A stretch of DNA of 64,000 bases from Candidatus Limnocylindrales bacterium (lineage in GTDB: Bacteria; Moduliflexota; Moduliflexia; Moduliflexales; JAUQPW01), in assembly GCA_035559535.1 (NCBI GenBank), contig DATMBG010000002.1, positions 1 to 64,000 of the forward strand. The letters run 5' to 3'. Within the stretch, counting starts at the first letter, position 1; each line of letters begins with the position of its first letter. The notes under the pieces were generated by a model. It did no database searches. It saw nothing but the letters and a program-made list of their open reading frames with translations, and was not told the origin of the DNA. Of the stretch, positions 1-64,000 are shown piece after piece. The translations under genes were made by a program, and so were the position numbers.

Positions 1-264
1 AATGGGGCTGATTTCTCGATAGCCTAACCTCTGCAGCTTCCCTTTTAAATCCCTTTGGTAAATATTGTCTCCAGGTTGAAGAACCTCCAGATCTGAATAA
101 ATACGGGAAGGTAAATCCCACCGCTTTTTATTGAATTCCTCTGTCAGGAGTTCATCTAAATACCATTCGTACCAGAAAATTAAGAGAACCTCGGAAATAG
201 CGATAACACCTAGGATACAGGACCCTACGAATAGGGGTCTACGCTGGTGAAAGAAGTAACCCAT
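1..264 (-). CDS. mrcB: Penicillin-binding protein 1B-like, N-terminal part (runs off window start)
   Basis: Not in the ORF track. Manual translation from ATG 264 (upstream GAGG): MGYFF-TM helix-EEFNKKRWDLPSRIYSDLEVLQPG...LQRLGYRE, which resembles the PBP1B TM/UB2H start (W.LP..VY....L.PG...L..LGYR). Confidence 0.7.
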   Translation of the reverse strand, partial: MGYFFHQRRPLFVGSCILGVIAISEVLLIFWYEWYLDELLTEEFNKKRWDLPSRIYSDLEVLQPGDNIYQRDLKGKLQRLGYREISPI

Positions 265-625
265 TCCTCAACCTTACCCTTTAGTTTTTGGTTCTCAGGA
301 GGGATAAATTTTTTCAACCTGAAAGGTAACAAACCTCTACTGAGGGATTGGTTTAGGGAGTAGAGGATTCTTTATTTTTACCTCCCTGAACCTGAGAGCT
401 TTACCCCTCGGCCGGACCCGCTGCAGGGGGACCCTGCCAGATCATCCCATCCTTTAAGGACCCTCTTCGTGGTAAATTAGTATTTCTTTGTACCTAATTT
501 ACAATCTTTGCACTTAAAATTCCAGAATATGTAGAAGATACAGTTAAAAATTTCAACCCCTGCAATCAGGTAAAGAGAAATGAAGTGACGGATACATGGG
601 ATGAGGAAACTGGAGGAACATCAAC

Positions 626-1369
626 TCAGGGAGTGATGATTCCATTTTTAAATTGAGGTACTAAATCATAGAGATCTATTTGAGAACAGAATTTTAAATC
701 CTCGCCTAAACCGATATCTATAAGGCCCTGACCTCCTCGGGTACGTCGAAATAATCCCAACAGGTCGGTTTGATAACTTCGGTAGAGAATCTCGGCAGCT
801 TCAGCCGCCTCGCTTTTTTTTAGCTTTTCAGAAACCAGCCGATCTAATTTGTGGACCAACCCCCCTGCACAGACTAAATCTTCCAAAGAAAAATTTCCCT
901 CTGTCCCGGCACAGGCAATAAGTACCTCTCCCGGTTGAAGTGCTCCCTTTTGTATTTGGGCAGCCAGTCGCCCGGCGACGGCAGTCAGGTTAATAAAGGC
1001 GCAAATCAACACTTCCCCGGCCATTTCTACCATCTTAAGCACCCGGGTTCCGTTGGTTGTCGTTAACAAAATCTTTTTTCCCCGGACCGTTTCAGAATTA
1101 TATTCCCTTGGAGAGTTTCCAAGGTGAAATCCCGCTACTTTTCTGCCGCTCCGTTCTCCTCCGATAATCCAGGGAGAATCTGATTCCTGAAATTTCTGAA
1201 AAGCTTCTTCGGGAGTCAATACTGGAAGGATCAGTAACGATCCGTTTTGCAAGGCAGTGATGATGGTAGTGGTAGCCCGTAGTACATCTATTGCTACCGC
1301 CGTTTTACCTTCAAGCTTTTTGTGAGTCAGCTCTTCGGGAATTATCGCAATATCCAGATTCACTTTCAT
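626..1369 (-). CDS. comB: 2-phosphosulfolactate phosphatase family
   Basis: Motifs IDVLRATTTI, GGER, GNSP, TTTNGT, SLED. Confidence 0.92.
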   Translation of the reverse strand: MKVNLDIAIIPEELTHKKLEGKTAVAIDVLRATTTIITALQNGSLLILPVLTPEEAFQKFQESDSPWIIGGERSGRKVAGFHLGNSPREYNSETVRGKKILLTTTNGTRVLKMVEMAGEVLICAFINLTAVAGRLAAQIQKGALQPGEVLIACAGTEGNFSLEDLVCAGGLVHKLDRLVSEKLKKSEAAEAAEILYRSYQTDLLGLFRRTRGGQGLIDIGLGEDLKFCSQIDLYDLVPQFKNGIITP

Positions 1370-1452
1370 TGGTGAAGACGATTTCCATGGAATCCGTTCT
1401 ACAGGTAAAGAAGTTATACCAACTGATTCTATTGATTTTTATATAATAACTA

Positions 1453-1700
1453 ACCTCCCGACCTCCTTCCCCATGTAGGGGAAGGGGAAACCGGTCGTCG
1501 CCAGACCCCTGGGTTCTCCCCTTTTCCCTTCATTTGAAAAAATACCCTTAAAAGGGGACAAGGAGGCGTCTAAACCCCAGGTTTAATCCTTAACTTGATA
1601 CCTACGGGACTGTTCCTACAGTTGAGGCGATGTTTCAATGTAGAATTTTAGGATTCTTATAAAGTCCTTCGGTAGGGGGAAGGTTTGAAACCTGCCCCTG
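1453..1700. repeat. REP-like palindromic elements (CCTTCCCC..GGGGAAGG and GTAGGGGGAAGGTTTGAAACCTGCCCC)
   Basis: Intergenic imperfect palindromes; a related copy lies at 61399-61427. Confidence 0.6.
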
Positions 1701-1727
1701 TTTCATGAAACGCAAATTGACATGGCT

Positions 1728-2963
1728 TTACCTGATGGATACCGGTAAAGCTATTTCCTCTGTATAAGCCGGGTTGGCTTCGGTAGTTACCTCTTCTTTT
1801 TGGTTGAACACCTTAAGGAGTTGATAAGTGGTCGAACGCTCGGCCGGGATCCTTCCCAGGTCCCAGATCAATCGTCGCATCTCCTCTGGAGCCAGATACT
1901 CTCCGGTTGTTGCTCCGGCTGCTTTAGAAATATTCTCTTCCATTAAAGTGCCACTGAAATCGTTGGCGCCTGCATTTAAGCATAACTGGGCGAGTTTAAT
2001 CCCCAGTTTAACCCAGGAAACCTGAATGTTTTTAATATATCCGTTCAGCATTATTCTGGAGACTGCATGCATTCTGAGTTCTTCGAGCCCGGTGGGTCCG
2101 GGTCTGGATCCATCTTTACGATACAGAAAAGTATTTTCGTGAACAAATCCCAGGGGTACGAACTCGGTAAAACCATGGGTTTCTTTTTGAATAGAACGGA
2201 TCAAGGCCAGATGGTTCGCAATATGCCACGGCTTTTCCACATGTCCATACATAATGGTAGCCGTAGAAGGAATTCCCAACTTATGAGCGGTCGTAATAAT
2301 TTTAACCCACATGGCGACTTTAAGTCGGTTCTGAGATAGGATCCTGCGAACCTCATCATCCAGGATCTCGGCGGCTGTACCCGGAATGGTTCCCAGTCCG
2401 GCTTCCTTGAGCATGAGTAAATACTCCTCCAGGCTAAGCCCGGTCCGTTCGACTCCATGAAGGATCTCCATGGGAGAATAGGCATGGATGTGGATCTGCG
2501 GGGCTTTCTTCTTAACCAGACGTAAAATGTCCCGATACAGATAACCATCCATATTTCGGGGTAATCCTCCCTGGATACAAACCTCCGTAGCACCCCGTCT
2601 TACGGCATCTTCTACCTTGGCTTCGATTTCTTCGGGAGTCCGCATGTAAGCGTCTTCTTGATCGGGTCTCCGCTTAAATCCACAAAATTTACACCCTACA
2701 TAACAGATATTGGTGAAATTGATATTTCGGTTTACAACATAGGTGACAATATTTCCAACGGCCCGCCGCCGAAGCTCATCGGCCACCAGAACCAGCGCTG
2801 TTAATTCGAAATCTCGAACTTCCAACAGCTTGATGCATTCTTCAACGGAAATTTCTTTGTCCTCCAGGGCTTTATCCAAAATCCTGGCAATAGACGGATC
2901 CATCATGTTCAAGAAACGATCCAGAAGACCGGTTAAATGAGGTATATCCGTAGCTGTTATCAT
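1728..2963 (-). CDS. cofH: FO synthase subunit CofH (radical SAM)
   Basis: NRNINFTNICYVGCKFCGF (CxxxCxxC), PGTAAEIL, NIQVSWVK, GANDFSGTLMEENIS; adjacent to cofG/cofC. Confidence 0.9.
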   Translation of the reverse strand: MITATDIPHLTGLLDRFLNMMDPSIARILDKALEDKEISVEECIKLLEVRDFELTALVLVADELRRRAVGNIVTYVVNRNINFTNICYVGCKFCGFKRRPDQEDAYMRTPEEIEAKVEDAVRRGATEVCIQGGLPRNMDGYLYRDILRLVKKKAPQIHIHAYSPMEILHGVERTGLSLEEYLLMLKEAGLGTIPGTAAEILDDEVRRILSQNRLKVAMWVKIITTAHKLGIPSTATIMYGHVEKPWHIANHLALIRSIQKETHGFTEFVPLGFVHENTFLYRKDGSRPGPTGLEELRMHAVSRIMLNGYIKNIQVSWVKLGIKLAQLCLNAGANDFSGTLMEENISKAAGATTGEYLAPEEMRRLIWDLGRIPAERSTTYQLLKVFNQKEEVTTEANPAYTEEIALPVSIR

Positions 2964-3322
2964 GGTCCCTATAAAACGTAAGTGATACCTTTTTCCGGTT
3001 AATAAGGAGGTTTTTTTACTCCTTCCCGCGGTCAGAATCTCAAGGTCATCTGAAGTTAAAGACTTAAACCTTGAGGTTCATCAGGAAATAAGCTAAACCA
3101 GAATATTTCCAGGTAAAAGGTATAACCCTTCACCACAAAGGTTATAACGAAAGAAGAGTGGTAAATTTTTACGTTTTATGTTTTACGTTTTTCAACAGAT
3201 TATCCCTTGTAAGTAACCACTTAAGATTTAGGTCATCGAGGAGCTCCAGTCAAGAAAAAACTCTTCTCTGAACTCCCCTGAGAGCCTTGACAAACCTTAA
3301 ATTTCATCCTAAGGTACTGGAT

Positions 3323-4300
3323 ATGAAGGATCGAACGGTAACATATTCTCCATCTATAACCATTACAGTTACCCATGATTGTCCCAAACACTGTCTGTAT
3401 TGTGGATTTCGAACGGATCGGGAGGGATTGATTTCCTGGGAGAATATTCAAGCTACGCTGAACAATGCCCATCGGTTTGGTGCCACGGAAATCCTCATTA
3501 TGTCCGGAGAAGAAGTGGAAAAGTTCCCTCACATTCGAGCCCAGTTAAAGGAGCGGGGGTATAAGACTTTTGTAGATTTTGTTTATTCTGTTTGTGAGAC
3601 TGTTCTGGAAAATGGATTCCTTCCCCATACCAACATCGGTATTATGACCTATGAGGAGCTTGCCCGGTTACGGGAAGTTAACGCCTCTATGGGTCTTATG
3701 TTGGAGAACGTAGATCCCTGGGTAGCCCGGAAAGTACAACCTCAAAAAAACCTTCGGGACCGGATTCGAACCCTGGAAGATGCTGGCCGACTCAAGATTC
3801 CTTACACCAGTGGTATTCTCATCGGAATGGGAGAATCGGTAGAGAGCCGATTCGAATCTTTGCGAATCCTTGCCGACTTGCATAAACAATACGGCCATCT
3901 TCAAGAGATTATCATTCAGAATTATGTCCCTAACCGGGGTTCACGGCTTCGCCCGTATCCCCTCTCTTTAGGGGAATATAAGGAACTTATTGCCTATTCT
4001 AAGGAGATCATGCCAGAGGTAGCCGTACAGATCCCACCGAATTTAAATCCTTACTGGTTAGACTTAATCGAGGTCGGGGCGGAAGATCTGGGAGGGATTT
4101 CTCCAGAAGGGGATCACGTTAACATAGATAACCCTTGGGACCAGATAACCTTCTATGAGGAAGCCTTAACCCAGAGGGGATATCGCCTCTCCAAACGACT
4201 CCCGGTCTATGCGAAGTACTATCAGACGGTTTTGTCCTTCCCTGGAAAGATTGGAAAGTATTTGAAGGCTTTTATAAATAATGAAGTTCAGGCTGGTTGA
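3323..4300 (+). CDS. cofG: FO synthase subunit CofG (radical SAM)
   Basis: VTYS, CxxxCxYC, PHTNIG, SMGLMLE, IPYTSGILIGMGE, QIPPNL, DLGGISP; ATG 3323 preferred over TTG 3287. Confidence 0.9.
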   Translation: MKDRTVTYSPSITITVTHDCPKHCLYCGFRTDREGLISWENIQATLNNAHRFGATEILIMSGEEVEKFPHIRAQLKERGYKTFVDFVYSVCETVLENGFLPHTNIGIMTYEELARLREVNASMGLMLENVDPWVARKVQPQKNLRDRIRTLEDAGRLKIPYTSGILIGMGESVESRFESLRILADLHKQYGHLQEIIIQNYVPNRGSRLRPYPLSLGEYKELIAYSKEIMPEVAVQIPPNLNPYWLDLIEVGAEDLGGISPEGDHVNIDNPWDQITFYEEALTQRGYRLSKRLPVYAKYYQTVLSFPGKIGKYLKAFINNEVQAG

Positions 4301-4368
4301 TTTAATTTTTACCGATACCGATTAAATGAGATGTTACAAGGAGGAGGGTTCCTGGTTCAAGGTTCAGG

Positions 4369-5082
4369 ATGCTGAGTTCAGTGAACTTCGCCATTGTTCC
4401 CGTTAAGTGTTTATCCCATGCCAAGGAGCGATTAGCTTCTCTTCTTTCGCCTGCCGAAAGGCAATCTCTGGCCTTTGCCATGCTAAAAGATGTTTTAGCG
4501 GCTCTCACCCGTTCCGGAGAACTCCAGCACGTCGTGGTTGTCAGTAGCGATCTTACCGTGTGGGAAGTAGCCCGGAATTTCGGTGCTTTGATTATTAAAG
4601 AGCTATCCCAGGAAAATGAAAGTGCCTCGGTGGAGGCGGCAACGAAAATCTGTATAAGCTGGGGGGCTTCCACAGTATTGATTGTACCTTCCGATATTCC
4701 CCTTATAACCCCTGAAGATGTGGATTTTCTTATCAAGAAAAGCCGGCAAGGACTTCAACCCTGCTTACCGATTAAAGAGGATGAGCCTGGGGCGGATTCC
4801 CCCTTTGTAATTCTCGTACCTTCTTGGGATCACAAGGGAACCAACGCCTTCTTGCGAAGACCTCCGGATGTTATCCCTTCCAGCTTTGGTTATGACAGCC
4901 TTCGGATTCATATTGCCGAGGCCGAGAGACAGAAGATCCCCTATCAAATTTACGAATTACCCAGAATTGCCTTGGATATTGATTCTCCTGAGGATCTCAA
5001 GTTATTTCTCTCTGTCGAGAGTCTGACCCATACCTACCGACAGCTTGTGAAATCGGAAATACCCCATCGTCTTCGGCTTTAG
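4369..5082 (+). CDS. cofC: 2-phospho-L-lactate/PEP guanylyltransferase
   Basis: IVPVK..AKERL, AMLKDVL, DIP, GTNA, FG..S...H, DIDSPEDL. Confidence 0.9.
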   Translation: MLSSVNFAIVPVKCLSHAKERLASLLSPAERQSLAFAMLKDVLAALTRSGELQHVVVVSSDLTVWEVARNFGALIIKELSQENESASVEAATKICISWGASTVLIVPSDIPLITPEDVDFLIKKSRQGLQPCLPIKEDEPGADSPFVILVPSWDHKGTNAFLRRPPDVIPSSFGYDSLRIHIAEAERQKIPYQIYELPRIALDIDSPEDLKLFLSVESLTHTYRQLVKSEIPHRLRL

Positions 5083-5103
5083 TTCTGGCTGAAGGGTATG
5101 GAA

Positions 5104-7917
5104 TTATTTTTGAATGGAAACCGCACAAAACTTGAATTCTGGAATTTTTCCATAGGGATCCAACACGTCATTGGTTAAAACATTGGCAGCCGCCTCTTTA
5201 AAATGAAAGGGAATGAAGACATTTCCTGGAGATACGCGTGTAGAAGCCCGGACCTTCAAGATAATAGTTCCCCGGCGAGAGGAAACTTTAACCTTCTCTC
5301 CGTCTTGAATCCCCAGCCTGTCCAAATCTATGGGATTCACATCCACATAGGGTTCTGGAGAGATTTCATCCAGAGCCTTGGAACGACGGGTCATGGTTCC
5401 TGTATGCCAGTGTTGGAGGACACGACCTGTATTCAGGACAAAGGGATAGTCGGCGTCGGGTAATTCTTTAGCTGGAGCAAATTCAACTGGAATGAATTTA
5501 CCTCGGCCACTGGGGAAGGTTTCGGTAAACAAAACCGAGGTGCCCGGATCCTCCGGGGTCCTAGAAGGCCAGAGAATTCCACCTTTGGTCAGGCGCTCAT
5601 AATTCAATCCAGCATAGCTGGGGGTCAGGGAGGCTATCTCCTGGAAGATTTCTTCGGCGGAAGTATAGTTCATGGGATAGCCCATACGAGTAGAAAGGTC
5701 CGCGATAATCTGCCAGTCTATACGAGCCTGTCCGGGAGAGTCTATAGCCTTTCGGGCCAGTTGAACGCGCCGATCCGTGTTGGTATAGGTCCCCTCCTTT
5801 TCGGCAAAACTGGATCCGGGTAGAATCACATCGGCAAATTCAGCGGTTTCAGTTAAGAAAATGTCTTGAACCACAAGGAACTCTAGAGAGGCCAGACACT
5901 TTTTAACTTTATTGATATTAGGATCGCTGAGGAAGGGATTTTCCCCCATCATATACATCCCTTTGATGGTTCCCTTCAAGATTTCGTTCATGATCTCCAC
6001 CACGGTTAAACCCGGCTCAGGATCCAGAGGAACCCCCCAGGCCGATTCAAATTTTTTCTTTACGGCCGGATCATTCACTTTTTGATAATCGGTATAGACA
6101 AAGGGGATAAGGCCTACATCGGAGGCGCCCTGAACGTTGTTCTGGCCTCTCAGGGGATGAAGACCGGTCCCGGGCCTGCCAATATGTCCGGTTACCAGGG
6201 CTAAGTTGACTAAATTCCTTGCGTTATCGGTCCCTGTAGAATGTTGGGAAATTCCCATTCCCCAGAAAATCATGCTTCGTTCTGCAGTTGCATAGAGGCG
6301 AGCAATCTTTCTAACCAAATCTGCGGATACCCCGGTCAATTTCTCTACTAATTCAGGTGGGTAAGCGGTAACCGTTTCCCGAAGTTTTTCAAAGCCTTCT
6401 GTCCGTTCCTGAACGAATTTCTCGTTGACCAGACCTTCCTGGATAATTACATGTAAAAATCCATTGAGGAGGGCCACATCGGTTCCAGGTTTGAATTGAA
6501 TAAAATAATCGGCATGTCGGGCTAAGTCCACATAACGTGGGTCGATTACGATAAGGGTGGTTCCCTTTTTGGCAGCCTGTTTGATAAAGGTAGCAGCAAC
6601 CGGATGGTTTTCTACCGGATTGGCTCCGATCACGAGGGCAACCTGGGCCTGTAAAACATCAGCAAAAATGTTGGAAACGGCCCCACTTCCGATGGTTTCC
6701 ATAAGGGCTGCTACAGAAGAAGCATGGCAAAGGCGGGTACAGTGATCCACATTATTTGTCCCAAATACAGCCCGAATAAGTTTCTGGAAGAGGTAATTAT
6801 CTTCATTGGAACACTTGGCAGAACCGAATCCGGCCAGAGCCTTTGATCCATAGTGTTTTTTAATCCATAGAAATTTTGAAGCTGCCAGCTCCAAGGCTTC
6901 TTCCCAAGTAGCTTCCCGAAAAGCTTCCCGTGGGGAGTATTCGGAGCTGTTGGATTTATCCAAATTCAATTGTTTAGGATATTCCGGTCTACGGATAAGC
7001 GGCACGGTTAACCGCTCGGGATGATTAATATAATCAAAACCGTAGCGACCTTTCACACAAAGACGTCCCCGATTGGCCGGTCCATCGGGTCTCCCGGTAA
7101 CTCGTACGATGGTATGATCGGCCACATGATAGGTAATACTACAACCGACTCCACAATAGGGGCACAGGGAGTGGACAGGTCGGGTATTTTTAAAATCGGT
7201 TAGGGAAGTCAAGGGCTTATCGGTCAAAGCACCGGTTGGACAATAGGCCATACACTCTCCGCAGGAAACGCAAGAAGATTTCCCCATGGGCTGATCCATA
7301 TCAAAGGAGATTTTGGTATGAATTCCTTTATACGCCCTACCAATCACCTCATTAACCTGAAGATCGGAGCAAGCCCGAAGGCAACGATCACATAAAATAC
7401 AGGCGTCGTGATCTACGGCAATAACCGGGGAGGATAAATCGAGAGAGGGGTAGGGCCGTAAGAAGGTATTCCTTTTACTCCCACCCTCCCCGACTCCCAT
7501 ACTCTCATCCTTCCCTACTCCTATTCCCCCATTCTTTCTCGCAAACCGGGATCCCTGAATCCCATAGGCTGTGGCCAGTCTTTCTAATTCACAATCTCCG
7601 GTCTGTTCTTGCTTTTTGCAGGGAGTTGGATGGTCTGTCAAAAGAAGTTCTGTCAGCATACGCCGGGATCGCTGAACGCGAGGAGAATGGGTTTGAATAA
7701 CCATGTCCTTCTCTACCTGTCGAATACAGGCCGGAACCAGAACACGGGATCCTTTCACCTCTACCACACAAATCCGACAGACCGCAATCGGATTTAAGTT
7801 TGGATGATGGCAAAGAACCGGAATATCTATACCGATGGATTGAGCCGCCTCAAAAATAGTAGTACCCGGTTGAACCGAGAGGGGACGGTCGTCGATAGCT
7901 ATTGGGATAAGATTCAT
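5104..7917 (-). CDS. fdhF: Formate dehydrogenase alpha subunit (Mo/W-bisPGD, N-terminal Fe-S domains)
   Basis: CRICVVE 2Fe-2S, CILCDRC, CVSCGEC, CPYCGVGC; active site RLCHASS has Cys, not Sec; PLRGQNNVQG. Confidence 0.92.
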   Translation of the reverse strand: MNLIPIAIDDRPLSVQPGTTIFEAAQSIGIDIPVLCHHPNLNPIAVCRICVVEVKGSRVLVPACIRQVEKDMVIQTHSPRVQRSRRMLTELLLTDHPTPCKKQEQTGDCELERLATAYGIQGSRFARKNGGIGVGKDESMGVGEGGSKRNTFLRPYPSLDLSSPVIAVDHDACILCDRCLRACSDLQVNEVIGRAYKGIHTKISFDMDQPMGKSSCVSCGECMAYCPTGALTDKPLTSLTDFKNTRPVHSLCPYCGVGCSITYHVADHTIVRVTGRPDGPANRGRLCVKGRYGFDYINHPERLTVPLIRRPEYPKQLNLDKSNSSEYSPREAFREATWEEALELAASKFLWIKKHYGSKALAGFGSAKCSNEDNYLFQKLIRAVFGTNNVDHCTRLCHASSVAALMETIGSGAVSNIFADVLQAQVALVIGANPVENHPVAATFIKQAAKKGTTLIVIDPRYVDLARHADYFIQFKPGTDVALLNGFLHVIIQEGLVNEKFVQERTEGFEKLRETVTAYPPELVEKLTGVSADLVRKIARLYATAERSMIFWGMGISQHSTGTDNARNLVNLALVTGHIGRPGTGLHPLRGQNNVQGASDVGLIPFVYTDYQKVNDPAVKKKFESAWGVPLDPEPGLTVVEIMNEILKGTIKGMYMMGENPFLSDPNINKVKKCLASLEFLVVQDIFLTETAEFADVILPGSSFAEKEGTYTNTDRRVQLARKAIDSPGQARIDWQIIADLSTRMGYPMNYTSAEEIFQEIASLTPSYAGLNYERLTKGGILWPSRTPEDPGTSVLFTETFPSGRGKFIPVEFAPAKELPDADYPFVLNTGRVLQHWHTGTMTRRSKALDEISPEPYVDVNPIDLDRLGIQDGEKVKVSSRRGTIILKVRASTRVSPGNVFIPFHFKEAAANVLTNDVLDPYGKIPEFKFCAVSIQK

Positions 7918-8009
7918 TTATCGGGAATAAAAGAATAGGAGAAGTGGGGGTAGGAGAACAAAATGGGTCTCATCCATTCCCTTCTTCTCCCACTCGGAGT
8001 CTCCATCTT

Positions 8010-9704
8010 CTAAAAACATACCCTCGAGGGACATTGTTTTTTCAAAATATGGGCCTCTATCTCTTCTGGAAAGTGTTGGATAACCGAAGTAATGGGATAA
8101 GGCGCAGCCTGGCCCAGACCACAAATGGAAGTTCCTTGCATGGTCTCAGAAAGTTCCCTAATCCAATCCAGATCCTGTTGAGAGCCTTTCCCCCAACGAA
8201 TATCATCCAGAATCTCAACCAATTTTTCAGAACCAATCCGGCAGGGAACACACTTCCCACAGGATTCATTACGGAAGAATTTAATTACGTTTCGGGCCAG
8301 GTCTACCATACAGGTTCCCTCGGCTATGGCAATGACGGCTCCGGATCCCAACATGGATCCAACCCTGGCGAGGGACTGGAAATCTAAGGGGATATCCACC
8401 ATACGGGCCGGAAGGAACCCCGAAGAGGCCCCCCCTGGTGCGAAGGCTTTGAGTTTTTTACCGTTAGAAATTCCTCTACCATAATTAAAGATCAGTTCCG
8501 CTGCCGAAATTCCCAAGGAAACTTCATAAACCCCGGGCCTTTGAACTTCCCCACTTAAAGCCAGAAACTTCAAGCCTGCTGCACCGTTTTTTCCCTGGGT
8601 TTTAAACCACTCTGCACCTTTTAGGAGAATGGCCGGAATAAAGGCAAAAGTCTCTACATTATTAATCAGGGTCGGCTTACCATAAAGTCCATGGGTTCCC
8701 GGAAAAGGAGGTTTGTTGCGAGGTTCGGCCCGCTTCCCTTCCAAAGCCTCCAATAGGGCAGTTTCCTCTCCACAGATATATCCCCCGGCACTCTCAAAGA
8801 TTTCGAGCTCAAAGGAGAAGTCTGAACCTAAAAGGTTGGGTCCTACTATACCTTTAGACCGACAGATTTGAAGAGCTTCCTCCAGAACCTCTTTTTCCCG
8901 ATGATATTCATGGCGAATAAAAATAATGCCCTTCTGCGCACCCACCACCCGTGCCCCGATAAGCATACCTTCTATCACCAGATAAGGAAATTTTTGTAAA
9001 ATTACCCGATCTTTAAAGGTTCCCGGCTCACTTTCATCGGCATTACAAATTACATACTTAGGTTCTCCTGGAGCATTACGGACAATCTCCCACTTGACTC
9101 CCGTGGGAAATCCTGCCCCTCCCATTCCCCGGAGCCCACTGTCCTTAAGCAGAGCAATATAATCCTCGAAAGCACGTTCCTGAACCACTTTTCTTAAGGC
9201 TTCAAAGGATTCCTGGTTTTTTTCAGATCTCGACTGGGTAGCGTAAGGATTTATCTGGAAAGTCTCCTGGGAATAGGCCGATGCAGGGTTTAAATCCACT
9301 TCTTTTAATTCTTCTTGTCCGGTAACCAGAGCTTCTATCCGGGCTTGTAACTCTCCTTTGGTAAGTCCTGAATAAATTCTCTCATTGACGGAAACGGCAA
9401 TGGGGGCATCACATTGTCCCAGGCAAGAAACCTCCTGGATGGAAACCACTTTAAAATTTGTAGCATTAATTGCTTTTTCGATCTGATCTCGTAATCGGGA
9501 AGCGCCTCGAAGGTGGCAGGAGATATCTGTGCAGATTTTAATTTCATGGGAGGTTCGGGGTTTTAACCGAAAATGGGGATAAAAACTGGCAACTCCATAA
9601 ATCTCATAGAGAGGTACCTTCCACTGAACTGCCAATCGACGCAATTCCTCTTCGGGAAGAAAACCATGGCGATCCTGAATCGCTTTGAGTTCCTTGAGGA
9701 TCAT
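8010..9704 (-). CDS. NuoE-NuoF fusion, NAD(H)-binding diaphorase subunit of the FDH
   Basis: CTDISC..CLGQC (NuoE-like); GLRGMGGAGFPTG, CNADESEPG, YICGEETAL, ESCGKCVPCRIG (NuoF). Confidence 0.9.
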   Translation of the reverse strand: MILKELKAIQDRHGFLPEEELRRLAVQWKVPLYEIYGVASFYPHFRLKPRTSHEIKICTDISCHLRGASRLRDQIEKAINATNFKVVSIQEVSCLGQCDAPIAVSVNERIYSGLTKGELQARIEALVTGQEELKEVDLNPASAYSQETFQINPYATQSRSEKNQESFEALRKVVQERAFEDYIALLKDSGLRGMGGAGFPTGVKWEIVRNAPGEPKYVICNADESEPGTFKDRVILQKFPYLVIEGMLIGARVVGAQKGIIFIRHEYHREKEVLEEALQICRSKGIVGPNLLGSDFSFELEIFESAGGYICGEETALLEALEGKRAEPRNKPPFPGTHGLYGKPTLINNVETFAFIPAILLKGAEWFKTQGKNGAAGLKFLALSGEVQRPGVYEVSLGISAAELIFNYGRGISNGKKLKAFAPGGASSGFLPARMVDIPLDFQSLARVGSMLGSGAVIAIAEGTCMVDLARNVIKFFRNESCGKCVPCRIGSEKLVEILDDIRWGKGSQQDLDWIRELSETMQGTSICGLGQAAPYPITSVIQHFPEEIEAHILKKQCPSRVCF

Positions 9705-10581
9705 ATTTTTCCACCAACTTTCCTTTAAAATAAAATATACCCGGCTACGAATTTACTTGACAAGCTTTATTTAAGGTTCAGAATCAACGGTACCAATTTT
9801 TTCGGGACCAACCATTTATCCAGATTACTTTTTCAATTTTAAGAAAATAAGAAAGAAATTTCAGGCTAAACAGGTATAAAAATTTATCCGTATCCCTTAG
9901 GAAAAAAGGATACAAGGGTACGGAATACCTGTCTCCGTACCCTTTGAGAGGTTATAGATGAAGAGAAGATTCAGACTCCGTACCCACTCCTGGAGTTAAA
10001 CCTAAGATTAGCTCGTTACTTCTATCCTGTCAAGGCGAAACTCCTATCGTAACGAGTTTAGTAAACGATAGATATTAAAATCTATGATCAGCGAATACGT
10101 TCCTAATTCATAGGAAAGTTTCTGTGTCAGTGGAAAGGGAATTGTGAACGTATTCGCTATCTATTTGGATATTTTTTCTTCTTAAAAGGTTTAAAATAAA
10201 AGGCGAAAATTTCTTTCCAATTGAAATTAAGTATTCCTTTTGGGTATTTTTAAAAACATGTTGGGGAAAGTTAATTTTAGGGAGGACTTTATTTAAATAC
10301 CGTCTAAGGATACAAAATCGGTTTTCACGGATACTCCCGGACCGCTAAAGTCTACAAACCATAGCTTACCCTGGGGGTAGTCAATGCGGGTTCAACTCTT
10401 GCTGTAAGCTCTGCAGTCTTACTGCCTTAGTAATCTGAGCATCTGTAATTTCAATAGGTTTAAATCTCTCCCGTCTTTTCAATTGGACCTGCCACAGATC
10501 ATTTAATCCTTTCCGTTATCCCTTAAGGCTGGGAACCATGACAAGGGAGTAGTAACTTGGGGGATATTCTCTCGCCAGACA

Positions 10582-10629
10582 AAAAAATAGCCTTATTCGG
10601 GTAACCACCCGAAATAAGGCTTGTTTTTT
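10582..10629. terminator. Intrinsic terminator downstream of tRNA-fMet, possibly bidirectional
   Basis: GCCTTATTCGGG...CCCGAAATAAGGC stem flanked by A and T tracts. Confidence 0.7.
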
Positions 10630-10696
10630 CTCTACCTGCCGGTAGGCACAGCAGCAGGCAGATTCTTAAGGGTTACACTCTGAGACGCTAATCGAA

Positions 10697-10770
10697 TTGC
10701 GGGGGTCGGATTTGAACCGACGACCTCTGGGTTATGAGCCCAACGAGCTACCAGACTGCTCCACCCCGCG
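10697..10770 (-). tRNA. tRNA-fMet (CAT, initiator)
   Basis: CGCGGGGTGGAGCAGTCTGGTAGCTCGTTGGGCTCATAACCCAGAGGTCGTCGGTTCAAATCCGACCCCCGCAA; C1:A72 mismatch, three G-C pairs in the anticodon stem, CCA not encoded. Confidence 0.96.
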
Positions 10771-10824
10771 TTTATAAATTACATTCTGACTTATGAGATT
10801 GTCAAGCCCGTTTATGGAAATAGT

Positions 10825-12045
10825 TTAAACGGTAACTCCCATATCTTCTAATACTGCCTTAATTTTAGATCCTATTTCAGGTACCAGTTTCTCCGGCACT
10901 GCACTGATAGAAATCCGGACATAATTCTTCAGTTCTTCCTCGAACTGAAGGGCGAAATACACCCCTGGGATGTAATGTAAAGAATAACCACCAACCTCTG
11001 GATCCCACATTCTTTTGGCAAACTCGGTTTCAAAAGAGGTATCGATACCTTCCGGAAACTCCATCCAGGCATAAAAGGTATGATCCCTGTCCCATTTAAC
11101 CCCATAGGCGTGTAAAGGTTGAAGGCTGTCCATTAAGAGCCGGTGTTTGGTCAGATAAAGTTGTGTACATTGTTCCATGAGTTTGGCTAGGGATCTTTTA
11201 GACAGATACAAACTGAAGATTCCGTGTCCGGCGTTTCTTGCACAGAGACCTCCGGCCTCAGATTTAATGAAATACTTCTTGATCTGATCTTCCGAAGCTA
11301 AGGCAAATCCTATTCCAAGTCCAGGGGCCGATACCGTCTTAGAGAAAGTTCCTGCATAAATGATTCGGTTCAAAAGATCTTTACCTGCTGCCTGAATAAC
11401 CAAGAGTCTGAGTCCCTCTGGATTAAAGGGATAGGCATCATCTAAGAGTAAAGTGACATTTTTATGAGTATCCAGGGCATTCAAGATTTCATGAACTTTA
11501 CCCTTAACCGGAATCGATACAGGATTCTCATTAACGACCAGCAGTATTTTTTGTTTTCCGGCCATCTCGGACATTTCTTTTATAATATCCTCTAAACCCT
11601 TGTTCTTTCCCAGAACCGATCTCACATTCCGTTTTATGTGTTTCTGATTGAGGATATGGGTCTGTCCGTAGTAATAGGGTTCAAAAATGCCGATGAGCCC
11701 ATCCTCCTGCCAGGTAATGGCCATAGTTTCATCCAGGATCTGTTGAGAGCCCCTGTCGGAGACATAAAGCCGATAATTTTTAATTCCTTCCCTACCCAAA
11801 ATAGAGGCCAGATACTCCAAAATCTGATCTTCTAAGCCGGTTCCCTGGTGATAATTCAGATTTACGGCTTTTAACCATTCCTCCGGTGTTACTTCTTGTT
11901 GGAGGGTTTGAAGCAAATCTAGAGAAAGTGTACGAACCAATTCCTGATCTGGGGTGCCGGCAGCACTGTTAATACACTTATCTCCGTACTTGATACTTAA
12001 TTCCAAGCGCTTTTGTATAACCGTTCTAAAATCTTTCTGTGCCAT
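10825..12045 (-). CDS. Divergent PLP-dependent aminotransferase (class I/II fold)
   Basis: CAT at 12043-45 and TTA at 10825-27 show the minus strand (track label is wrong); DDAY, GTFSKT..PGLGIG (PLP Lys), YVRIS. Confidence 0.75.
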   Translation of the reverse strand: MAQKDFRTVIQKRLELSIKYGDKCINSAAGTPDQELVRTLSLDLLQTLQQEVTPEEWLKAVNLNYHQGTGLEDQILEYLASILGREGIKNYRLYVSDRGSQQILDETMAITWQEDGLIGIFEPYYYGQTHILNQKHIKRNVRSVLGKNKGLEDIIKEMSEMAGKQKILLVVNENPVSIPVKGKVHEILNALDTHKNVTLLLDDAYPFNPEGLRLLVIQAAGKDLLNRIIYAGTFSKTVSAPGLGIGFALASEDQIKKYFIKSEAGGLCARNAGHGIFSLYLSKRSLAKLMEQCTQLYLTKHRLLMDSLQPLHAYGVKWDRDHTFYAWMEFPEGIDTSFETEFAKRMWDPEVGGYSLHYIPGVYFALQFEEELKNYVRISISAVPEKLVPEIGSKIKAVLEDMGVTV

Positions 12046-12316
12046 TTTTTCAACCTCAGGTAAGAATTTGAATCAGATCTGGTATGGGTTTTAATTTAAA
12101 TTTTTGAATTTAAATTTGCAACCGGGAAAAATAACCCCGGCATGAAAAGATATTGACGTAGAAACCCGGTTTAGATAAATTGGCTTTCAGGGAAGACCCG
12201 GAATCATTCTTATCTTATAATTTTTCCCTATAGAAACCCCTTGCAAGGGATTTTGGCCATTCGGGGCCAATCATAAAACTCAACATGTTTATTTCCGGCA
12301 ACCCAGGAGGTAACCC

Positions 12317-13309
12317 ATGCAGATTCCAATGATCCGGAGAGTCATAGGGATTTTTATCGTAATCTTATGGATTCCCCTAGTCTATGCCGGAGAGGTGGAT
12401 GATCTCATAAGGGATCTCAAATCACCGGAGGTATCCACCCGCTTGAAAGCCATCGACAAATTGGGATCGTTAAAAAATCCTGTAGCTATTGAACCTCTTG
12501 TTGTAGCTTTAAAAGATCCCAATGCAGATGTTCGAGCCGATGCAGCTGCAACCCTGGGTCTTTTTAAAGATCCTCGGGTTGTAGAACCTCTTTTGGAAGC
12601 TTTAAAAGATGAAAGTGCCCAGGTTCGGGAGCATGCGATTTCTTCTCTGGCAACTCTACGGGATCCCAGGGCTGTAGAACCTCTCATAAGGACTTTACAA
12701 GATACCGATCCCAAGGTTCAGTGGCAAGCGGTAGAAGCTTTAGGCATGATGGGAGAAATAGCCATTCCACCGCTTATAAATATCTTAAAAAACAGACAGT
12801 CCAAAGTACGAGATCATGCCATTTCAGCTTTAGGAACCATCAAAACTCCAGCAGTGGAACCACTTCTGGCTCTTCTTCAAGATAAAGAGGCTTTTACGCG
12901 AAGCGGAGCGGCCGCAGCACTGGGACTTATTAAGGACCCTCGGGCGATAGAGCCCCTGGTTGCAGCGTTAAATGATAAAGATCCTGAAGTCAGAACCCAG
13001 GTCGCCTCTGCCCTGACGGCGATAGGGAGTCCCGCAGTGGAATCCCTTGTCAAGGGCTTGCAGGCTGCCGACCCGGGAGCAAGAGAAAGTGCTGCTTTAG
13101 TTCTAGGGATGATCCAGGATCGTCGGGCTACAGAGCCTCTTATTCTAACCCTGAAGGACCCCGAGCGGGAAGTCAGGGCCAGAGCAGCCTGGGCTTTAGG
13201 GAGGATGGGAGACAAACGGGGAATCAAACCCTTACAAGAACTCTTAGGAGGTGAAACCGACGAATATGTGAAAGCTATTGTACAGGAGGCCCTTAAACAA
13301 CTTCAGTAA
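12317..13309 (+). CDS. HEAT (PBS-lyase-like) repeat protein with signal peptide
   Basis: AGGAGG RBS, hydrophobic N-terminus, repeated EPL..AL.D....VR..AA.ALG. Confidence 0.85.
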   Translation: MQIPMIRRVIGIFIVILWIPLVYAGEVDDLIRDLKSPEVSTRLKAIDKLGSLKNPVAIEPLVVALKDPNADVRADAAATLGLFKDPRVVEPLLEALKDESAQVREHAISSLATLRDPRAVEPLIRTLQDTDPKVQWQAVEALGMMGEIAIPPLINILKNRQSKVRDHAISALGTIKTPAVEPLLALLQDKEAFTRSGAAAALGLIKDPRAIEPLVAALNDKDPEVRTQVASALTAIGSPAVESLVKGLQAADPGARESAALVLGMIQDRRATEPLILTLKDPEREVRARAAWALGRMGDKRGIKPLQELLGGETDEYVKAIVQEALKQLQ

Positions 13310-13414
13310 GCGGATAGGCAGGTATTTTCACACAGGCTAAGGTTTTAGTTTTGGGCTTAGGGTGAAAGAGAGTCGTCCAAAAACTAAGACTTGTGCCCTT
13401 GGGTAAGGTTTCTT

Positions 13415-13813
13415 ATGAAATGGACCGTTTTTCTTCTAACGGCAGGATTACTTTTAATACCTCTGAATTCTTTACGAGCTCAGCAAACCGAGGGTAAAGG
13501 GGAACAGAAGGAGACAGAAAATACGGCTTCAAATGGTCCGGTTGTTCATGAAGTATCCATACTCCATATTTTTGTTCCCCAGGTTCTGGTTATCCATGTA
13601 GGAGACAGTGTCAGATGGGTCAATAAGCATGGAATTGAACATAGTGCAAAGAGCCTTGCTAAGAATAAGGAAGGTCTATCGGTATTTTTTACCGGTCAAT
13701 TAATGCCTCCCAATTCCTATGTTTTTCAGTTCAACGAACCGGGGACTTACGACTATGTTTGCGGGTTACATCCTGCCATGACCGGAACAATTATCGTTAA
13801 ACCCAAGCCATGA
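13415..13813 (+). CDS. Exported cupredoxin (plastocyanin/amicyanin-like)
   Basis: Signal peptide, VGDSVRWVN..H, YVCGLHPAMTG type-1 Cu ligands; ATG 13415 preferred. Confidence 0.88.
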   Translation: MKWTVFLLTAGLLLIPLNSLRAQQTEGKGEQKETENTASNGPVVHEVSILHIFVPQVLVIHVGDSVRWVNKHGIEHSAKSLAKNKEGLSVFFTGQLMPPNSYVFQFNEPGTYDYVCGLHPAMTGTIIVKPKP

Positions 13814-13899
13814 GAAGGCAAAGGGCCAGAGGTAGCGAGCAGAAATCGGTGGAGAGTGATCCCTGGTCTATCGTCTGCTGTTCGCTACCTATGGAGAGT

Positions 13900-14760
13900 T
13901 CATGGGGCCAGGCTTATGAGAATGGCGCCTAACCAGATAATCAAAGCACCCAGGAGCCTGGTTTTCCCATATTTTTCCTTCAAGATCAGGCTTCCCAACA
14001 AAACCCCAAAAACAATACTGATTTGTCGTAGCGCGATGACATAACTAACTTTCCCAATTCGCAGGGCAAAGAGGATGAGTAAATAGCTTAGGGTCATAAA
14101 AACCCCAACCAGGAGGATAGATTTTTTATTTTGCTGCCAGGTTTTGGAAAGGGAATTTCCCCGATGGAAGAAGAGGAGATAGAGTCCTAGCCCGAACCAG
14201 GTAACGGCAAATTCCAGATATATGTAAGGAAGGGGATGCATGTAGCTCACCCCTACTTTATCCACAACCGAGTAACCCGAAGAGGCCAGGGCGGTAAAAA
14301 GTGCCAAACCGATGGGTTGACTTTTTAACTCCGGAGAGAGCAGAGAGGTTCCCCACCTTAGAGAGACCACGAATACGCCCAAAATTACCGTTAAGATTCC
14401 TATTAAGCCTGTCCAGGAGATGTGTTCTTTTAGAAAAATAGTTGCCCAGATAGGAACAAAGATAGGGGCCGATCGAGCCAGGGGATAAACCAGAGAAAGG
14501 TCTCCCCTGGCATAGGCTTTACTCAAGCCGAGAAAGTAGGCCACCTCAAAGGTACCCCCAAAGAAAATGAACCTTCCAGCGGGTGAAAGGAGCTCCTTTT
14601 TAGAGAGGAAAGCCAGACTCAAAGGGGCATAAACAAGCAGTGAGACCCCAAAAGCCCACCATAAGAAAGGAACACCCTCTTCAACTTTTTTTGTAAGTAA
14701 ATTCCAAAAGGCATGGATAAACGAAGAACCGACAACCAGTAGAATAGCCCAGAATTCCAT
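13900..14760 (-). CDS. EamA/DMT family transporter
   Basis: HAFWNLL, DLSLVYPLAR, ~10 TM helices in two EamA repeats; likely start 14760. Confidence 0.88.
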   Translation of the reverse strand: MEFWAILLVVGSSFIHAFWNLLTKKVEEGVPFLWWAFGVSLLVYAPLSLAFLSKKELLSPAGRFIFFGGTFEVAYFLGLSKAYARGDLSLVYPLARSAPIFVPIWATIFLKEHISWTGLIGILTVILGVFVVSLRWGTSLLSPELKSQPIGLALFTALASSGYSVVDKVGVSYMHPLPYIYLEFAVTWFGLGLYLLFFHRGNSLSKTWQQNKKSILLVGVFMTLSYLLILFALRIGKVSYVIALRQISIVFGVLLGSLILKEKYGKTRLLGALIIWLGAILISLAP

Positions 14761-14841
14761 CTGTACAGGGTGGGGTAATCCCCACCAATATCTCCACCCT
14801 TGTCTTTGTTTTGGGGGGCCAAACCTCACCCCACCAGCAAT

Positions 14842-15123
14842 TTATAACTCTTGTCTTTTAGGGGTCAGAGGAGGCGGTGCAAGCGGATCCGGGGAACGCT
14901 TGACCGGTTCTAAGTCCAGATGTCTTAAATCCTTGTCGGAATATCTGGCAAATTTAGCTGCTGTTGGGCTGGAAAAATTTTTTGTATTAATTCCAGGAGC
15001 CGAAATCAGCCTTTGAACCGATCCCTGACACCGGGGGCATGTGGAAAGAGGTTCGTCTTTCATACTTTGGCGGACTTCAAAAAAATATCCACATTGATTA
15101 CATTTATATTCATAGAACGGCAT
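14842..15123 (-). CDS. FmdB family zinc-ribbon protein
   Basis: MPFYEYKCNQCG...CPRCQG..RLIS. Confidence 0.88.
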   Translation of the reverse strand: MPFYEYKCNQCGYFFEVRQSMKDEPLSTCPRCQGSVQRLISAPGINTKNFSSPTAAKFARYSDKDLRHLDLEPVKRSPDPLAPPPLTPKRQEL

Positions 15124-15143
15124 AATAAATTCCTCGATAAGGG

Positions 15144-15200
15144 GTAGTAACGATTTTAATCCGTTCCCCTTTGAGGAGGGGAGATTAAAATCGTTACTAC
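15144..15200. repeat. GTAG-type REP inverted pair
   Basis: Perfect 18-bp inverted repeat GTAGTAACGATTTTAATC / GATTAAAATCGTTACTAC. Confidence 0.75.
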
Positions 15201-15228
15201 GAATCTGCTTACTTCTCCTTCTGGATGA

Positions 15229-16533
15229 TTAAGCTTCCCGCAGTTTAATCTCTTTCCTCTTTTCTTCGATATTAATGCCGAAGAGTTTAGCGTGGTTTTC
15301 ACCTAAGATTTTCCGTTTAATCTCATCGGTCAGTTTGGGATAACCATAGCCTTCGGCCAGTTGATCTGGAATCTGGAATTTTCGGAAAGCTTCAATTTGC
15401 CACTGGGCTTTTCCCCAGAGTGGGCTGTCAGTACCCCACAAGACCCGGTCGGCTCCCAGATCTCGAATCAAAGTTCCCAGAATATGGGCACATTCAACAG
15501 GACGATTGGTAACGGTAGCCGCAAAGGTCGAGCCGAGTTCGCACCAGAGGTTATTTCTCTGGGGTTTAAAGGCTTTAAGGGCGGCTAATTCATGATGATA
15601 GGGCCAGCCAGAATGGAAGGCAACCCAGTTGATATCCAGGAAGTCATCGGCCACTCGATCCAGATCTTCGGCATGGGAATAGCGGGCCATAAACTGACCA
15701 AAGGGGATTCCTTTATGGCATCCTATAACCTTAATTCCTTCTTTTTGACACTTCTCCCAAAGGGGATAGGCCCTGTCGTCATCAAACCACCAGCCTTTTT
15801 TCGGGGTGCTATCAAAGGTATACAATTTTAGTCCGGATATCTTCAGATCCTTAATAAAGTGATCGAGTCTTTCCAGGGTTTCATTTATACCCTGATTAAT
15901 GGTAAGTCCACCGCCTAAAAGGATGGTTCGATTTGGCCAACGATTCCGGGCTTCGGCCACCTCTTCAATGGGGTTCATGTCCATACCACCATAATCCTCT
16001 TTGAATCCAAACATATTAACGATGGCCATGGCGGTATCACTTTCCTTATAGATCAACCGCCCAAAACCGTCTACATCCATATCCCTCAACCCATTAGGTA
16101 GCCCCATAGATTTTCCCAGGTCATCCAACAATTTAACGAACCACATCCCTCTTTCTGTGGTATTTTCTTTGGTAAATCCGGCCTTCCGCCATCCCACGTG
16201 GGTGTGCATGTCTATAATGAATTCATTACCCGTGGAATATTCCATGGCAGCAGCTTCGTCGATAGCTTCGGCCTCGCTAACCTCAAAAAACTTCATCCCA
16301 CTCACTTTATTAACCGCCAACATGGCCGCAGCAAAGCCACTTGCAGTTTTTAGAAAAGATCTTCGATCCAACCGTCGCTTTTTAGCATACTCATCAATAA
16401 TCCCCTTAATCCGTTCTCCTAAACTCCCAAAAGTAAAAAAGGCAGCCCCTTGTTCGTGATGGGTTCTAAACTCAAACCCGGGATTTTCTTCGAGTTTTAC
16501 ATTACGAAAATGTTTTATAAAATCAAATTCCAT
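15229..16533 (-). CDS. Amidohydrolase_2 family metallo-protein with internal twin-arginine-like segment
   Basis: IDMHTH, GLKLY, HKG, FHSGWP, VLWGTDS, KILGEN; RRSFLK at about residue 57. Confidence 0.85.
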   Translation of the reverse strand: MEFDFIKHFRNVKLEENPGFEFRTHHEQGAAFFTFGSLGERIKGIIDEYAKKRRLDRRSFLKTASGFAAAMLAVNKVSGMKFFEVSEAEAIDEAAAMEYSTGNEFIIDMHTHVGWRKAGFTKENTTERGMWFVKLLDDLGKSMGLPNGLRDMDVDGFGRLIYKESDTAMAIVNMFGFKEDYGGMDMNPIEEVAEARNRWPNRTILLGGGLTINQGINETLERLDHFIKDLKISGLKLYTFDSTPKKGWWFDDDRAYPLWEKCQKEGIKVIGCHKGIPFGQFMARYSHAEDLDRVADDFLDINWVAFHSGWPYHHELAALKAFKPQRNNLWCELGSTFAATVTNRPVECAHILGTLIRDLGADRVLWGTDSPLWGKAQWQIEAFRKFQIPDQLAEGYGYPKLTDEIKRKILGENHAKLFGINIEEKRKEIKLREA

Positions 16534-16794
16534 AATGGATACCTCCTTGGATTAAAGGTCCTGAGGATGAAGCTAAACCACAACAAGGGCTTTTAGTTAG
16601 AAAGAGGTATAGCATCGAATTTATCGACAAAATATGTAAAAACCCCCTTTGGATATTGTTGGAAAAGAACATCCTTCAGGTAATTTGAGTTTCCCTAAAA
16701 ATGTCAGGTATCACAGAATTTCTAAAACTTTGAGAAATTCTGATAGCCGAAATGCTAACTGGGAGTTTATTTTTTTGTCAATAAAAATCTAATT

Positions 16795-17280
16795 TTAAAC
16801 GTTTAATTCCTGGGATGGGGCTCTAGAAAGATATTTGATCATAACCAATTGGTTATATTTAGACCCTCCTGTGGCAGGGATATACAAAACTTGATCCATC
16901 AGACTGGTTATGATGAAAATTCCAAATCCTATTTCAGATAAGGAGGCGGGCCGGAAGGTGTAATTCAAGAGAGCGCCACGGGCCTGTGAAAGTATCTTCA
17001 TTTTTTCAAAGTCAAATCCTTTTCCGCAATCAAAGATCTGAACCTCAAATTTCTGAGCTTCTAAAGTTAACTGGATAATAATTTCCAATTCCGGGCGATT
17101 CAGATGGGCATGTTTTACAGCATTAGAAAATGCTTCAAAGGTGGCTATTTTAACCTGGTTTAAAGGAAAATTTTTTCCCCCAGAAATCTTATCATACTCC
17201 CCTTTTAGATAATCTAAAGCCTTCTCAATGGATTCCAGAGATTCTAACCTGCTTGGAATTTTAAGTTTAATAGTCTTCAT
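16795..17280 (-). CDS. RsbW-like anti-sigma factor / HATPase kinase
   Basis: EAFSNAVKHA, D.GKGFD, GFGIFII..LMD. Confidence 0.85.
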   Translation of the reverse strand: MKTIKLKIPSRLESLESIEKALDYLKGEYDKISGGKNFPLNQVKIATFEAFSNAVKHAHLNRPELEIIIQLTLEAQKFEVQIFDCGKGFDFEKMKILSQARGALLNYTFRPASLSEIGFGIFIITSLMDQVLYIPATGGSKYNQLVMIKYLSRAPSQELNV

Positions 17281-17423
17281 AAGAATCGGAATTCTCAGAT
17301 CCAGTAGTTTTATCTCCTTAGGATAAGCTCTAGAGAGATTACCAGCTTGGTTGATTCTTCACAATGACACGACTCGCTCTTCTGAATTGTAACTTGCTTG
17401 AATTAAATATGACGATGAATTAG

Positions 17424-17440
17424 AGCAATAGCCATGCCAA
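17424..17440 (-). promoter_or_regulatory. Sigma54 -24/-12 promoter for the anti-sigma factor gene
   Basis: Minus strand TTGGCATGGCTATTGCT (GG-N10-GC). Confidence 0.7.
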
Positions 17441-17611
17441 CCAGCTTGTATCACTTCAGCACAGCATCTTCTAGACCGGAAGAAAGCTCCGGATTTATCC
17501 GGTAAAGGGACGGGATTGAAGAGGAAAAGGATTCTATAAAATCTCTCTGCCCTTCAGGCAGCTTCTTCAGGGTAGAGGATCTTATATCAGTAAGTGTAAA
17601 GGGTAGGGACC

Positions 17612-17810
17612 TACCTCCATCCTCCTTGCATGGGGGGAGGGAAGGGTTTTCAAAGGTATTTTTTGACCTCACCCCTCCAATTCCCATTCCCCACGAGGGA
17701 AGAGGAGATTGGGGATCCAAGCCATCCTCGAGTACCCCCTTCCCGATCTGGGAGGTCAGGAGGCATAGGCATCAGGATAAGGATAAAAGGTCTCATCAGA
17801 GGGTGAACAG
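17612..17810. repeat. CCTCACCCC/CCCTCTCC-type palindromic repeat cluster
   Basis: Nested purine/pyrimidine palindromes similar to 44392-44462 and 57040-57227. Confidence 0.6.
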
Positions 17811-18081
17811 TTGGTAACCCCCGCCGCAAGTCGGGGAATTCATAAATTTAGAATTTTTTCAAGTTCTCTGGTGGCGGTCTATTAAACAGGTTACCCCACC
17901 GGAGCTCACCTTCTTATCTTGATCTGTAGGGGGGAGCAGGGGATCAGGTGGGAAAAAACCTATCCTTGAAAGAGGGAGGGGTTATCTATTGTTGTCTATT
18001 AAGGCCCCACATGGGCACCTTTACCCAGTAGGCGGCCCTCCTCAGTGGGAATTGACAGGATACACCTCCTTCAATCCGAAG

Positions 18082-18097
18082 TGGCATTATTTTTGCG
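18082..18097 (+). promoter_or_regulatory. Sigma54 -24/-12 promoter
   Basis: TGGCATTATTTTTGCG (GG-N10-GC). Confidence 0.6.
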
Positions 18098-18131
18098 AGT
18101 TGTCAAGGCTTTAGGTTCATAAAGCAGAGGT

Positions 18132-18317
18132 ATGATGAAGCTCTTCCATAAATCCAGGACAGGCCTATGGAAACAGGGGTTTATTTCCCTTCAACGCACT
18201 CAGGCAAACCAAGAGGAGGACGTAAAGTGGATGACCTATTTCAAAGAGGATTCGGTCCATAGGAATAGAGGAAGTGATCCTGGATGGCCCTGGAGAGGAG
18301 AAAAGGGAAATTTATAA
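18132..18317 (+). CDS. Putative 61-aa small protein
   Basis: GAGGT immediately before ATGATG; sigma54 motif ~35 nt upstream; no recognisable family. Confidence 0.35.
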   Translation: MMKLFHKSRTGLWKQGFISLQRTQANQEEDVKWMTYFKEDSVHRNRGSDPGWPWRGEKGNL

Positions 18318-18485
18318 AACCTATAAAGCCGTTGTAGGAGACCGGGGGAACAGGGTCTTAATGGCATTTACGGAGATTAACAATTTATGCAGAATTGGAG
18401 CTCCAGGCAGGGGTCCTAGAGAATCCTTTTTCCCTCAGGACTTTTCCCTTAACCCTCCTGTTTCGACATGGAACAAGAATCCAGC

Positions 18486-19595
18486 TCAAGTTTGACAGAT
18501 AGGGAGTGTAAAGGAAATATGGGTCCCTTTTCCCGGAATGCTTTTAATCTCTGGTTTTGTATCGTGGAGGTCTAAAATATATTTAACGATGGTTAACCCT
18601 AAGCCGGTACCGGGGATATTTTCCGTTTCTTTGGTCTTAATGCGATAAAATTTATCAAAGATGTAGGGTAGATTGGCTTCATCGATTCCAATTCCGTTAT
18701 CTATCACGCTGATTTTGGCTTTTTTATCCTCCTGTATATTTTCTACACGAATTAGGATATCTCCGCCCTTGAAGGAGTATTTAATCGCATTACTTAAAAG
18801 ATTGGTAAGGACCAATCTTAATTGGAACTTATTTCCATAAACCCAGAGGTTGGGTTCAGAAATTTCTATTTTGATCCGATGGTTAGGCGTTTTCAATTCA
18901 CTGGTACCGGAGATTCCCAGGTTTATGAGTTCCAGCAGGAAAATTTTCTCTTTTTCGAGTTTTTCTTTGCTCGTGGTGGTTTCCAGGTAGTTCAATTCTA
19001 GAAGGTCTTTGACGAGCTCCTTAAGTCCGATGGTTTGATTTTGAAGCATATGCAAGAACTGTTGTCGATCTGCTTCTGTCATGGATTCAGTCATGAGCAT
19101 TTTACAAATACTTTCAATGGAGGCAATGGGGGTTTTAAGCTCGTGGGCTGTAATTCGTAGAAGGTTCTGCAAGTCTTCCAGTTTCTCTAAGATAGGGTCT
19201 TGAAATCCTTTTCTAAATTCTTCGGTCCTCTTGAGCCGCGCTCTAACCGCAATGATGAGATCTTCGAGCTTAAAGGGTTTCGTGATATATTCATCCACCC
19301 CAAGGGATTTTCCTTGACGGATCTCTTCCTCTCCAGTTTTGGCTGTTAAAAAGATAAAAGGGATAGGGATGAGGTTTTGATGATTATGGACTCTTTGATA
19401 CAACTCGTAGCCATCCATTTCCGGCATGATGATATCCGAAATAATTAAATCCGGTTTGAGTCCATTTTTTAAAAGCTCTAAAGCCTCCACTCCTGTTCGA
19501 GCTGTAACCACATGAAATTGTTCTTTCATTAACAACTCCATGACCAAGGTCCTCAGAGTTTCATCATCTTCTACTACTAAAATCGTAGGATGCAT
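18486..19595 (-). CDS. Hybrid response regulator / histidine kinase (REC-HisKA-HATPase)
   Basis: SDIIMPEMDG, AHELKTP, NLLSNAIKY, DNGIG, GTGLGL. Confidence 0.92.
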   Translation of the reverse strand: MHPTILVVEDDETLRTLVMELLMKEQFHVVTARTGVEALELLKNGLKPDLIISDIIMPEMDGYELYQRVHNHQNLIPIPFIFLTAKTGEEEIRQGKSLGVDEYITKPFKLEDLIIAVRARLKRTEEFRKGFQDPILEKLEDLQNLLRITAHELKTPIASIESICKMLMTESMTEADRQQFLHMLQNQTIGLKELVKDLLELNYLETTTSKEKLEKEKIFLLELINLGISGTSELKTPNHRIKIEISEPNLWVYGNKFQLRLVLTNLLSNAIKYSFKGGDILIRVENIQEDKKAKISVIDNGIGIDEANLPYIFDKFYRIKTKETENIPGTGLGLTIVKYILDLHDTKPEIKSIPGKGTHISFTLPICQT

Positions 19596-19632
19596 AGTAG
19601 GTAATTTTTATTCAAGAAGACGGACACATGGT

Positions 19633-21060
19633 TTATTCTTCGGTTACAAGCTGATACTTTTCTAATTTTCTATAAAGGGTTGTTCGGCCAATACCCAACT
19701 CTTTAGCGGCTTGAGAAACATTTCCCTTTGTAAGCTTCAGGGCATGTTGGAGTACTCTTTTTTCAACCTCATCAAAGGGTAAAATTTTATCCGGTTCAAG
19801 GCCCGGTAAAGAGATTTCTGTAGAGGGAGGAGGCACCAGGATATCTTTATCTTCTTCCACCGAGGTTTTCTCCAAATCAGGTATTAAGTTTTGAATATCT
19901 CGGGGAAGGACTTCTAACTCAAGCCGCTCATTGTTACGGGATAAGATTAAGGCCCGTTGAATAACATTTTCCAGTTCCCGAATATTACCTTTCCAGGGGT
20001 GGGCCGAGAGCGCTTCCATAGCTTTAGGCGAAACACTGGAGATCTTCTTACCGAATTCCTGAGAGTACTTATTCAGGAAATGAAAGACCAGGAGAGGAAT
20101 ATCCTCTCGACGTTCTCGCAGAGGGGGCAGGTAAATGGGGAACACTGCGATTCGATAGTAAAGATCTTCTCGAAAATTTTTAGCTTTGACTTCTGCTTCT
20201 AGATCTTTATTGGTTGCGGCAATAATCCGCACATCAACCTGTACCTTTTTCTTACCCCCCACAGGATCAAAGGATTTCTCCTGAATAACACGCAGGATTT
20301 TGGCTTGAGTCACCAGGCTCATTTCGCCGATTTCATCGAGGAATAAAGTACCACCGTCCGCCTGCTCAAATTTTCCTTGCCTTCTCTCAATAGCTCCCGT
20401 AAAAGCTCCTTTCTCGTGCCCAAAGAGCTCACTTTCTAAAAGAGTTTCCGGGATAGCTGCACAATTAATATCAACAAAAGGTCCATCTCGACGATGACTA
20501 TTATAATGGATGGCTCTAGCGATAAGCTCCTTACCGGTTCCACTTTCCCCATGGATAAGAATAGATACATCGGTGTTGAGAACACTTTCAAGCTGAGCGA
20601 AGATCTCTTTCATCTTGGCACTCGAGCCTATGATATTACTAAAAACATGCTTTTCCTGGAGTTGATGTTTTAATCGTCGAAGTTCTTGGGCTAGTGTGTA
20701 CTTTTCCATGGCGTTCTGGATCAAAATTCTCAATTTATCTTCCGATATCGGTTTCAGCAGATAGTCATAAGCACCGAGTTTCATGGCTTCCACAGCCTTT
20801 TCCACCGTGTGATCCGCAGTAAGCATAATAATGGGAAGCTGGTCATCTCGTTTTTTGATTTCTTTTAAGGCATCTAATCCCTCCAGAACGGGCATCATCA
20901 CATCCATTAAAACAACATCGGGTTTTTGACTCAGGAGCTCTAAGCACTCTTCTCCATTCTGGGCTTGTATAACCTGATATCCCCATTTCTCAATCCAATA
21001 ACACAGGAGCTTTCGAAAATTGGGATCATCGTCGGCTATTAGGACTAACTTTTCCTTCAT
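19633..21060 (-). CDS. NtrC-family sigma54-dependent response regulator
   Basis: REC domain, [21 protein letters not shown]-terminal Fis-type HTH. Confidence 0.95.
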
Positions 21061-21484
21061 AATTCATCTCTTTAAATAAAAAGAAGACATAAGTAAAGAA
21101 AAATCTTATTAAGATTTATTTATTATTATGAAATTCTACCATAAAAAATTGTAGAATGAATTAAGAGTCCTGTCAAAGAAAAAGTAAAGCACCTTGTAAT
21201 TTTGTGTTGAAAAAGCTCACTGAGTCCTTCTCCCTTAAGACATTCAGATCTTGGGAAGACTAAAACGGTAGGAGCGTTTTAACCCATAGCCGATGAAAGT
21301 TATATCCATAAAAAACTCCCCATTCATTCAAACAAAAAATATCCAGGAGCAGAGATAAATCTGCCCCTTTGTTTTTATCGGCCAAGGAATTTTATCAGCT
21401 AAAGAAGATGAGGAATGGTTAGAAGATAAAGAAGGCAGATAAAGAAGGCAGATGATGAGGACAGCATCAGAACCCTTACAGATC

Positions 21485-22045
21485 CTATGCCCTGCTGAGA
21501 TATTTACCTTCTGTGGTATCGACTTTAATTACATCACCTTCTTGAATAAAAGGCGGCACTTGAACTACAAGTCCTGTTTCCAAAGTAGCCGGTTTACTTC
21601 CCCGATCAACCGTTGCTCCTTTTAACGTGGGTTCCGTAGAAACAACCTTTAATTCCGCCACCAAAGGTAATTCGATACCCACCGGCTTTCCTTCATAAAA
21701 CTCTACCTGGATTTTGGTATTGGGAGTCAGATAAAAGACACTATCTCCTAATATCTCTGCCGGAATACTGATCTGTTCATAAGTTTCTGTATTCATAAAG
21801 TAATAATCCGTGGCATCATTATATAAATATTCCATTTCGGTTTCTTCCAAAACCACGCGTTCCACTCGATCTTCTGAACGGAACCGGTATTCAATCAGGG
21901 AGCCCGTTTTGAGATTCCTCAGCTTGGTTTGAACCATACCCCGCCAGTTCCCGGGGGTAACATGCTGGAAACTAACTACCTTATACAGATCCCCATTATG
22001 GATGATGGTCATACCCCGTCGCAACTGAGTCGCTGGTAACATCAT
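21485..22045 (-). CDS. efp: Elongation factor P
   Basis: [36 protein letters not shown]. Confidence 0.95.
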
Positions 22046-22348
22046 AGGTGCCCTTGCCTCCTACTTTAAATCAAACAGGTTCTTATAAGAATTCTCCTTG
22101 TAATCTGTCATCTACACAACGTTTACAAGACCAGAGTGTTAGCTAAGTAATCGATCACAAACCCGTCCTTATATATCCACGGAGGAAACGACCATAGAAA
22201 TCCTGTCATTTCTTATGACCGTTTACTTAAAAAATCGCGTTCACTAATCTAAGTTAATATACAAAACCGTCGAGTTAAAAGTCAATCTCTTTTCTTTTGA
22301 ATTGTCACTGAAAACCATCAACCAGGATCCGAGATTGCCAACCTGGTT

Positions 22349-23188
22349 CTACCATCCTTGCGGCCACTCGGCCCCTGGCGGGATTTCTACGATGGCTACA
22401 TTATTGATAACTTCCCGGACTCCACGAACAGAAAGCGCCTTTTCTTCTACTTTTCGTTTTTCCTCTTCACTGCGGACGATTCCTTCCAGAGTAACGACCC
22501 CATGGGCATTGACCTGTACCCTCATATAGGAAGAGCTTGAAGCTTCATCGGTAATGACGATCTCTACTTTTTTTGCCAGGGCCAATCTTTTAAGCATTTC
22601 CATGGATTCCGAACTGGCTGCCTGTAATTCTGGAGATTTTACAGCCTGTGCAATGAAATCGGCGGCGGTTGCAATACTTATATGTTCGGTGTTGATGACC
22701 AGATCGTAAAAGTTCGGATCGGCCTCATCGATATCAAATAAATATCTCATAAAACCGGTCCTCTCCCGATCATTCTGGCGAATTAGCTCTTCGGCAGTTT
22801 CCCGGCTGACCCCCTGATCTTCCATTACGCGTTTTATTCTGAGCTCATAGGGGCTGATCATCTTGACCCGTAATACACCCGGCACATCTTTTAAGATCAT
22901 ATGCCCACCACGACCCATGATAATGACATTTCCCATACAAGCAATCTCATAGATCAAGGACTGAAGGAGGTCCAGGTAAATTTCTTGACTTCGGAAAAAT
23001 CTATCCAGGAATCCGGGTTTTTCTTCGTTAACGACCTTTTCCAACTCTGTCTTAAACCGTCCATAGTCTGAAACCATCTCATGAATTTTGGCCTTATCAA
23101 TCAGACTATAGCCTAAAATCTTCGCCAGCCTATTGGCCGTGGCATTGCCCCCACTACCTAGCTGCCTGGAGATGGTAATAATGGCCAT
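22349..23188 (-). CDS. Cytidylate kinase-like family protein with C-terminal BON domain
   Basis: IITISRQLGSGG, GRGG, YDLVINT; C-terminal GVVTLEG.V...GVREVIN; true start probably 23188. Confidence 0.85.
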   Translation of the reverse strand: MAIITISRQLGSGGNATANRLAKILGYSLIDKAKIHEMVSDYGRFKTELEKVVNEEKPGFLDRFFRSQEIYLDLLQSLIYEIACMGNVIIMGRGGHMILKDVPGVLRVKMISPYELRIKRVMEDQGVSRETAEELIRQNDRERTGFMRYLFDIDEADPNFYDLVINTEHISIATAADFIAQAVKSPELQAASSESMEMLKRLALAKKVEIVITDEASSSSYMRVQVNAHGVVTLEGIVRSEEEKRKVEEKALSVRGVREVINNVAIVEIPPGAEWPQGW

Positions 23189-23200
23189 TTTTATCTGTTG

Positions 23201-23266
23201 CCCGTTGTCAGTTGTGCGTCGTTTTTCACCGTATAGGACTCCAGACAACGGACAACTGACAACGGG
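23201..23266. repeat. Heptamer-repeat inverted stem (ACAACGG/ACAACTG)
   Basis: 15-bp IR CCCGTTGTCAGTTGT / ACAACTGACAACGGG. Confidence 0.65.
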
Positions 23267-23269
23267 TTA

Positions 23270-24193
23270 TCAAGTTTTTCTGAGTACTTGATAATTGCTC
23301 CCCTTAATTCTCTTGGCGGTTTTCTTAACTTCTGCGATCACCTGACCAATTTCACTGGGAGAGGCAAATTCCTTATAGTCGCTTAAAACAACCGCAATGG
23401 AGATGGTGGTAATAGGAAAGTCCCGTTCGATACCCTCCCGATCAACCCCTCGAAAGCTCCCTTTTTGAAGATGCTCTGGATGATAATAAGAAAGAATTTT
23501 TTCATCGAACTCTTTGATAACCCGCTGGCAGATGACTTCAAATTTCTCAGGCGTGGAAATCACGATAAAATCGTCCCCGCCGATGTGACCCACAAAGTCA
23601 TCTTCATTCCCTTCTAACATAACCGTCCCTGCAATCACCCGGGCCGTCATTTGAATCACTTTATTGGCCATGTTAAACCCGTAATTGTCTGCATAAGCTT
23701 TAAAATTATCCAAATCCATGTAACATACCGCGTAGGTAGTTTTACTTTCAATTCGGGACTGGATCTCCCGCTCGACGGCCGCAGCCCCCGGTAAATTCGT
23801 AGAAGGATCCCGGTCCATCACCAATCGGGTTCTCCGAATCAGAGATCGAGCCCTCGCCAGAAGCTCCTTTAAATCGAAGGGTTTTCCTATATAATCATCG
23901 GCTCCCTCATCCAGTCCGTAGATGCGATCTTCAATGCTGTTTTTAGCCGTCAGTACAATGACAGGAATTTTGGATAGAAAAATATTTTTCTTAATCATGC
24001 GACAAACCTGAAACCCATCTATCTTTGGCATCATGATATCCAGTATGACGAGATCAGGAGTATACATCTTTAGCTTTTCCAGAGCATCTTCGCCATCCTC
24101 AGCCAGAATACACTCGTACCCCATATATTTAAATCCGGCGCTGAGGACCTCTCGGATCCCAGGGTTATCATCAACAATCAAAACCTTTTCCAC
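23270..24193 (-). CDS. Response regulator with GGDEF-like domain
   Basis: REC (LDIMMP), DLDNFK..D.YG, HIGGDDF; GTG start. Confidence 0.9.
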   Translation of the reverse strand: MEKVLIVDDNPGIREVLSAGFKYMGYECILAEDGEDALEKLKMYTPDLVILDIMMPKIDGFQVCRMIKKNIFLSKIPVIVLTAKNSIEDRIYGLDEGADDYIGKPFDLKELLARARSLIRRTRLVMDRDPSTNLPGAAAVEREIQSRIESKTTYAVCYMDLDNFKAYADNYGFNMANKVIQMTARVIAGTVMLEGNEDDFVGHIGGDDFIVISTPEKFEVICQRVIKEFDEKILSYYHPEHLQKGSFRGVDREGIERDFPITTISIAVVLSDYKEFASPSEIGQVIAEVKKTAKRIKGSNYQVLRKT

Positions 24194-24305
24194 TTTCCAA
24201 ACCTCTTAAAGCAGTGTGGTAACAGAAAACTTTTTTCCCGGCCTGTCACTCCCACCTGCTTCCCTCCTGCTTAACTGGCCCACTCGTTATAAGTTAAGAA
24301 AGATC

Positions 24306-24334
24306 TTGACAGCTCTGTAGACAACGGATATTAT
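24306..24334 (+). promoter_or_regulatory. Sigma70-type promoter
   Basis: TTGACA-N17-TATTAT. Confidence 0.75.
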
Positions 24335-24412
24335 ATAGACGTTAAATAGGAAACAAGGTTTTAAATTTATGGATAATCTCTTATAAATTTCTGACCCTGG
24401 AGGTGTTACCCT

Positions 24413-24565
24413 ATGGCGTCCCCTACAGCTCGTGTTACCAATATTAGAAAGCGTAAAAAAACCAAAATGGGAAAAGCCCGAAAGAAATGGATTCGAAAAT
24501 ACGGGACAACCCCCTCTCTAGATGCCATTCTGGATGGAGGTAAATTGCCTAAAACAGGTTCATAA
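24413..24565 (+). CDS. Small basic 50-aa protein (not in ORF track)
   Basis: GGAGGT RBS; MASPTARVTNIRKRKKTKMGKARKKWIRKYGTTPSLDAILDGGKLPKTGS. Confidence 0.75.
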   Translation: MASPTARVTNIRKRKKTKMGKARKKWIRKYGTTPSLDAILDGGKLPKTGS

Positions 24566-24721
24566 CCCTTTAACGTCTTCACAGGATCTGAGCCTGGATT
24601 TATTAAACCCGGAGGATCAAGGTATTACTTGATTTCATACCTTCATCTTCTCAGAAAGTCAACCCTTTTCTACAACACAAGTGCATCTTAACTTAAGTTT
24701 TTTGGCGAGGAGTAAAAATTC

Positions 24722-25708
24722 ATGGGGCGATATGACTTTGTGCGTGTTTTGAAGGTTGTTCTTTTAGCCTCGGTTCTTTATTCAGCAGGTTGTAATAATG
24801 AGAATGGAGGTCCTTCAACCCCTCCGGGGCCTGGAAACGTAATGGGAAAAATTACCGGCACCATCAGTGGCGGGCCCATTGCAGGCTCTACAGTCCGAAT
24901 TGGAGGGGCAGCAGCAACCACCACTAGTAATGGAGATTATATTATACCCGGAAGTTTTAGTGGAGTGGTAGGAATTAATGTCGATGGTCCTTCACAATAT
25001 CCTAGACAGGTCACAAAGGATTTATCCCGTAGCCTTGTGGCCAATATCGATGTCATTGAAAAAACCGGTGCCTTTAGTTTACAGTTTTACAGGCAACTGG
25101 TTCGCGATGCGGAAGAAAGCCTTTTCTTACGCCCCACCAATCGATGGGAAGGTTCGGAGCCTACCTTCTTTATCGACACCAGCCCTGAAATCGGTACCGG
25201 AGCCCCCATCCCTTCAAGCACGGTGGATACTGTAAAAAGTGTCATCCGCCAAAGCATGCCGGTTTTTACCAAGGGATTTATCACAGGCTCTCGAATTACG
25301 GTAACCAGTAATCCCCCCGCCGAATTAACTTCAGGAACCATTATTATTAAATTTGACCATACTATTCTCCAAAGAGGTGCCTTTGGGGTTACCCGAACCC
25401 AAACCTTCGGAAATCGAATCGATGCAGCGGTAACACGGTTAGTATTAAATCCTAATTTTCCCTTTGACGAGTTAACCTCCCATGAATTAGGCCATGCCGT
25501 AGGATTTTTCCATGCATCGGACCGACCTTCTGTCATGGTTGCCGTAGGAAGTTGCGGATGTGGTCTATTTACCCAGGATGATCAGGTACATATGAAAATC
25601 AACTACAGCAGACCGGCCGGAAATACCGATATCGATAACGATCCCCCGGACGCCATTACCAAATCCCTGGCTAAACGGGAAGTTATTGAAATTGTGTGCA
25701 GGAAATGA
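24722..25708 (+). CDS. Lipoprotein zinc metalloprotease (metzincin-like)
   Basis: Lipobox SAGC, beta-rich N-domain, HELGHAVGFFH plus SVM Met-turn. Confidence 0.8.
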   Translation: MGRYDFVRVLKVVLLASVLYSAGCNNENGGPSTPPGPGNVMGKITGTISGGPIAGSTVRIGGAAATTTSNGDYIIPGSFSGVVGINVDGPSQYPRQVTKDLSRSLVANIDVIEKTGAFSLQFYRQLVRDAEESLFLRPTNRWEGSEPTFFIDTSPEIGTGAPIPSSTVDTVKSVIRQSMPVFTKGFITGSRITVTSNPPAELTSGTIIIKFDHTILQRGAFGVTRTQTFGNRIDAAVTRLVLNPNFPFDELTSHELGHAVGFFHASDRPSVMVAVGSCGCGLFTQDDQVHMKINYSRPAGNTDIDNDPPDAITKSLAKREVIEIVCRK

Positions 25709-25727
25709 CTACGGACCCTTGTATTTT

Positions 25728-26291
25728 TTAATTCCTTAATTCAACACTTTGAATCACCGTGTACTCCGGCCCGGTTGGTTTTAAATCGCTTCGAATAAGA
25801 TGGATGTGATTGACCTGGAGAACACCAAATTCTGTATTTACCACCGTTTCCACCGTCCTTAACAAATTGCTTTTGTTCTTTTCGGATTTAACCCGCCCGA
25901 GGGTAATATGGGGTTTAAACACACCTTCTTCAATGGCAAATCCTAAGCCATGAAGACCCTGCTCCAGTCGGTGTTGAATTTTCTGAAGGGCTTCCTGGAC
26001 ATCCTGAACCCCCACCCAGATGACTCGCGGATATCGAAGGTTTGGAAACGCTCCTACGCGGGCTATGGAAATCTGAAAAGGACCGGTTCCTTGGGTACTT
26101 TCCTGCATCACCCGAACGATATCCTCGATCTGGGATTCAGAGGTATCTCCGAGAAACTTAAGGGTCAAGTGAATATTTTCCGGTTCAACCCATTTGACGG
26201 ATACTCCAGATTCTTTTAAGATATTTTGAACTTCTACGATCTTTTGAAGAACCTCCTCCGAAATTTTTATAGCAATGAAAGACCGGATCAT
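25728..26291 (-). CDS. thpR: RNA 2',3'-cyclic phosphodiesterase
   Basis: Two HxT motifs (HLTLKFLG, PHITLGR). Confidence 0.93.
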   Translation of the reverse strand: MIRSFIAIKISEEVLQKIVEVQNILKESGVSVKWVEPENIHLTLKFLGDTSESQIEDIVRVMQESTQGTGPFQISIARVGAFPNLRYPRVIWVGVQDVQEALQKIQHRLEQGLHGLGFAIEEGVFKPHITLGRVKSEKNKSNLLRTVETVVNTEFGVLQVNHIHLIRSDLKPTGPEYTVIQSVELRN

Positions 26292-26293
26292 AA

Positions 26294-27535
26294 TTATAAA
26301 CTGGTCAGGTGTCTACGAATCATATCCAGGCCCATTTGAGAAGCCCTTAATTTAATGGAATTTCGGTCTCCCGAAAAATAAAACCGCTCCGATTTAGTCT
26401 CTCTACCCTCGGCTGCCAGAGCAATATAAACCAACCCAACCGGTTTCTCCGGGGTTCCACCTGACGGCCCTGCGATTCCTGTGGTGGCTAATCCCAAAGA
26501 GGTCTGGGAGATCCATCGAACTCCTTCCGCCATTGCAATGGCCGCTTCGGCACTCACTGGGCCTTTTTCCCGAATAATCTCCGGAGAAACATCCAGTAAA
26601 CTCATCTTGGCCTCATTGCTGTAAGAGATAATCCCCCGCTCAAAATAACGAGAGCTTCCTTCTACATTGGTCAATCTATGACAAATAAGACCTCCGGTAC
26701 AGGATTCGGCCACAGCCAGGGTCTTTCGATTCAGGGCTAAAAGGGATCCGACGACTTCTTCCAAGGTCTGTTCACCGGTTCCATAGAGATAGCTTCCGAG
26801 CTTTCTTCTAAGTTTATACTCCAAATCACGCCGAAGGGCCTCTACCTCTTCCGGGGTCTCACCCTTCACTTCCATGGCGATCTCCACTTCCTCTCCATAG
26901 GGAATGAGACTGAAGGTGATATTACCCTGACTACGTACAACAGACCGGACCCATTCCTCTAAGGTAGATTCTGCAAGCCCGCAGGTCTTTAAAATCAGGG
27001 TGTCCGAGGGGACCTTTTTCAACCCTTGCAGGTCCAATCGGGGTAAAACTTCCTGGGTCCAGATGGCCTTGATTTCTACCGGATCCCCGGGCAAGGCAAT
27101 CACCACCGCATCACCTTGGTGAAACAGAAATCCAGGAGACATACCGATGGGGTTTTCTAACAATTCGGTCTCAGACAAGATGAGCGCCTGCTTTTCTTCT
27201 GAACGTGGCATAACCTCCCCACGCTTTTCAAAGCGCTGTTTGATTTTATCTAAAACTTTATAATCTAAAACCAGCCGTTTATTAAGAACCCGGGATAAGA
27301 TTTTTTTGGTAATATCATAATGATGGGAGCCTAAACCACCCAGGACAAAAATTAAACCGGAGCGAAGCAAAGCCTGACGCAGTATCTCCTCTAAGTAATC
27401 TTCTCGGTTTCCCACAAAAGTGGTATAATCGACCTCAACTCCGGCGTGCAAAAGTTCCCGGGTTACCACGGCGGCTCCTAAATTTTGGGTCTGTCCAGAA
27501 GCAAGATCCTGACCAACACTGATAATTTCAACCAC
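26294..27535 (-). CDS. cinA: CinA (MocF-like domain + NMN deamidase)
   Basis: AESCTGG, GSS.YF, YSN.AK, TGIAGPSGG..KPVGLV; GTG start. Confidence 0.92.
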   Translation of the reverse strand: MVEIISVGQDLASGQTQNLGAAVVTRELLHAGVEVDYTTFVGNREDYLEEILRQALLRSGLIFVLGGLGSHHYDITKKILSRVLNKRLVLDYKVLDKIKQRFEKRGEVMPRSEEKQALILSETELLENPIGMSPGFLFHQGDAVVIALPGDPVEIKAIWTQEVLPRLDLQGLKKVPSDTLILKTCGLAESTLEEWVRSVVRSQGNITFSLIPYGEEVEIAMEVKGETPEEVEALRRDLEYKLRRKLGSYLYGTGEQTLEEVVGSLLALNRKTLAVAESCTGGLICHRLTNVEGSSRYFERGIISYSNEAKMSLLDVSPEIIREKGPVSAEAAIAMAEGVRWISQTSLGLATTGIAGPSGGTPEKPVGLVYIALAAEGRETKSERFYFSGDRNSIKLRASQMGLDMIRRHLTSL

Positions 27536-27657
27536 TAACTACCGTTTCTTATCCATCGTCCTTTTATCCCTTGTTTGTAAGGTATCCTTTAGCGGGTCAG
27601 ATAAATCCCTCTAATTATATTACTTACAAGCAATGGACAAAGGACAAAGGATAGTTT

Positions 27658-28137
27658 TTATTTTAGAAGCAAATGAACTACCTGTAAAACAAGATTTGAA
27701 TAAATACCGGCTATGGCGTCATCTGCCATCGTTCCGAATCCAGCCAGATTCGGATTTTGATCTATTTTCCGGATACCGAAAGGTTTAAAGATATCAAATA
27801 ATCTGAAAAGGAAGAACCCTCCCACAACAAACCCGATAGTTTTAGGAAGAAGAAATAAGGTAAGAAGGTAACCCACGATCTCATCTATCACCACGATACC
27901 CGGATCTGGCTGGCCTAGTACTTTTTGAATTTCGTTTGCAGCTTTAACCCCAACTAGAAAAAGAAGAAGGGTTATCCCCAGATAGAGAGTCCAGGGAAAG
28001 GGCCGGAGGATAAAATAGAGGGGAAGGGTAGCTACTGAAGCCACTGTACCCGGAGCTACAGGGGTATATCCTACATAAAATCCCGTACCGATCATATGGT
28101 AGATTTTATAAAACTTTGTAGCGGGTTTTGTGATCAT
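27658..28137 (-). CDS. pgpA: Phosphatidylglycerophosphatase A
   Basis: APGT, DPGIVVIDE, FRLFDIFKP, DDAIAG. Confidence 0.93.
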   Translation of the reverse strand: MITKPATKFYKIYHMIGTGFYVGYTPVAPGTVASVATLPLYFILRPFPWTLYLGITLLLFLVGVKAANEIQKVLGQPDPGIVVIDEIVGYLLTLFLLPKTIGFVVGGFFLFRLFDIFKPFGIRKIDQNPNLAGFGTMADDAIAGIYSNLVLQVVHLLLK

Positions 28138-28140
28138 TCT

Positions 28141-29301
28141 TTACACCAATAAAACCAGATTATCTCGATGAATGACTTCATCTTCACCACGTTCATAACC
28201 CAGCCGGGCTTTGATTTCCCCCGATTTGGCTCCTTTGATTTTCATGATTTCCTCTGAAGAATAACTCACCAATCCCCGGGCAATTTCATGACTTTCGAGA
28301 TCTACGACACTTACCAAATCTCCGGGGACAAAGTTTCCTTCAACTTCTTTGATTCCAGAAGGAAGCAGACTGGCTCCTTGATGGCAAATGGCCGCTTTAG
28401 CACCTGAGTCTACCTTGATTCTCCCTTTGGGAAAAAGAGCATGGGCCAGCCAATTCTTCCGATTTCTCCGACGTTGAACCTGACGCTTACCGGGTAGAAA
28501 AAGCGTACCGACCTCTTCACCATGCAGAATACGTCGCACCACGTTTTTCTCATGACCATGGGCAATGACGGTATAAATGCCGAAATTCATGGCCATTTTG
28601 CAGGCCTGAAGTTTGGTATACATGCCACCCCGACTCCCTTTTGTCATCCTGGCATGCTGCGCTGCCTGTTCCATTTCCGGGGTGATATTCTCGATAACGG
28701 GAATAAACTCCAGAGAACCTTGCTGACGGGGATCTTTTGGATCCCCACTATAAACCCCAGGGATATTAGAGAGAAAAATCAACACATCGGCCTCGATCTT
28801 GTTTGCGATAAAAGCCGCCAGGGTATCGTTTTCCCCAAACTCAATTCCCTCGGTGGAGATGGTATCATTTTCGTTAACAATGGGAATTACCTGCGGGTTT
28901 TTTAACAGGTAATTAAAGGTGTTTAGGATGTTCAAGTACTTCTCCCAGATTCTAAAATCCGATCGTGTAACCATAACCTGGGCCACCCATAATCCGAATT
29001 TTTTCAAGATTTCTTGATACTTTTGCATGAGTATAACCTGTCCTACCGCTGCCGCAGCCTGCTTTATCTGGGTATTCTGTACCGAAACCAGAGGATCATA
29101 ACCCAACTTGAAAACTCCCGTTCGAACAGCGCCAGAAGTTACCATTACGATCTCTTTACCTTCTTTCTTAAGACTACTTAAATCCTCGGCCAGGTTATTC
29201 AAAAAATCCTCGTACAATTCCCCCTGGTTATCTACCAGGATATTGGTACCCGCCTTGACAACAATTCTCTTTACATGCTCAAAATAGACTTTACGATTCA
29301 T
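28141..29301 (-). CDS. proB: Glutamate 5-kinase
   Basis: IVVKAGT, SGAV, NENDT, GGMYTKL, C-terminal PUA domain. Confidence 0.95.
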   Translation of the reverse strand: MNRKVYFEHVKRIVVKAGTNILVDNQGELYEDFLNNLAEDLSSLKKEGKEIVMVTSGAVRTGVFKLGYDPLVSVQNTQIKQAAAAVGQVILMQKYQEILKKFGLWVAQVMVTRSDFRIWEKYLNILNTFNYLLKNPQVIPIVNENDTISTEGIEFGENDTLAAFIANKIEADVLIFLSNIPGVYSGDPKDPRQQGSLEFIPVIENITPEMEQAAQHARMTKGSRGGMYTKLQACKMAMNFGIYTVIAHGHEKNVVRRILHGEEVGTLFLPGKRQVQRRRNRKNWLAHALFPKGRIKVDSGAKAAICHQGASLLPSGIKEVEGNFVPGDLVSVVDLESHEIARGLVSYSSEEIMKIKGAKSGEIKARLGYERGEDEVIHRDNLVLLV

Positions 29302-29464
29302 ATCTTGTCCTATCTTGAGGGCAGGGGCGTACGGCCGTACGCCCGTACTTAGGGCCAGCTATCAGGTTCTCATCTCCGGCTTCCGGTCTTTACGCCTCTG
29401 ACTACTGAGGACACAGTCCGGGTTTTGTCCATGGAATTGGAGGTCGGTCTCTCCCCTTCGACTT

Positions 29465-30733
29465 TTACTCTCGCAGCTGCCCACTTCCGTAGATGATATA
29501 TTTTGTAGAAGTTAATTCCTTGAGTCCAACCGGTCCACGGGCGTGTAATTTCTGGGTGCTGATTCCGATTTCTGCTCCCAAGCCAAATTGATTTCCATCG
29601 GTAAATCGGGTGGAAGCATTCACATATACCGCAGCAGCATCTACTTCCCAGAGAAACCTTCTGGCTTTGGTGTAATTCTCTGTGACAATGGCCTCTGAAA
29701 GCATCGAGCCATGTTTTGTAATATGCTCGATGGCTTCATCGATGCCGGTAACTACTTTAATAGACAGGATGAGATCCAGGTATTCTGTATCCCAATCTGC
29801 TTCCGTAGCCGGTTTAATATCCGGGACTATGGCCCGGGTCTGCTCACATCCTCGAATTTCAACCCCTGCTTGTTTATATCTTTGGATCATGGCCGGGAGA
29901 AACTTTTCGGCGATATCTTGATGGACGAGTAAAGTTTCCATGGCATTACAAACTCCCGGTCGTTGAACCTTGGCATTATAAGCGATTTCTTCAGCCATTT
30001 TTAAGTCCGCGTCGTTGTCCACATATACATGGCACAATCCCTTATCATGCTTGATAACGGGAATGGTCGAGTTCTCGGTTACGGTCCGGATCAGTTCCTC
30101 CCCTCCGCGGGGAATAATCACATCAATGTATTTATCTAACTTGAGCATTTCGTAGACGGCCTGACGATCCGTAGTTTTAACCATTTGAATGGCATATTCT
30201 GGAACCCCTGCCCTTTGTGCAGATTCGGTCAAAATACCGGCGAGGTACATATTGGAGTGAATGGCTTCAGAGCCCCCTCGCAAAATAACGGCATTTCCGG
30301 CCTTGAGACAGAGTCCGGCCGTATCTACGGTGACATTGGGTCGTGACTCATAAATAATACCGATCACGCCCAGAGGGACTCGAACTTTACCGATTTCCAG
30401 ACCGTTGGGTCGACGCCACATTTCGACTACCTCTCCTACAGGATCCGGCAACAGGGCGACTTCTCGAAGTCCATCGGCCATCGCTTTTATACGTCTGTCG
30501 TTGAGGAGGAGCCGGTCAATCATAGCCGACGAGAGCCCTTTACTCCGGGCATAGGCCAGATCTTTTTCATTTTCTTGTTTGATTCGCTGCTTTTGAGCTT
30601 CGATTTCATCGGCCATGGAGTGGAGGGCGTTGTTCTTGATTGTTGTGGATAAGTTGGCCAGTTTTTTAGCTGCTTGTCTGGCTTGCCGGGCAAGCCGAAT
30701 CATCTCCTCTTTTATATCCATTTTAAAACTCAT
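29465..30733 (-). CDS. proA: Gamma-glutamyl phosphate reductase
   Basis: [36 protein letters not shown]. Confidence 0.96.
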
Positions 30734-31077
30734 GGGGTTAGAAATAGCCTTCAGGTTCTAAGCCCTAGGGCTACTTTTTCAAAAGTAGAAATCCCAAATC
30801 TCGGTAGGAACATACTCCCAGGTTCGCCCGGGAGATGGATACCCATCGCTTGAAAGTACATAACAATAACCCGTCTTGTCAAGGAAAAACTATCCGGGGG
30901 ACCAACCTGAGAGATTTAAAAATTTTCAGGCGCTTTTCCTCTTGCTCCCCGGGAAAAAAAGATGTATACTTGCTCCTCAAGGAAAAAAGATGTATAAATG
31001 TAAAAGCAATTTTGTGGAATATCGGTACTAACCGATCTGCTTGGTCAGCGACTATAATTATGGTTATTTGATACAAC

Positions 31078-31851
31078 ATGCTCATCTTAATTACAAATGA
31101 TGACGGGATTTATGCCAAAGGCATTCTGGCCCTATACCAGGAATTACAGAACCTGGGAGAGGTGATCGTGGTAGCTCCGGAGCGAGAACGGAGCGCTGTC
31201 GGTCATGCTATAACTATTTCCGATCCTCTTCGGGTCTGGCAGGTGGAACGGGGTGGGAAATTTTTTGGATATGCGGTAAACGGGACTCCTGCGGATTGCG
31301 TTAAGCTGGCGGTTAATGCTTTATTGGAAGTAAAACCGGATATCCTCATCTCGGGAATTAATCATGGCCCTAACACGGGTACTAATGTCATCTACTCGGG
31401 AACGGTTTCTGCCGCTACGGAGGGAACTATTCTGGGAATCCCATCCATTGCCGTATCCCTAGATGCTTCCCATGCGGAAAACCCAGATTTCAGCTATGCA
31501 GCTAAATTTACCCATAAACTTGCTGTAAAAGTTATGGAGGAAGGGCTTCCCAAGGGGACAACCCTCAATGTAAACATTCCTTACCTCCCGGAAGATCAGA
31601 TCAAAGGCGTTGCCATCACCCGTCAGGGAAGTTTGAAATTTACCGATACCTTTCAAATGCGGACCGATCCGCGTAATCGTCTCTACTATTGGTTAACCGG
31701 CGAGAAAATCGAGGTAGAACCCAACGGAGAAGAGGAGGAAATCGACCACCTGGTTCTAAGACAACATAAAATTTCCATTACTCCCCTTCAATATGACTTA
31801 ACCGATTATAAATTGTTGGAAGAGCTCAAAAAGTGGGATTTTGATTTATAA
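31078..31851 (+). CDS. surE: 5'/3'-nucleotidase SurE
   Basis: TNDDG, GTPADCV, SGINHG.N, YSGTVSAA. Confidence 0.96.
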   Translation: MLILITNDDGIYAKGILALYQELQNLGEVIVVAPERERSAVGHAITISDPLRVWQVERGGKFFGYAVNGTPADCVKLAVNALLEVKPDILISGINHGPNTGTNVIYSGTVSAATEGTILGIPSIAVSLDASHAENPDFSYAAKFTHKLAVKVMEEGLPKGTTLNVNIPYLPEDQIKGVAITRQGSLKFTDTFQMRTDPRNRLYYWLTGEKIEVEPNGEEEEIDHLVLRQHKISITPLQYDLTDYKLLEELKKWDFDL

Positions 31852-31886
31852 TTGCCTTTTATTTTTTGACTTAGACCGTAAAACTT

Positions 31887-32453
31887 ATGGAAACCTTTGA
31901 GGTTTTTATCAAGCGGCTTACCACCAGGCTTCAAGGAGTAAAATTTTCCTCTTCGAATTTATCCGGAAAACCTGCAGCCGTCCTGATCCCCTTCTATGAG
32001 AAGGAAAGGGAGCCTCACTTACTCCTGACCAAGCGAACTCAGACGCTTCCCCATCATAAAGGACAGGTCTGTTTTCCAGGGGGTTCTCAAAAGGACGGGG
32101 AACCTCTTCAACTCACAGCCCTGCGGGAGACCTATGAAGAACTCCGGATCTCTCCTGAACAGGTCGAAATTCTAGGACAGTTAGAGTCGATTCAAACTCG
32201 AAATAGCGGTTTTCTGGTAACTCCCGTTGTAGGGGTCCTGTGGAGGTTTCCCGGTGTATATCCCAATCCCTTCGAAGTAGAGGAAGTTCTTTCGGTCCCC
32301 TGGTCCTTCCTGGCCAACCCTCTTCATCTCCGAGAACAAAGGGTGGAAGCTTCCGGCTCTACCCTATGGGTCCCTGCTTATACCTATCAAACCCATATCA
32401 TCTGGGGCCTTACGGTCCAAATTATCAAACAGTTAATAAAGCTTTTAACCTGA
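31887..32453 (+). CDS. Nudix CoA pyrophosphatase family
   Basis: AAVL, LLTKR...HKGQVCFPGG, ALRETYEE, IWGLT. Confidence 0.88.
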   Translation: METFEVFIKRLTTRLQGVKFSSSNLSGKPAAVLIPFYEKEREPHLLLTKRTQTLPHHKGQVCFPGGSQKDGEPLQLTALRETYEELRISPEQVEILGQLESIQTRNSGFLVTPVVGVLWRFPGVYPNPFEVEEVLSVPWSFLANPLHLREQRVEASGSTLWVPAYTYQTHIIWGLTVQIIKQLIKLLT

Positions 32454-32608
32454 CCCATCAACCCGAGTGGTCGGTATCCGGCATACTGTGAAGATGGCTA
32501 AATTCAGGGAAAATACCAGGAAAATCCCTTGACATAACCCCATTTCACTGGTAGGTTTTTTTTCATCTTACGAGTTTAAATTCTTTAAAAAAGGAGGATA
32601 ATATCATT

Positions 32609-33301
32609 ATGACATTAACATTATCAGCTATTTTAAACGACCTGGGGACCAACCTCATCGAGTTTTTAAAAAGTGCCGACCCCAATATGATTCTGCTCCT
32701 GCTACTGATTAGCGGTGTTCTGTTTCTGGGTTTATTGATTCTGAGTTTTGTTTTGGCTTTTAAAATTGGAAGCCGGATAGGGAAAAAATCCAAGGAGCGG
32801 GAATTGGAAGCCAAATTGGAGGCCAGTTCCAAAGAGTTTGATTCCAAACTTCAAGAGACGATGAACGAGATCAGTATCTTCAAGAAAGCCCTCTCCGAAT
32901 TTTTCGATAACAAGGCAGGGGATATTTATAAAGAGAATCAAGAACTCAAGCACAAAGTAGATATTCTGGAGAGAAATCTTAAAAGATTTCAAGAAAAAGT
33001 GGGGAGTAGTCTGGGTCTGATGGGATTTGGGAGTGGCAAGAAAGCCCAGTTATTGGCCGACCTCATGTTGGAAAATCAACTCCTTGAGGAGAGGCTTTAT
33101 CAGCTTAATCAGCAAATCAAAGAGGAACGGGACAAAATGCTAGAACGGGATCTTCAGAACATCAGTTACAAGAAGGTTATGTTCTCGAAGTTCCTGGAAA
33201 GTGAAGAAGCTCGGGAGCAGTTTAAGCGCTTCCTACAAGACGAGAAAAACCTGGAGGCAGCTCGCCGACCGGTCCAAGAACTACCGGGTAAAACGGAGTA
33301 A
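32609..33301 (+). CDS. Membrane-anchored coiled-coil protein, unknown function
   Basis: AGGAGG RBS, upstream TTGACA-N17-TAGGTT, one TM followed by an E/K-rich helical region. Confidence 0.7.
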   Translation: MTLTLSAILNDLGTNLIEFLKSADPNMILLLLLISGVLFLGLLILSFVLAFKIGSRIGKKSKERELEAKLEASSKEFDSKLQETMNEISIFKKALSEFFDNKAGDIYKENQELKHKVDILERNLKRFQEKVGSSLGLMGFGSGKKAQLLADLMLENQLLEERLYQLNQQIKEERDKMLERDLQNISYKKVMFSKFLESEEAREQFKRFLQDEKNLEAARRPVQELPGKTE

Positions 33302-33418
33302 AGCAGGGATAGTAGCCGATGGGCAAAAACCTTGGGATAAGTGGGCAGCAGGCGGTGGACAGCCGGTAGAAGATACCGGATAAAGGATCCACCACCCCCT
33401 GCCTACTCTCTTTTTACC

Positions 33419-35185
33419 ATGCTAGTCTTTGCCACCTATTTTGACTACTTTAGTGGAGAAAAGCAAGGATTTGGGCAGTGGATTCTTCCGGCAAATTATC
33501 TGGGTCTGGGCAATCCAGAAAGGAATGCAAGACCGATACCCGGGGCGGAACCCTGGAAGCGTAATATCTGGGTGGGGACTCCAGGAGATTATCCTTTTAT
33601 TGGGCCTTACAACAGCCTAGACCCTGAAGTCATGCGCTGGCATATCCGGTGTGCAAAGGCGGCAGGCATCGATGGATTTTTACTTTATGTTTTGGAATGG
33701 GAGGAACGAAAGCCCCAGGGGAACCCTCAAATCGGACAGTTATTGGATCTTGCAGCCCAGGAGGGAAATTTCCACATAGGATTCATCGATCACTACACCA
33801 GTTGGGGAACCGTTCTCTTCGAACCCACGAAATTCTTGAAAAAAACCCGGGTTGTAAAAAAACTCCCGTCAGGAATCGAAGAACCCATCCTATCCTTTAA
33901 AACAGAGGGTTCCCTCTTATTTCGAAAATCCCTTCAAAAAGACCCGGCTCGACGTTCTGATACCCGATCCTCTCAGGATAATCTTAATAAATCTATCGGT
34001 CTGGGAAAAGATCGGATTGCCGAAATGCTTAACCGATACAAAGCCCATCCCGCCTATCTGCGGATTAATGGAAAGCCGGTTATTGGTATTCCTTTCATCG
34101 ATGAGAATATTACGGCTCCCCAGTTCGAGGATTTGATTCAAGGCATCAAAACCCGACTCCATCCCCCTGAAGATCTTTATGTCATAGCCATCGTCGTCCA
34201 AATTTATAATTTTGTCGATCTCAACCATTTCCCCAATACCTACCTGAGTCTTAAACCGAACCGACCCTGGGCCGAAATTGGAGTTGACTGTTATACAAGC
34301 TGGACCCCCAATGGGATGGTAGAAGCTTCCTATGCCACTAAACTGATTACTTATAAAAATTATGTGGCCGATGCTAAAAAATTTAGAAAAGATACCATGG
34401 CTCCTATGATGCCGGGTTTTAATGATGATGACTGGCGGCCTGGTTCGAATCCTGCCAAAACTTTGGATAGGGCCGGGGGTGAAAATTGGCGACAGCAGAT
34501 CAAAGCGGCAATCCAGGCCAGGTCAGATTTTATCTTAATCCAGGCCTGGAATGAATGGCATGAGGGTTCTCAAATCGAACCCTCGGTCAGTTATTACGAT
34601 ATCTACCACAACCCCTATGCCTATTTATACCTGCGAATACTCGCCGAGGAGCTGGGTAGAACCTGGGAGACTCCTCCTACGCCACCTCTAGAGAGCGTAG
34701 ATTCCTTGATGCGCCCCTTCCTTCAAGTTGTTCAACCTAAACCTCAACCTCCACCTTCGCCCCAACCTCCTTCTCCACCTTCACCGGGTCTCTTTGAATT
34801 TTCCGCTGTAAGCCTTCCCCATCAGATAGGTCGGGCAGAACTCGATGGCTGGTCTGCAATCGTTGGTCAGGATAATCCCAAGAAGTATCTCTGCTATGGA
34901 CCCTATACTGCCGGAATACCGGCCGGTATCCACCGGGCCCTTTTCAGTTTAATGATCGATAATAACCGGGCCGGCAACAGCGTGGTGGTAACCCTGGATG
35001 TTCGGGATGCAACAACCCGGAAAATCCTTGGAAAAAAGGATGTTCGACGAAGAGATTTCCGTGCCCCTTTCCAATATCAAGACTTTGAGGTCCCGTTTCG
35101 AAACTCAGCAGGCCATCAACTCGAATTCCGAACTTTATGGCATGGAAGTGCCTGGATTAAGCAGAGTAAAGTTACCATACTCTGA
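33419..35185 (+). CDS. Glycoside hydrolase (GH99/GH71-like) with Pro linker and C-terminal carbohydrate-binding-like module
   Basis: G.YNSLDP..MRWHI..AK.AGIDGF, PGFND, WNEWHEGSQIEP; PQPPPSPQPP linker; likely start 33419. Confidence 0.75.
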   Translation: MLVFATYFDYFSGEKQGFGQWILPANYLGLGNPERNARPIPGAEPWKRNIWVGTPGDYPFIGPYNSLDPEVMRWHIRCAKAAGIDGFLLYVLEWEERKPQGNPQIGQLLDLAAQEGNFHIGFIDHYTSWGTVLFEPTKFLKKTRVVKKLPSGIEEPILSFKTEGSLLFRKSLQKDPARRSDTRSSQDNLNKSIGLGKDRIAEMLNRYKAHPAYLRINGKPVIGIPFIDENITAPQFEDLIQGIKTRLHPPEDLYVIAIVVQIYNFVDLNHFPNTYLSLKPNRPWAEIGVDCYTSWTPNGMVEASYATKLITYKNYVADAKKFRKDTMAPMMPGFNDDDWRPGSNPAKTLDRAGGENWRQQIKAAIQARSDFILIQAWNEWHEGSQIEPSVSYYDIYHNPYAYLYLRILAEELGRTWETPPTPPLESVDSLMRPFLQVVQPKPQPPPSPQPPSPPSPGLFEFSAVSLPHQIGRAELDGWSAIVGQDNPKKYLCYGPYTAGIPAGIHRALFSLMIDNNRAGNSVVVTLDVRDATTRKILGKKDVRRRDFRAPFQYQDFEVPFRNSAGHQLEFRTLWHGSAWIKQSKVTIL

Positions 35186-35409
35186 AAATACTTGAGAGTA
35201 GCCGGATTTCGTAGGGTATCGAGAGGGTTTACCCAGGAAGAGACACGAAGAAAAGGGAAGGGGAAGTAGTGGAGAAATTATTTTATACCGGCACCTCCTT
35301 ACTTCCATACCCTCTCCAGCCCTTCGTAAGTTACTATTTAAAAACCGTAAAAAATATGGCCAACTATCCGGAGAAATAATATTTTCAATGTTCCCCGGGA
35401 TCCCTCAAT

Positions 35410-36033
35410 TCACGAAGGACGTATCCCAATATGATAGGCCGAGTAAGGGTCCCCATTACGAATGCAGTGGGTTCGGATAACCTCGGTATCTAAAAGCTTC
35501 GATAAAAAACGAAAAACCATGTTACAGACATAGGGATACTTTATTGCAATTCGGTGGGAAGGACAGTTGTATTCCCGCAGGATGTAGCCGTCGGCATTTT
35601 TCTCGAGCTCCGGAAGGAATCCCTGCTCGTCCAGAATCTTGACCATCTCCCGAATACGCCCCTGCAAATCTTTCCCTTTCATTCGGTCCTGGTGATTTGC
35701 AATCCAGGTCTGGCCGATCTGTTCAAAAACCCGATCAATTCCTTCCTCCCCATACAGAGCTTTCACGGCGTCAATCAAGGAATCGGCAAGGATATGATAA
35801 GATTTTGGGAAAATATCATGGGCCTCTTCCGTCAAAGCATAAACGAACCGGGGCCGGCCGATCTCCTGTCTTAATTCTTTAAACTCAACCAATCCATCAT
35901 TAAGAAGTCCGGCCATATGCTGACGGACGGCAGTCGGACCTATTCCCAATACCTTACAGAGCTCATCTACCGTCATCCCGCCTCGTTTTTGTAAGTGGGT
36001 TAGAATTTTATATCGTGTGGTGGTTTTCTTCAT
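35410..36033 (-). CDS. wHTH transcriptional regulator (SufR-like/ArsR-related)
   Basis: AVRQHM..L...GLV, GRPR..Y.LT, NCP...C...C. Confidence 0.82.
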   Translation of the reverse strand: MKKTTTRYKILTHLQKRGGMTVDELCKVLGIGPTAVRQHMAGLLNDGLVEFKELRQEIGRPRFVYALTEEAHDIFPKSYHILADSLIDAVKALYGEEGIDRVFEQIGQTWIANHQDRMKGKDLQGRIREMVKILDEQGFLPELEKNADGYILREYNCPSHRIAIKYPYVCNMVFRFLSKLLDTEVIRTHCIRNGDPYSAYHIGIRPS

Positions 36034-36424
36034 GAACGTTTCTCTTTCCTATAAAATAAAAAGCTGCTTTGACGACTCGTTTTTCCTCCAGAAAGAAAAA
36101 TCTTCTCTTTCATTAACGATAGGAAATTCCCCCGAAATAGTCAAAGAATTTCTTGAAAAATTTAAAAAATCCCCATCTGTTGAAGGCTTCAATTACAACT
36201 TTCTAGATATTTAATCTATTTTTTCTGTTTAAACAAAAAAAATAGATTGACATTTTATGATCTCGACTATATGGTTAAAAGTAGGTTAAAACCTGCTCCC
36301 AAAAAGCTTTGGGAAGGTGTAAAAGTCCGGTCACTGAATCTAACTTTACCGATTTCCCAACAGGAGAAGATTAAAAGTCACTGCTTCTTTTCAGAAGCAG
36401 GTACTTTTAATCCAGAATTATTCT

Positions 36425-36829
36425 ATGGAAGGGTATAAGAAATGGAGTTTTATAGCCACAGTTATCTTTTTAAGCATGATCATTATAAACAGCTCGGGGA
36501 CGGCTGCAGAACAGTCCTCTGTTAAGATTGTCTCACCTAAAGAGGGGGAAACGGTTCAGGGACCCAAGGTTAAAGCAGTTATCAAGACGGAAAATTTCAA
36601 GTTATGTGAAGAGTGTATTGGAAAGACGAGCAAACCGGGTGAAGGACATGCTCACTTTTTCCTGGACGGTAAGCTGCAGGTTCACGGGGGGGATAGCTTT
36701 GAATTTGAGGGAGTTAAACCAGGACCCCATACTCTGCTGGTAGAAATCCGAAATAACGATCATTCAGAACTCGGGCGTAAACCCACCGATCCCCCTTACA
36801 TAGACGTGGTACATTTTAATGTGAAATAG
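36425..36829 (+). CDS. Exported His-motif beta protein, possibly metal-binding
   Basis: Signal peptide, SPKEG, GHAHFFLDG, PGPHTL, NNDH. Confidence 0.65.
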   Translation: MEGYKKWSFIATVIFLSMIIINSSGTAAEQSSVKIVSPKEGETVQGPKVKAVIKTENFKLCEECIGKTSKPGEGHAHFFLDGKLQVHGGDSFEFEGVKPGPHTLLVEIRNNDHSELGRKPTDPPYIDVVHFNVK

Positions 36830-37033
36830 TCCATCGGGGAAGGCAGAAGAGTTCTCGAAAAGTGTTGCACAAAGGAAAGGAAGGTGTATTTTTATTCTAA
36901 AAGTGGTAGCCGGTTCAAATTTTATTTGCGAGAAGTTGTCAAGTTTTGCTGGATAGAAGGCGCCAGGCTGCAGGAAGCTATCCCGAACCCGGGGGTAGCC
37001 TGCAGCCCGGTTTTAGAATGAGGGAATGGTAAG

Positions 37034-37555
37034 ATGGAAGTTCGGACGACCCGGGACATGTGGAACCGACAGTCCACCCAGCGACTCCTCTGGTTGGCAG
37101 TTCTCATCACGGTGTTGGGGGTCTTCCATCATCTGGATCATATAGTTCGGGGCAATCATATCGGCTGGCCGATCACCAGCCGGGTAACTTCCTTCACACT
37201 GAGTCTGCTAATCTATGCATGGCTTCTTCCGGGACTTTATTTCACGACGCGTGGAAAGGTAGGTTCGGGTTACTGGGTTGGTACGGCTATTCCCTTGTTA
37301 CTGTTAGTGGTGTTTGTACATTTTAATCCCTCACCGAAGGGTGAGTCCTGGCGGGATATTTACTTACCTTACGCTAATCCGGCGGCTTATTGTGGGAAAC
37401 AGTTATCGATAAACCCTCCCGTAGAAGGGGCAAGCTGGTTATGTAACTCCCAACCGGCACCATCCAGACCCTGGCTGGGTGTGCTTGCGGTGGCAAATAC
37501 CCTGGGATTGGTGGTTGCGGTGGCCGGATTACTGGTAACCGCTGTCTTCAGTTAG
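37034..37555 (+). CDS. Membrane protein with HHLDH..RGNH motif
   Basis: Four hydrophobic segments and a His cluster. Confidence 0.65.
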   Translation: MEVRTTRDMWNRQSTQRLLWLAVLITVLGVFHHLDHIVRGNHIGWPITSRVTSFTLSLLIYAWLLPGLYFTTRGKVGSGYWVGTAIPLLLLVVFVHFNPSPKGESWRDIYLPYANPAAYCGKQLSINPPVEGASWLCNSQPAPSRPWLGVLAVANTLGLVVAVAGLLVTAVFS

Positions 37556-38409
37556 GAGGAGCTGTTCAAGCTTTTCTTAAGAAAAGCCAGGTCTTCTTCT
37601 AATCGTTCATCGATATCCCGGTAAGACTCTTCCCTTTGAGAAAGATCTTCCCCTACATAACCCTGGGTTCGCAGGGGCACTTTATAGAAATTCTCAAGGG
37701 AGATATAGCCGTTATAGCCGATTTTTTTCAATACCTGCATGATCTTCGACCAGTTCACCTGTCCACGGTCCATGGCCGTAAATTTCCACTGCCAGGAGCC
37801 ATTTTCGAAGACCCAGGAAGTATTTTTAGCATGGACATAATCCAGATAGGGTCCTATGAGTTCCAATCCCATCTGGGGAGCCTCCCAACCTTCGATGATA
37901 AGATTGGCCGGGTCGTAATTGATTCCGATATGGGAGGGATCAAAATTTTGTACCAGACGGTAAGCCAGGCTTGCACTGGGGGCAATGGTATTAAAGTGGG
38001 TTTCGATGAGAGGTTTTACCCGATACTGTGAGGTAACTTCGATGACTTTTCCTAACCTATCTACCGTACGTCGGTAAAGATCGTGATAATTTTGGGTCCC
38101 ATCATACAGGACGGCACCCGGTCTGTAACGGGGGCATCCCATGATGGCGCAGGCCTGGGCAATTTGTTCCTGAGTCGAAATATCTTCTAAGGGGGCAAAA
38201 CCCATCAGGCAAGAGACTTCCAATCCATGATCCTCCACCAATTTTTTTATGTCTCCGGCCTTTTTAAGGACCTCTGAAGGGTGGATGTGATATGCCTCGT
38301 GAAGTCGCCATTCAACCCCATCGTATCCATGCTGACTTAACTTCTTAACCACCTGTTCAACGGTCAATTCCGGTAAAACCGAGGTCTGAACACTAAATTT
38401 TATACTCAT
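37552..38409 (-). CDS. Sugar phosphate isomerase/epimerase (xylose isomerase-like TIM barrel)
   Basis: GYDGVEW, IETH, YDPAN, VHAKN, GYISLE. Confidence 0.85.
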   Translation of the reverse strand: MSIKFSVQTSVLPELTVEQVVKKLSQHGYDGVEWRLHEAYHIHPSEVLKKAGDIKKLVEDHGLEVSCLMGFAPLEDISTQEQIAQACAIMGCPRYRPGAVLYDGTQNYHDLYRRTVDRLGKVIEVTSQYRVKPLIETHFNTIAPSASLAYRLVQNFDPSHIGINYDPANLIIEGWEAPQMGLELIGPYLDYVHAKNTSWVFENGSWQWKFTAMDRGQVNWSKIMQVLKKIGYNGYISLENFYKVPLRTQGYVGEDLSQREESYRDIDERLEEDLAFLKKSLNSSS

Positions 38410-39065
38410 AGTCCGGTAAAGTGCAAACTAATATCCTTTTTCTGATATCGTTTATTAAGCCAAACCAGAAGAGCCGGTAATCGCTCGATGGTCCTACCTG
38501 TACGCAAAGGACCGCAGTCCAGGGCCCTGAATCCGATTAACTCGGCCAGTTGGATAACGGTTTCTTTGGCCTGGGAATGATCGCTAAAAACCAATACATC
38601 GCTATCCGGTTTCTGATCCAGTTTTTTTAAACTCGCCGAAGAAATGGTATGAAAAGCTCCTACAACCGGCGTTTTTGAACCCAGAAAGGCCTGGGTTTCT
38701 TCGGCCACAGATCCTATTTCCGGCATTTTTACCTGGGTTGGGTCATCGGGATCTAAAGGTACCGTAACTTCCACAACGATTTTTCCCTGGACACTTTCCC
38801 GAATAGCCGGTAGAATCAGTTCATGACCTTGATAGGGAATGGAAAGGAGTACCAAATCCCCTTCCCGGGCTGCCAGAGCGTTAGAGGTTCCCATAGCCAG
38901 GGCCTGACCTAACTGGGTGTTAATTTTCTCGGCTGCAGCCTGGGCTTTCTCCTCGCTTCGGGACCCTATCAGGATCGACTTACCTGCCTTTGCCCAACGA
39001 AGGGCTAATCCGAAACCTTCTCGTCCGGTCCCACCAATAACGGCAATTTTCTTTATTTCGTCCAT
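38406..39065 (-). CDS. npdG: F420-dependent NADP oxidoreductase
   Basis: IGGTG.EG.GLA.R, IGSRS.EKA, GS.AE, GAFH; AGGAGG RBS before ATG 39065. Confidence 0.9.
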   Translation of the reverse strand: MDEIKKIAVIGGTGREGFGLALRWAKAGKSILIGSRSEEKAQAAAEKINTQLGQALAMGTSNALAAREGDLVLLSIPYQGHELILPAIRESVQGKIVVEVTVPLDPDDPTQVKMPEIGSVAEETQAFLGSKTPVVGAFHTISSASLKKLDQKPDSDVLVFSDHSQAKETVIQLAELIGFRALDCGPLRTGRTIERLPALLVWLNKRYQKKDISLHFTGL

Positions 39066-39088
39066 AACCTCCTTAATTTCCACAGGGT

Positions 39089-40504
39089 TTAAGAAACCTC
39101 CTCTTTCCCCTGGCTTAATTCCGGGAGAATCTTCTGAAGGACCCCTCGAGCCTTGGGATTGGATTCTTTCTTAAATAAGTCTATCAGTTCTTTGATCCCT
39201 TCATCCATATCTGGAACCAACTGCAAGTAAATTCTTAAACTACGAAGGGCTTTATCGGAATTGTCTTGTCCTGCGTAGATATACCCCAGGTTTTTCCAGG
39301 CCTTAGCCTGATCGGGAGCCAATCCGATCAGCTTTATGGTATAGGTTTCGGCCTGCTGGTAATCTCCTTTGGCCAGATAAGCCTGAATAAGATTGGTGAG
39401 GAGGTCTGGGGATTTAGGATCCCATTGAACCGCTTGAGTTAACTCCTCGATAGCTTCAGGGACTCGGTTTTGCTTGAGTAAAGACACCCCCTTTTCGTTA
39501 TGACGGGCGGCCTGAAGGGGGTTAATACCCTGATCCGGAATTTGTTGCAGGACAATTTGCTCGGCCTTACGAATCAGGTTTATTCGATCTTGAATCACAT
39601 CGGTGGCCCCTTTTATATCTTCTGCATAACCGAGAATCTGGGAGATATAATAGGGAATCAATTCCTTCTCAAAATAGGCGGTATATTCTGCATTGGCGGT
39701 CTCATAACGGGTACCGTTCCACTTATAAATATCCGTCCATCCGGCCCACTCGGAATGAGGTCCTGCAGTTCCCCCCACAGAATCTACCAAAAGTTGAAAA
39801 ATCCCATTGGAATCAAAATCCCGTAGCCGAATCCACTGGTTAAAGACCTGGGAATTTAAATTCTTTCCATCATGCCAGAAAACCTCTGAAGCGTCTCTAT
39901 AGCTACTGGCCCCTGAAGAACTCTGGAGGATAAAATCTAAACGTCCGTCCCCATTAAGATCTCGAATATCCCTGACTTCATAGTAATCCCCTGTAATCTC
40001 GGCCACTTTCAGCGGCTTGTAATGGGAACCTACTTTTTTTAAAATCGTAGGACGATAGGAACTTCCAAAGGTCAGATTAGGTAAAATAAGGAGTTCGTCT
40101 GTATCTATCTTAAAAATTCGAACCGCCTCTTGGGGTTTTACTGGATGACCCTCTAAGTCCTTCATCTGGGTGATGGAAACAAAACCCCCCTGGGAAGGAT
40201 CTTTGAAATTATCCTGCCAGATAACCAAAGTGTTGGTTTTTATAAGATGTCGCAGTTTTGCCGATGTCAGTTCGTATCCTTCCCCTTCGTTAAGGGGATA
40301 GTCGGTTAGATTTATGGGCTTATCGAAGGAGTTTTTAACAGGTAAGGGGGGATTATTCGGAGTAGTTTGTCGAAATAATGGACGCAGAAGTTCATTCTGT
40401 TCTTTTTGGATGTAAAAGGTCTTCCATCCGGTAGTGAAGAACAGGCATAGGAAAATAACTCCGGTCCACACTTTACGAAGGTTTTCAGGCGACATAACTG
40501 CCAC
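39089..40504 (-). CDS. Membrane-anchored/exported protein with DLNGDG motifs and C-terminal TPRs
   Basis: N-terminal hydrophobic helix, DLNGDGRLD, DFDSNG, about 3 TPRs. Confidence 0.7.
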   Translation of the reverse strand: MAVMSPENLRKVWTGVIFLCLFFTTGWKTFYIQKEQNELLRPLFRQTTPNNPPLPVKNSFDKPINLTDYPLNEGEGYELTSAKLRHLIKTNTLVIWQDNFKDPSQGGFVSITQMKDLEGHPVKPQEAVRIFKIDTDELLILPNLTFGSSYRPTILKKVGSHYKPLKVAEITGDYYEVRDIRDLNGDGRLDFILQSSSGASSYRDASEVFWHDGKNLNSQVFNQWIRLRDFDSNGIFQLLVDSVGGTAGPHSEWAGWTDIYKWNGTRYETANAEYTAYFEKELIPYYISQILGYAEDIKGATDVIQDRINLIRKAEQIVLQQIPDQGINPLQAARHNEKGVSLLKQNRVPEAIEELTQAVQWDPKSPDLLTNLIQAYLAKGDYQQAETYTIKLIGLAPDQAKAWKNLGYIYAGQDNSDKALRSLRIYLQLVPDMDEGIKELIDLFKKESNPKARGVLQKILPELSQGKEEVS

Positions 40505-40642
40505 CTTTTTTTTCTGAATCGGTGAGAATTCGAAAATTTTAGCCTTTTACTATTAAGATAGAGCGAAGGGGCCAAGATAGCAAGGAAAGAATTTACCTGT
40601 TGGGTGGAGGTGAGAAATAAGATCATGAAAAAATATCCTGGA

Positions 40643-42235
40643 TTAGGGAGAGTTAGCTCTATAAAGCGTTAAGTGACCTATTTTTCCTTCCTCGTGGTAA
40701 TTTTTCATCAGAAAAGTTTTTAATTCTGAAAATTCTTCCAACAAGGTTTTCGAATCCTCCGATCTTCCTGTGGTCCATAACATTCCATCTTTCTCTGCCA
40801 CGAGGATATATCGAGGTCGAGAACGGGTTAAATCGTGTAAGAGTTCCTCTCGCCAGGAGGCCTTTCCCCAAGAGACGACCAGAGGAACATTAAAAGTATA
40901 ACGAGTGGGGGTGGCCCGATCCGCCAGAAAATAAATCAAAGGCTCAGATCCCCAGATATAAATGGTATCTTCTGGATTTGTCCTTTGCTGCAAATAATCC
41001 ACCACGGCCAATGTTGTCCTCAAAGAGGTGTCTCCCTGAAGAAAATCCAGGCGCGCATAATAATCCTCTAGGGATAAGGTTCCTTTGAAAAGATCTATAA
41101 AAGTTCTAGCCATCTGTTGATAGGAATTCAAAGTCGGAAGAATCAGGATGAAGAGCGCCGCAAGGGCAAAGATCCTTTGCTCATTTTTAAAGTAAAATCC
41201 CCGAAGACAAAAACCTTGAAAGATTTCGGTGAGTCCCAGGGCAGACAAAATCGAAAAAGGGGCCAACAGACCCATCCACTGGTAGTAATAAAATTTAGCC
41301 TGAATCACAACCCCCAGCAAGCTGGCGAAGAACCAGATCCTGACCAGGTGATTCTCTGAAGTCTTGTATTTGAAGCAATAAACCAGCCCGGCCGCTGCCA
41401 GGACACTAAAAAAGGCTTTGTAATACACGTACCGACTCAGTTGAACCAGGATGGTGGACAGGAAGGCTCTGAAACCTTCGTGAAGAGCGAGTCTGGTGTA
41501 ACCGGTATTAAAAACCCATTGAGTTTCCACAAGAGGATAGAGAGCCCCTCTTTGAAAGAGATAAAGAGCGATCAAAAGAAGTCCCAGGATAAAACCCAAC
41601 ATCAGGAATCCGGCATTTAGCCAGGATTGAAATTTATCCCAATGATTTGAAGGGGAGGCAACCCTTGAAGGCTTTGATTTCAGTAAGTAGAGAGCAAACC
41701 CTAATACAACCAGCAAAGACGGGTATTTGATGATGAAGGCGAGACTGCAAAAGAACCCGGCGAGGAACAGGAGGGTCTTTTTTCTACGGCCCTGTCCCAC
41801 GTAGCACAGATAAGCAGCGGCTATCAAAGGTAAATTTAAGAATCCATCCACATGAGCTATATTGAAATAATTGTTCTGAACAAAATACGATAGGCTATAC
41901 AACCCACCGGCCCAAAAAGCGACGGACGTATGGTAGAGGGTTTTGACCAGTTCAAATAAGAGGAGCACGGCAACCAGGTGATAGAGTATATCCAGGGCTC
42001 GAACAGCTTCCATAGATTTCCCAAAGAGTAGAAAGGCGAGGGCATAAAGATATGCAACTCCTGGAGGTTTTTGATCCCAGCTATCCCGGTGAGGAACCTG
42101 TCCTTTGAGAATGATACTCCCGCTATAGGCCAGGTTACCCTGATCGCGTCCCAGGGGATAATAAAAGGTAGGTACTCCCAGGCAGAGTACCAGAAAGATC
42201 AAAATCATTATAGCGGGAAGGGATCGGCGTTTCAT
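40643..42235 (-). CDS. GT-C (ArnT/PMT-like) membrane glycosyltransferase
   Basis: RDQG..Y, P.RD.WDQKPPG, multiple TMs, C-terminal soluble domain. Confidence 0.8.
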   Translation of the reverse strand: MKRRSLPAIMILIFLVLCLGVPTFYYPLGRDQGNLAYSGSIILKGQVPHRDSWDQKPPGVAYLYALAFLLFGKSMEAVRALDILYHLVAVLLLFELVKTLYHTSVAFWAGGLYSLSYFVQNNYFNIAHVDGFLNLPLIAAAYLCYVGQGRRKKTLLFLAGFFCSLAFIIKYPSLLVVLGFALYLLKSKPSRVASPSNHWDKFQSWLNAGFLMLGFILGLLLIALYLFQRGALYPLVETQWVFNTGYTRLALHEGFRAFLSTILVQLSRYVYYKAFFSVLAAAGLVYCFKYKTSENHLVRIWFFASLLGVVIQAKFYYYQWMGLLAPFSILSALGLTEIFQGFCLRGFYFKNEQRIFALAALFILILPTLNSYQQMARTFIDLFKGTLSLEDYYARLDFLQGDTSLRTTLAVVDYLQQRTNPEDTIYIWGSEPLIYFLADRATPTRYTFNVPLVVSWGKASWREELLHDLTRSRPRYILVAEKDGMLWTTGRSEDSKTLLEEFSELKTFLMKNYHEEGKIGHLTLYRANSP

Positions 42236-42306
42236 ATCAGGTCAAGCGTAGCAATCTTTAAAAAGAGGGTCAACAAAAATTGAAGGAAGGTCAAGGGTCT
42301 TTTTCC

Positions 42307-42335
42307 TTGACAGGGTTTCGGGTTATCCCTAAATT
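42307..42335 (+). promoter_or_regulatory. Sigma70-type promoter for the ferredoxin
   Basis: TTGACA-N17-TAAATT. Confidence 0.6.
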
Positions 42336-42394
42336 GGTATTGTGGGGAAGTTTGGATTTAAAGACCTTAACTCAAAGGGGAGGTTAACGGGGAT

Positions 42395-42868
42395 ATGCCG
42401 CATTTTATAAATCAGGATTGTGTGGGTTGTACGGTATGTGAGAGGGTTTGTCCTGTAGATGCCATCTCTGGGGTACGAAAAGAGGTTTTCTATATTGATC
42501 CGGATATCTGTATCGACTGTCATGCCTGTGCCTGGTTTTGTCCTGTCTCGGCCATAGAAGGTGCGGATGGAGAGGTTATTTTAGGAATCAAGAAGAAGAA
42601 AGATATTCCCAAAGCCATTGTAATTCCTTCCGATTGTACGGGATGCGAATACTGTATTGATGTCTGTCCCTTCGATTGTATTGATCTGGTTCAATCTCCA
42701 GACAATAACTTTAACAAAATCGTTGCGGTGAATGAGAAGACCTGTGTAGGATGTAGCCTGTGCGAGGATATCTGTATCAAAGGGGCCATTTATGTACCGG
42801 ATCCAGAAGAGATGAACATTGAACGAATAGCCGTAGGATCCAAGATGGTCGGTAAGGGTGAAGATTAG
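42395..42868 (+). CDS. Polyferredoxin with four 4Fe-4S motifs
   Basis: Four CxxCxxCxxxC motifs; GGAGG RBS. Confidence 0.9.
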   Translation: MPHFINQDCVGCTVCERVCPVDAISGVRKEVFYIDPDICIDCHACAWFCPVSAIEGADGEVILGIKKKKDIPKAIVIPSDCTGCEYCIDVCPFDCIDLVQSPDNNFNKIVAVNEKTCVGCSLCEDICIKGAIYVPDPEEMNIERIAVGSKMVGKGED

Positions 42869-43087
42869 AAAGTTTTCGATCCCATCCCATAAGGAGATTC
42901 ATCCGAGAGCCCATCTGGGTCTAGTTTATTTGCCTACTATCTGAATCGGTTGTTATGCCTGTATCCCATTTATTTATCGTTCCGGCAGTTGTAGCTGTAA
43001 GCCTTTTAATCGGTTTTTTTCTGGGATGGTCTCTACGAGGACGGGTAGAGCGCAGCGAAGAGGATTAAGGGAAAGGAAGTTCCAGGG

Positions 43088-43255
43088 ATGTTAATTGCCA
43101 AGATCTTGCAGATTTTAGGAATGGTGGAATTGGGACACGCTCTTTACATTGGAGTTTCTCAGGATAATGCCATGAACAAGGAAATGCTTTTGTTGGGCAT
43201 AGGTGTTATTCTTTTTATCCTGGGGCGATTCTTAGAAAAGAAGTTACCGGAGTGA
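43088..43255 (+). CDS. Small two-TM membrane protein, 55 aa (not in ORF track)
   Basis: MLIAKILQILGMVELGHALYIGVSQDNAMNKEMLLLGIGVILFILGRFLEKKLPE; AGGA upstream. Confidence 0.65.
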   Translation: MLIAKILQILGMVELGHALYIGVSQDNAMNKEMLLLGIGVILFILGRFLEKKLPE

Positions 43256-43921
43256 GATCAAAGTATTATAGTCCGACTCGATGATCTTCACGTGAAATAT
43301 TTTCTCGAATTGTTGAAGGATGAGATCTTCTACCTGTTCTAGATTTATCTCTTTTTGAAGTAACCGTGCGATGGAGGTAACCCCTTTATGGGGAATTCCA
43401 CAAGGAATTATCTGATTAAAATAAGAAAGATCGGTATTCACATTTAAAGCAAAGCCGTGGCTGGTGATCCAACCGTTACTAATCCGAATGCCGATAGCTG
43501 CCACCTTTTCTTCTCCTACCCAGACTCCCGTTAGGCCCTTTATCCTTCCGGCTACAATTCCCAGGGTGGATAAGGTTTGTATCAAAACCTCTTCCAGCGA
43601 GCGTAAATATTTATGGGCGTCCCGCCCAAAATTCTTCAGATCCAAAATAGGATATCCTACAATTTGGCCAGGACCGTGATACGTAATATCCCCACCTCGC
43701 CGGGTACGATAAAATTCGATTCCCATTTCCCTTAACTTTTCTTCGCTTACCAACAAATTTGCCGGATTTCCGCCTTCTCCAAGGGTATAAACCGGAGGAT
43801 GTTGGAGTAAAAGAAGAACCTCTGGAATATGCCCGGTTCGTCGTAATTGTACCAGGTTCTCTTGGATGGCCAGGGCCTCTTTATATTTTACCTGGCCCAT
43901 TTTTAACGCATAACATTCCAT
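43244..43921 (-). CDS. lipB: Octanoyltransferase LipB
   Basis: HPPVYTLG, RGGDITYHGPGQ, KVAAIG, HGFALN, IPCGI. Confidence 0.95.
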   Translation of the reverse strand: MECYALKMGQVKYKEALAIQENLVQLRRTGHIPEVLLLLQHPPVYTLGEGGNPANLLVSEEKLREMGIEFYRTRRGGDITYHGPGQIVGYPILDLKNFGRDAHKYLRSLEEVLIQTLSTLGIVAGRIKGLTGVWVGEEKVAAIGIRISNGWITSHGFALNVNTDLSYFNQIIPCGIPHKGVTSIARLLQKEINLEQVEDLILQQFEKIFHVKIIESDYNTLISLR

Positions 43922-44391
43922 GGTATTCTGACAGATAGTTTTTTCGTGCTAATGGGCTTTGCACCGAAAATTAGCCGATTAAATCTGTCATCGGCGCAGG
44001 TAAAAGCCTTTGGTAAACAAACTTTGCCTCCAACTGTTATTTTCCCCTTGAGTTAAGGGGCTAAAACAAGGATAGTTTCCTATCAGCCAATGTACTACCA
44101 AAGTTATTATAGCACAATATGTCCCTATGCTTTTACGTAAAGAACATTATCCGAATGTAGTTCGTTAGACCAAAGGTTAGTAGGTCGCCAAAGCCTTTCA
44201 CAAGATTAGAAAGATTATCTAACCAATATAACCTTGAAGGATCTACAAAGTTAACCGGATCAGTGATCCCATACCCCTACAGATTCGTATCCCCTCCTGC
44301 ACACCCAAAGGGCTGAAATCCAGGTTGGTTATCAAAGATCACCTGCCCAAACTCATCATAATTTATCCGCTGGATAATTGCCCCTGTCGCT

Positions 44392-44462
44392 ACCTCCCCC
44401 ACACCTCACCCTCCCCCTCTCCTGGAGCTTCAGGAGAGGGAGAAGGAGGGGGTGAGGTGGGA
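44392..44462. repeat. CCTCACCC...GGGTGAGG palindromic element
   Basis: CCTCACCCTCCCCCTCTCCTG-GAGCTT-CAGGAGAGGGAGAAGGAGGGGGTGAGG. Confidence 0.65.
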
Positions 44463-44600
44463 CCAGGGATTATGATGGGGAAGTAGGGAGGTGGACGGCG
44501 AAGGATCCGACAAGGTTTGCCAATGGAAACACAAGTCTGTGTAGATCTGTGCTGAATAATTCGGTGAATGGAATAGATTCAAATGGGGGTTGTTTAAAAT

Positions 44601-45041
44601 TCAGGAAACTAAATATCGGGCACGGATCATAACTTTTCGGGTGGAATCTTTATCTTCAATCTGTACCACAACCCTGATTTTCTTCTCAACCTTAAGAAAT
44701 CGAGCTCCCTGTACCGTACCTGTGGACAGAATCTCTACCTGCCCGGCTGAATCTAAAGGCTTTAAGATGACAGAGAAAGTTCCATTTCCCAGTAAAGTTT
44801 CGGTTTCTCCTTGATAATTTGATTCAGATTTTGACAGTTCGTGCAAGGCCTTTTCAACTCCCGCCTCAGCTAAATTAAAGGCTACATCATTGAGGTAGCT
44901 TCGAGTGGTAAGGAAATATTCGGAACTTCCACGATTTAAGGAAACACCTATCAGGATAAACAGCGAGGAAAAAACCGCCGTAATTAAAATCAAGGCTACA
45001 CCCCGTTCACTTTTTAAAACCCTCCACCCTTGCATGGTCAT
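44601..45041 (-). CDS. PilX/GspK-like minor pilin
   Basis: ERG|VALIL hydrophobic N-terminus without E5; AFNLAEAGVEKA. Confidence 0.75.
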   Translation of the reverse strand: MTMQGWRVLKSERGVALILITAVFSSLFILIGVSLNRGSSEYFLTTRSYLNDVAFNLAEAGVEKALHELSKSESNYQGETETLLGNGTFSVILKPLDSAGQVEILSTGTVQGARFLKVEKKIRVVVQIEDKDSTRKVMIRARYLVS

Positions 45042-45625
45042 TGAACTCCGGCGCGATAAGCTGAATCGATATGTAAACTTCGTGTGATCCCATACAGTTT
45101 CTTTTCCAAATCTAACTCGATTTTTACAACTGTTTGGGAAGGATTTAAAGTAAACTTTAAACTTCTCACATCCTGAGAAATTAAATCGATACCACTCTGA
45201 GAAGGAGAAGCTATCCGACGAACTTTTCCCAGAATCCCAAGGTTTTTCTCATCAGGTGGATCATAGAGATAAAGGATAGAGGCTTCTTTTCCCGGATCTC
45301 CTTCGGGTGGGCCGGGTAAGTTTAAAACCAGGACCTCTTCGGAGTTTTGAAATCCACCGCGCTGGATCGAAATTTTATAGGCACTTCGAATATCTTTACC
45401 TAGTTGGCTTAAAAACATTTGGGCCTCATGTAAAAGATCCAGATCCAGGTCGGCCCGATTAATGTTTTCATATGTGTTGGAAAAGACCGTCAGAGCCACG
45501 ATAATAAAGATCGATAAAATAAGTATGGCAACACTGACTTCAGGTAACGTAAATCCTTTTGGAGACCGATCGGATAACCCTCTGATTTTTGAATAAAAGA
45601 GTTCTATAAAATCCCTAAACCTCAT
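45038..45625 (-). CDS. PilW/GspJ-like prepilin
   Basis: KG|FTLPEV class III signal; L.KDIRSA. Confidence 0.8.
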   Translation of the reverse strand: MRFRDFIELFYSKIRGLSDRSPKGFTLPEVSVAILILSIFIIVALTVFSNTYENINRADLDLDLLHEAQMFLSQLGKDIRSAYKISIQRGGFQNSEEVLVLNLPGPPEGDPGKEASILYLYDPPDEKNLGILGKVRRIASPSQSGIDLISQDVRSLKFTLNPSQTVVKIELDLEKKLYGITRSLHIDSAYRAGVQ

Positions 45626-45990
45626 CGATGGGCCCTCAGGGTCGAAAGGGATACACTTTGCATCGTACCTGCCGACCCACGCCAGGAGATAGTCACCACA
45701 ATCTTTTTCAACTCCGAGGTATTAAAATCACTGACTTCGACCTCTCCCTGACCCTCCGGGAGATCTGGAATAGAAGACAGAGAATAACTCTTTAGCTGAT
45801 TAAAGGGAATATCTTTAGATGTTTCCATGATCGTATTGGCTTTTGCATGGGCCTTGGTGAGATTTTTAGTATCCTGAATGAGGCGTTGTTCTTGAGAAAT
45901 GGAGACGGTAAAGATAACCACCAGAATACCAAGAACGGCTAAGGCAACAAGGGATTCTAAGAGAATATAGCCCTGAATCGATTTTCGCAT
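45622..45990 (-). CDS. PilV/GspI-like prepilin
   Basis: QG|YILLESLVAL class III signal; LKKIVVTISW; start ATG 45990. Confidence 0.8.
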   Translation of the reverse strand: MRKSIQGYILLESLVALAVLGILVVIFTVSISQEQRLIQDTKNLTKAHAKANTIMETSKDIPFNQLKSYSLSSIPDLPEGQGEVEVSDFNTSELKKIVVTISWRGSAGTMQSVSLSTLRAHR

Positions 45991-46146
45991 GTTAAATCCC
46001 CCTGTAAAAGTCAAAAAGGTCGGTAAATCATCTCTCTAAATCCTGCGCTATGGTTAACCTATTCTTCCTCCTTGTCAAGGAAAAAAGATTTCTTTCTTAC
46101 ACAAATTTGAGTCCCGAAACTCAGGAATCAGATTCTCAAAGCCTCT

Positions 46147-46380
46147 TTAAAGGGCAACCTCTTCCATATAAGCTACCTGGTTCAGATTAATGACAGTCTT
46201 AGTCAACGGCTGAGAAGTTGCGGCCTGAACCATGACAAAGGGTGAGGCCTGACCGGCTTCTAAAATTTGTTGAATACTCTCTTTGACACTGAGAGATATC
46301 AAACCGGACTTTTGCTCTACTCGACCTTCCATAGAACCTGAGGTAACCGTCTGAGGAATCACGAAATAAATTTTCGTCAT
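46147..46380 (-). CDS. Hypothetical protein, 77 aa
   Basis: Purine-rich RBS (GAGGGAAGG); C-terminal VINLNQVAYMEE. Confidence 0.6.
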   Translation of the reverse strand: MTKIYFVIPQTVTSGSMEGRVEQKSGLISLSVKESIQQILEAGQASPFVMVQAATSQPLTKTVINLNQVAYMEEVAL

Positions 46381-46518
46381 CCTTCCCTCTCCCTCCTCAA
46401 AACGCCAATGGCGTCAGGGTGTACCAAAAATTCCTTCTTTCTAATTGACAAAACTGGAAAGTTATTATGAAATGTCATAATAATTTAGTGGATTAGCCTT
46501 GTCAAGTTGAAACCACTT

Positions 46519-46559
46519 CAATTGAAAATCGTCAATTATACCTTGACGATTTTCAATTG
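46519..46559. repeat. 17-bp perfect inverted repeat
   Basis: CAATTGAAAATCGTCAA-N7-TTGACGATTTTCAATTG. Confidence 0.7.
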
Positions 46560-46576
46560 TTCACCCCAATGAACTG

Positions 46577-47716
46577 ATGAAACATACGTGGGTTCTTTGT
46601 ATTTTTCTTGCTCTGCTTTTCTTAGGAGGGGAAGTTTCAGCGAAAAATTTTGAACAGATTGCTTTAGAACAAAGACCCGGCATCGTGGCGGTTATTTCCC
46701 TAAACCAGGAAACTGCTTCCTTAGGAACCGGATTTGTGGTCAACCCCAGGGGGTATGTTTTGACCAATTATCACGTGATCCAACAAGGAGACCTGATTGG
46801 AGTTAAATTCTATAATGGAGAGGTCTATGACGCTCGACCCGTCGCTTTTGATGAAGATAAAGACATAGCGGTCTTAAAAATTGATGGGGTCGGCTTTCCT
46901 ACGGTACTTCTTGGAAATTCCAGCGAATTGAAAAAAGGCGAAGCGGTCATTGCCATAGGAAATCCCCTGGGTTGGGAAGGCATTGTTACTCCGGGTCGGA
47001 TTAAAAGGATCTGCTACGTCCGATCCTCCACGGTATTGTGTGGACGTAAACCCAAGGTCTATGATTACCAGCTCATTGAAACTTCAACGCCCCTCTTACC
47101 CGGTAATAGTGGTGGACCTCTGATTAATAGCCGTGGCGAGATTATCGGAATTAATACCCTCCGTTCTAATTATCCCAGTGTAAATTTTGCAGTTCCCATT
47201 AATTATGCCAAAAGCCTGCTAAGCAAGTTGGAAAGAGAAATAGAGGGATTAGAAAAACCCATGGCTAAATCGTATCGCCGAAATGACCTGGCATCTACTA
47301 AACCGAAAGGGAGTGCGGCCATCCAAAGCATCTGGCTGGAACCGAACATCCTTTTAGATGGGGAATGGGGCCTACGCTTCCACGTAAATTTTCTCATCCG
47401 GGGATATGTGGGAGAAGAATGCTCGGTAAAGATCTTTTTCTATTACACAGATGGGCGTAAAGTCCTTAACCAAACCGAAAACTACACAGCTCCAGATAGA
47501 CAGGCCTTTGTTCAAAAGATCTTTATTCCAGAGTCTGCCGAGACCTCCCTCCAGAGTTTATCATTATTTATCCCTTACTACGCTTTACCCCCGGATCTAC
47601 CCCTTCAAGGGGAAATTGTCATTCTGGATCCTATGGGAAAAAAGCTCACCAGTAAGATGTCCAGTCCTTTTTATCTTTCAACCTCTTACTTACAAGGATG
47701 GATACCCCCTCAGTAA
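46577..47716 (+). CDS. Exported trypsin-like (S1C) serine protease, no PDZ, with unknown C-terminal domain
   Basis: Signal peptide, GTGF, TNYHV, DIAVL, PGNSGGPL. Confidence 0.88.
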   Translation: MKHTWVLCIFLALLFLGGEVSAKNFEQIALEQRPGIVAVISLNQETASLGTGFVVNPRGYVLTNYHVIQQGDLIGVKFYNGEVYDARPVAFDEDKDIAVLKIDGVGFPTVLLGNSSELKKGEAVIAIGNPLGWEGIVTPGRIKRICYVRSSTVLCGRKPKVYDYQLIETSTPLLPGNSGGPLINSRGEIIGINTLRSNYPSVNFAVPINYAKSLLSKLEREIEGLEKPMAKSYRRNDLASTKPKGSAAIQSIWLEPNILLDGEWGLRFHVNFLIRGYVGEECSVKIFFYYTDGRKVLNQTENYTAPDRQAFVQKIFIPESAETSLQSLSLFIPYYALPPDLPLQGEIVILDPMGKKLTSKMSSPFYLSTSYLQGWIPPQ

Positions 47717-47894
47717 GGGAAGAAGGACTGGGATATTGAGATATAAGGATAACCAGACTACGGAGTGATGGAACACACAAAGGTCTGATGAATAAAAATA
47801 GAAAATCTGGAGGAACTGAAATCAGATTCGATAAGAAAAAACTGTCAGGGGTATAAGAGGTGTGAAATTTTAAGAATTCCTACATAGACCTGTT

Positions 47895-48428
47895 TTAAAG
47901 CCGTTCACTACAATACTCATAGAATTTACAACTCTGGCAGCGGCTTCGGCTTGAATGATTCCTTCGGGCCGGGGTTTTTCGTAAAAGAATGGCCCGCATT
48001 TCTTCCAGTACGGTACCCAGAGCAGGAATTAAAGTCGGATCGTACGAAACTTCAGTTTGCCCATCCCTGAATCGCAAAATACCTTGATAAGGCCGGAGTC
48101 CAAATTCTCTTTCAACAAGTAGAAAGTAAGCGGCCAGTTGCATTCGATGGGAAAGGTACAGCTCTCCAGGTTTCGTTCCTCGCTTATCTTCAATAACAAG
48201 AGCCTGGGAACGGTTCCGATAAACCCAATCGGGTTTACCGCAGAGAATAACCCCCTTAATGAAAGCCTTAAGTAACCTCCCTTCGCCTTGAGCATCGGTA
48301 TAAATCAGCTTCCAGCCTTTAGGAATACTTAATTCCCTGGAAAGTCTTCTTTTTTTCAAAAGGAGATAGGGAAGAAAGAGGAAAAAATTGAAGAAAATAA
48401 ACAGACCTAACCCTAGATTGAGATTCAT
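47895..48428 (-). CDS. Cas4-like RecB/PD-(D/E)XK nuclease, C-terminal part, with N-terminal TM anchor
   Basis: TM helix then KKRR; GKPD, IEDK, QLAAY, CQSCKFYEYC; lacks the first Fe-S Cys. Confidence 0.82.
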   Translation of the reverse strand: MNLNLGLGLFIFFNFFLFLPYLLLKKRRLSRELSIPKGWKLIYTDAQGEGRLLKAFIKGVILCGKPDWVYRNRSQALVIEDKRGTKPGELYLSHRMQLAAYFLLVEREFGLRPYQGILRFRDGQTEVSYDPTLIPALGTVLEEMRAILLRKTPARRNHSSRSRCQSCKFYEYCSERL

Positions 48429-48856
48429 AGCCCCCTCCAGAGTAGAAAGGTCAGAAGGATAAATCCAACCCCTATAGAAATCCAGATCAGGTTTTCCAGA
48501 TAGAAGAGGAATCTTGTTTTCCAGGAAATGCGGCTGTGATGTTGAAGTCCTTTGTTAAGAAGCTCATAGGCTTCCAGAAGGTCGAGTAAATATCGAAGCT
48601 CAACCTTTTCTTCTGGAGAAAGAAACTTTTTAGCGCGCAGTTCGTTGATCTTTCTCAGAGCCTCCGCCTGGGAGAGTATCTGACCCTGGCGTTCCCGGTA
48701 CCAGGCCAAAGGGCAGAAACTGTACTGTCCTACTTCAGATACCGTAATAAAAACAGGATTTTTAAGAAGGGATTCCATATCGGAGAATGAACCATCCGCT
48801 TCGTTCTGCGGAATCCGGGTTCCAGATAAAATCGAAGGAAGCAGGCTATACTCCAA
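48425..48856 (-). CDS. Cas4-like N-terminal part with C-terminal TM anchor
   Basis: ITVSEVGQYSFCPLAWY, GLQHH, C-terminal hydrophobic helix; ATGA overlap with partner; alternative start ATG 48778. Confidence 0.72.
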   Translation of the reverse strand: MEYSLLPSILSGTRIPQNEADGSFSDMESLLKNPVFITVSEVGQYSFCPLAWYRERQGQILSQAEALRKINELRAKKFLSPEEKVELRYLLDLLEAYELLNKGLQHHSRISWKTRFLFYLENLIWISIGVGFILLTFLLWRGL

Positions 48857-48922
48857 ACCGACAGACTACTCCCCCATCAGGTGAAATCATATTTTGAATA
48901 AAGGCGAAGGAAGCTCTTTGGA

Positions 48923-49915
48923 TTATATTCCGGTAGTTTTATAGAATTTATATCGGTCCTCGCTTCGGACTGTAATTTCGTAGGTGACCCCATTACGTAA
49001 GATGGTTAACTCTAGCTTGTCACCTACGGAAGTAGACCATAACTGCTGGAGAAAATCGGCATCACTGGAAATCTCTATACCGTTCAGATGGGTAATAATA
49101 TCCCCCCGTTGAATTCCGGCTTTATCGCCAGGACCTCCAGCCACAACCCCTGCCACCGCCATTCCCTCGGCAACTAAAACATGGTAAACCCCCAGCCAGG
49201 AACGGGAAGGCCGACTGAGAACCCTGCCGAATTTTAGAAGCTCATCTTTAATGCCATGAAAGATATCAATGGGAATAGCCAGATTCATGGCTTGAGGCTC
49301 ACTGAGTTGAAGAGAAATAATCCCAATACACTCTCCTTGAAAATTAAGGAGAGGACTACCTCCAAACGCAGGATTTGGCGGAACCACCAGAATAGCTTCA
49401 TCCAACATGTACTCCCAATATCCGACAAAGGGTTGAATAGCAAAAATACGTCCATTGGTTATGACCCGGGTGTTTTCCTCCAGACTACCCATGGTAACAG
49501 TTAAGTCTCCGACGTTGGCTTCCTCGGAAGAGCCTAAAGAAATAGGCCATTGACCTACCGGTTCTAGAGCCCGAAGAACTCCAAATCCACTTTCAAGATC
49601 AACTCCTAAGAGCTTTGCCGGTACTTGCTGACCATCATCCAGAGTAATTTGAGCCGTATCTGCCTCCAAAATGAGATATCCTACCGTTAAAACATGAATC
49701 TCATCGATCAGAACCCCGGTTCCCTGACGAAAAGTCCCTAGAACCCGACTGGAAGGACTTGTCTCTGAAATACTGGCCTGCACACGTACTACAGAGGGTC
49801 GAACCTTATCTACAATCTGTAGGATCTGATCCTTAAGACCTACATGACCATTATGCTCATAAGAAAGTTGATAAACAATTTGCGCCATAGTTTCCTTAAC
49901 TTCACCTACTTCCAT
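48923..49915 (-). CDS. S1C protease-like protein with PDZ; catalytic residues apparently substituted
   Basis: GTGVLI, LTVGYL, PAFGGSPL, C-terminal PDZ (WLGV..AGIQRGDII). Confidence 0.8.
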   Translation of the reverse strand: MEVGEVKETMAQIVYQLSYEHNGHVGLKDQILQIVDKVRPSVVRVQASISETSPSSRVLGTFRQGTGVLIDEIHVLTVGYLILEADTAQITLDDGQQVPAKLLGVDLESGFGVLRALEPVGQWPISLGSSEEANVGDLTVTMGSLEENTRVITNGRIFAIQPFVGYWEYMLDEAILVVPPNPAFGGSPLLNFQGECIGIISLQLSEPQAMNLAIPIDIFHGIKDELLKFGRVLSRPSRSWLGVYHVLVAEGMAVAGVVAGGPGDKAGIQRGDIITHLNGIEISSDADFLQQLWSTSVGDKLELTILRNGVTYEITVRSEDRYKFYKTTGI

Positions 49916-50340
49916 TCGTCAGGAAGTTTTCTGCTTTACGAGATTACTATGTCACCAAACTTTAGAGATGTCAATCCTTAATGTAGTAAATAATACGGAA
50001 GTTTAGTCCAGGAGAAATATAACATTTTTATCTCTACCTTGTCTCCAGGCTCTATTCCCCTGTTGTTGATTTAAGGTTTAAACAGCCCCTGCAAAACCCC
50101 CTGCTTTAAATCCACAACATTAAAGCGCTGCTTCAAATTCCCCTTCCTTATGAGAAGACAGAACCTTTAGACCTGAATTCCCGGAGGAAACCTGAAAATA
50201 AGAAAAGGGAGTAAAAATCCGAAGCACCCTTGCTTATCTTAAAGGGTAGCAATATATTAAGTATTGCTTTCAAGGGATGGGAATTATGAGTTATTCTAAT
50301 TATAGAAACCCCTCTCGTTAAACTTTAAATCTAAAGGCCT

Positions 50341-51324
50341 ATGTTTCAACCTTCCTATCTTAAACTTTACGAATCCGGTGAACTTAAAGAAAGGGTCGAA
50401 AAACTAGAAGCCATGCTGGCCAGTTGTAATATTTGCCCTCGGGATTGCCGGGTAAATCGACTCAACGATGAAATTGCCGCCTGTTACTCAGGTTATAAAC
50501 CCATCGTCTCTGCTTACGTACCCCATTTCGGAGAAGAACCTCAACTGGTAGGAACCCATGGAGTTGGGAATATCTTTTTCGGTAACTGTAATCTTCGATG
50601 CGTTTACTGTCAAAATTATCAGATCAGCCAGAACTGGAGGATAGAGAGAAAAAATGAAGTTACCTTTGAGAGATTGGCCGAGATGATGATAGAACTTCAA
50701 GGAAAAGGATGCCACAGTATTGGGCTTGTTTCTCCAACCCATTTTGTTCCCCAAATAGTCAAAGCTGTTTACCTGGCCATTCCGATGGGACTTCGTCTTC
50801 CTCTCGTTTATAATACCAACGCCTACGATTCGGTCGAGGTACTCAAATTGTTGGATGGGATCATCGACATCTATCTTCCCGATTTGAAGTATAGCGAAGA
50901 TGAAATGGGCTGGCAGTATTCCAAGGTCAAGGAATACGTTCGTCACGCCCGGGCAGCCCTCAAAGAAATGTATCGTCAGATGGGAAGTGAGTTGATCCTG
51001 GGGGAAGATGGGCTGGTCAAACGGGGCCTGATTATTCGCCACCTGGTCTTACCTAATGATATTGCCGGAAGTAAAGAATCTCTTAAATTTATCCGAAACG
51101 AGCTCAGTAATCGGGTTACCCTGAGTATTATGTCCCAATATTATCCCACCCATAAAGCCAAAAATCTCCCTCTTTTAGACCGAAAAATTCGAGAAAGCGA
51201 ATACAACAAAGTCTTACAGCTTCTAGAAAAACTGGGGTTTGAAGAGGGATGGATCCAGGATTTTGAAAGTACCGACTATTACCGTCCTGATTTTGATAAT
51301 CGCGAACAACCCTTTACACGCTAA
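50341..51324 (+). CDS. PflX-like radical SAM protein
   Basis: CNICPRDCRVNR, HFGEE, CNLRCVYCQN, DIYLPDLKY, IIRHLVLP, MSQYYP. Confidence 0.88.
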   Translation: MFQPSYLKLYESGELKERVEKLEAMLASCNICPRDCRVNRLNDEIAACYSGYKPIVSAYVPHFGEEPQLVGTHGVGNIFFGNCNLRCVYCQNYQISQNWRIERKNEVTFERLAEMMIELQGKGCHSIGLVSPTHFVPQIVKAVYLAIPMGLRLPLVYNTNAYDSVEVLKLLDGIIDIYLPDLKYSEDEMGWQYSKVKEYVRHARAALKEMYRQMGSELILGEDGLVKRGLIIRHLVLPNDIAGSKESLKFIRNELSNRVTLSIMSQYYPTHKAKNLPLLDRKIRESEYNKVLQLLEKLGFEEGWIQDFESTDYYRPDFDNREQPFTR

Positions 51325-51335
51325 TCTGCTTTCAA

Positions 51336-51977
51336 CTATTTAATCCGCTCAAATTCTCCGGTGACCGAGTTGAAAATCACGAGATTGTAATTGGTTTGAA
51401 CGGTTGCCGTCACATCCGATACGGCTACATCGGTTACTTTTTCACCGGCCAGGAGATTCTGAGAACTCCAACGCCCCAGGGATGCAGAAAAGCCCAGAAT
51501 ACGACGGAGGGTAGCCACAAGCCCTACACTATTCCCAATCCTGGAATTAATAAGTCCTTCTCCAGCCATAAAGGAGGTCGTTGCCCAATTCAGGGCAGCC
51601 GGACTCAGGGCATGAGCCCCCAAATTGGTAATCACCAAAACTATCTGATCTCCTGCCTCAACCCCCCTGAGCGCACCCTCACCGGGTTTCAAATTTCGAA
51701 TAACCCAAATCCGGGTCCGCGCACTAAATCCCAAGATCCGACGATTCGTCAAGGCAAATCCCATGAGCCCTTCTGCTCCCGATTGAAGCACCCTCTCCCC
51801 CGGCATCAAGCGCTTAATAATGGCTCCCCCCTGACCGGAACTGATCGCAACAACTTTCTCCTCAAATACGGTTACCTGAACCTGATCGGGAATCTCCTGG
51901 GCATAGAGTCGGGAGGATAAACTAAGTAAACTGATCAGACTGAAAGTTAAAAGTTGTAAAAAGAAGGTCGAAACCAT
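51336..51977 (-). CDS. Exported beta-repeat protein, unknown function
   Basis: Signal peptide; four ~40-aa repeats with L.PGE/L.AGE and RRILGFSA. Confidence 0.7.
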   Translation of the reverse strand: MVSTFFLQLLTFSLISLLSLSSRLYAQEIPDQVQVTVFEEKVVAISSGQGGAIIKRLMPGERVLQSGAEGLMGFALTNRRILGFSARTRIWVIRNLKPGEGALRGVEAGDQIVLVITNLGAHALSPAALNWATTSFMAGEGLINSRIGNSVGLVATLRRILGFSASLGRWSSQNLLAGEKVTDVAVSDVTATVQTNYNLVIFNSVTGEFERIK

Positions 51978-52182
51978 GAAATTCAGACCTGTGGGTCCCT
52001 AAAGTTTAAATTCCTTGACATAAAACCTGTTTATACAACATAATACCCGGAGGGTAAAGAAGGCTACCTAAAACTTTAAGCTTCAACTATCCCATAAGCC
52101 CTAGGCCTATACCATAGACTACCTCTCCCCAGGGCCATTTAAATCACTTACCATTAAGGCATTTTTGATAACCTTTAACATC

Positions 52183-55100
52183 ATGGACTTAAAAAAATCT
52201 AAACGCTTTCTGGTCGGAGTAATCTTCTTCGTATTTTTGACCCTACTCATCGGATACGATATCTGGACCGATGTTTTAAATTATCACTTTCGTCTAAGCC
52301 CTAAAAAGGGGATTTCGAACACCATCGAACTGTATCGAGGAAAGGTAAACAGTTGGAACCCTTTTGGATTAAAGAAATATCAGCTAGAAACCGGATATCT
52401 ACGAAACCAGATCGAAGAGGATAAGCTTTTTGCCGAAAAACCCTTGACAAATTTTGAGACCTGGAATCTGGAACTCCTGGAATATTTCCCTCTTCTAAAA
52501 AGGATCTCTGCTTACCGGGAAATCGGAGAAATAGGAAAGGCTCTGAAATTAGCAGATACGGCCATTTCCAAAGAGAATAGGGCTCAAACCCAAGAGATCC
52601 TCCATCTTCTGGGTAATTTTCATTCAGGTAAAGTAATCTCTGTTTTGAAAGCCCATTTAGAACCCTCCGAAGATTCAAGTATCCGAAGAGATATCATTCC
52701 AATCCTGGGTTCCATGAAAATTCCCGAAGCCATGGAGGTTTTAATGACCTTATTGAAGGATTCAGACAAATACGTAAAACTGGATGCAGCCCAAGAACTT
52801 GTGCCAGTGGGAAGGACGGAAGTGATTGAACCCCTACTCATCTTACTCAAGGATTCGGATAAACAGGTCCAACTCAGGGCTGCAAAAATGCTCGTACAGT
52901 TAGGACGCGTGGAGGTAATAGAACCCTTGGTGACTTTACTGAAAGATCCCAATTATCATATTCGGACCGATGCCGCCAGGTTATTACTCCAATCCAGACG
53001 GGTCGAGATGATCGAACCTCTGGTAGCCTTACTGAAAGATCCGAATTCAGAAGTACGGCGTAATGTAACGGAAATACTGCTGGGCCTGGGTCATATTGAG
53101 ATGGTCGAGCCGCTGATAGCCTTGTTAAAGGATTCCGATACTTCTCTGCAGCTTAACGTGGCCGAGATGCTGGTAGAGTTGAAGCGGACCGAAGCGGTCG
53201 GGCCTTTGATAGCCTTGTTGAAAGATCCGGATCCGGAAGTACAAACCCGGGCGGCCTTTGCGTTGGCCCGGTTGAGTCAGGTCGAAGCGATAGAACCTTT
53301 GATAACTTTACTGAGACATCCGATTCCTTTCATGCGGTTTCGGGCCGCAGAAGCCCTTGTACAATTGAACCGTGCTGAAGTCGTTGAACCCCTGGTAGCC
53401 CTCCTCCAGGACCCAGATCCGGAGATACGAGCACGTGCAGCATCGGTACTGGGACGATTGGGACGGACCGAGGCAGTAGGTCCCTTATTATCCTTATTAA
53501 AGGATGAAGATCATTTTGTTCGACGCACGGCGACATCGGCCCTTGTAAAGTTGGGTCGTGCTGAGGCGATGGAACCTTTATTGACCATGGTTAAGGATAA
53601 AGATCCCCTCGTACGACGTACGGTGACTTCTCTATTAGGAGAACTAGGGCAGGCCGAAGCAGTAGAACCTTTGATCACCCTCTTAAAGGATCCAGATTCC
53701 GATGTACGAAACCGCGCCATATCCATGTTAGAAGAGCTGGATCGTACCGAAGCAGCCAAACCGCTGGTAGTCCTGTTAAAAGATCCGAATACCTTTGTAC
53801 GAAGCCATGCAGCAGAGGCCCTAATCCAGTTAGGTCAGGTCGAGATTTTGGAGCCTCTGATCACCTTATTGAAGGATGAGGATTCGGATGTGCGTAACCG
53901 TGTCGCTTCAATACTTATAGAATCAGGTCAGGTTGAAGCGGTAGAACCTTTGAAGGTTTTGTTGAAAGATCCAGATTCCGGGGTGCGAAGCCGTGCAGCG
54001 GCTGTACTGGCGGAGTTAGGTCGTATGGAGGCCGTAGAACCGCTCCTGGCTCTGCTAAAGGACCCGGACCCGGAAGTACGAAATCGTGCGGTATTTGCGC
54101 TGGTAGAACTGGGCCGCACGGAAGCTGTTGAACCCCTGATAGCTCTGCTGAGGGGTCCGGATAAATACGTACAAAACCGGGCCATAGCTGCCCTGGTGAA
54201 ATTGGGACGGGTTGAAGCTGTGGAACCACTCCTGATTTTACTAAAGGATCGGGATCCGGTGGTACGAAGGGGTGCAGCGCTTGCATTGGGAGAGTTCAAT
54301 CATGCCGAGGCAATAGAACCTTTAATGGCCTTATTAGAAGATCAAGATCCGGAGATACGAAATCGAGCGGCCCTGCTGTTGGGTAAATTGAGGTATCCAG
54401 GAGCTCTGGAATCCTTGATAAACTTATTAAAAGATCCGGATAAATATGTACAAATGGGTGCGGCCTCTGCATTGGGAGAATTGGGACGAGAGGAGGCTGT
54501 AGAACCTTTAGAGGTCTTACTGAAGGATCCCGATAAATATCTGCGATTGAGTGCGACCTCTGCACTGATAAAACTGAGATATCCAGAACCTGTTGAACAA
54601 TTGGGAGATCTTTTAAAGGATAAAGAACCCCTGGTGCGATATAGTACGGTCCAGGCGTTTGGAGAATCGGGTCTTACACAGGCTATAGAACCCCTGGCAG
54701 TTCTACTTAACGATCCCGATCCCTCCGTACGAAGTCGTACGGCATTGACCTTGGGTAAGTTATCTGCCGGGGAAAAGTTGGGGGCTCTTCAAGCTCTCTT
54801 CCAAGATGCCAGGGAAAAATATGAAGTTAAACTGGCTACAGCAATGGCTTTATGGGAATTAAACCAGAGGGAAGGCTTAGAATTTCTAATCGAGAAATCC
54901 AGAAGTCCAAGAGCCATCCAGCGAAGAAAAGTTGCAGAGATTTTGGGAGAAGTTTCCTCAGAACCAGGAACTTCTTTGCTGATATCCCTGCTCTCCGATA
55001 AGATACGAAGGGTTAGAATTCAAGCCATAGAATCTCTGGGACGTTCAAAGGGAAAAGCCTCTCTTTCCCATTTACATAGAATTCTCGAGGAATCTGATCC

Positions 55101-55863
55101 GAAAATTCGAGAGGTTACCGTAAAGGCCCTGACAGAAATAGCTTCGCCTGAAAGTGTTGAACCCTTGAAAAAAATAGCCCTGGATCCCCAAGAACGAATT
55201 CCTACCCGCCTATCTGCCATCACGGCCCTGGGAAATATTAAAACTGAACAGGCGGTACAGACTCTTTTAGAAATCCTCCAACAATCAGAAGAGATCTATC
55301 TCTTCAGCACCCTCCAGGCCTTAGGTAAAACGCACTCTCGTCAGGCAATCCCCTTTTTACAATCCCTCTTGAAACAACAGGAAGCACGCAGGCAGATCTG
55401 GCGAAAAGTTCGGGATGAGGATACAAAATTTTATACCGAACAACAATTTGAAGATTGGAAAAAACGATTGGAAGAGGTAAAACCCGAAAAACCGATAGAA
55501 TTTGAACTGGCCTATGTCCTCAGCCAACTGGATCCTGAAATCGAGGGAATTAAACTCCTCTCCCACGATCTGGCCTCTGTAAGAGAAGGGGCTTGGATGG
55601 GATTGTCCGGAGCTGGTACAGTTCAATTAATTCGGCAACTGGATCAGGAGCGACAGAGACGAAAGGGGGGTTCTCATCTTCATTTCCAAGAAGCCAGCTA
55701 TCGGGCTATAGACCATGCCCTTATTACTCTTCAGATGCAGGGAGGAAAAAAAGAACTAGAAGAGTTGAAAAAATTCCTGCTACAGGTTCAGGACGAAGAG
55801 GGAATTTCTACCCGAGTAGAATGGACGATCAAACGATGGAAAAATCTAAAGAATAATTCCTGA
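52183..55863 (+). CDS. Large membrane-anchored HEAT-repeat protein
   Basis: N-terminal TM; ~22 regular 31-aa repeats EPL..LLKD.D..VR..AA..L..LG; ATG 52183 preferred over TTG 52165. Confidence 0.88.
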   Translation: MDLKKSKRFLVGVIFFVFLTLLIGYDIWTDVLNYHFRLSPKKGISNTIELYRGKVNSWNPFGLKKYQLETGYLRNQIEEDKLFAEKPLTNFETWNLELLEYFPLLKRISAYREIGEIGKALKLADTAISKENRAQTQEILHLLGNFHSGKVISVLKAHLEPSEDSSIRRDIIPILGSMKIPEAMEVLMTLLKDSDKYVKLDAAQELVPVGRTEVIEPLLILLKDSDKQVQLRAAKMLVQLGRVEVIEPLVTLLKDPNYHIRTDAARLLLQSRRVEMIEPLVALLKDPNSEVRRNVTEILLGLGHIEMVEPLIALLKDSDTSLQLNVAEMLVELKRTEAVGPLIALLKDPDPEVQTRAAFALARLSQVEAIEPLITLLRHPIPFMRFRAAEALVQLNRAEVVEPLVALLQDPDPEIRARAASVLGRLGRTEAVGPLLSLLKDEDHFVRRTATSALVKLGRAEAMEPLLTMVKDKDPLVRRTVTSLLGELGQAEAVEPLITLLKDPDSDVRNRAISMLEELDRTEAAKPLVVLLKDPNTFVRSHAAEALIQLGQVEILEPLITLLKDEDSDVRNRVASILIESGQVEAVEPLKVLLKDPDSGVRSRAAAVLAELGRMEAVEPLLALLKDPDPEVRNRAVFALVELGRTEAVEPLIALLRGPDKYVQNRAIAALVKLGRVEAVEPLLILLKDRDPVVRRGAALALGEFNHAEAIEPLMALLEDQDPEIRNRAALLLGKLRYPGALESLINLLKDPDKYVQMGAASALGELGREEAVEPLEVLLKDPDKYLRLSATSALIKLRYPEPVEQLGDLLKDKEPLVRYSTVQAFGESGLTQAIEPLAVLLNDPDPSVRSRTALTLGKLSAGEKLGALQALFQDAREKYEVKLATAMALWELNQREGLEFLIEKSRSPRAIQRRKVAEILGEVSSEPGTSLLISLLSDKIRRVRIQAIESLGRSKGKASLSHLHRILEESDPKIREVTVKALTEIASPESVEPLKKIALDPQERIPTRLSAITALGNIKTEQAVQTLLEILQQSEEIYLFSTLQALGKTHSRQAIPFLQSLLKQQEARRQIWRKVRDEDTKFYTEQQFEDWKKRLEEVKPEKPIEFELAYVLSQLDPEIEGIKLLSHDLASVREGAWMGLSGAGTVQLIRQLDQERQRRKGGSHLHFQEASYRAIDHALITLQMQGGKKELEELKKFLLQVQDEEGISTRVEWTIKRWKNLKNNS

Positions 55864-55965
55864 AAAGTTAAGAAAAAGGTCTTGACAACCCCGGTAAGAT
55901 CAGCTTATTTTTTTGAAGTATCTTGTGACCCAGGATGAGGTTTTTCTCTCTGGAGTCTACCCCTT

Positions 55966-56038
55966 GCCGGGGTAGCTCAGTCGGTAGAGCGAAGGACTGA
56001 AAATCCTTGCGTCCGCGGTTCGATTCCGCGCCCCGGCA
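55966..56038 (+). tRNA. tRNA-Phe (GAA)
   Basis: GCCGGGG acceptor stem, AAGGA-CTGAAAA-TCCTT anticodon arm, GGTTCGATTCC. Confidence 0.96.
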
Positions 56039-56058
56039 TCCCAAATAAGGTCAAATAC

Positions 56059-56130
56059 GCCGGCGTAGCTCAGTGGTAGAGCAGCTGATTCGTAATCAGC
56101 GGGTCGTAGGTTCAACTCCTATCGCCGGCT
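56059..56130 (+). tRNA. tRNA-Thr (CGT)
   Basis: GCCGGCG acceptor stem, CTGAT-TCGTAA-TCAG region with anticodon CGT, GGTTCAACTCC. Confidence 0.95.
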
Positions 56131-56138
56131 TTTTTAAC

Positions 56139-56903
56139 TTAAGCAGGTCTAAAAGCAACTATCCGAAGTCTTCGGTAATCTGCAACCCAGATTCCATCCC
56201 GATATAATTTTGGCTTAAGCCAATCCTCCAGTTTTGTGATTACCTCGTTATGCTTCACAGGAGGAAGTTCTGTTAAAAGATGATTTCCAAACATCTCCAT
56301 CCAATGGCGAAATCCCTTTTCCCCATCTTCAAATGGGGTTGGACGATCAAAGAGAGTTGCATAGGTTACCTCAAAACCCTGTTTTTCCAGGAGGGAAGTA
56401 TATTCCCCGATACTGGGAAAATACCAGGGGATAAGTTCTGGCTTTACAGAATAACCTATCTCTTCAAAAACGTGATGGATCGCTGAAAGAATAGAGGCGA
56501 TATTTCCTTTTCCGCCTAATTCCGCAACAAAACGCCCCCCAGGTTTTAAAGCCTGCCAGATGCAGGCTATGACCCGCTCGGGTTCCTTCATCCAGTGAAG
56601 TGCTGCATTGGAAAATACGGCATCAAAAGGCTCCGGGAAGTGAAAGTCCCTTCCATCGGCTACTTCAAATCGTAGATCCGGATAATTCCTTCTGGCCTGC
56701 TCGATCATGGTAACAGCATTATCGATTCCCACAACTTCCGCTCCGACGTTGGCAATTTGCCGGGTCAGATGTCCCGTTCCGCATCCGAGATCCAGGATGC
56801 GTTCCCCTTTCTGAGGCGATAGAAGTTCGACCAAGTCCGTGGCAAACCTGGAAACGAAAGAATATTTACTGTCGTAAAGGGCCGCATTCCATTGAGTTGT
56901 CAT
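56139..56903 (-). CDS. Class I SAM-dependent methyltransferase (Tam-like)
   Basis: ILDLGCGTG, FDAVFSNAALHW, LKPGGRF. Confidence 0.88.
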   Translation of the reverse strand: MTTQWNAALYDSKYSFVSRFATDLVELLSPQKGERILDLGCGTGHLTRQIANVGAEVVGIDNAVTMIEQARRNYPDLRFEVADGRDFHFPEPFDAVFSNAALHWMKEPERVIACIWQALKPGGRFVAELGGKGNIASILSAIHHVFEEIGYSVKPELIPWYFPSIGEYTSLLEKQGFEVTYATLFDRPTPFEDGEKGFRHWMEMFGNHLLTELPPVKHNEVITKLEDWLKPKLYRDGIWVADYRRLRIVAFRPA

Positions 56904-57039
56904 ATCCTATAGAGCCGAGATGTCAATCTTAATCACAAAGCACACAAAGCCCTTTGGGTGCTTCGGATACATCGCGGTTTTATAAATTCCGTGACCTTTT
57001 AAAACCCGATCAAAAATTACCAAAGTATAGCCTATTACC

Positions 57040-57227
57040 TTTCCCTCCCTCGTTTCACAGGGGAGGGAACTTTGCTTCCAAGTCCCTTCCCCTGCAGAGC
57101 GGGGGAAGATCAGGAAGGGGGTCCCTCTTCCACGCTGGGGAGAGGGAAACTGGCAAATCTCCAGATTAACTCCCCAACTTCCTCTCCCGAAGCTTCGGGA
57201 GAGGAAGTTGGGGGTGAGGGTAGGGGT
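57040..57227. repeat. Palindromic repeat cluster, possibly also a terminator for leuA
   Basis: CCCCAACTTCCTCTCCCGAAG/CTTCGGGAGAGGAAGTTGGGG long stem plus related hairpins. Confidence 0.65.
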
Positions 57228-58384
57228 TATTCCAATCTAAACGCCTGAGCAATTCTCCTCAAATCCTCATCGACAACCTCCTTTTTCGAATCGGCTACTT
57301 CCAGAAACTTCATATGGACTTTTTCAAATACCTCATCGGTGAAGATATATCCCAATTCTCGCATTCGAAAACGGAGAGCATGCCGCCCTGAGCGGGCTGT
57401 CAGGATGATTTTGTGGGCAGGAGCTCCCACGACCTCCGGGGGGATAATCTCATAGGTTTTCCGATCCTTTAGAATCCCATCTTGATGGATACCGGAAGAG
57501 TGGGCGAAGGCATTGGCCCCGACAATCGCCTTGTTGGGTTGTACAGGAATATTCATCAATCGGCTTACAAGCTGACTGGTTGCGTAAATCTCCTGAGTAC
57601 GGATGCGAGTTTCCGCATCAAAATAATCTTTTCGGGTATAAAGCGCCATGACAACTTCTTCCAGAGAGGTATTTCCCGCACGTTCCCCAATCCCATTGAC
57701 GGTTACCTCAACCTGAGTGGCTCCATTCTCAATGGCGGTAAGAGTATTAATCGTGGCAAGACCCAAATCGTTATGGCAATGAACACTTAAAGTAACCCTA
57801 TCGGTGACCGGTACACGCTCCCGGATTTGCCGAATCAATTCCCCAAACTGTGCAGGTACTGCATAGCCAACCGTATCGGGGATATTAACCACGGTTGCAC
57901 CTGCTTTGATAACAGCTTCGATAACCCGGCAGAGATAGTCTGGATCACTTCGAGAGGCATCTTCGGTGGAGTATTCCACATCTTCGGTAAATTTCTTGGC
58001 GTATTTGACCGCCTCAACTCCCATCTCCAAACACTGTTCCCTATTTTTCCTGAGTTTTTTATCTACATGGATATCCGAAGTACCTAACACCATATGAATC
58101 CTGGGTCTTTCCGCAAAGCGTATGGCTTCCCATAAGGCATCTATATCTTTTTGAATCGTCCTGGCAAGTCCGGTAATCACGGGGCCCTTAATTTCCCGGG
58201 CGATACGCTTAACTGCTTCTAAATCGCCCGGAGAAGAAGCAGGAAAACCTGCTTCGATAACATCTACATTTAATCGAACTAATTGACGGGCTATCTCCAG
58301 TTTTTGTTCTGCGTTTAATTTGGCTCCAGGTACCTGTTCCCCATCCCGCAAAGTGGTGTCAAAAATCATGATAAATTTGCTCAT
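57227..58384 (-). CDS. leuA: 2-isopropylmalate synthase, short form lacking the C-terminal regulatory domain
   Basis: DTTLRDGEQ, HCHNDLG, GERAGN, HSSGIHQDG; only 385 aa; Leu leader peptide upstream. Confidence 0.9.
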   Translation of the reverse strand: MSKFIMIFDTTLRDGEQVPGAKLNAEQKLEIARQLVRLNVDVIEAGFPASSPGDLEAVKRIAREIKGPVITGLARTIQKDIDALWEAIRFAERPRIHMVLGTSDIHVDKKLRKNREQCLEMGVEAVKYAKKFTEDVEYSTEDASRSDPDYLCRVIEAVIKAGATVVNIPDTVGYAVPAQFGELIRQIRERVPVTDRVTLSVHCHNDLGLATINTLTAIENGATQVEVTVNGIGERAGNTSLEEVVMALYTRKDYFDAETRIRTQEIYATSQLVSRLMNIPVQPNKAIVGANAFAHSSGIHQDGILKDRKTYEIIPPEVVGAPAHKIILTARSGRHALRFRMRELGYIFTDEVFEKVHMKFLEVADSKKEVVDEDLRRIAQAFRLE

Positions 58385-58464
58385 CTCTGACTAATAAAAG
58401 TCAGAACCCAGAGGTCAGAAGTCAATATTTTTTTGGACTCCTGATTCCGGTCTTCCGACTCCTG

Positions 58465-58538
58465 AAAATAAAAAAGCCATGGACAACTTTGTTGAACCAT
58501 GGCCAAAAAAAATGCCATGGGTTTTTAGCCCATGGCAT
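58465..58538 (-). terminator. Two tandem intrinsic terminators of the leu attenuator
   Basis: ATGCCATGGG-loop-CCCATGGCAT followed by a T run, then GCCATGG-loop-CCATGGC-TTTTTTATTTT. Confidence 0.85.
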
Positions 58539-58563
58539 GTAGGAGAGTTAAGGGTTACACCGA

Positions 58564-58656
58564 TTACGCCCCTCTACATGCGATGGGCTTCTTAAGAAGG
58601 AGGAGCCCATCCAGAAGGCTAAGTAAAAGGGTTTGTAATCGGATTAAACCGGTCAT
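58564..58656 (-). CDS. leuL: Leucine-rich attenuator leader peptide (30 aa)
   Basis: MTGLIRLQTLLLSLLDGLLLLKKPIACRGA, 11 Leu, overlapping alternative hairpins. Confidence 0.85.
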   Translation of the reverse strand: MTGLIRLQTLLLSLLDGLLLLKKPIACRGA

Positions 58657-59043
58657 CTTATTTAGATCTTGATAAAATAGATAAAAAATCCCCCTCCTGG
58701 TCTGATAAGGAAGGGATAAAAACCTTTAGAATTCATCTCTTTCAGCTCTGCTCTTAATCAAGAGTAGAATCTCTTCCTTTATTTTGTCAAGGATTTTTAT
58801 TTAAAATTTTTGGAAAATGGCTTGACGGCTAAGGAAGAAGCAGTTTAAGTACTATCCATCCGCTCCCATGGGGCCTCAGTCATTAACTTAACGGCCTTGG
58901 GAGGGTACATGAGGTTTTAGCAGCGCGTTCTTTCAAGGCTTTATAGAAGGATAAACCGGGTAGGGCTTACGCATAAAGATCGGAGCAGATCTTAGGCTCT
59001 TAAAATCCATCAGTAACCTTAAAATCTTAGGAGTGTCGGGATT

Positions 59044-59958
59044 ATGAATTCAAATTTTGAAGGAATTTTTCCGGTTCTGGCCATTCCCTTTGATGAGAAG
59101 GGTCGGTTTGATGAAGAAAGCCTGCGGCGACTCATTGAGTTTCAGATCCGATGTGGGGTTCATGGCGTGGTTATTTTCGGATTGGCCAGTGAGGTTTATA
59201 AACTCACCGATGAGGAACGAAAAATCATTTTACAGGTCGTGGTAGATCAGGTGAAGGGACGGATACCTATCCTTGCAGGGGCAGAGCATACCGGTACGGA
59301 AGCCGCCGTTCAACGGAGTAAGACCATGGAAGACCTGGGGACTCAGGGGCTTATGCTGACTCCTCCTTCTCTGATCAAACCGGATGCCGAGGGGATTTTC
59401 GACTATTATCAGGCAGTTTCAGATGCCGTTGGTATCCCTATTATGATTCAGGATGCTCCAACCTGGACCGGGATTACCTTACCCCCTTCCCTGCTGGTTC
59501 GCATGATGAAGGAGATTGAAAAGGTGAAGTATGTAAAAGTAGAAGCCCCTCCAACCGGTCTTAAAATGTCCAGGATTATTGAATTGGGCGGGGACGCTGT
59601 AAAAGTATTCGGAGGCTATGGAGGCCTGTACTTCTTGGAAGAACTCAAACGAGGGATGTGTGGAAGCCTTCCGGGATGTGCCTTTCCGGAGGTTTTCGTC
59701 CAGATTTACAACTTCTTTAAAAAAGGTCAGGAACGAGAAGCGGAAGCTCTTTTCCACAAATATCTACCCCTGTTAGTCTTCCAACTGGCTTCTTTGGATG
59801 TTCTCATCCAGGTTCAGAAAATCATTCTCCACAAGGGAGGAATTTTCCAATCCGATTATGTTCGAAGACCTGCCACTCCCATCGATGAAATAACCCGAGC
59901 GGAACTGGATAGATTCTTGGATACACTTCCGTTAGCGGTTTTTAACCAATCTTCTTGA
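59044..59958 (+). CDS. DHDPS/NAL aldolase family protein
   Basis: GIFPV, G..SE..KLT.EER, IMIQD, catalytic Lys in YVKVE; not canonical DapA. Confidence 0.85.
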   Translation: MNSNFEGIFPVLAIPFDEKGRFDEESLRRLIEFQIRCGVHGVVIFGLASEVYKLTDEERKIILQVVVDQVKGRIPILAGAEHTGTEAAVQRSKTMEDLGTQGLMLTPPSLIKPDAEGIFDYYQAVSDAVGIPIMIQDAPTWTGITLPPSLLVRMMKEIEKVKYVKVEAPPTGLKMSRIIELGGDAVKVFGGYGGLYFLEELKRGMCGSLPGCAFPEVFVQIYNFFKKGQEREAEALFHKYLPLLVFQLASLDVLIQVQKIILHKGGIFQSDYVRRPATPIDEITRAELDRFLDTLPLAVFNQSS

Positions 59959-60294
59959 TAAAGTTTTCTCTTTAATTGACTAAAGGCTTTCTAGGTAATA
60001 GCAGGAAGGACCAGGGGTCTGCACCTTGGGATATGGCCGGAAAACCCAGCCTGGGTGATCGGGTTGTAACTACCTTTGTAAACCGGTAGTCGGGGAAGGG
60101 CTGAACGCGTTGAGTTCCACTCTAAAAGACCGGTTCTTATAGGCCGACTCAAAGGAATAACCTGGGCTAAATACGCGGATAAAGTCCTATTTTGTTCTTG
60201 ACATCCCTTGACGAAAGATGAGATACTTTAAAATTAGGGATATTGATTTGATCGAGACCAGGTTATTGTAACACTTTATTCAAGTGGAGGTTAC

Positions 60295-61263
60295 ATGCTG
60301 CTAGAGATAACTCGGGATGTTTATCAGTTGACATTACCTCTTCCTTTTCGCCTTCGGGAAGTCCATGCTTACCTAATTAAAGGACGAGAAGGTTATGGTT
60401 TAATAGACTGCGGAATTAATACCCAGGAATGTTTTGAGGCTTTAGAGAAAAGTATCCTCGAAGCCGGTATCCAGTTAACCGATGTCCATTCGGTCTTCAT
60501 GACCCACTATCATTCTGATCATTGCGGCTTAGCCGGACGAATTAAAGAGGTCTCTGGAGCTTCCCTTATCATGCAATCCGGAGAAGCCGAAGCCGTGGAG
60601 GCATTTCTGGAAATACCCCCGGAACAAGTGCATGATCCCTGTTTCTATATTGAACGCGGACTCCCTACGGAAAAATTCGAAGAAATGCAACAAATATTTC
60701 CCTATCTAAAATCTCTCATTTCGCCCCTTAAAATCGATGAGCGTATCGAAGATGGGATGGAGATATGGTTGGGGGATCTTCGATTCGAGGCTATTTGGAC
60801 ACCTGGGCACACGCCCGGACATGTCTGTCTTTACCAGCCTGAGCGGAAGTGGCTTTTTTGTGGAGATCATGTTTTGATAAAGATTACGCCCCACGTTGGT
60901 CTAAACTCGCGATCCACCCTGGCAAATCCCTTGGCGCACTATTTAGATTCTCTAAAGAAGGTCATGGGATTAGACGTTAAGCTGGCTTTTCCATCCCATG
61001 GACCTCTTATTCGACAATTTAAAGAGCGGGTTCAGGAGCTTATGGTACACCATAACCAGAGAAAGGAAGCCATTCTCCATATCCTGGGAAAAGAGCGAAA
61101 GTCTGCCTACGAAATTTCCACGGCTCTTTTTGGGGTTCGCTCCACACACTTTGAAAACTGGATGGCTTTCGCCGAAACCTTAGCGCACCTGGTGCTCCTG
61201 GCTTCTGAGGATAAGCTGGAAGAGATCCGGGAGAACGGACATGTTTTATACCAAATCCGATAG
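60295..61263 (+). CDS. MBL-fold metallo-hydrolase
   Basis: THYHSDH, PGHTPGH, GDH, PSHG. Confidence 0.9.
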   Translation: MLLEITRDVYQLTLPLPFRLREVHAYLIKGREGYGLIDCGINTQECFEALEKSILEAGIQLTDVHSVFMTHYHSDHCGLAGRIKEVSGASLIMQSGEAEAVEAFLEIPPEQVHDPCFYIERGLPTEKFEEMQQIFPYLKSLISPLKIDERIEDGMEIWLGDLRFEAIWTPGHTPGHVCLYQPERKWLFCGDHVLIKITPHVGLNSRSTLANPLAHYLDSLKKVMGLDVKLAFPSHGPLIRQFKERVQELMVHHNQRKEAILHILGKERKSAYEISTALFGVRSTHFENWMAFAETLAHLVLLASEDKLEEIRENGHVLYQIR

Positions 61264-61398
61264 CTTCCAGTGGACGAAGGACCACCGGGTAAAACCCGGG
61301 AAACTAGATTTTTATTACCTGGCCGAAAGGGTCATGCATAAAACCTGAGAAATTACTTAAAAATATTTTCTAATGCCAATTTGCCTTTAATATCTCAC

Positions 61399-61427
61399 GT
61401 AGAGGCAGGTTTGAAACCTGCCTGTAG
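61399..61427. repeat. GTAG-type REP
   Basis: GTAGAGGCAGGTTTGAAACCTGCCTGTAG, similar to 1672-1700. Confidence 0.65.
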
Positions 61428-61593
61428 AGAAGGATTGTATCCCTGTCCCATGAAAGGCAAATGGGTATAAAACCCCAAGATCTTAAGGTTTCCGGGGTTG
61501 ATGAGATAATTGAAATAATTTCTGAAAGTTTTAGGTGGTTTCTGGTAAGTAGGTTAAACGTCTCGTTTGATGAGTGATAGAATTCTTTTAGCC

Positions 61594-63231
61594 ATGAAAG
61601 TAGCTACAGCCGAAGAAATCCGGGATATTGATCGGAGGGCCATTTACGAGTATGGGATTCCGGGAGTAGTTCTTATGGAAAATGCGGGCGCCGGTACGGC
61701 CCGTATCCTGTTGGAGAAGTATGGACCCCTGTTGGGGAAGCGGGTAGGAGTGGTGTGTGGAAAAGGAAAAAATGGAGGAGACGGCTTTGTTGTGGCTCGA
61801 CATCTGGTTAATCAAGGGGTTATCACAGAAGTTGCTCTTTTGACCGAGAAATCCAAGGTTCAGGGGGATGCCCGGATCAATCTAGACATCGCAGACCGCA
61901 TGGGAATTCCTATTCTGGAGGCACCTGACCCGGAGAGTTTTTCCAGAGTTAAGGAAATTCTCCTGAGATCGGATCTTATTGTGGATGCAATTTTAGGAAC
62001 AGGTTTAACGGCAGGAGTTGCCGGGTTTTATAGGGATGTTATAGAATTGATCAATAGCCTGCAAAAACCCGTTGTAGCCGTGGATATCCCCTCGGGACTG
62101 AGCTCAGATACGGGAGAGATACCGGGAAGCTGTATCCGGGCGGATCTGACAGTAACCTTCGGATTGCCAAAGCGAGGTCTCATCCTCTACCCTGCGGCAG
62201 AGTTCGTCGGAGAACTCAAGGTAATTCCCATCGGAATTCCTGAGAAGGTGATTTCAGAGGCCGGTATCAAAGTTAATCTCCTAGAAGCCCAGGATATACA
62301 GGCTGCTTTAGCGGGTAGTCAGGTAATTAATCGTCCGGCCAACTCCCATAAAGGAACCTATGGGCATGTACTGGTCATAGCAGGTTCCAGGGGGAAGACG
62401 GGAGCGGCCTTGATGAGCTCGCGGAGTGCTCTTCGGGTGGGAGCCGGTTTGGTCACTTTAGGTTTACCTGAAAGCCTGAACGATTTCTTGGAAGCAGCGT
62501 CCTTCGAAGTGATGACCGTACCTTTGCCGGAGACCTCTGAAGGAACCTTTAGCCATAAAGCTGCTGATTGGATCTTGATGGGCGCAGAGGGTCGAGCCCC
62601 TCTATCGGCAGGAAAAAATGTCATCGCCTTGGGCCCCGGGCTTTCAACCCATCCTGAGACCCTGGAGTTGGTTTACGATCTCGTTCAGAACTCCCATCAA
62701 CCTCTGGTAATTGACGCCGATGGAATCAATGCCTTAGCCCGAAAACCTGAGATTTTACTCCAGGCCCAGGCTCCGGTGGTTATCACCCCTCATCCTGGAG
62801 AGATGGCCCGATTTCTGGGAGAGAAAAACATTCAATCCCGACGAATTGAAGTGGCCCAAGAAACAGCTAAGAAATATGGAATCTATGTAGTTTTGAAGGG
62901 AGCCCGGACGATTATCTGCGATCCAAATGGAGAAGTTTTTATTAATTTAACCGGTAACCCGGGAATGGCGACAGGAGGAACCGGAGATGTGCTCACCGGA
63001 ATTTTGGCCGGGTTAATCGCCCAGGGGCTACCCATTTTAGACGCCCTAAAAGTAGGGGTTTATCTTCACGGCCTGGCGGGGGATCTGGCCGCACAAGATA
63101 AAGGAGAACCCGGTCTAATTGCCGGGGATGTGATGGAACAAATTCCCTATGCTATTAAAAAATTGTCCTCTGTGGGTTATCCGTTGTCCGTTGTTAGAAA
63201 TTCGTTGGGAGAAGTCCTGGCTAAAAACTAA
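61594..63231 (+). CDS. nnr: Bifunctional NAD(P)HX epimerase/dehydratase
   Basis: LMENAG, GKNGGDG, DIPSG, HKGTYG, DADG, TPHPGE, LKG, GGTGDVL; ATG 61594 preferred. Confidence 0.94.
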   Translation: MKVATAEEIRDIDRRAIYEYGIPGVVLMENAGAGTARILLEKYGPLLGKRVGVVCGKGKNGGDGFVVARHLVNQGVITEVALLTEKSKVQGDARINLDIADRMGIPILEAPDPESFSRVKEILLRSDLIVDAILGTGLTAGVAGFYRDVIELINSLQKPVVAVDIPSGLSSDTGEIPGSCIRADLTVTFGLPKRGLILYPAAEFVGELKVIPIGIPEKVISEAGIKVNLLEAQDIQAALAGSQVINRPANSHKGTYGHVLVIAGSRGKTGAALMSSRSALRVGAGLVTLGLPESLNDFLEAASFEVMTVPLPETSEGTFSHKAADWILMGAEGRAPLSAGKNVIALGPGLSTHPETLELVYDLVQNSHQPLVIDADGINALARKPEILLQAQAPVVITPHPGEMARFLGEKNIQSRRIEVAQETAKKYGIYVVLKGARTIICDPNGEVFINLTGNPGMATGGTGDVLTGILAGLIAQGLPILDALKVGVYLHGLAGDLAAQDKGEPGLIAGDVMEQIPYAIKKLSSVGYPLSVVRNSLGEVLAKN

Positions 63232-63279
63232 CTAAAATAACAAGGGACAACAGGTAATCAACAGGAGACAAAAGAGTCT

Positions 63280-64000
63280 ATGTTAAAATGGTTTGAAAAC
63301 AAATACCTTTCAATCCTCCTGCTACTCTTTGCGGTAGCTTTACTGACGGGTTGTGGGGCCGTCCTTGGTCCGAATTCACGAACGGTTTTTTTGGAAACAG
63401 GAGAAGATTACCTGGTTTCTGGAGATTATGACCAGGCCATAAAAACTTTCGATTCGATTCTAACCGATAATCCCAAAGATGTTAAAGCCCTGGTGGGTTC
63501 CGGAATTGCATATTACCAGCAAGGGAAGTATGAAAAAGCCTTAGAGAAGCTTACTCGGGCCAAAGAATTAGACCCGGATGATGAACAAGCCCGTCTCTAT
63601 CTGGGTTTAACTTACCTTAAAAAAGGAGAAGATCAGAAAGCCTTAGCAGAGTGGAAAGAATACACCGAGCTCATTTCAACCGGCAAGTTCACCGATCTCG
63701 TCCGACGGGCCATAGCTATTTTGAGTAAAGAAAATGTCACTCTGGAAGAACGCGACTTTGTAGTATCCAGTATCGAGTATGCAACCCAGCAAGAACGAAA
63801 AGTCCTTGTTCAGGATCTGGGAGTCGGTGGGGGAAGTTCCTATTCTATAGGGTCCTCAACCTTAGGCTATCCTCCTTTTGGGATCTTTAATTACAATTAC
63901 GGATACGGATCAGCTCTTCAACCGGTACCTTCGAATACTTATATCATCATCAGGACTACCCCATCTCCGACCAGGACTAATATCCGGGGTGGGATAGAGA
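63280..64000 (+). CDS. TPR lipoprotein, partial (runs off window end)
   Basis: Not in the track; AGGAG RBS, MLKWF...ALLTGC lipobox, about 3 TPRs. Confidence 0.8.
   Translation, partial: MLKWFENKYLSILLLLFAVALLTGCGAVLGPNSRTVFLETGEDYLVSGDYDQAIKTFDSILTDNPKDVKALVGSGIAYYQQGKYEKALEKLTRAKELDPDDEQARLYLGLTYLKKGEDQKALAEWKEYTELISTGKFTDLVRRAIAILSKENVTLEERDFVVSSIEYATQQERKVLVQDLGVGGGSSYSIGSSTLGYPPFGIFNYNYGYGSALQPVPSNTYIIIRTTPSPTRTNIRGGIE

Follow-up and report, generated by a model that had tools for sequence, protein, structure and literature searches.

A putative Cas4-family nuclease divided between two membrane-anchored subunits and encoded outside CRISPR loci

In Cas4, AddB, Dna2 and Exo5, all known to be soluble enzymes, a single chain is stapled by an iron-sulfur cluster. 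In the staple domains of AddB, AdnAB, Dna2 and Exo5, one distant and three closely spaced cysteines hold the cluster, which ties the N-terminal part of a RecB-like nuclease domain to the C-terminal one. These domains belong to large soluble helicase-nuclease machines or are soluble monomers, whereas the gene pair described here comprises no helicase and its cluster would bridge two membrane-anchored chains. The nearest reference for the pair is CRISPR-associated Cas4 (PF01930/TIGR00372; 8d3l from type I-C, 7mi4 as a Cas4-Cas1 fusion and 4ic1 as SSO0001), with which it shares the core motifs of the PD-(D/E)xK nucleases (D, ExK and QxxxY), the arrangement of one N-terminal and three C-terminal cysteines and, as predicted, the same fold. 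Unlike canonical Cas4, which carries no insertion at this place, the pair consists of two polypeptides, each with a predicted membrane helix at the split point, and unlike CRISPR Cas4 it is not found beside cas1 and cas2.

Cas4 homologues outside CRISPR loci have been described as solo-Cas4 (PMC5704561; PMC12501428), which the pair resembles in its location and in its vertical-looking distribution. Hudaiberdiev et al. 2017 (PMC5704561) state that the evolution of solo-cas4 is mainly vertical and that it forms a monophyletic group in many Chloroflexi; the Chloroflexi group treated there probably includes the B proteins described below. In contrast to the pair, the described solo-Cas4 proteins are soluble single chains, with the M. 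mazei protein reported in PMC12501428 as a soluble oligomer of about 318 kDa. The main text of PMC5704561 uses neither 'transmembrane' nor 'split' and mentions 'membrane' once, in a gene legend; likewise, no paper on a membrane-anchored or split Cas4 came up in full-text literature searches. The label solo-Cas4, taken as a Cas4 homologue apart from both CRISPR-cas loci and mobile elements, applies to the pair but denotes location only and no functional family. Argonaute-associated ACE1 (9iac, 9iab) is likewise a Cas4-family nuclease in a non-CRISPR role, but the annotated region of our locus contains no Argonaute gene and the ACE1 entry titles name no membrane protein.

Two overlapping genes that divide the motifs of Cas4

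The pair is encoded on the minus strand of a 64,000-nucleotide stretch of contig DATMBG010000002.1 (assembly GCA_035559535.1, Candidatus Limnocylindrales bacterium), which was analysed as a whole and is referred to as the window. Its features are listed below by window position.

48425 to 48778, minus strand: gene A, N-terminal subunit, most likely 117 aa, stop included (open reading frame and homologue lengths)
47895 to 48428, minus strand: gene B, C-terminal subunit, 177 aa, stop included (open reading frame and profile matches)
48425 to 48428, minus strand: ATGA, overlap of the A stop and the B start (read from the sequence)
48431 to 48438, minus strand: GGAGGGGG, putative ribosome-binding-like run for B within the 3' end of A
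48695 to 48751, minus strand: A residues 10-28 (FITVSEVGQYSFCPLAWYR), N-terminal strand and helix with Cys22, putative first iron-sulfur ligand
48536 to 48550, minus strand: A residues 77-81 (GLQHH), G..H motif, likely counterpart of the Cas4 motif I metal-binding His
48437 to 48493, minus strand: A residues 96-114, predicted C-terminal membrane helix with 3 residues beyond (Kyte-Doolittle mean 2.06 over 19 residues)
48345 to 48413, minus strand: B residues 6-28, predicted N-terminal membrane helix, then KKRR (Kyte-Doolittle mean 2.14)
48228 to 48239, minus strand: B residues 64-67 (GKPD), PD motif, RecB motif II (G64, P66 and D67 invariant)
48183 to 48191, minus strand: B residues 80-82 (EDK), ExK motif, RecB motif III, within IEDK (K82 invariant, E80 at least 90%)
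48126 to 48140, minus strand: B residues 97-101 (QLAAY), QxxxY motif (Q97 invariant, Y101 at least 90%)
47910 to 47939, minus strand: B residues 164-173 (CQSCKFYEYC), CxxCx5C, three putative C-terminal iron-sulfur ligands
48923 to 49915, minus strand: neighbouring trypsin-like protease with a PDZ domain (Pfam Trypsin_2 and PDZ_2)

The first-pass annotation had proposed a split Cas4 with two genes joined by an ATGA overlap, and the overlap (read as 'tcat' on the plus strand) as well as every motif it had named could be located, including ITVSEVGQYSFCP, GLQHH and the C-terminal hydrophobic helix of A. An open reading frame for A spans 48425-48856 and encodes 143 aa from an alternative TTG start. 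Five A homologues are available, one of them being the window's own 143-aa frame (P0008); as the other four measure 117-128 aa and three of these four start at or near MESLLKNPVF, A probably begins at the ATG at 48778 (117 aa) rather than at the TTG at 48856. The Shine-Dalgarno-like run listed above sits directly 5' of the ATG of B. The junction is identical in a genome of the same genus, and among 58 related loci the two genes overlap by 4 nt in 16 cases and by 1 nt in 11.

Subunit B is recognizable by its profile matches. It scores 44.1 bits against PF01930 (cut-off 22.7), where the match is confined to the last two thirds of the profile (positions 54-159 of 160), and 60.2 bits against TIGR00372, below the NCBIfam cas4 cut-off of 65, over positions 66-179 of 180. 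A sequence comparison with solved structures returned 4ic1 alone (E 0.42). In PADLOC, B and the single-chain forms discussed below match the Cas4 and DruK nuclease-domain models only, while A is without match. All 80 sequences of the B family retain D45, G64, P66, D67, K82, Q97, C164, C167 and C173, and at least 90% of them retain E80 and Y101.

For A, the evidence comes from its family. The window's own A reaches only E 0.14 against TIGR00372 (positions 1-37 of 180, not significant) and matches no Pfam family at threshold; it was assigned through family profiles and single-chain relatives. Of the 51 A-family members, 29 match the N-terminus of PF01930 at E≤1, and each unrelated family is matched by at most two of them. 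Within these 51 sequences, C22, W26, G77 and H81 are invariant, while A13, S14 and E15 are conserved in at least 90%; in the clade of the window's A, a 32-residue insert precedes G77-H81. In one weak profile match to the PDB (A2 profile, E 1.3), residues 10-28 run in register with the Cas4 N-terminus of 8d3l_I, and G77 and H81 align with its G..H. His62 of SSO0001 is given as a metal ligand in PMC13621843, and H81 is likely the equivalent of the metal-binding His of Cas4 motif I. A search of the ESM Atlas with A retrieved unnamed clusters, mostly labelled Chloroflexota, and one PDDEXK_1 cluster (score 0.90, 14% of members), which we treat as a lead only.

Taken as families, the invariant residues place the motifs of both proteins far beyond chance as judged from the alignments. 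The four-cysteine pattern of one N-terminal Cys plus CxxCx5C is complete but split over two chains (C22 of A; C164, C167 and C173 of B), and the catalytic and cluster residues are apportioned in such a way that the invariant C, G and H of A are precisely those absent from B. This complementarity bears on whether B could be a truncated nuclease that works by itself, with A as a small membrane protein that is unrelated to it and happens to be encoded next door, as might be read from the weak match of the window's A on its own and from M. mazei solo-Cas4 cysteine mutants, which are described in PMC12501428 as losing the cluster while keeping nuclease activity. We consider such independence very improbable, given that most A-family members match PF01930, that A supplies the residues missing from B, that single-chain forms carry A sequence ahead of that of B, that the two genes are inherited together (both in 109 genomes, A only in 2, B only in 1, neither in 39) and that their predicted complex scores 0.78 compared with 0.00 for controls. 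The activity of the cluster-less mutants does mean that a cluster shared between A and B need not be required for catalysis.

Predicted topology, fold and complex of the two chains

In place of the single soluble chain of about 170-220 aa expected of Cas4, the pair has A with 117 aa and B with 177 aa, each bearing a single predicted membrane helix. In the A family, K and R residues average 2.76 before the helix and 0.53 after it, with a median tail of 1 residue past the helix; in the B family, whose helix starts after a median of 3 residues, they average 0.04 before the helix and 3.23 over the first 12 residues beyond it. By the positive-inside rule, applied to both families, we infer that the soluble parts of A and B are both cytoplasmic, in line with the placement at the inner membrane face suggested earlier.

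Among the best 150 representative clusters, 20 are single-chain forms in which A, membrane helices and B follow each other in one polypeptide; the number of helices separating the halves in such forms ranges from 2 to roughly 8 or more. Versions with four to eight or more helices occur in single-chain, mostly archaeal-type relatives. Since sequence matches alone are too weak, structure comparison was used, and the Cas4 fold was assessed on the single-chain relative P0082 rather than on the window's A and B. Its predicted fold (pLDDT 93.1, pTM 0.89) superimposes on the Cas4 domain of 7mi4_A with Z 20.4 and an rmsd of 2.9 over 185 residues. The alignment spans positions 6..265 of the model and 5..213 of the chain; in the model, the hairpin forms an insertion in a complete Cas4 domain. 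All of the best four matches are Cas4 chains (Z 16.0-20.4; 8d3l_I with Z 19.2), while SSO0001 follows with Z 13.5, AdnA, Exo5 and Dna2 with Z 14.3, 14.1 and 11.7, and ACE1 with 11.7 and 11.1 for 9iac and 9iab. Against the PADLOC Cas4 model, residues 11-259 of P0082 cover positions 4-159 of 161.

The earlier suggestion of a heterodimer is supported by complex prediction for the window's own A and B, which gave ipSAE values of 0.78, 0.78 and 0.77 compared with 0.00 for the best control, a mark attained by 58 of 80 solved complexes and by 2 of 110 mismatched pairs. At least 75% of contacts were common to the runs, and the pLDDT of the partner was at least 71. Because A and B would together make up a known fold, likeness to solved Cas4 structures may account for part of this score. 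In the model, residues 7-28 of A, including C22, contact residues 163-164, 167-169 and 172-173 of B, and residues 87-116 of A contact residues 4-35 of B, helix against helix. G77-H81 of A lie outside the confidently placed interface residues.

How the two-chain form arose was earlier pictured as insertion of a hairpin followed by a split in its loop. The geometric part of this picture is supported by single-chain forms, some of which carry a 2-helix hairpin exactly at the split point, while the order of insertion, split and fusion does not follow from the tree. This tree, built with FastTree from 136 columns of 165 catalytic parts, leaves 87 of its 162 forks unresolved; at least 5 changes between the split and single-chain states are needed, of which well-supported branches force just 1. 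A well-supported branch (97, FastTree) does separate the family of the pair from 10 canonical Cas4 sequences.

Distribution and genomic surroundings of the pair

The pair belongs to a large family and is not peculiar to this genome. The counts of shared inheritance given above derive from 151 genomes of a single class, and most of the contigs retrieved for it bear the label Anaerolineae; as these genomes are kin, a Fisher p for the co-occurrence is overstated. Of 80 related loci, 59 have an A-like region on the strand of B, in 58 as a separate upstream frame and in 1 as a fusion, and in 53 of the 58 the separate frame is at most 30 nt from a B start. All five genomes whose B lacks a neighbouring A encode one at another place in the genome. 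Compared with the genome of the same genus, dN/dS is 0.177 for A and 0.117 for B; both genes are under purifying selection.

These data also speak to the question of whether the pair could be a decayed cas4 or a single gene broken by an assembly frameshift. Two short open reading frames with a 4-nt overlap that jointly resemble one protein would fit such an origin, to which we nonetheless assign next to no probability. Both dN/dS values (0.18 and 0.12) are low, the split recurs in 58 of the 80 related loci and in 109 of the 151 class genomes, and A ends and B opens with a membrane helix of its own. Furthermore, the junction is spanned without inserted or deleted letters by contigs that come from two separate studies (X2 record 3, X3 record 6). 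Two X6 contigs end near 48441-48450, short of bridging the junction under the 31-letter rule, an observation to which we attach no weight.

As first proposed, the pair lies apart from CRISPR-cas loci. Its neighbourhood consists of housekeeping genes, and no cas gene, cas1 and cas2 included, and no CRISPR array was detected in 36-60 kb of the window. Another contig of the same genome encodes a complete type I-D locus with full-length cas4-cas1-cas2, and a Cas4 homologue in such a genome might be thought to act in trans as a helper of the type I-D adaptation module. This appears highly unlikely, however, as the locus has a full-length cas4 of its own (142 bits against TIGR00372). Across the 151 genomes, the presence of the pair is independent of Cas1 (both in 74, pair only in 35, Cas1 only in 28, neither in 14; odds ratio near 1), with 35 of the 109 pair-bearing genomes showing no Cas1 match. 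We infer that the pair is not a CRISPR adaptation factor.

The first-pass annotation had envisaged a role in defence or uptake, which the wider comparison does not support: the pair has no defence-system context, is independent of Cas1, follows a near single-copy, syntenic distribution and, with one degenerate pattern searched in viral contigs, yielded 31 pattern matches and 0 confirmed relatives. In its more specific form, the defence reading holds that DNA of phages, plasmids or other foreign sources is degraded by the tethered nuclease once it appears on the inner side of the membrane. Cas4-family nucleases recur in defence, with B matching Cas4 and DruK models in PADLOC, the nuclease is predicted to sit just beneath the membrane, and a Cas4-like nuclease of S. 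elongatus is described in PMC10653904 as lowering the transfer or maintenance of RSF1010 replicons. The pair is also patchy in the window's own lineage, where it was found in 2 of 41 genomes searched. We still regard entry-point defence as doubtful. The annotated window region shows no defence-island context and PADLOC places the pair in no described non-CRISPR defence system; its near single-copy number, its synteny and its presence in 109 of the 151 class genomes set it apart from typical defence genes, and it offers nothing for distinguishing self from non-self.

The gene surroundings differ between phyla. In the window, the protease gene ends 145 nt before the ATG of A on the same strand and is possibly co-transcribed with the pair, the sole promoter-like site on this strand being upstream of it; the scan for promoters and terminators was no better than chance (4 vs 4.1 and 4 vs 3.4). 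The protease neighbour is not conserved in other lineages. In the loci mostly labelled Anaerolineae, the recurrent neighbours are translin-like, SSB and DUF3467 genes; of 80 loci, 46 have a translin-like gene directly beside A and 34 have SSB close by. One locus (L073) has endonuclease V directly beside B, and UDG and AlkZ-like genes lie near the pair in two others (L068 and L069). The single-chain loci from metagenomes neighbour GlmS, a TPD-motif protein and a PLD-like lamin-tail-domain protein, the last of which is directly adjacent to the single-chain form in 12 of the 80 metagenome loci as well as in L046. Among conserved neighbours there is no cross-phylum signal, and the window's own neighbours are proteases.

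Some of these genes would fit DNA uptake or scavenging, in which the pair would process DNA from a competence-type channel or form the cytoplasmic end of a scavenging route. Three pseudopilin genes with N_methyl motifs lie 1.9 kb away, one of them with a weak ComGE match (E 2e-4, below the cut-off), and both the PLD-like lamin-tail protein and the nearby SSB could be read in the same sense. EndA and NucA are membrane-bound competence nucleases with an extracellular active site and folds that differ from Cas4. They offer a functional analogy only, that of a nuclease fixed at the membrane, with the active site of the pair predicted to be cytoplasmic. Uptake seems improbable to us, as a convergent protease gene separates the pseudopilins from the pair, pseudopilins are not conserved neighbours elsewhere, the PLD link is limited to one group of loci, and linkage to ComEC or ComEA was seen in none of the annotated loci.

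Proposed function and meaning of the split nuclease

The reading we favour, with a probability of roughly 0.6 overall, is that A and B are the two subunits of one Cas4-family nuclease (PD-(D/E)xK fold, 4Fe-4S) tethered to the cytoplasmic face of the membrane and serving a resident cellular role. A would contribute a strand and a helix at its N-terminus, which carry C22, as well as the G..H motif with H81 as a probable metal ligand, and would then cross the membrane once from inside to outside. B would cross from outside to inside and bring D67, E80, K82, Q97 and Y101 together with the other three cysteines. In the membrane, the helices of A and B would pair as a hairpin formed in trans and the soluble parts would close into a single Cas4 domain, with putative cluster and active site common to both chains; as both would span the two chains, neither subunit should work alone. 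The split, membrane-anchored architecture is the firmest part of this proposal and appears highly probable to us, with iron-sulfur binding, nuclease activity and topology predicted from motifs and charge distribution.

Its cellular role is more tentative. We suggest a resident DNA-processing or repair nuclease acting on DNA ends or single strands near the membrane, to which we give slightly less than even odds. A resident function fits better because the pair is near single-copy and syntenic within one class, has translin-like, SSB and, in single loci, endonuclease V, UDG or AlkZ-like genes close to it, and gave no confirmed relative among the pattern matches in viral contigs, although this synteny may simply be inherited, and the role is weakly founded, with neighbours that differ between phyla. 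The patchiness of 2 in 41 genomes in the window's own lineage is more typical of accessory genes and weighs against residency.

Going further, the membrane part could be more than an anchor and fix the Cas4 exonuclease in a rigid position, a few nanometres below a channel for DNA, where it would trim or degrade crossing DNA. We consider this extension unlikely; if true, it would describe a conduit-linked machine for entry-point immunity or DNA scavenging, a previously unrecognised form of membrane DNA processing in which the shared iron-sulfur cluster couples subunit assembly to activity.

For the family as a whole, a membrane-tethered Cas4-type nuclease shared between A and B would mean that the staple, known from single chains, here joins two chains that are each fixed in the membrane. 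The arrangement is common, being present in 109 of 151 sampled genomes of the class with many single-chain cousins in other bacteria and archaea, and constitutes a large family, apparently undescribed so far, that is unlinked to CRISPR. The widespread small 'hypothetical' protein A would gain a name and a partner, and the truncated 'Cas4' annotations on B-type proteins would denote half-enzymes. The pair also raises the question of which DNA transaction needs a nuclease at the cytoplasmic membrane face, and it would provide a natural test of the iron-sulfur cluster as an assembly device.

Gene pair and conservation of the split

The split between A and B is real and conserved. The two genes, candidate N-terminal and C-terminal halves of a Cas4-type nuclease with one membrane helix each, are arranged as follows:

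48425-48856, minus strand: ORF A, 143 aa from TTG (ORF call)
47895-48428, minus strand: ORF B, 177 aa (ORF call)
48425-48428, minus strand: ATGA overlap of A and B (read from sequence)
Last codons of A, directly 5' of the ATG of B, minus strand: GGAGGGGG run (read from sequence)

Besides the 143-aa ORF of the window, the search returned four other A-type proteins of 117-128 aa, three of which carry MESLLKNPVF at or near their start, so that the ATG at 48778, giving 117 aa, is most likely the start of A. Re-reading the sequence recovered every feature named in the first-pass annotation: A runs from an N-terminal FITVSEVGQYSFCPLAWY over a helical insert and KGLQHH to a hydrophobic helix stopping 3 residues short of the stop, while B has a hydrophobic helix from residue 6, followed by KKRR, GKPD, IEDK, QLAAY and CQSCKFYEYC. 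This insert, about 32 residues long and placed between the Cys and G..H motifs (residues 33-72 of window A, about 48563-48682), is shared by A of the window's clade and is missing from the 46 aligned A proteins of other lineages.

Both genes and an identical junction are present in a same-genus genome, with dN/dS values of 0.177 (A) and 0.117 (B). Contigs of two other studies also cross the junction (X2 record 3, identical; X3 record 6, 26 substitutions), and none of the four runs compared was reported to contain an insertion or deletion.

Surveyed across genomes, A is widely kept next to B. When one genome per species was scanned, 549 relatives of B came up, and the top 80 (L005-L084, on contigs mostly labelled Anaerolineae or Chloroflexota) formed our locus set, L001-L004 from the window's genome and a near relative being excluded from the counts. 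An iterated profile detected a same-strand A-like region upstream of or fused to B in 59 of these 80 loci, 58 times as a separate ORF and once (L046) in a single ORF with B; two of the 21 remaining loci are truncated by a contig end. The stop of A lies within 30 nt of the B start codon in 53/58 loci (overlap of 4 nt in 16, of 1 nt in 11), the B start having been taken as the one nearest to the A stop, which biases towards small gaps. In 5 of 5 genomes with another gene upstream of B, A is carried elsewhere (E 1e-19 to 5e-28), in six copies of which just one adjoins a second B.

Among 151 genomes sampled evenly from one class, with fetched contigs mostly labelled Anaerolineae, 109 hold A and B, two only A, one only B and 39 neither, where full-length B was called at E≤1e-48 and one 29-residue A match (E 3e-4, internal stop) was scored absent. 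In the B-only genome and one of the two A-only genomes the gene lies at a contig end. Canonical Cas4 proteins match the B profile clearly more weakly (E≥1e-27), at positions of about 40-171 only. The Fisher p value of 1.5e-32 for co-occurrence is overstated, as the genomes are related.

Cas4 family assignment and predicted complex

Examined separately against profiles, only B reached a Cas4 cut-off, that of Pfam: it matches Pfam Cas_Cas4 with E 3e-11 and 44.1 bits (cut-off 22.7) at positions 54-159 of 160 only, and NCBIfam cas4 with 60.2 bits, slightly below the 65-bit cut-off, at positions 66-179 of 180. A of the window gave no match in the Pfam scan and a weak one to positions 1-37 of NCBIfam cas4 (E 0.14); the likeness emerges at family level. 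When the 51 proteins of the A-type alignment were scanned singly against Pfam, 29 matched PF01930 and 17 PDDEXK_1 at E≤1 (best E 5e-4), and no unrelated family was matched by more than two of them.

Invariant residues are C22, W26, G77 and H81 in the A family (51 sequences) and D45, G64, P66, D67, K82, Q97, C164, C167 and C173 in the B family (80 sequences), where E80, Y101 and H158 are at least 90% conserved. The two sets are complementary: A holds exactly what a full Cas4 needs and B is without, namely a first cysteine plus the G..H motif. H81 of A is presumably the counterpart of His62 of SSO0001, a metal ligand according to excerpts of PMC13621843.

We folded P0082, a natural single-chain relative of 266 aa in which membrane helices lie between A and B (87-row alignment, pLDDT 93.1, pTM 0.89). 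Foldseek placed Cas4 chains first, 8d3l_I (1.7e-7) and then 8d3q_J and 8d3l_J, with further matches to Dna2, 7mi4, SSO0001, ACE1, MGME1, AdnAB, Exo5 and AddB. VIA-align superposed model residues 6..265 on residues 5..213 of Cas4 7mi4_A (Z 20.4, rmsd 2.9, 185 residues; 8d3l_I Z 19.2, 4ic1_D Z 13.5), so both ends of the chain are predicted to make one Cas4 domain. Residues of about 45-121 jut out as an insertion of two long helices (H39-84, H88-119), the G..H motif and the first membrane segment being modelled on one continuous helix.

For window A and B themselves, binding was predicted with scores of 0.78, 0.78 and 0.77 versus no more than 0.00 for any of three controls, a mark reached by 58/80 solved complexes and 2/110 mismatched pairs; the calibration is only rough because we supplied the alignments ourselves. 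At least 75% of contacts recur between runs, and the partner's pLDDT is at least 71. In the model, B 4-35 contacts A 87-116 helix on helix, B 56-66, 91-104 and 137-175 contact A 5-30, the first strand of A lies against B 60-63, and the C22 region of A adjoins the three-cysteine region of B. Since solved structures exist for the fold of which A and B are the halves, this pass shows likeness and falls short of proof of binding. By its motifs, and by the fold of single-chain P0082, the pair belongs to the Cas4 family, but unlike canonical Cas4 it is neither one soluble chain nor linked to cas1/cas2.

At least one source already gives B-type proteins the label 'Cas4'; A-type proteins are annotated 'hypothetical', with no Pfam family. 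A full-text literature search, covering the 2017 Cas4 survey (PMC5704561) by its main text, returned nothing that describes a Cas4 as membrane-anchored or split; that main text notes a solo-Cas4 group in Chloroflexi, lacks the words 'transmembrane' and 'split' and uses 'membrane' once, in a gene legend.

Membrane topology and single-chain relatives

The 80 B proteins average 0.04 K+R before the helix, with a median of 3 residues there, and 3.23 over the 12 residues that follow the helix; the 51 A proteins average 2.76 in the 12 residues before and 0.53 after, with a median tail of 1 residue. By the positive-inside rule, the soluble parts of both are predicted to be cytoplasmic with almost nothing outside, in agreement with the proposed tethering at the inner membrane face.

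An exhaustive profile search over 1.84 billion representative proteins matched 2109 of them at E≤1e-3; 875 of these remained at E≤1e-10 and 103 at E≤1e-30, the looser counts taking in canonical Cas4. The best 150 of the 2109 were sorted into groups, with helices counted by a crude hydrophobicity scan and inspection. Short B-type proteins of ≤215 aa account for 122 (a single hydrophobic helix in 111 by the crude scan), and eight are longer, lack an A part and in most cases resemble truncated multi-helix forms. The other 20, of 243-596 aa, are single chains in which the A sequence precedes B and 2 to about 8 or more membrane helices separate the two. The geometry imagined in the first-pass annotation, a hairpin inserted into Cas4 and later cut in its loop, therefore exists in nature in uncut form. 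Six single chains of 541-596 aa (P0044, P0094, P0120, P0125, P0136, P0148) have about eight or more helices between the Cas4 halves; these seem to form repeats of a hairpin module, and every module bears a conserved W/LWL..S.FFY-like segment.

In a FastTree tree built from the catalytic parts, all 155 membrane-type rows stand apart from 10 canonical Cas4 (support 97), and window B falls within a small clade of split forms with long branches. The remaining topology is poorly resolved: at least five changes between split and single-chain forms are needed and well-supported branches force only one, so the tree does not fix their order.

Genomic context and possible role

The pair is no part of CRISPR adaptation: no cas genes lie in the annotated region of the window, as had been noted for cas1/cas2, a separate locus of its genome holds a canonical Cas4 (142 bits), and the pair is independent of Cas1 across the 151 genomes (both 74, pair only 35, Cas1 only 28, neither 14). 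This locus, on another contig, is a full type I-D set of cas3', cas10d, csc2, csc1, cas6, cas4, cas1 and cas2:

Contig C27, L091:558-10977: type I-D CRISPR-Cas gene set including cas10d/csc3; contig stops 1.2 kb after cas2

Downstream of cas2, at L091:11122-11850, a GC-rich palindromic repeat of 36 nt (GTAGGGGCGCAAGGCCTTGCGCCC core) occurs five times with irregular spacing (105, 150, 253, 185 nt) and 64-92% identity, unlike a regular CRISPR array.

The surroundings in the window include two trypsin-like proteases, a radical-SAM enzyme, a HEAT-repeat protein and a lipoate ligase:

44601-46014, minus strand: three consecutive small genes with prepilin-type N-terminal methylation motifs, 1.9 kb from the pair
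46577-47716, plus strand: trypsin-like serine protease, downstream and convergent, weakly like PADLOC protease domains
48923-49915, minus strand: trypsin-like serine protease upstream of the pair, PDZ domain, no obvious signal peptide
51336-51977, minus strand: 213-aa protein, signal-like N-terminus, internal repeated RRILGFSA motif, no Pfam or PADLOC match
52165-55863, plus strand: 1232-aa protein, nearly all HEAT/PBS-lyase repeats (23 HEAT_2 stretches), N-terminal hydrophobic segment

For the protease at 46577-47716, this weak likeness is to the protease domains of two PADLOC models, RT-Protease (E 2e-16) and LmuA (E 1e-7). Defence at the point of DNA entry seems unlikely for the pair, which shows no obvious sign of being a mobile defence gene: PADLOC gave nothing beyond Cas4 and DruK nuclease-domain matches, and none of 31 pattern matches in viral contigs was confirmed as a relative. 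A part in DNA uptake is improbable; the association of the three small genes with the pair is not conserved. These genes resemble a set of minor pilins or pseudopilins, and the annotated stretch of the window holds no pilus ATPase. One of them matches ComGE weakly (E 2e-4, below the cut-off).

Elsewhere, genomic context gives hints about the role, no answer. A translin-like gene adjoins A in 46/80 loci labelled mostly Anaerolineae, with weak Pfam Translin matches (26.9 bits for one representative, cut-off 25.9; 22 bits for another), which suggests a three-gene operon in the class; the window has no such gene. It encodes 215-260 aa and abuts or overlaps the A start (L006-L084, e.g. L026:2992-3705). 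In the same 80 loci, SSB is close by in 34 and DUF3467 in 37. Endonuclease V adjoins B in one contig labelled Heliobacteriaceae, and a UDG-family gene lies nearby in two labelled Blastocatellia, one of them with DinB and AlkZ-like genes.

Neighbours of single-chain forms in 80 metagenome loci were GlmS (27), a TPD-motif protein (21) and a PLD-like lamin-tail protein (12). The TPD sequence-motif protein (PF14811, function unknown in Pfam) lies directly upstream in its 21 loci, e.g. L149:4136-4936, as does the large PLD-like protein (two PLDc_2, lamin-tail domain) in its 12 and in L046; the latter could be an extracellular nuclease or phospholipase:

L094:3068-5152 and L046:539-3214: PLD-like lamin-tail protein, few-base overlap with the Cas4 gene

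The pair occurs in only 2/41 genomes of the window's wider kin, which counts against a resident role. Within the class, its near single-copy, syntenic presence in most genomes fits the mainly vertical evolution of solo-cas4 described in the main text of PMC5704561, and on this ground our best guess, at a probability of about 0.45, is that the pair serves a resident DNA-processing or repair function.
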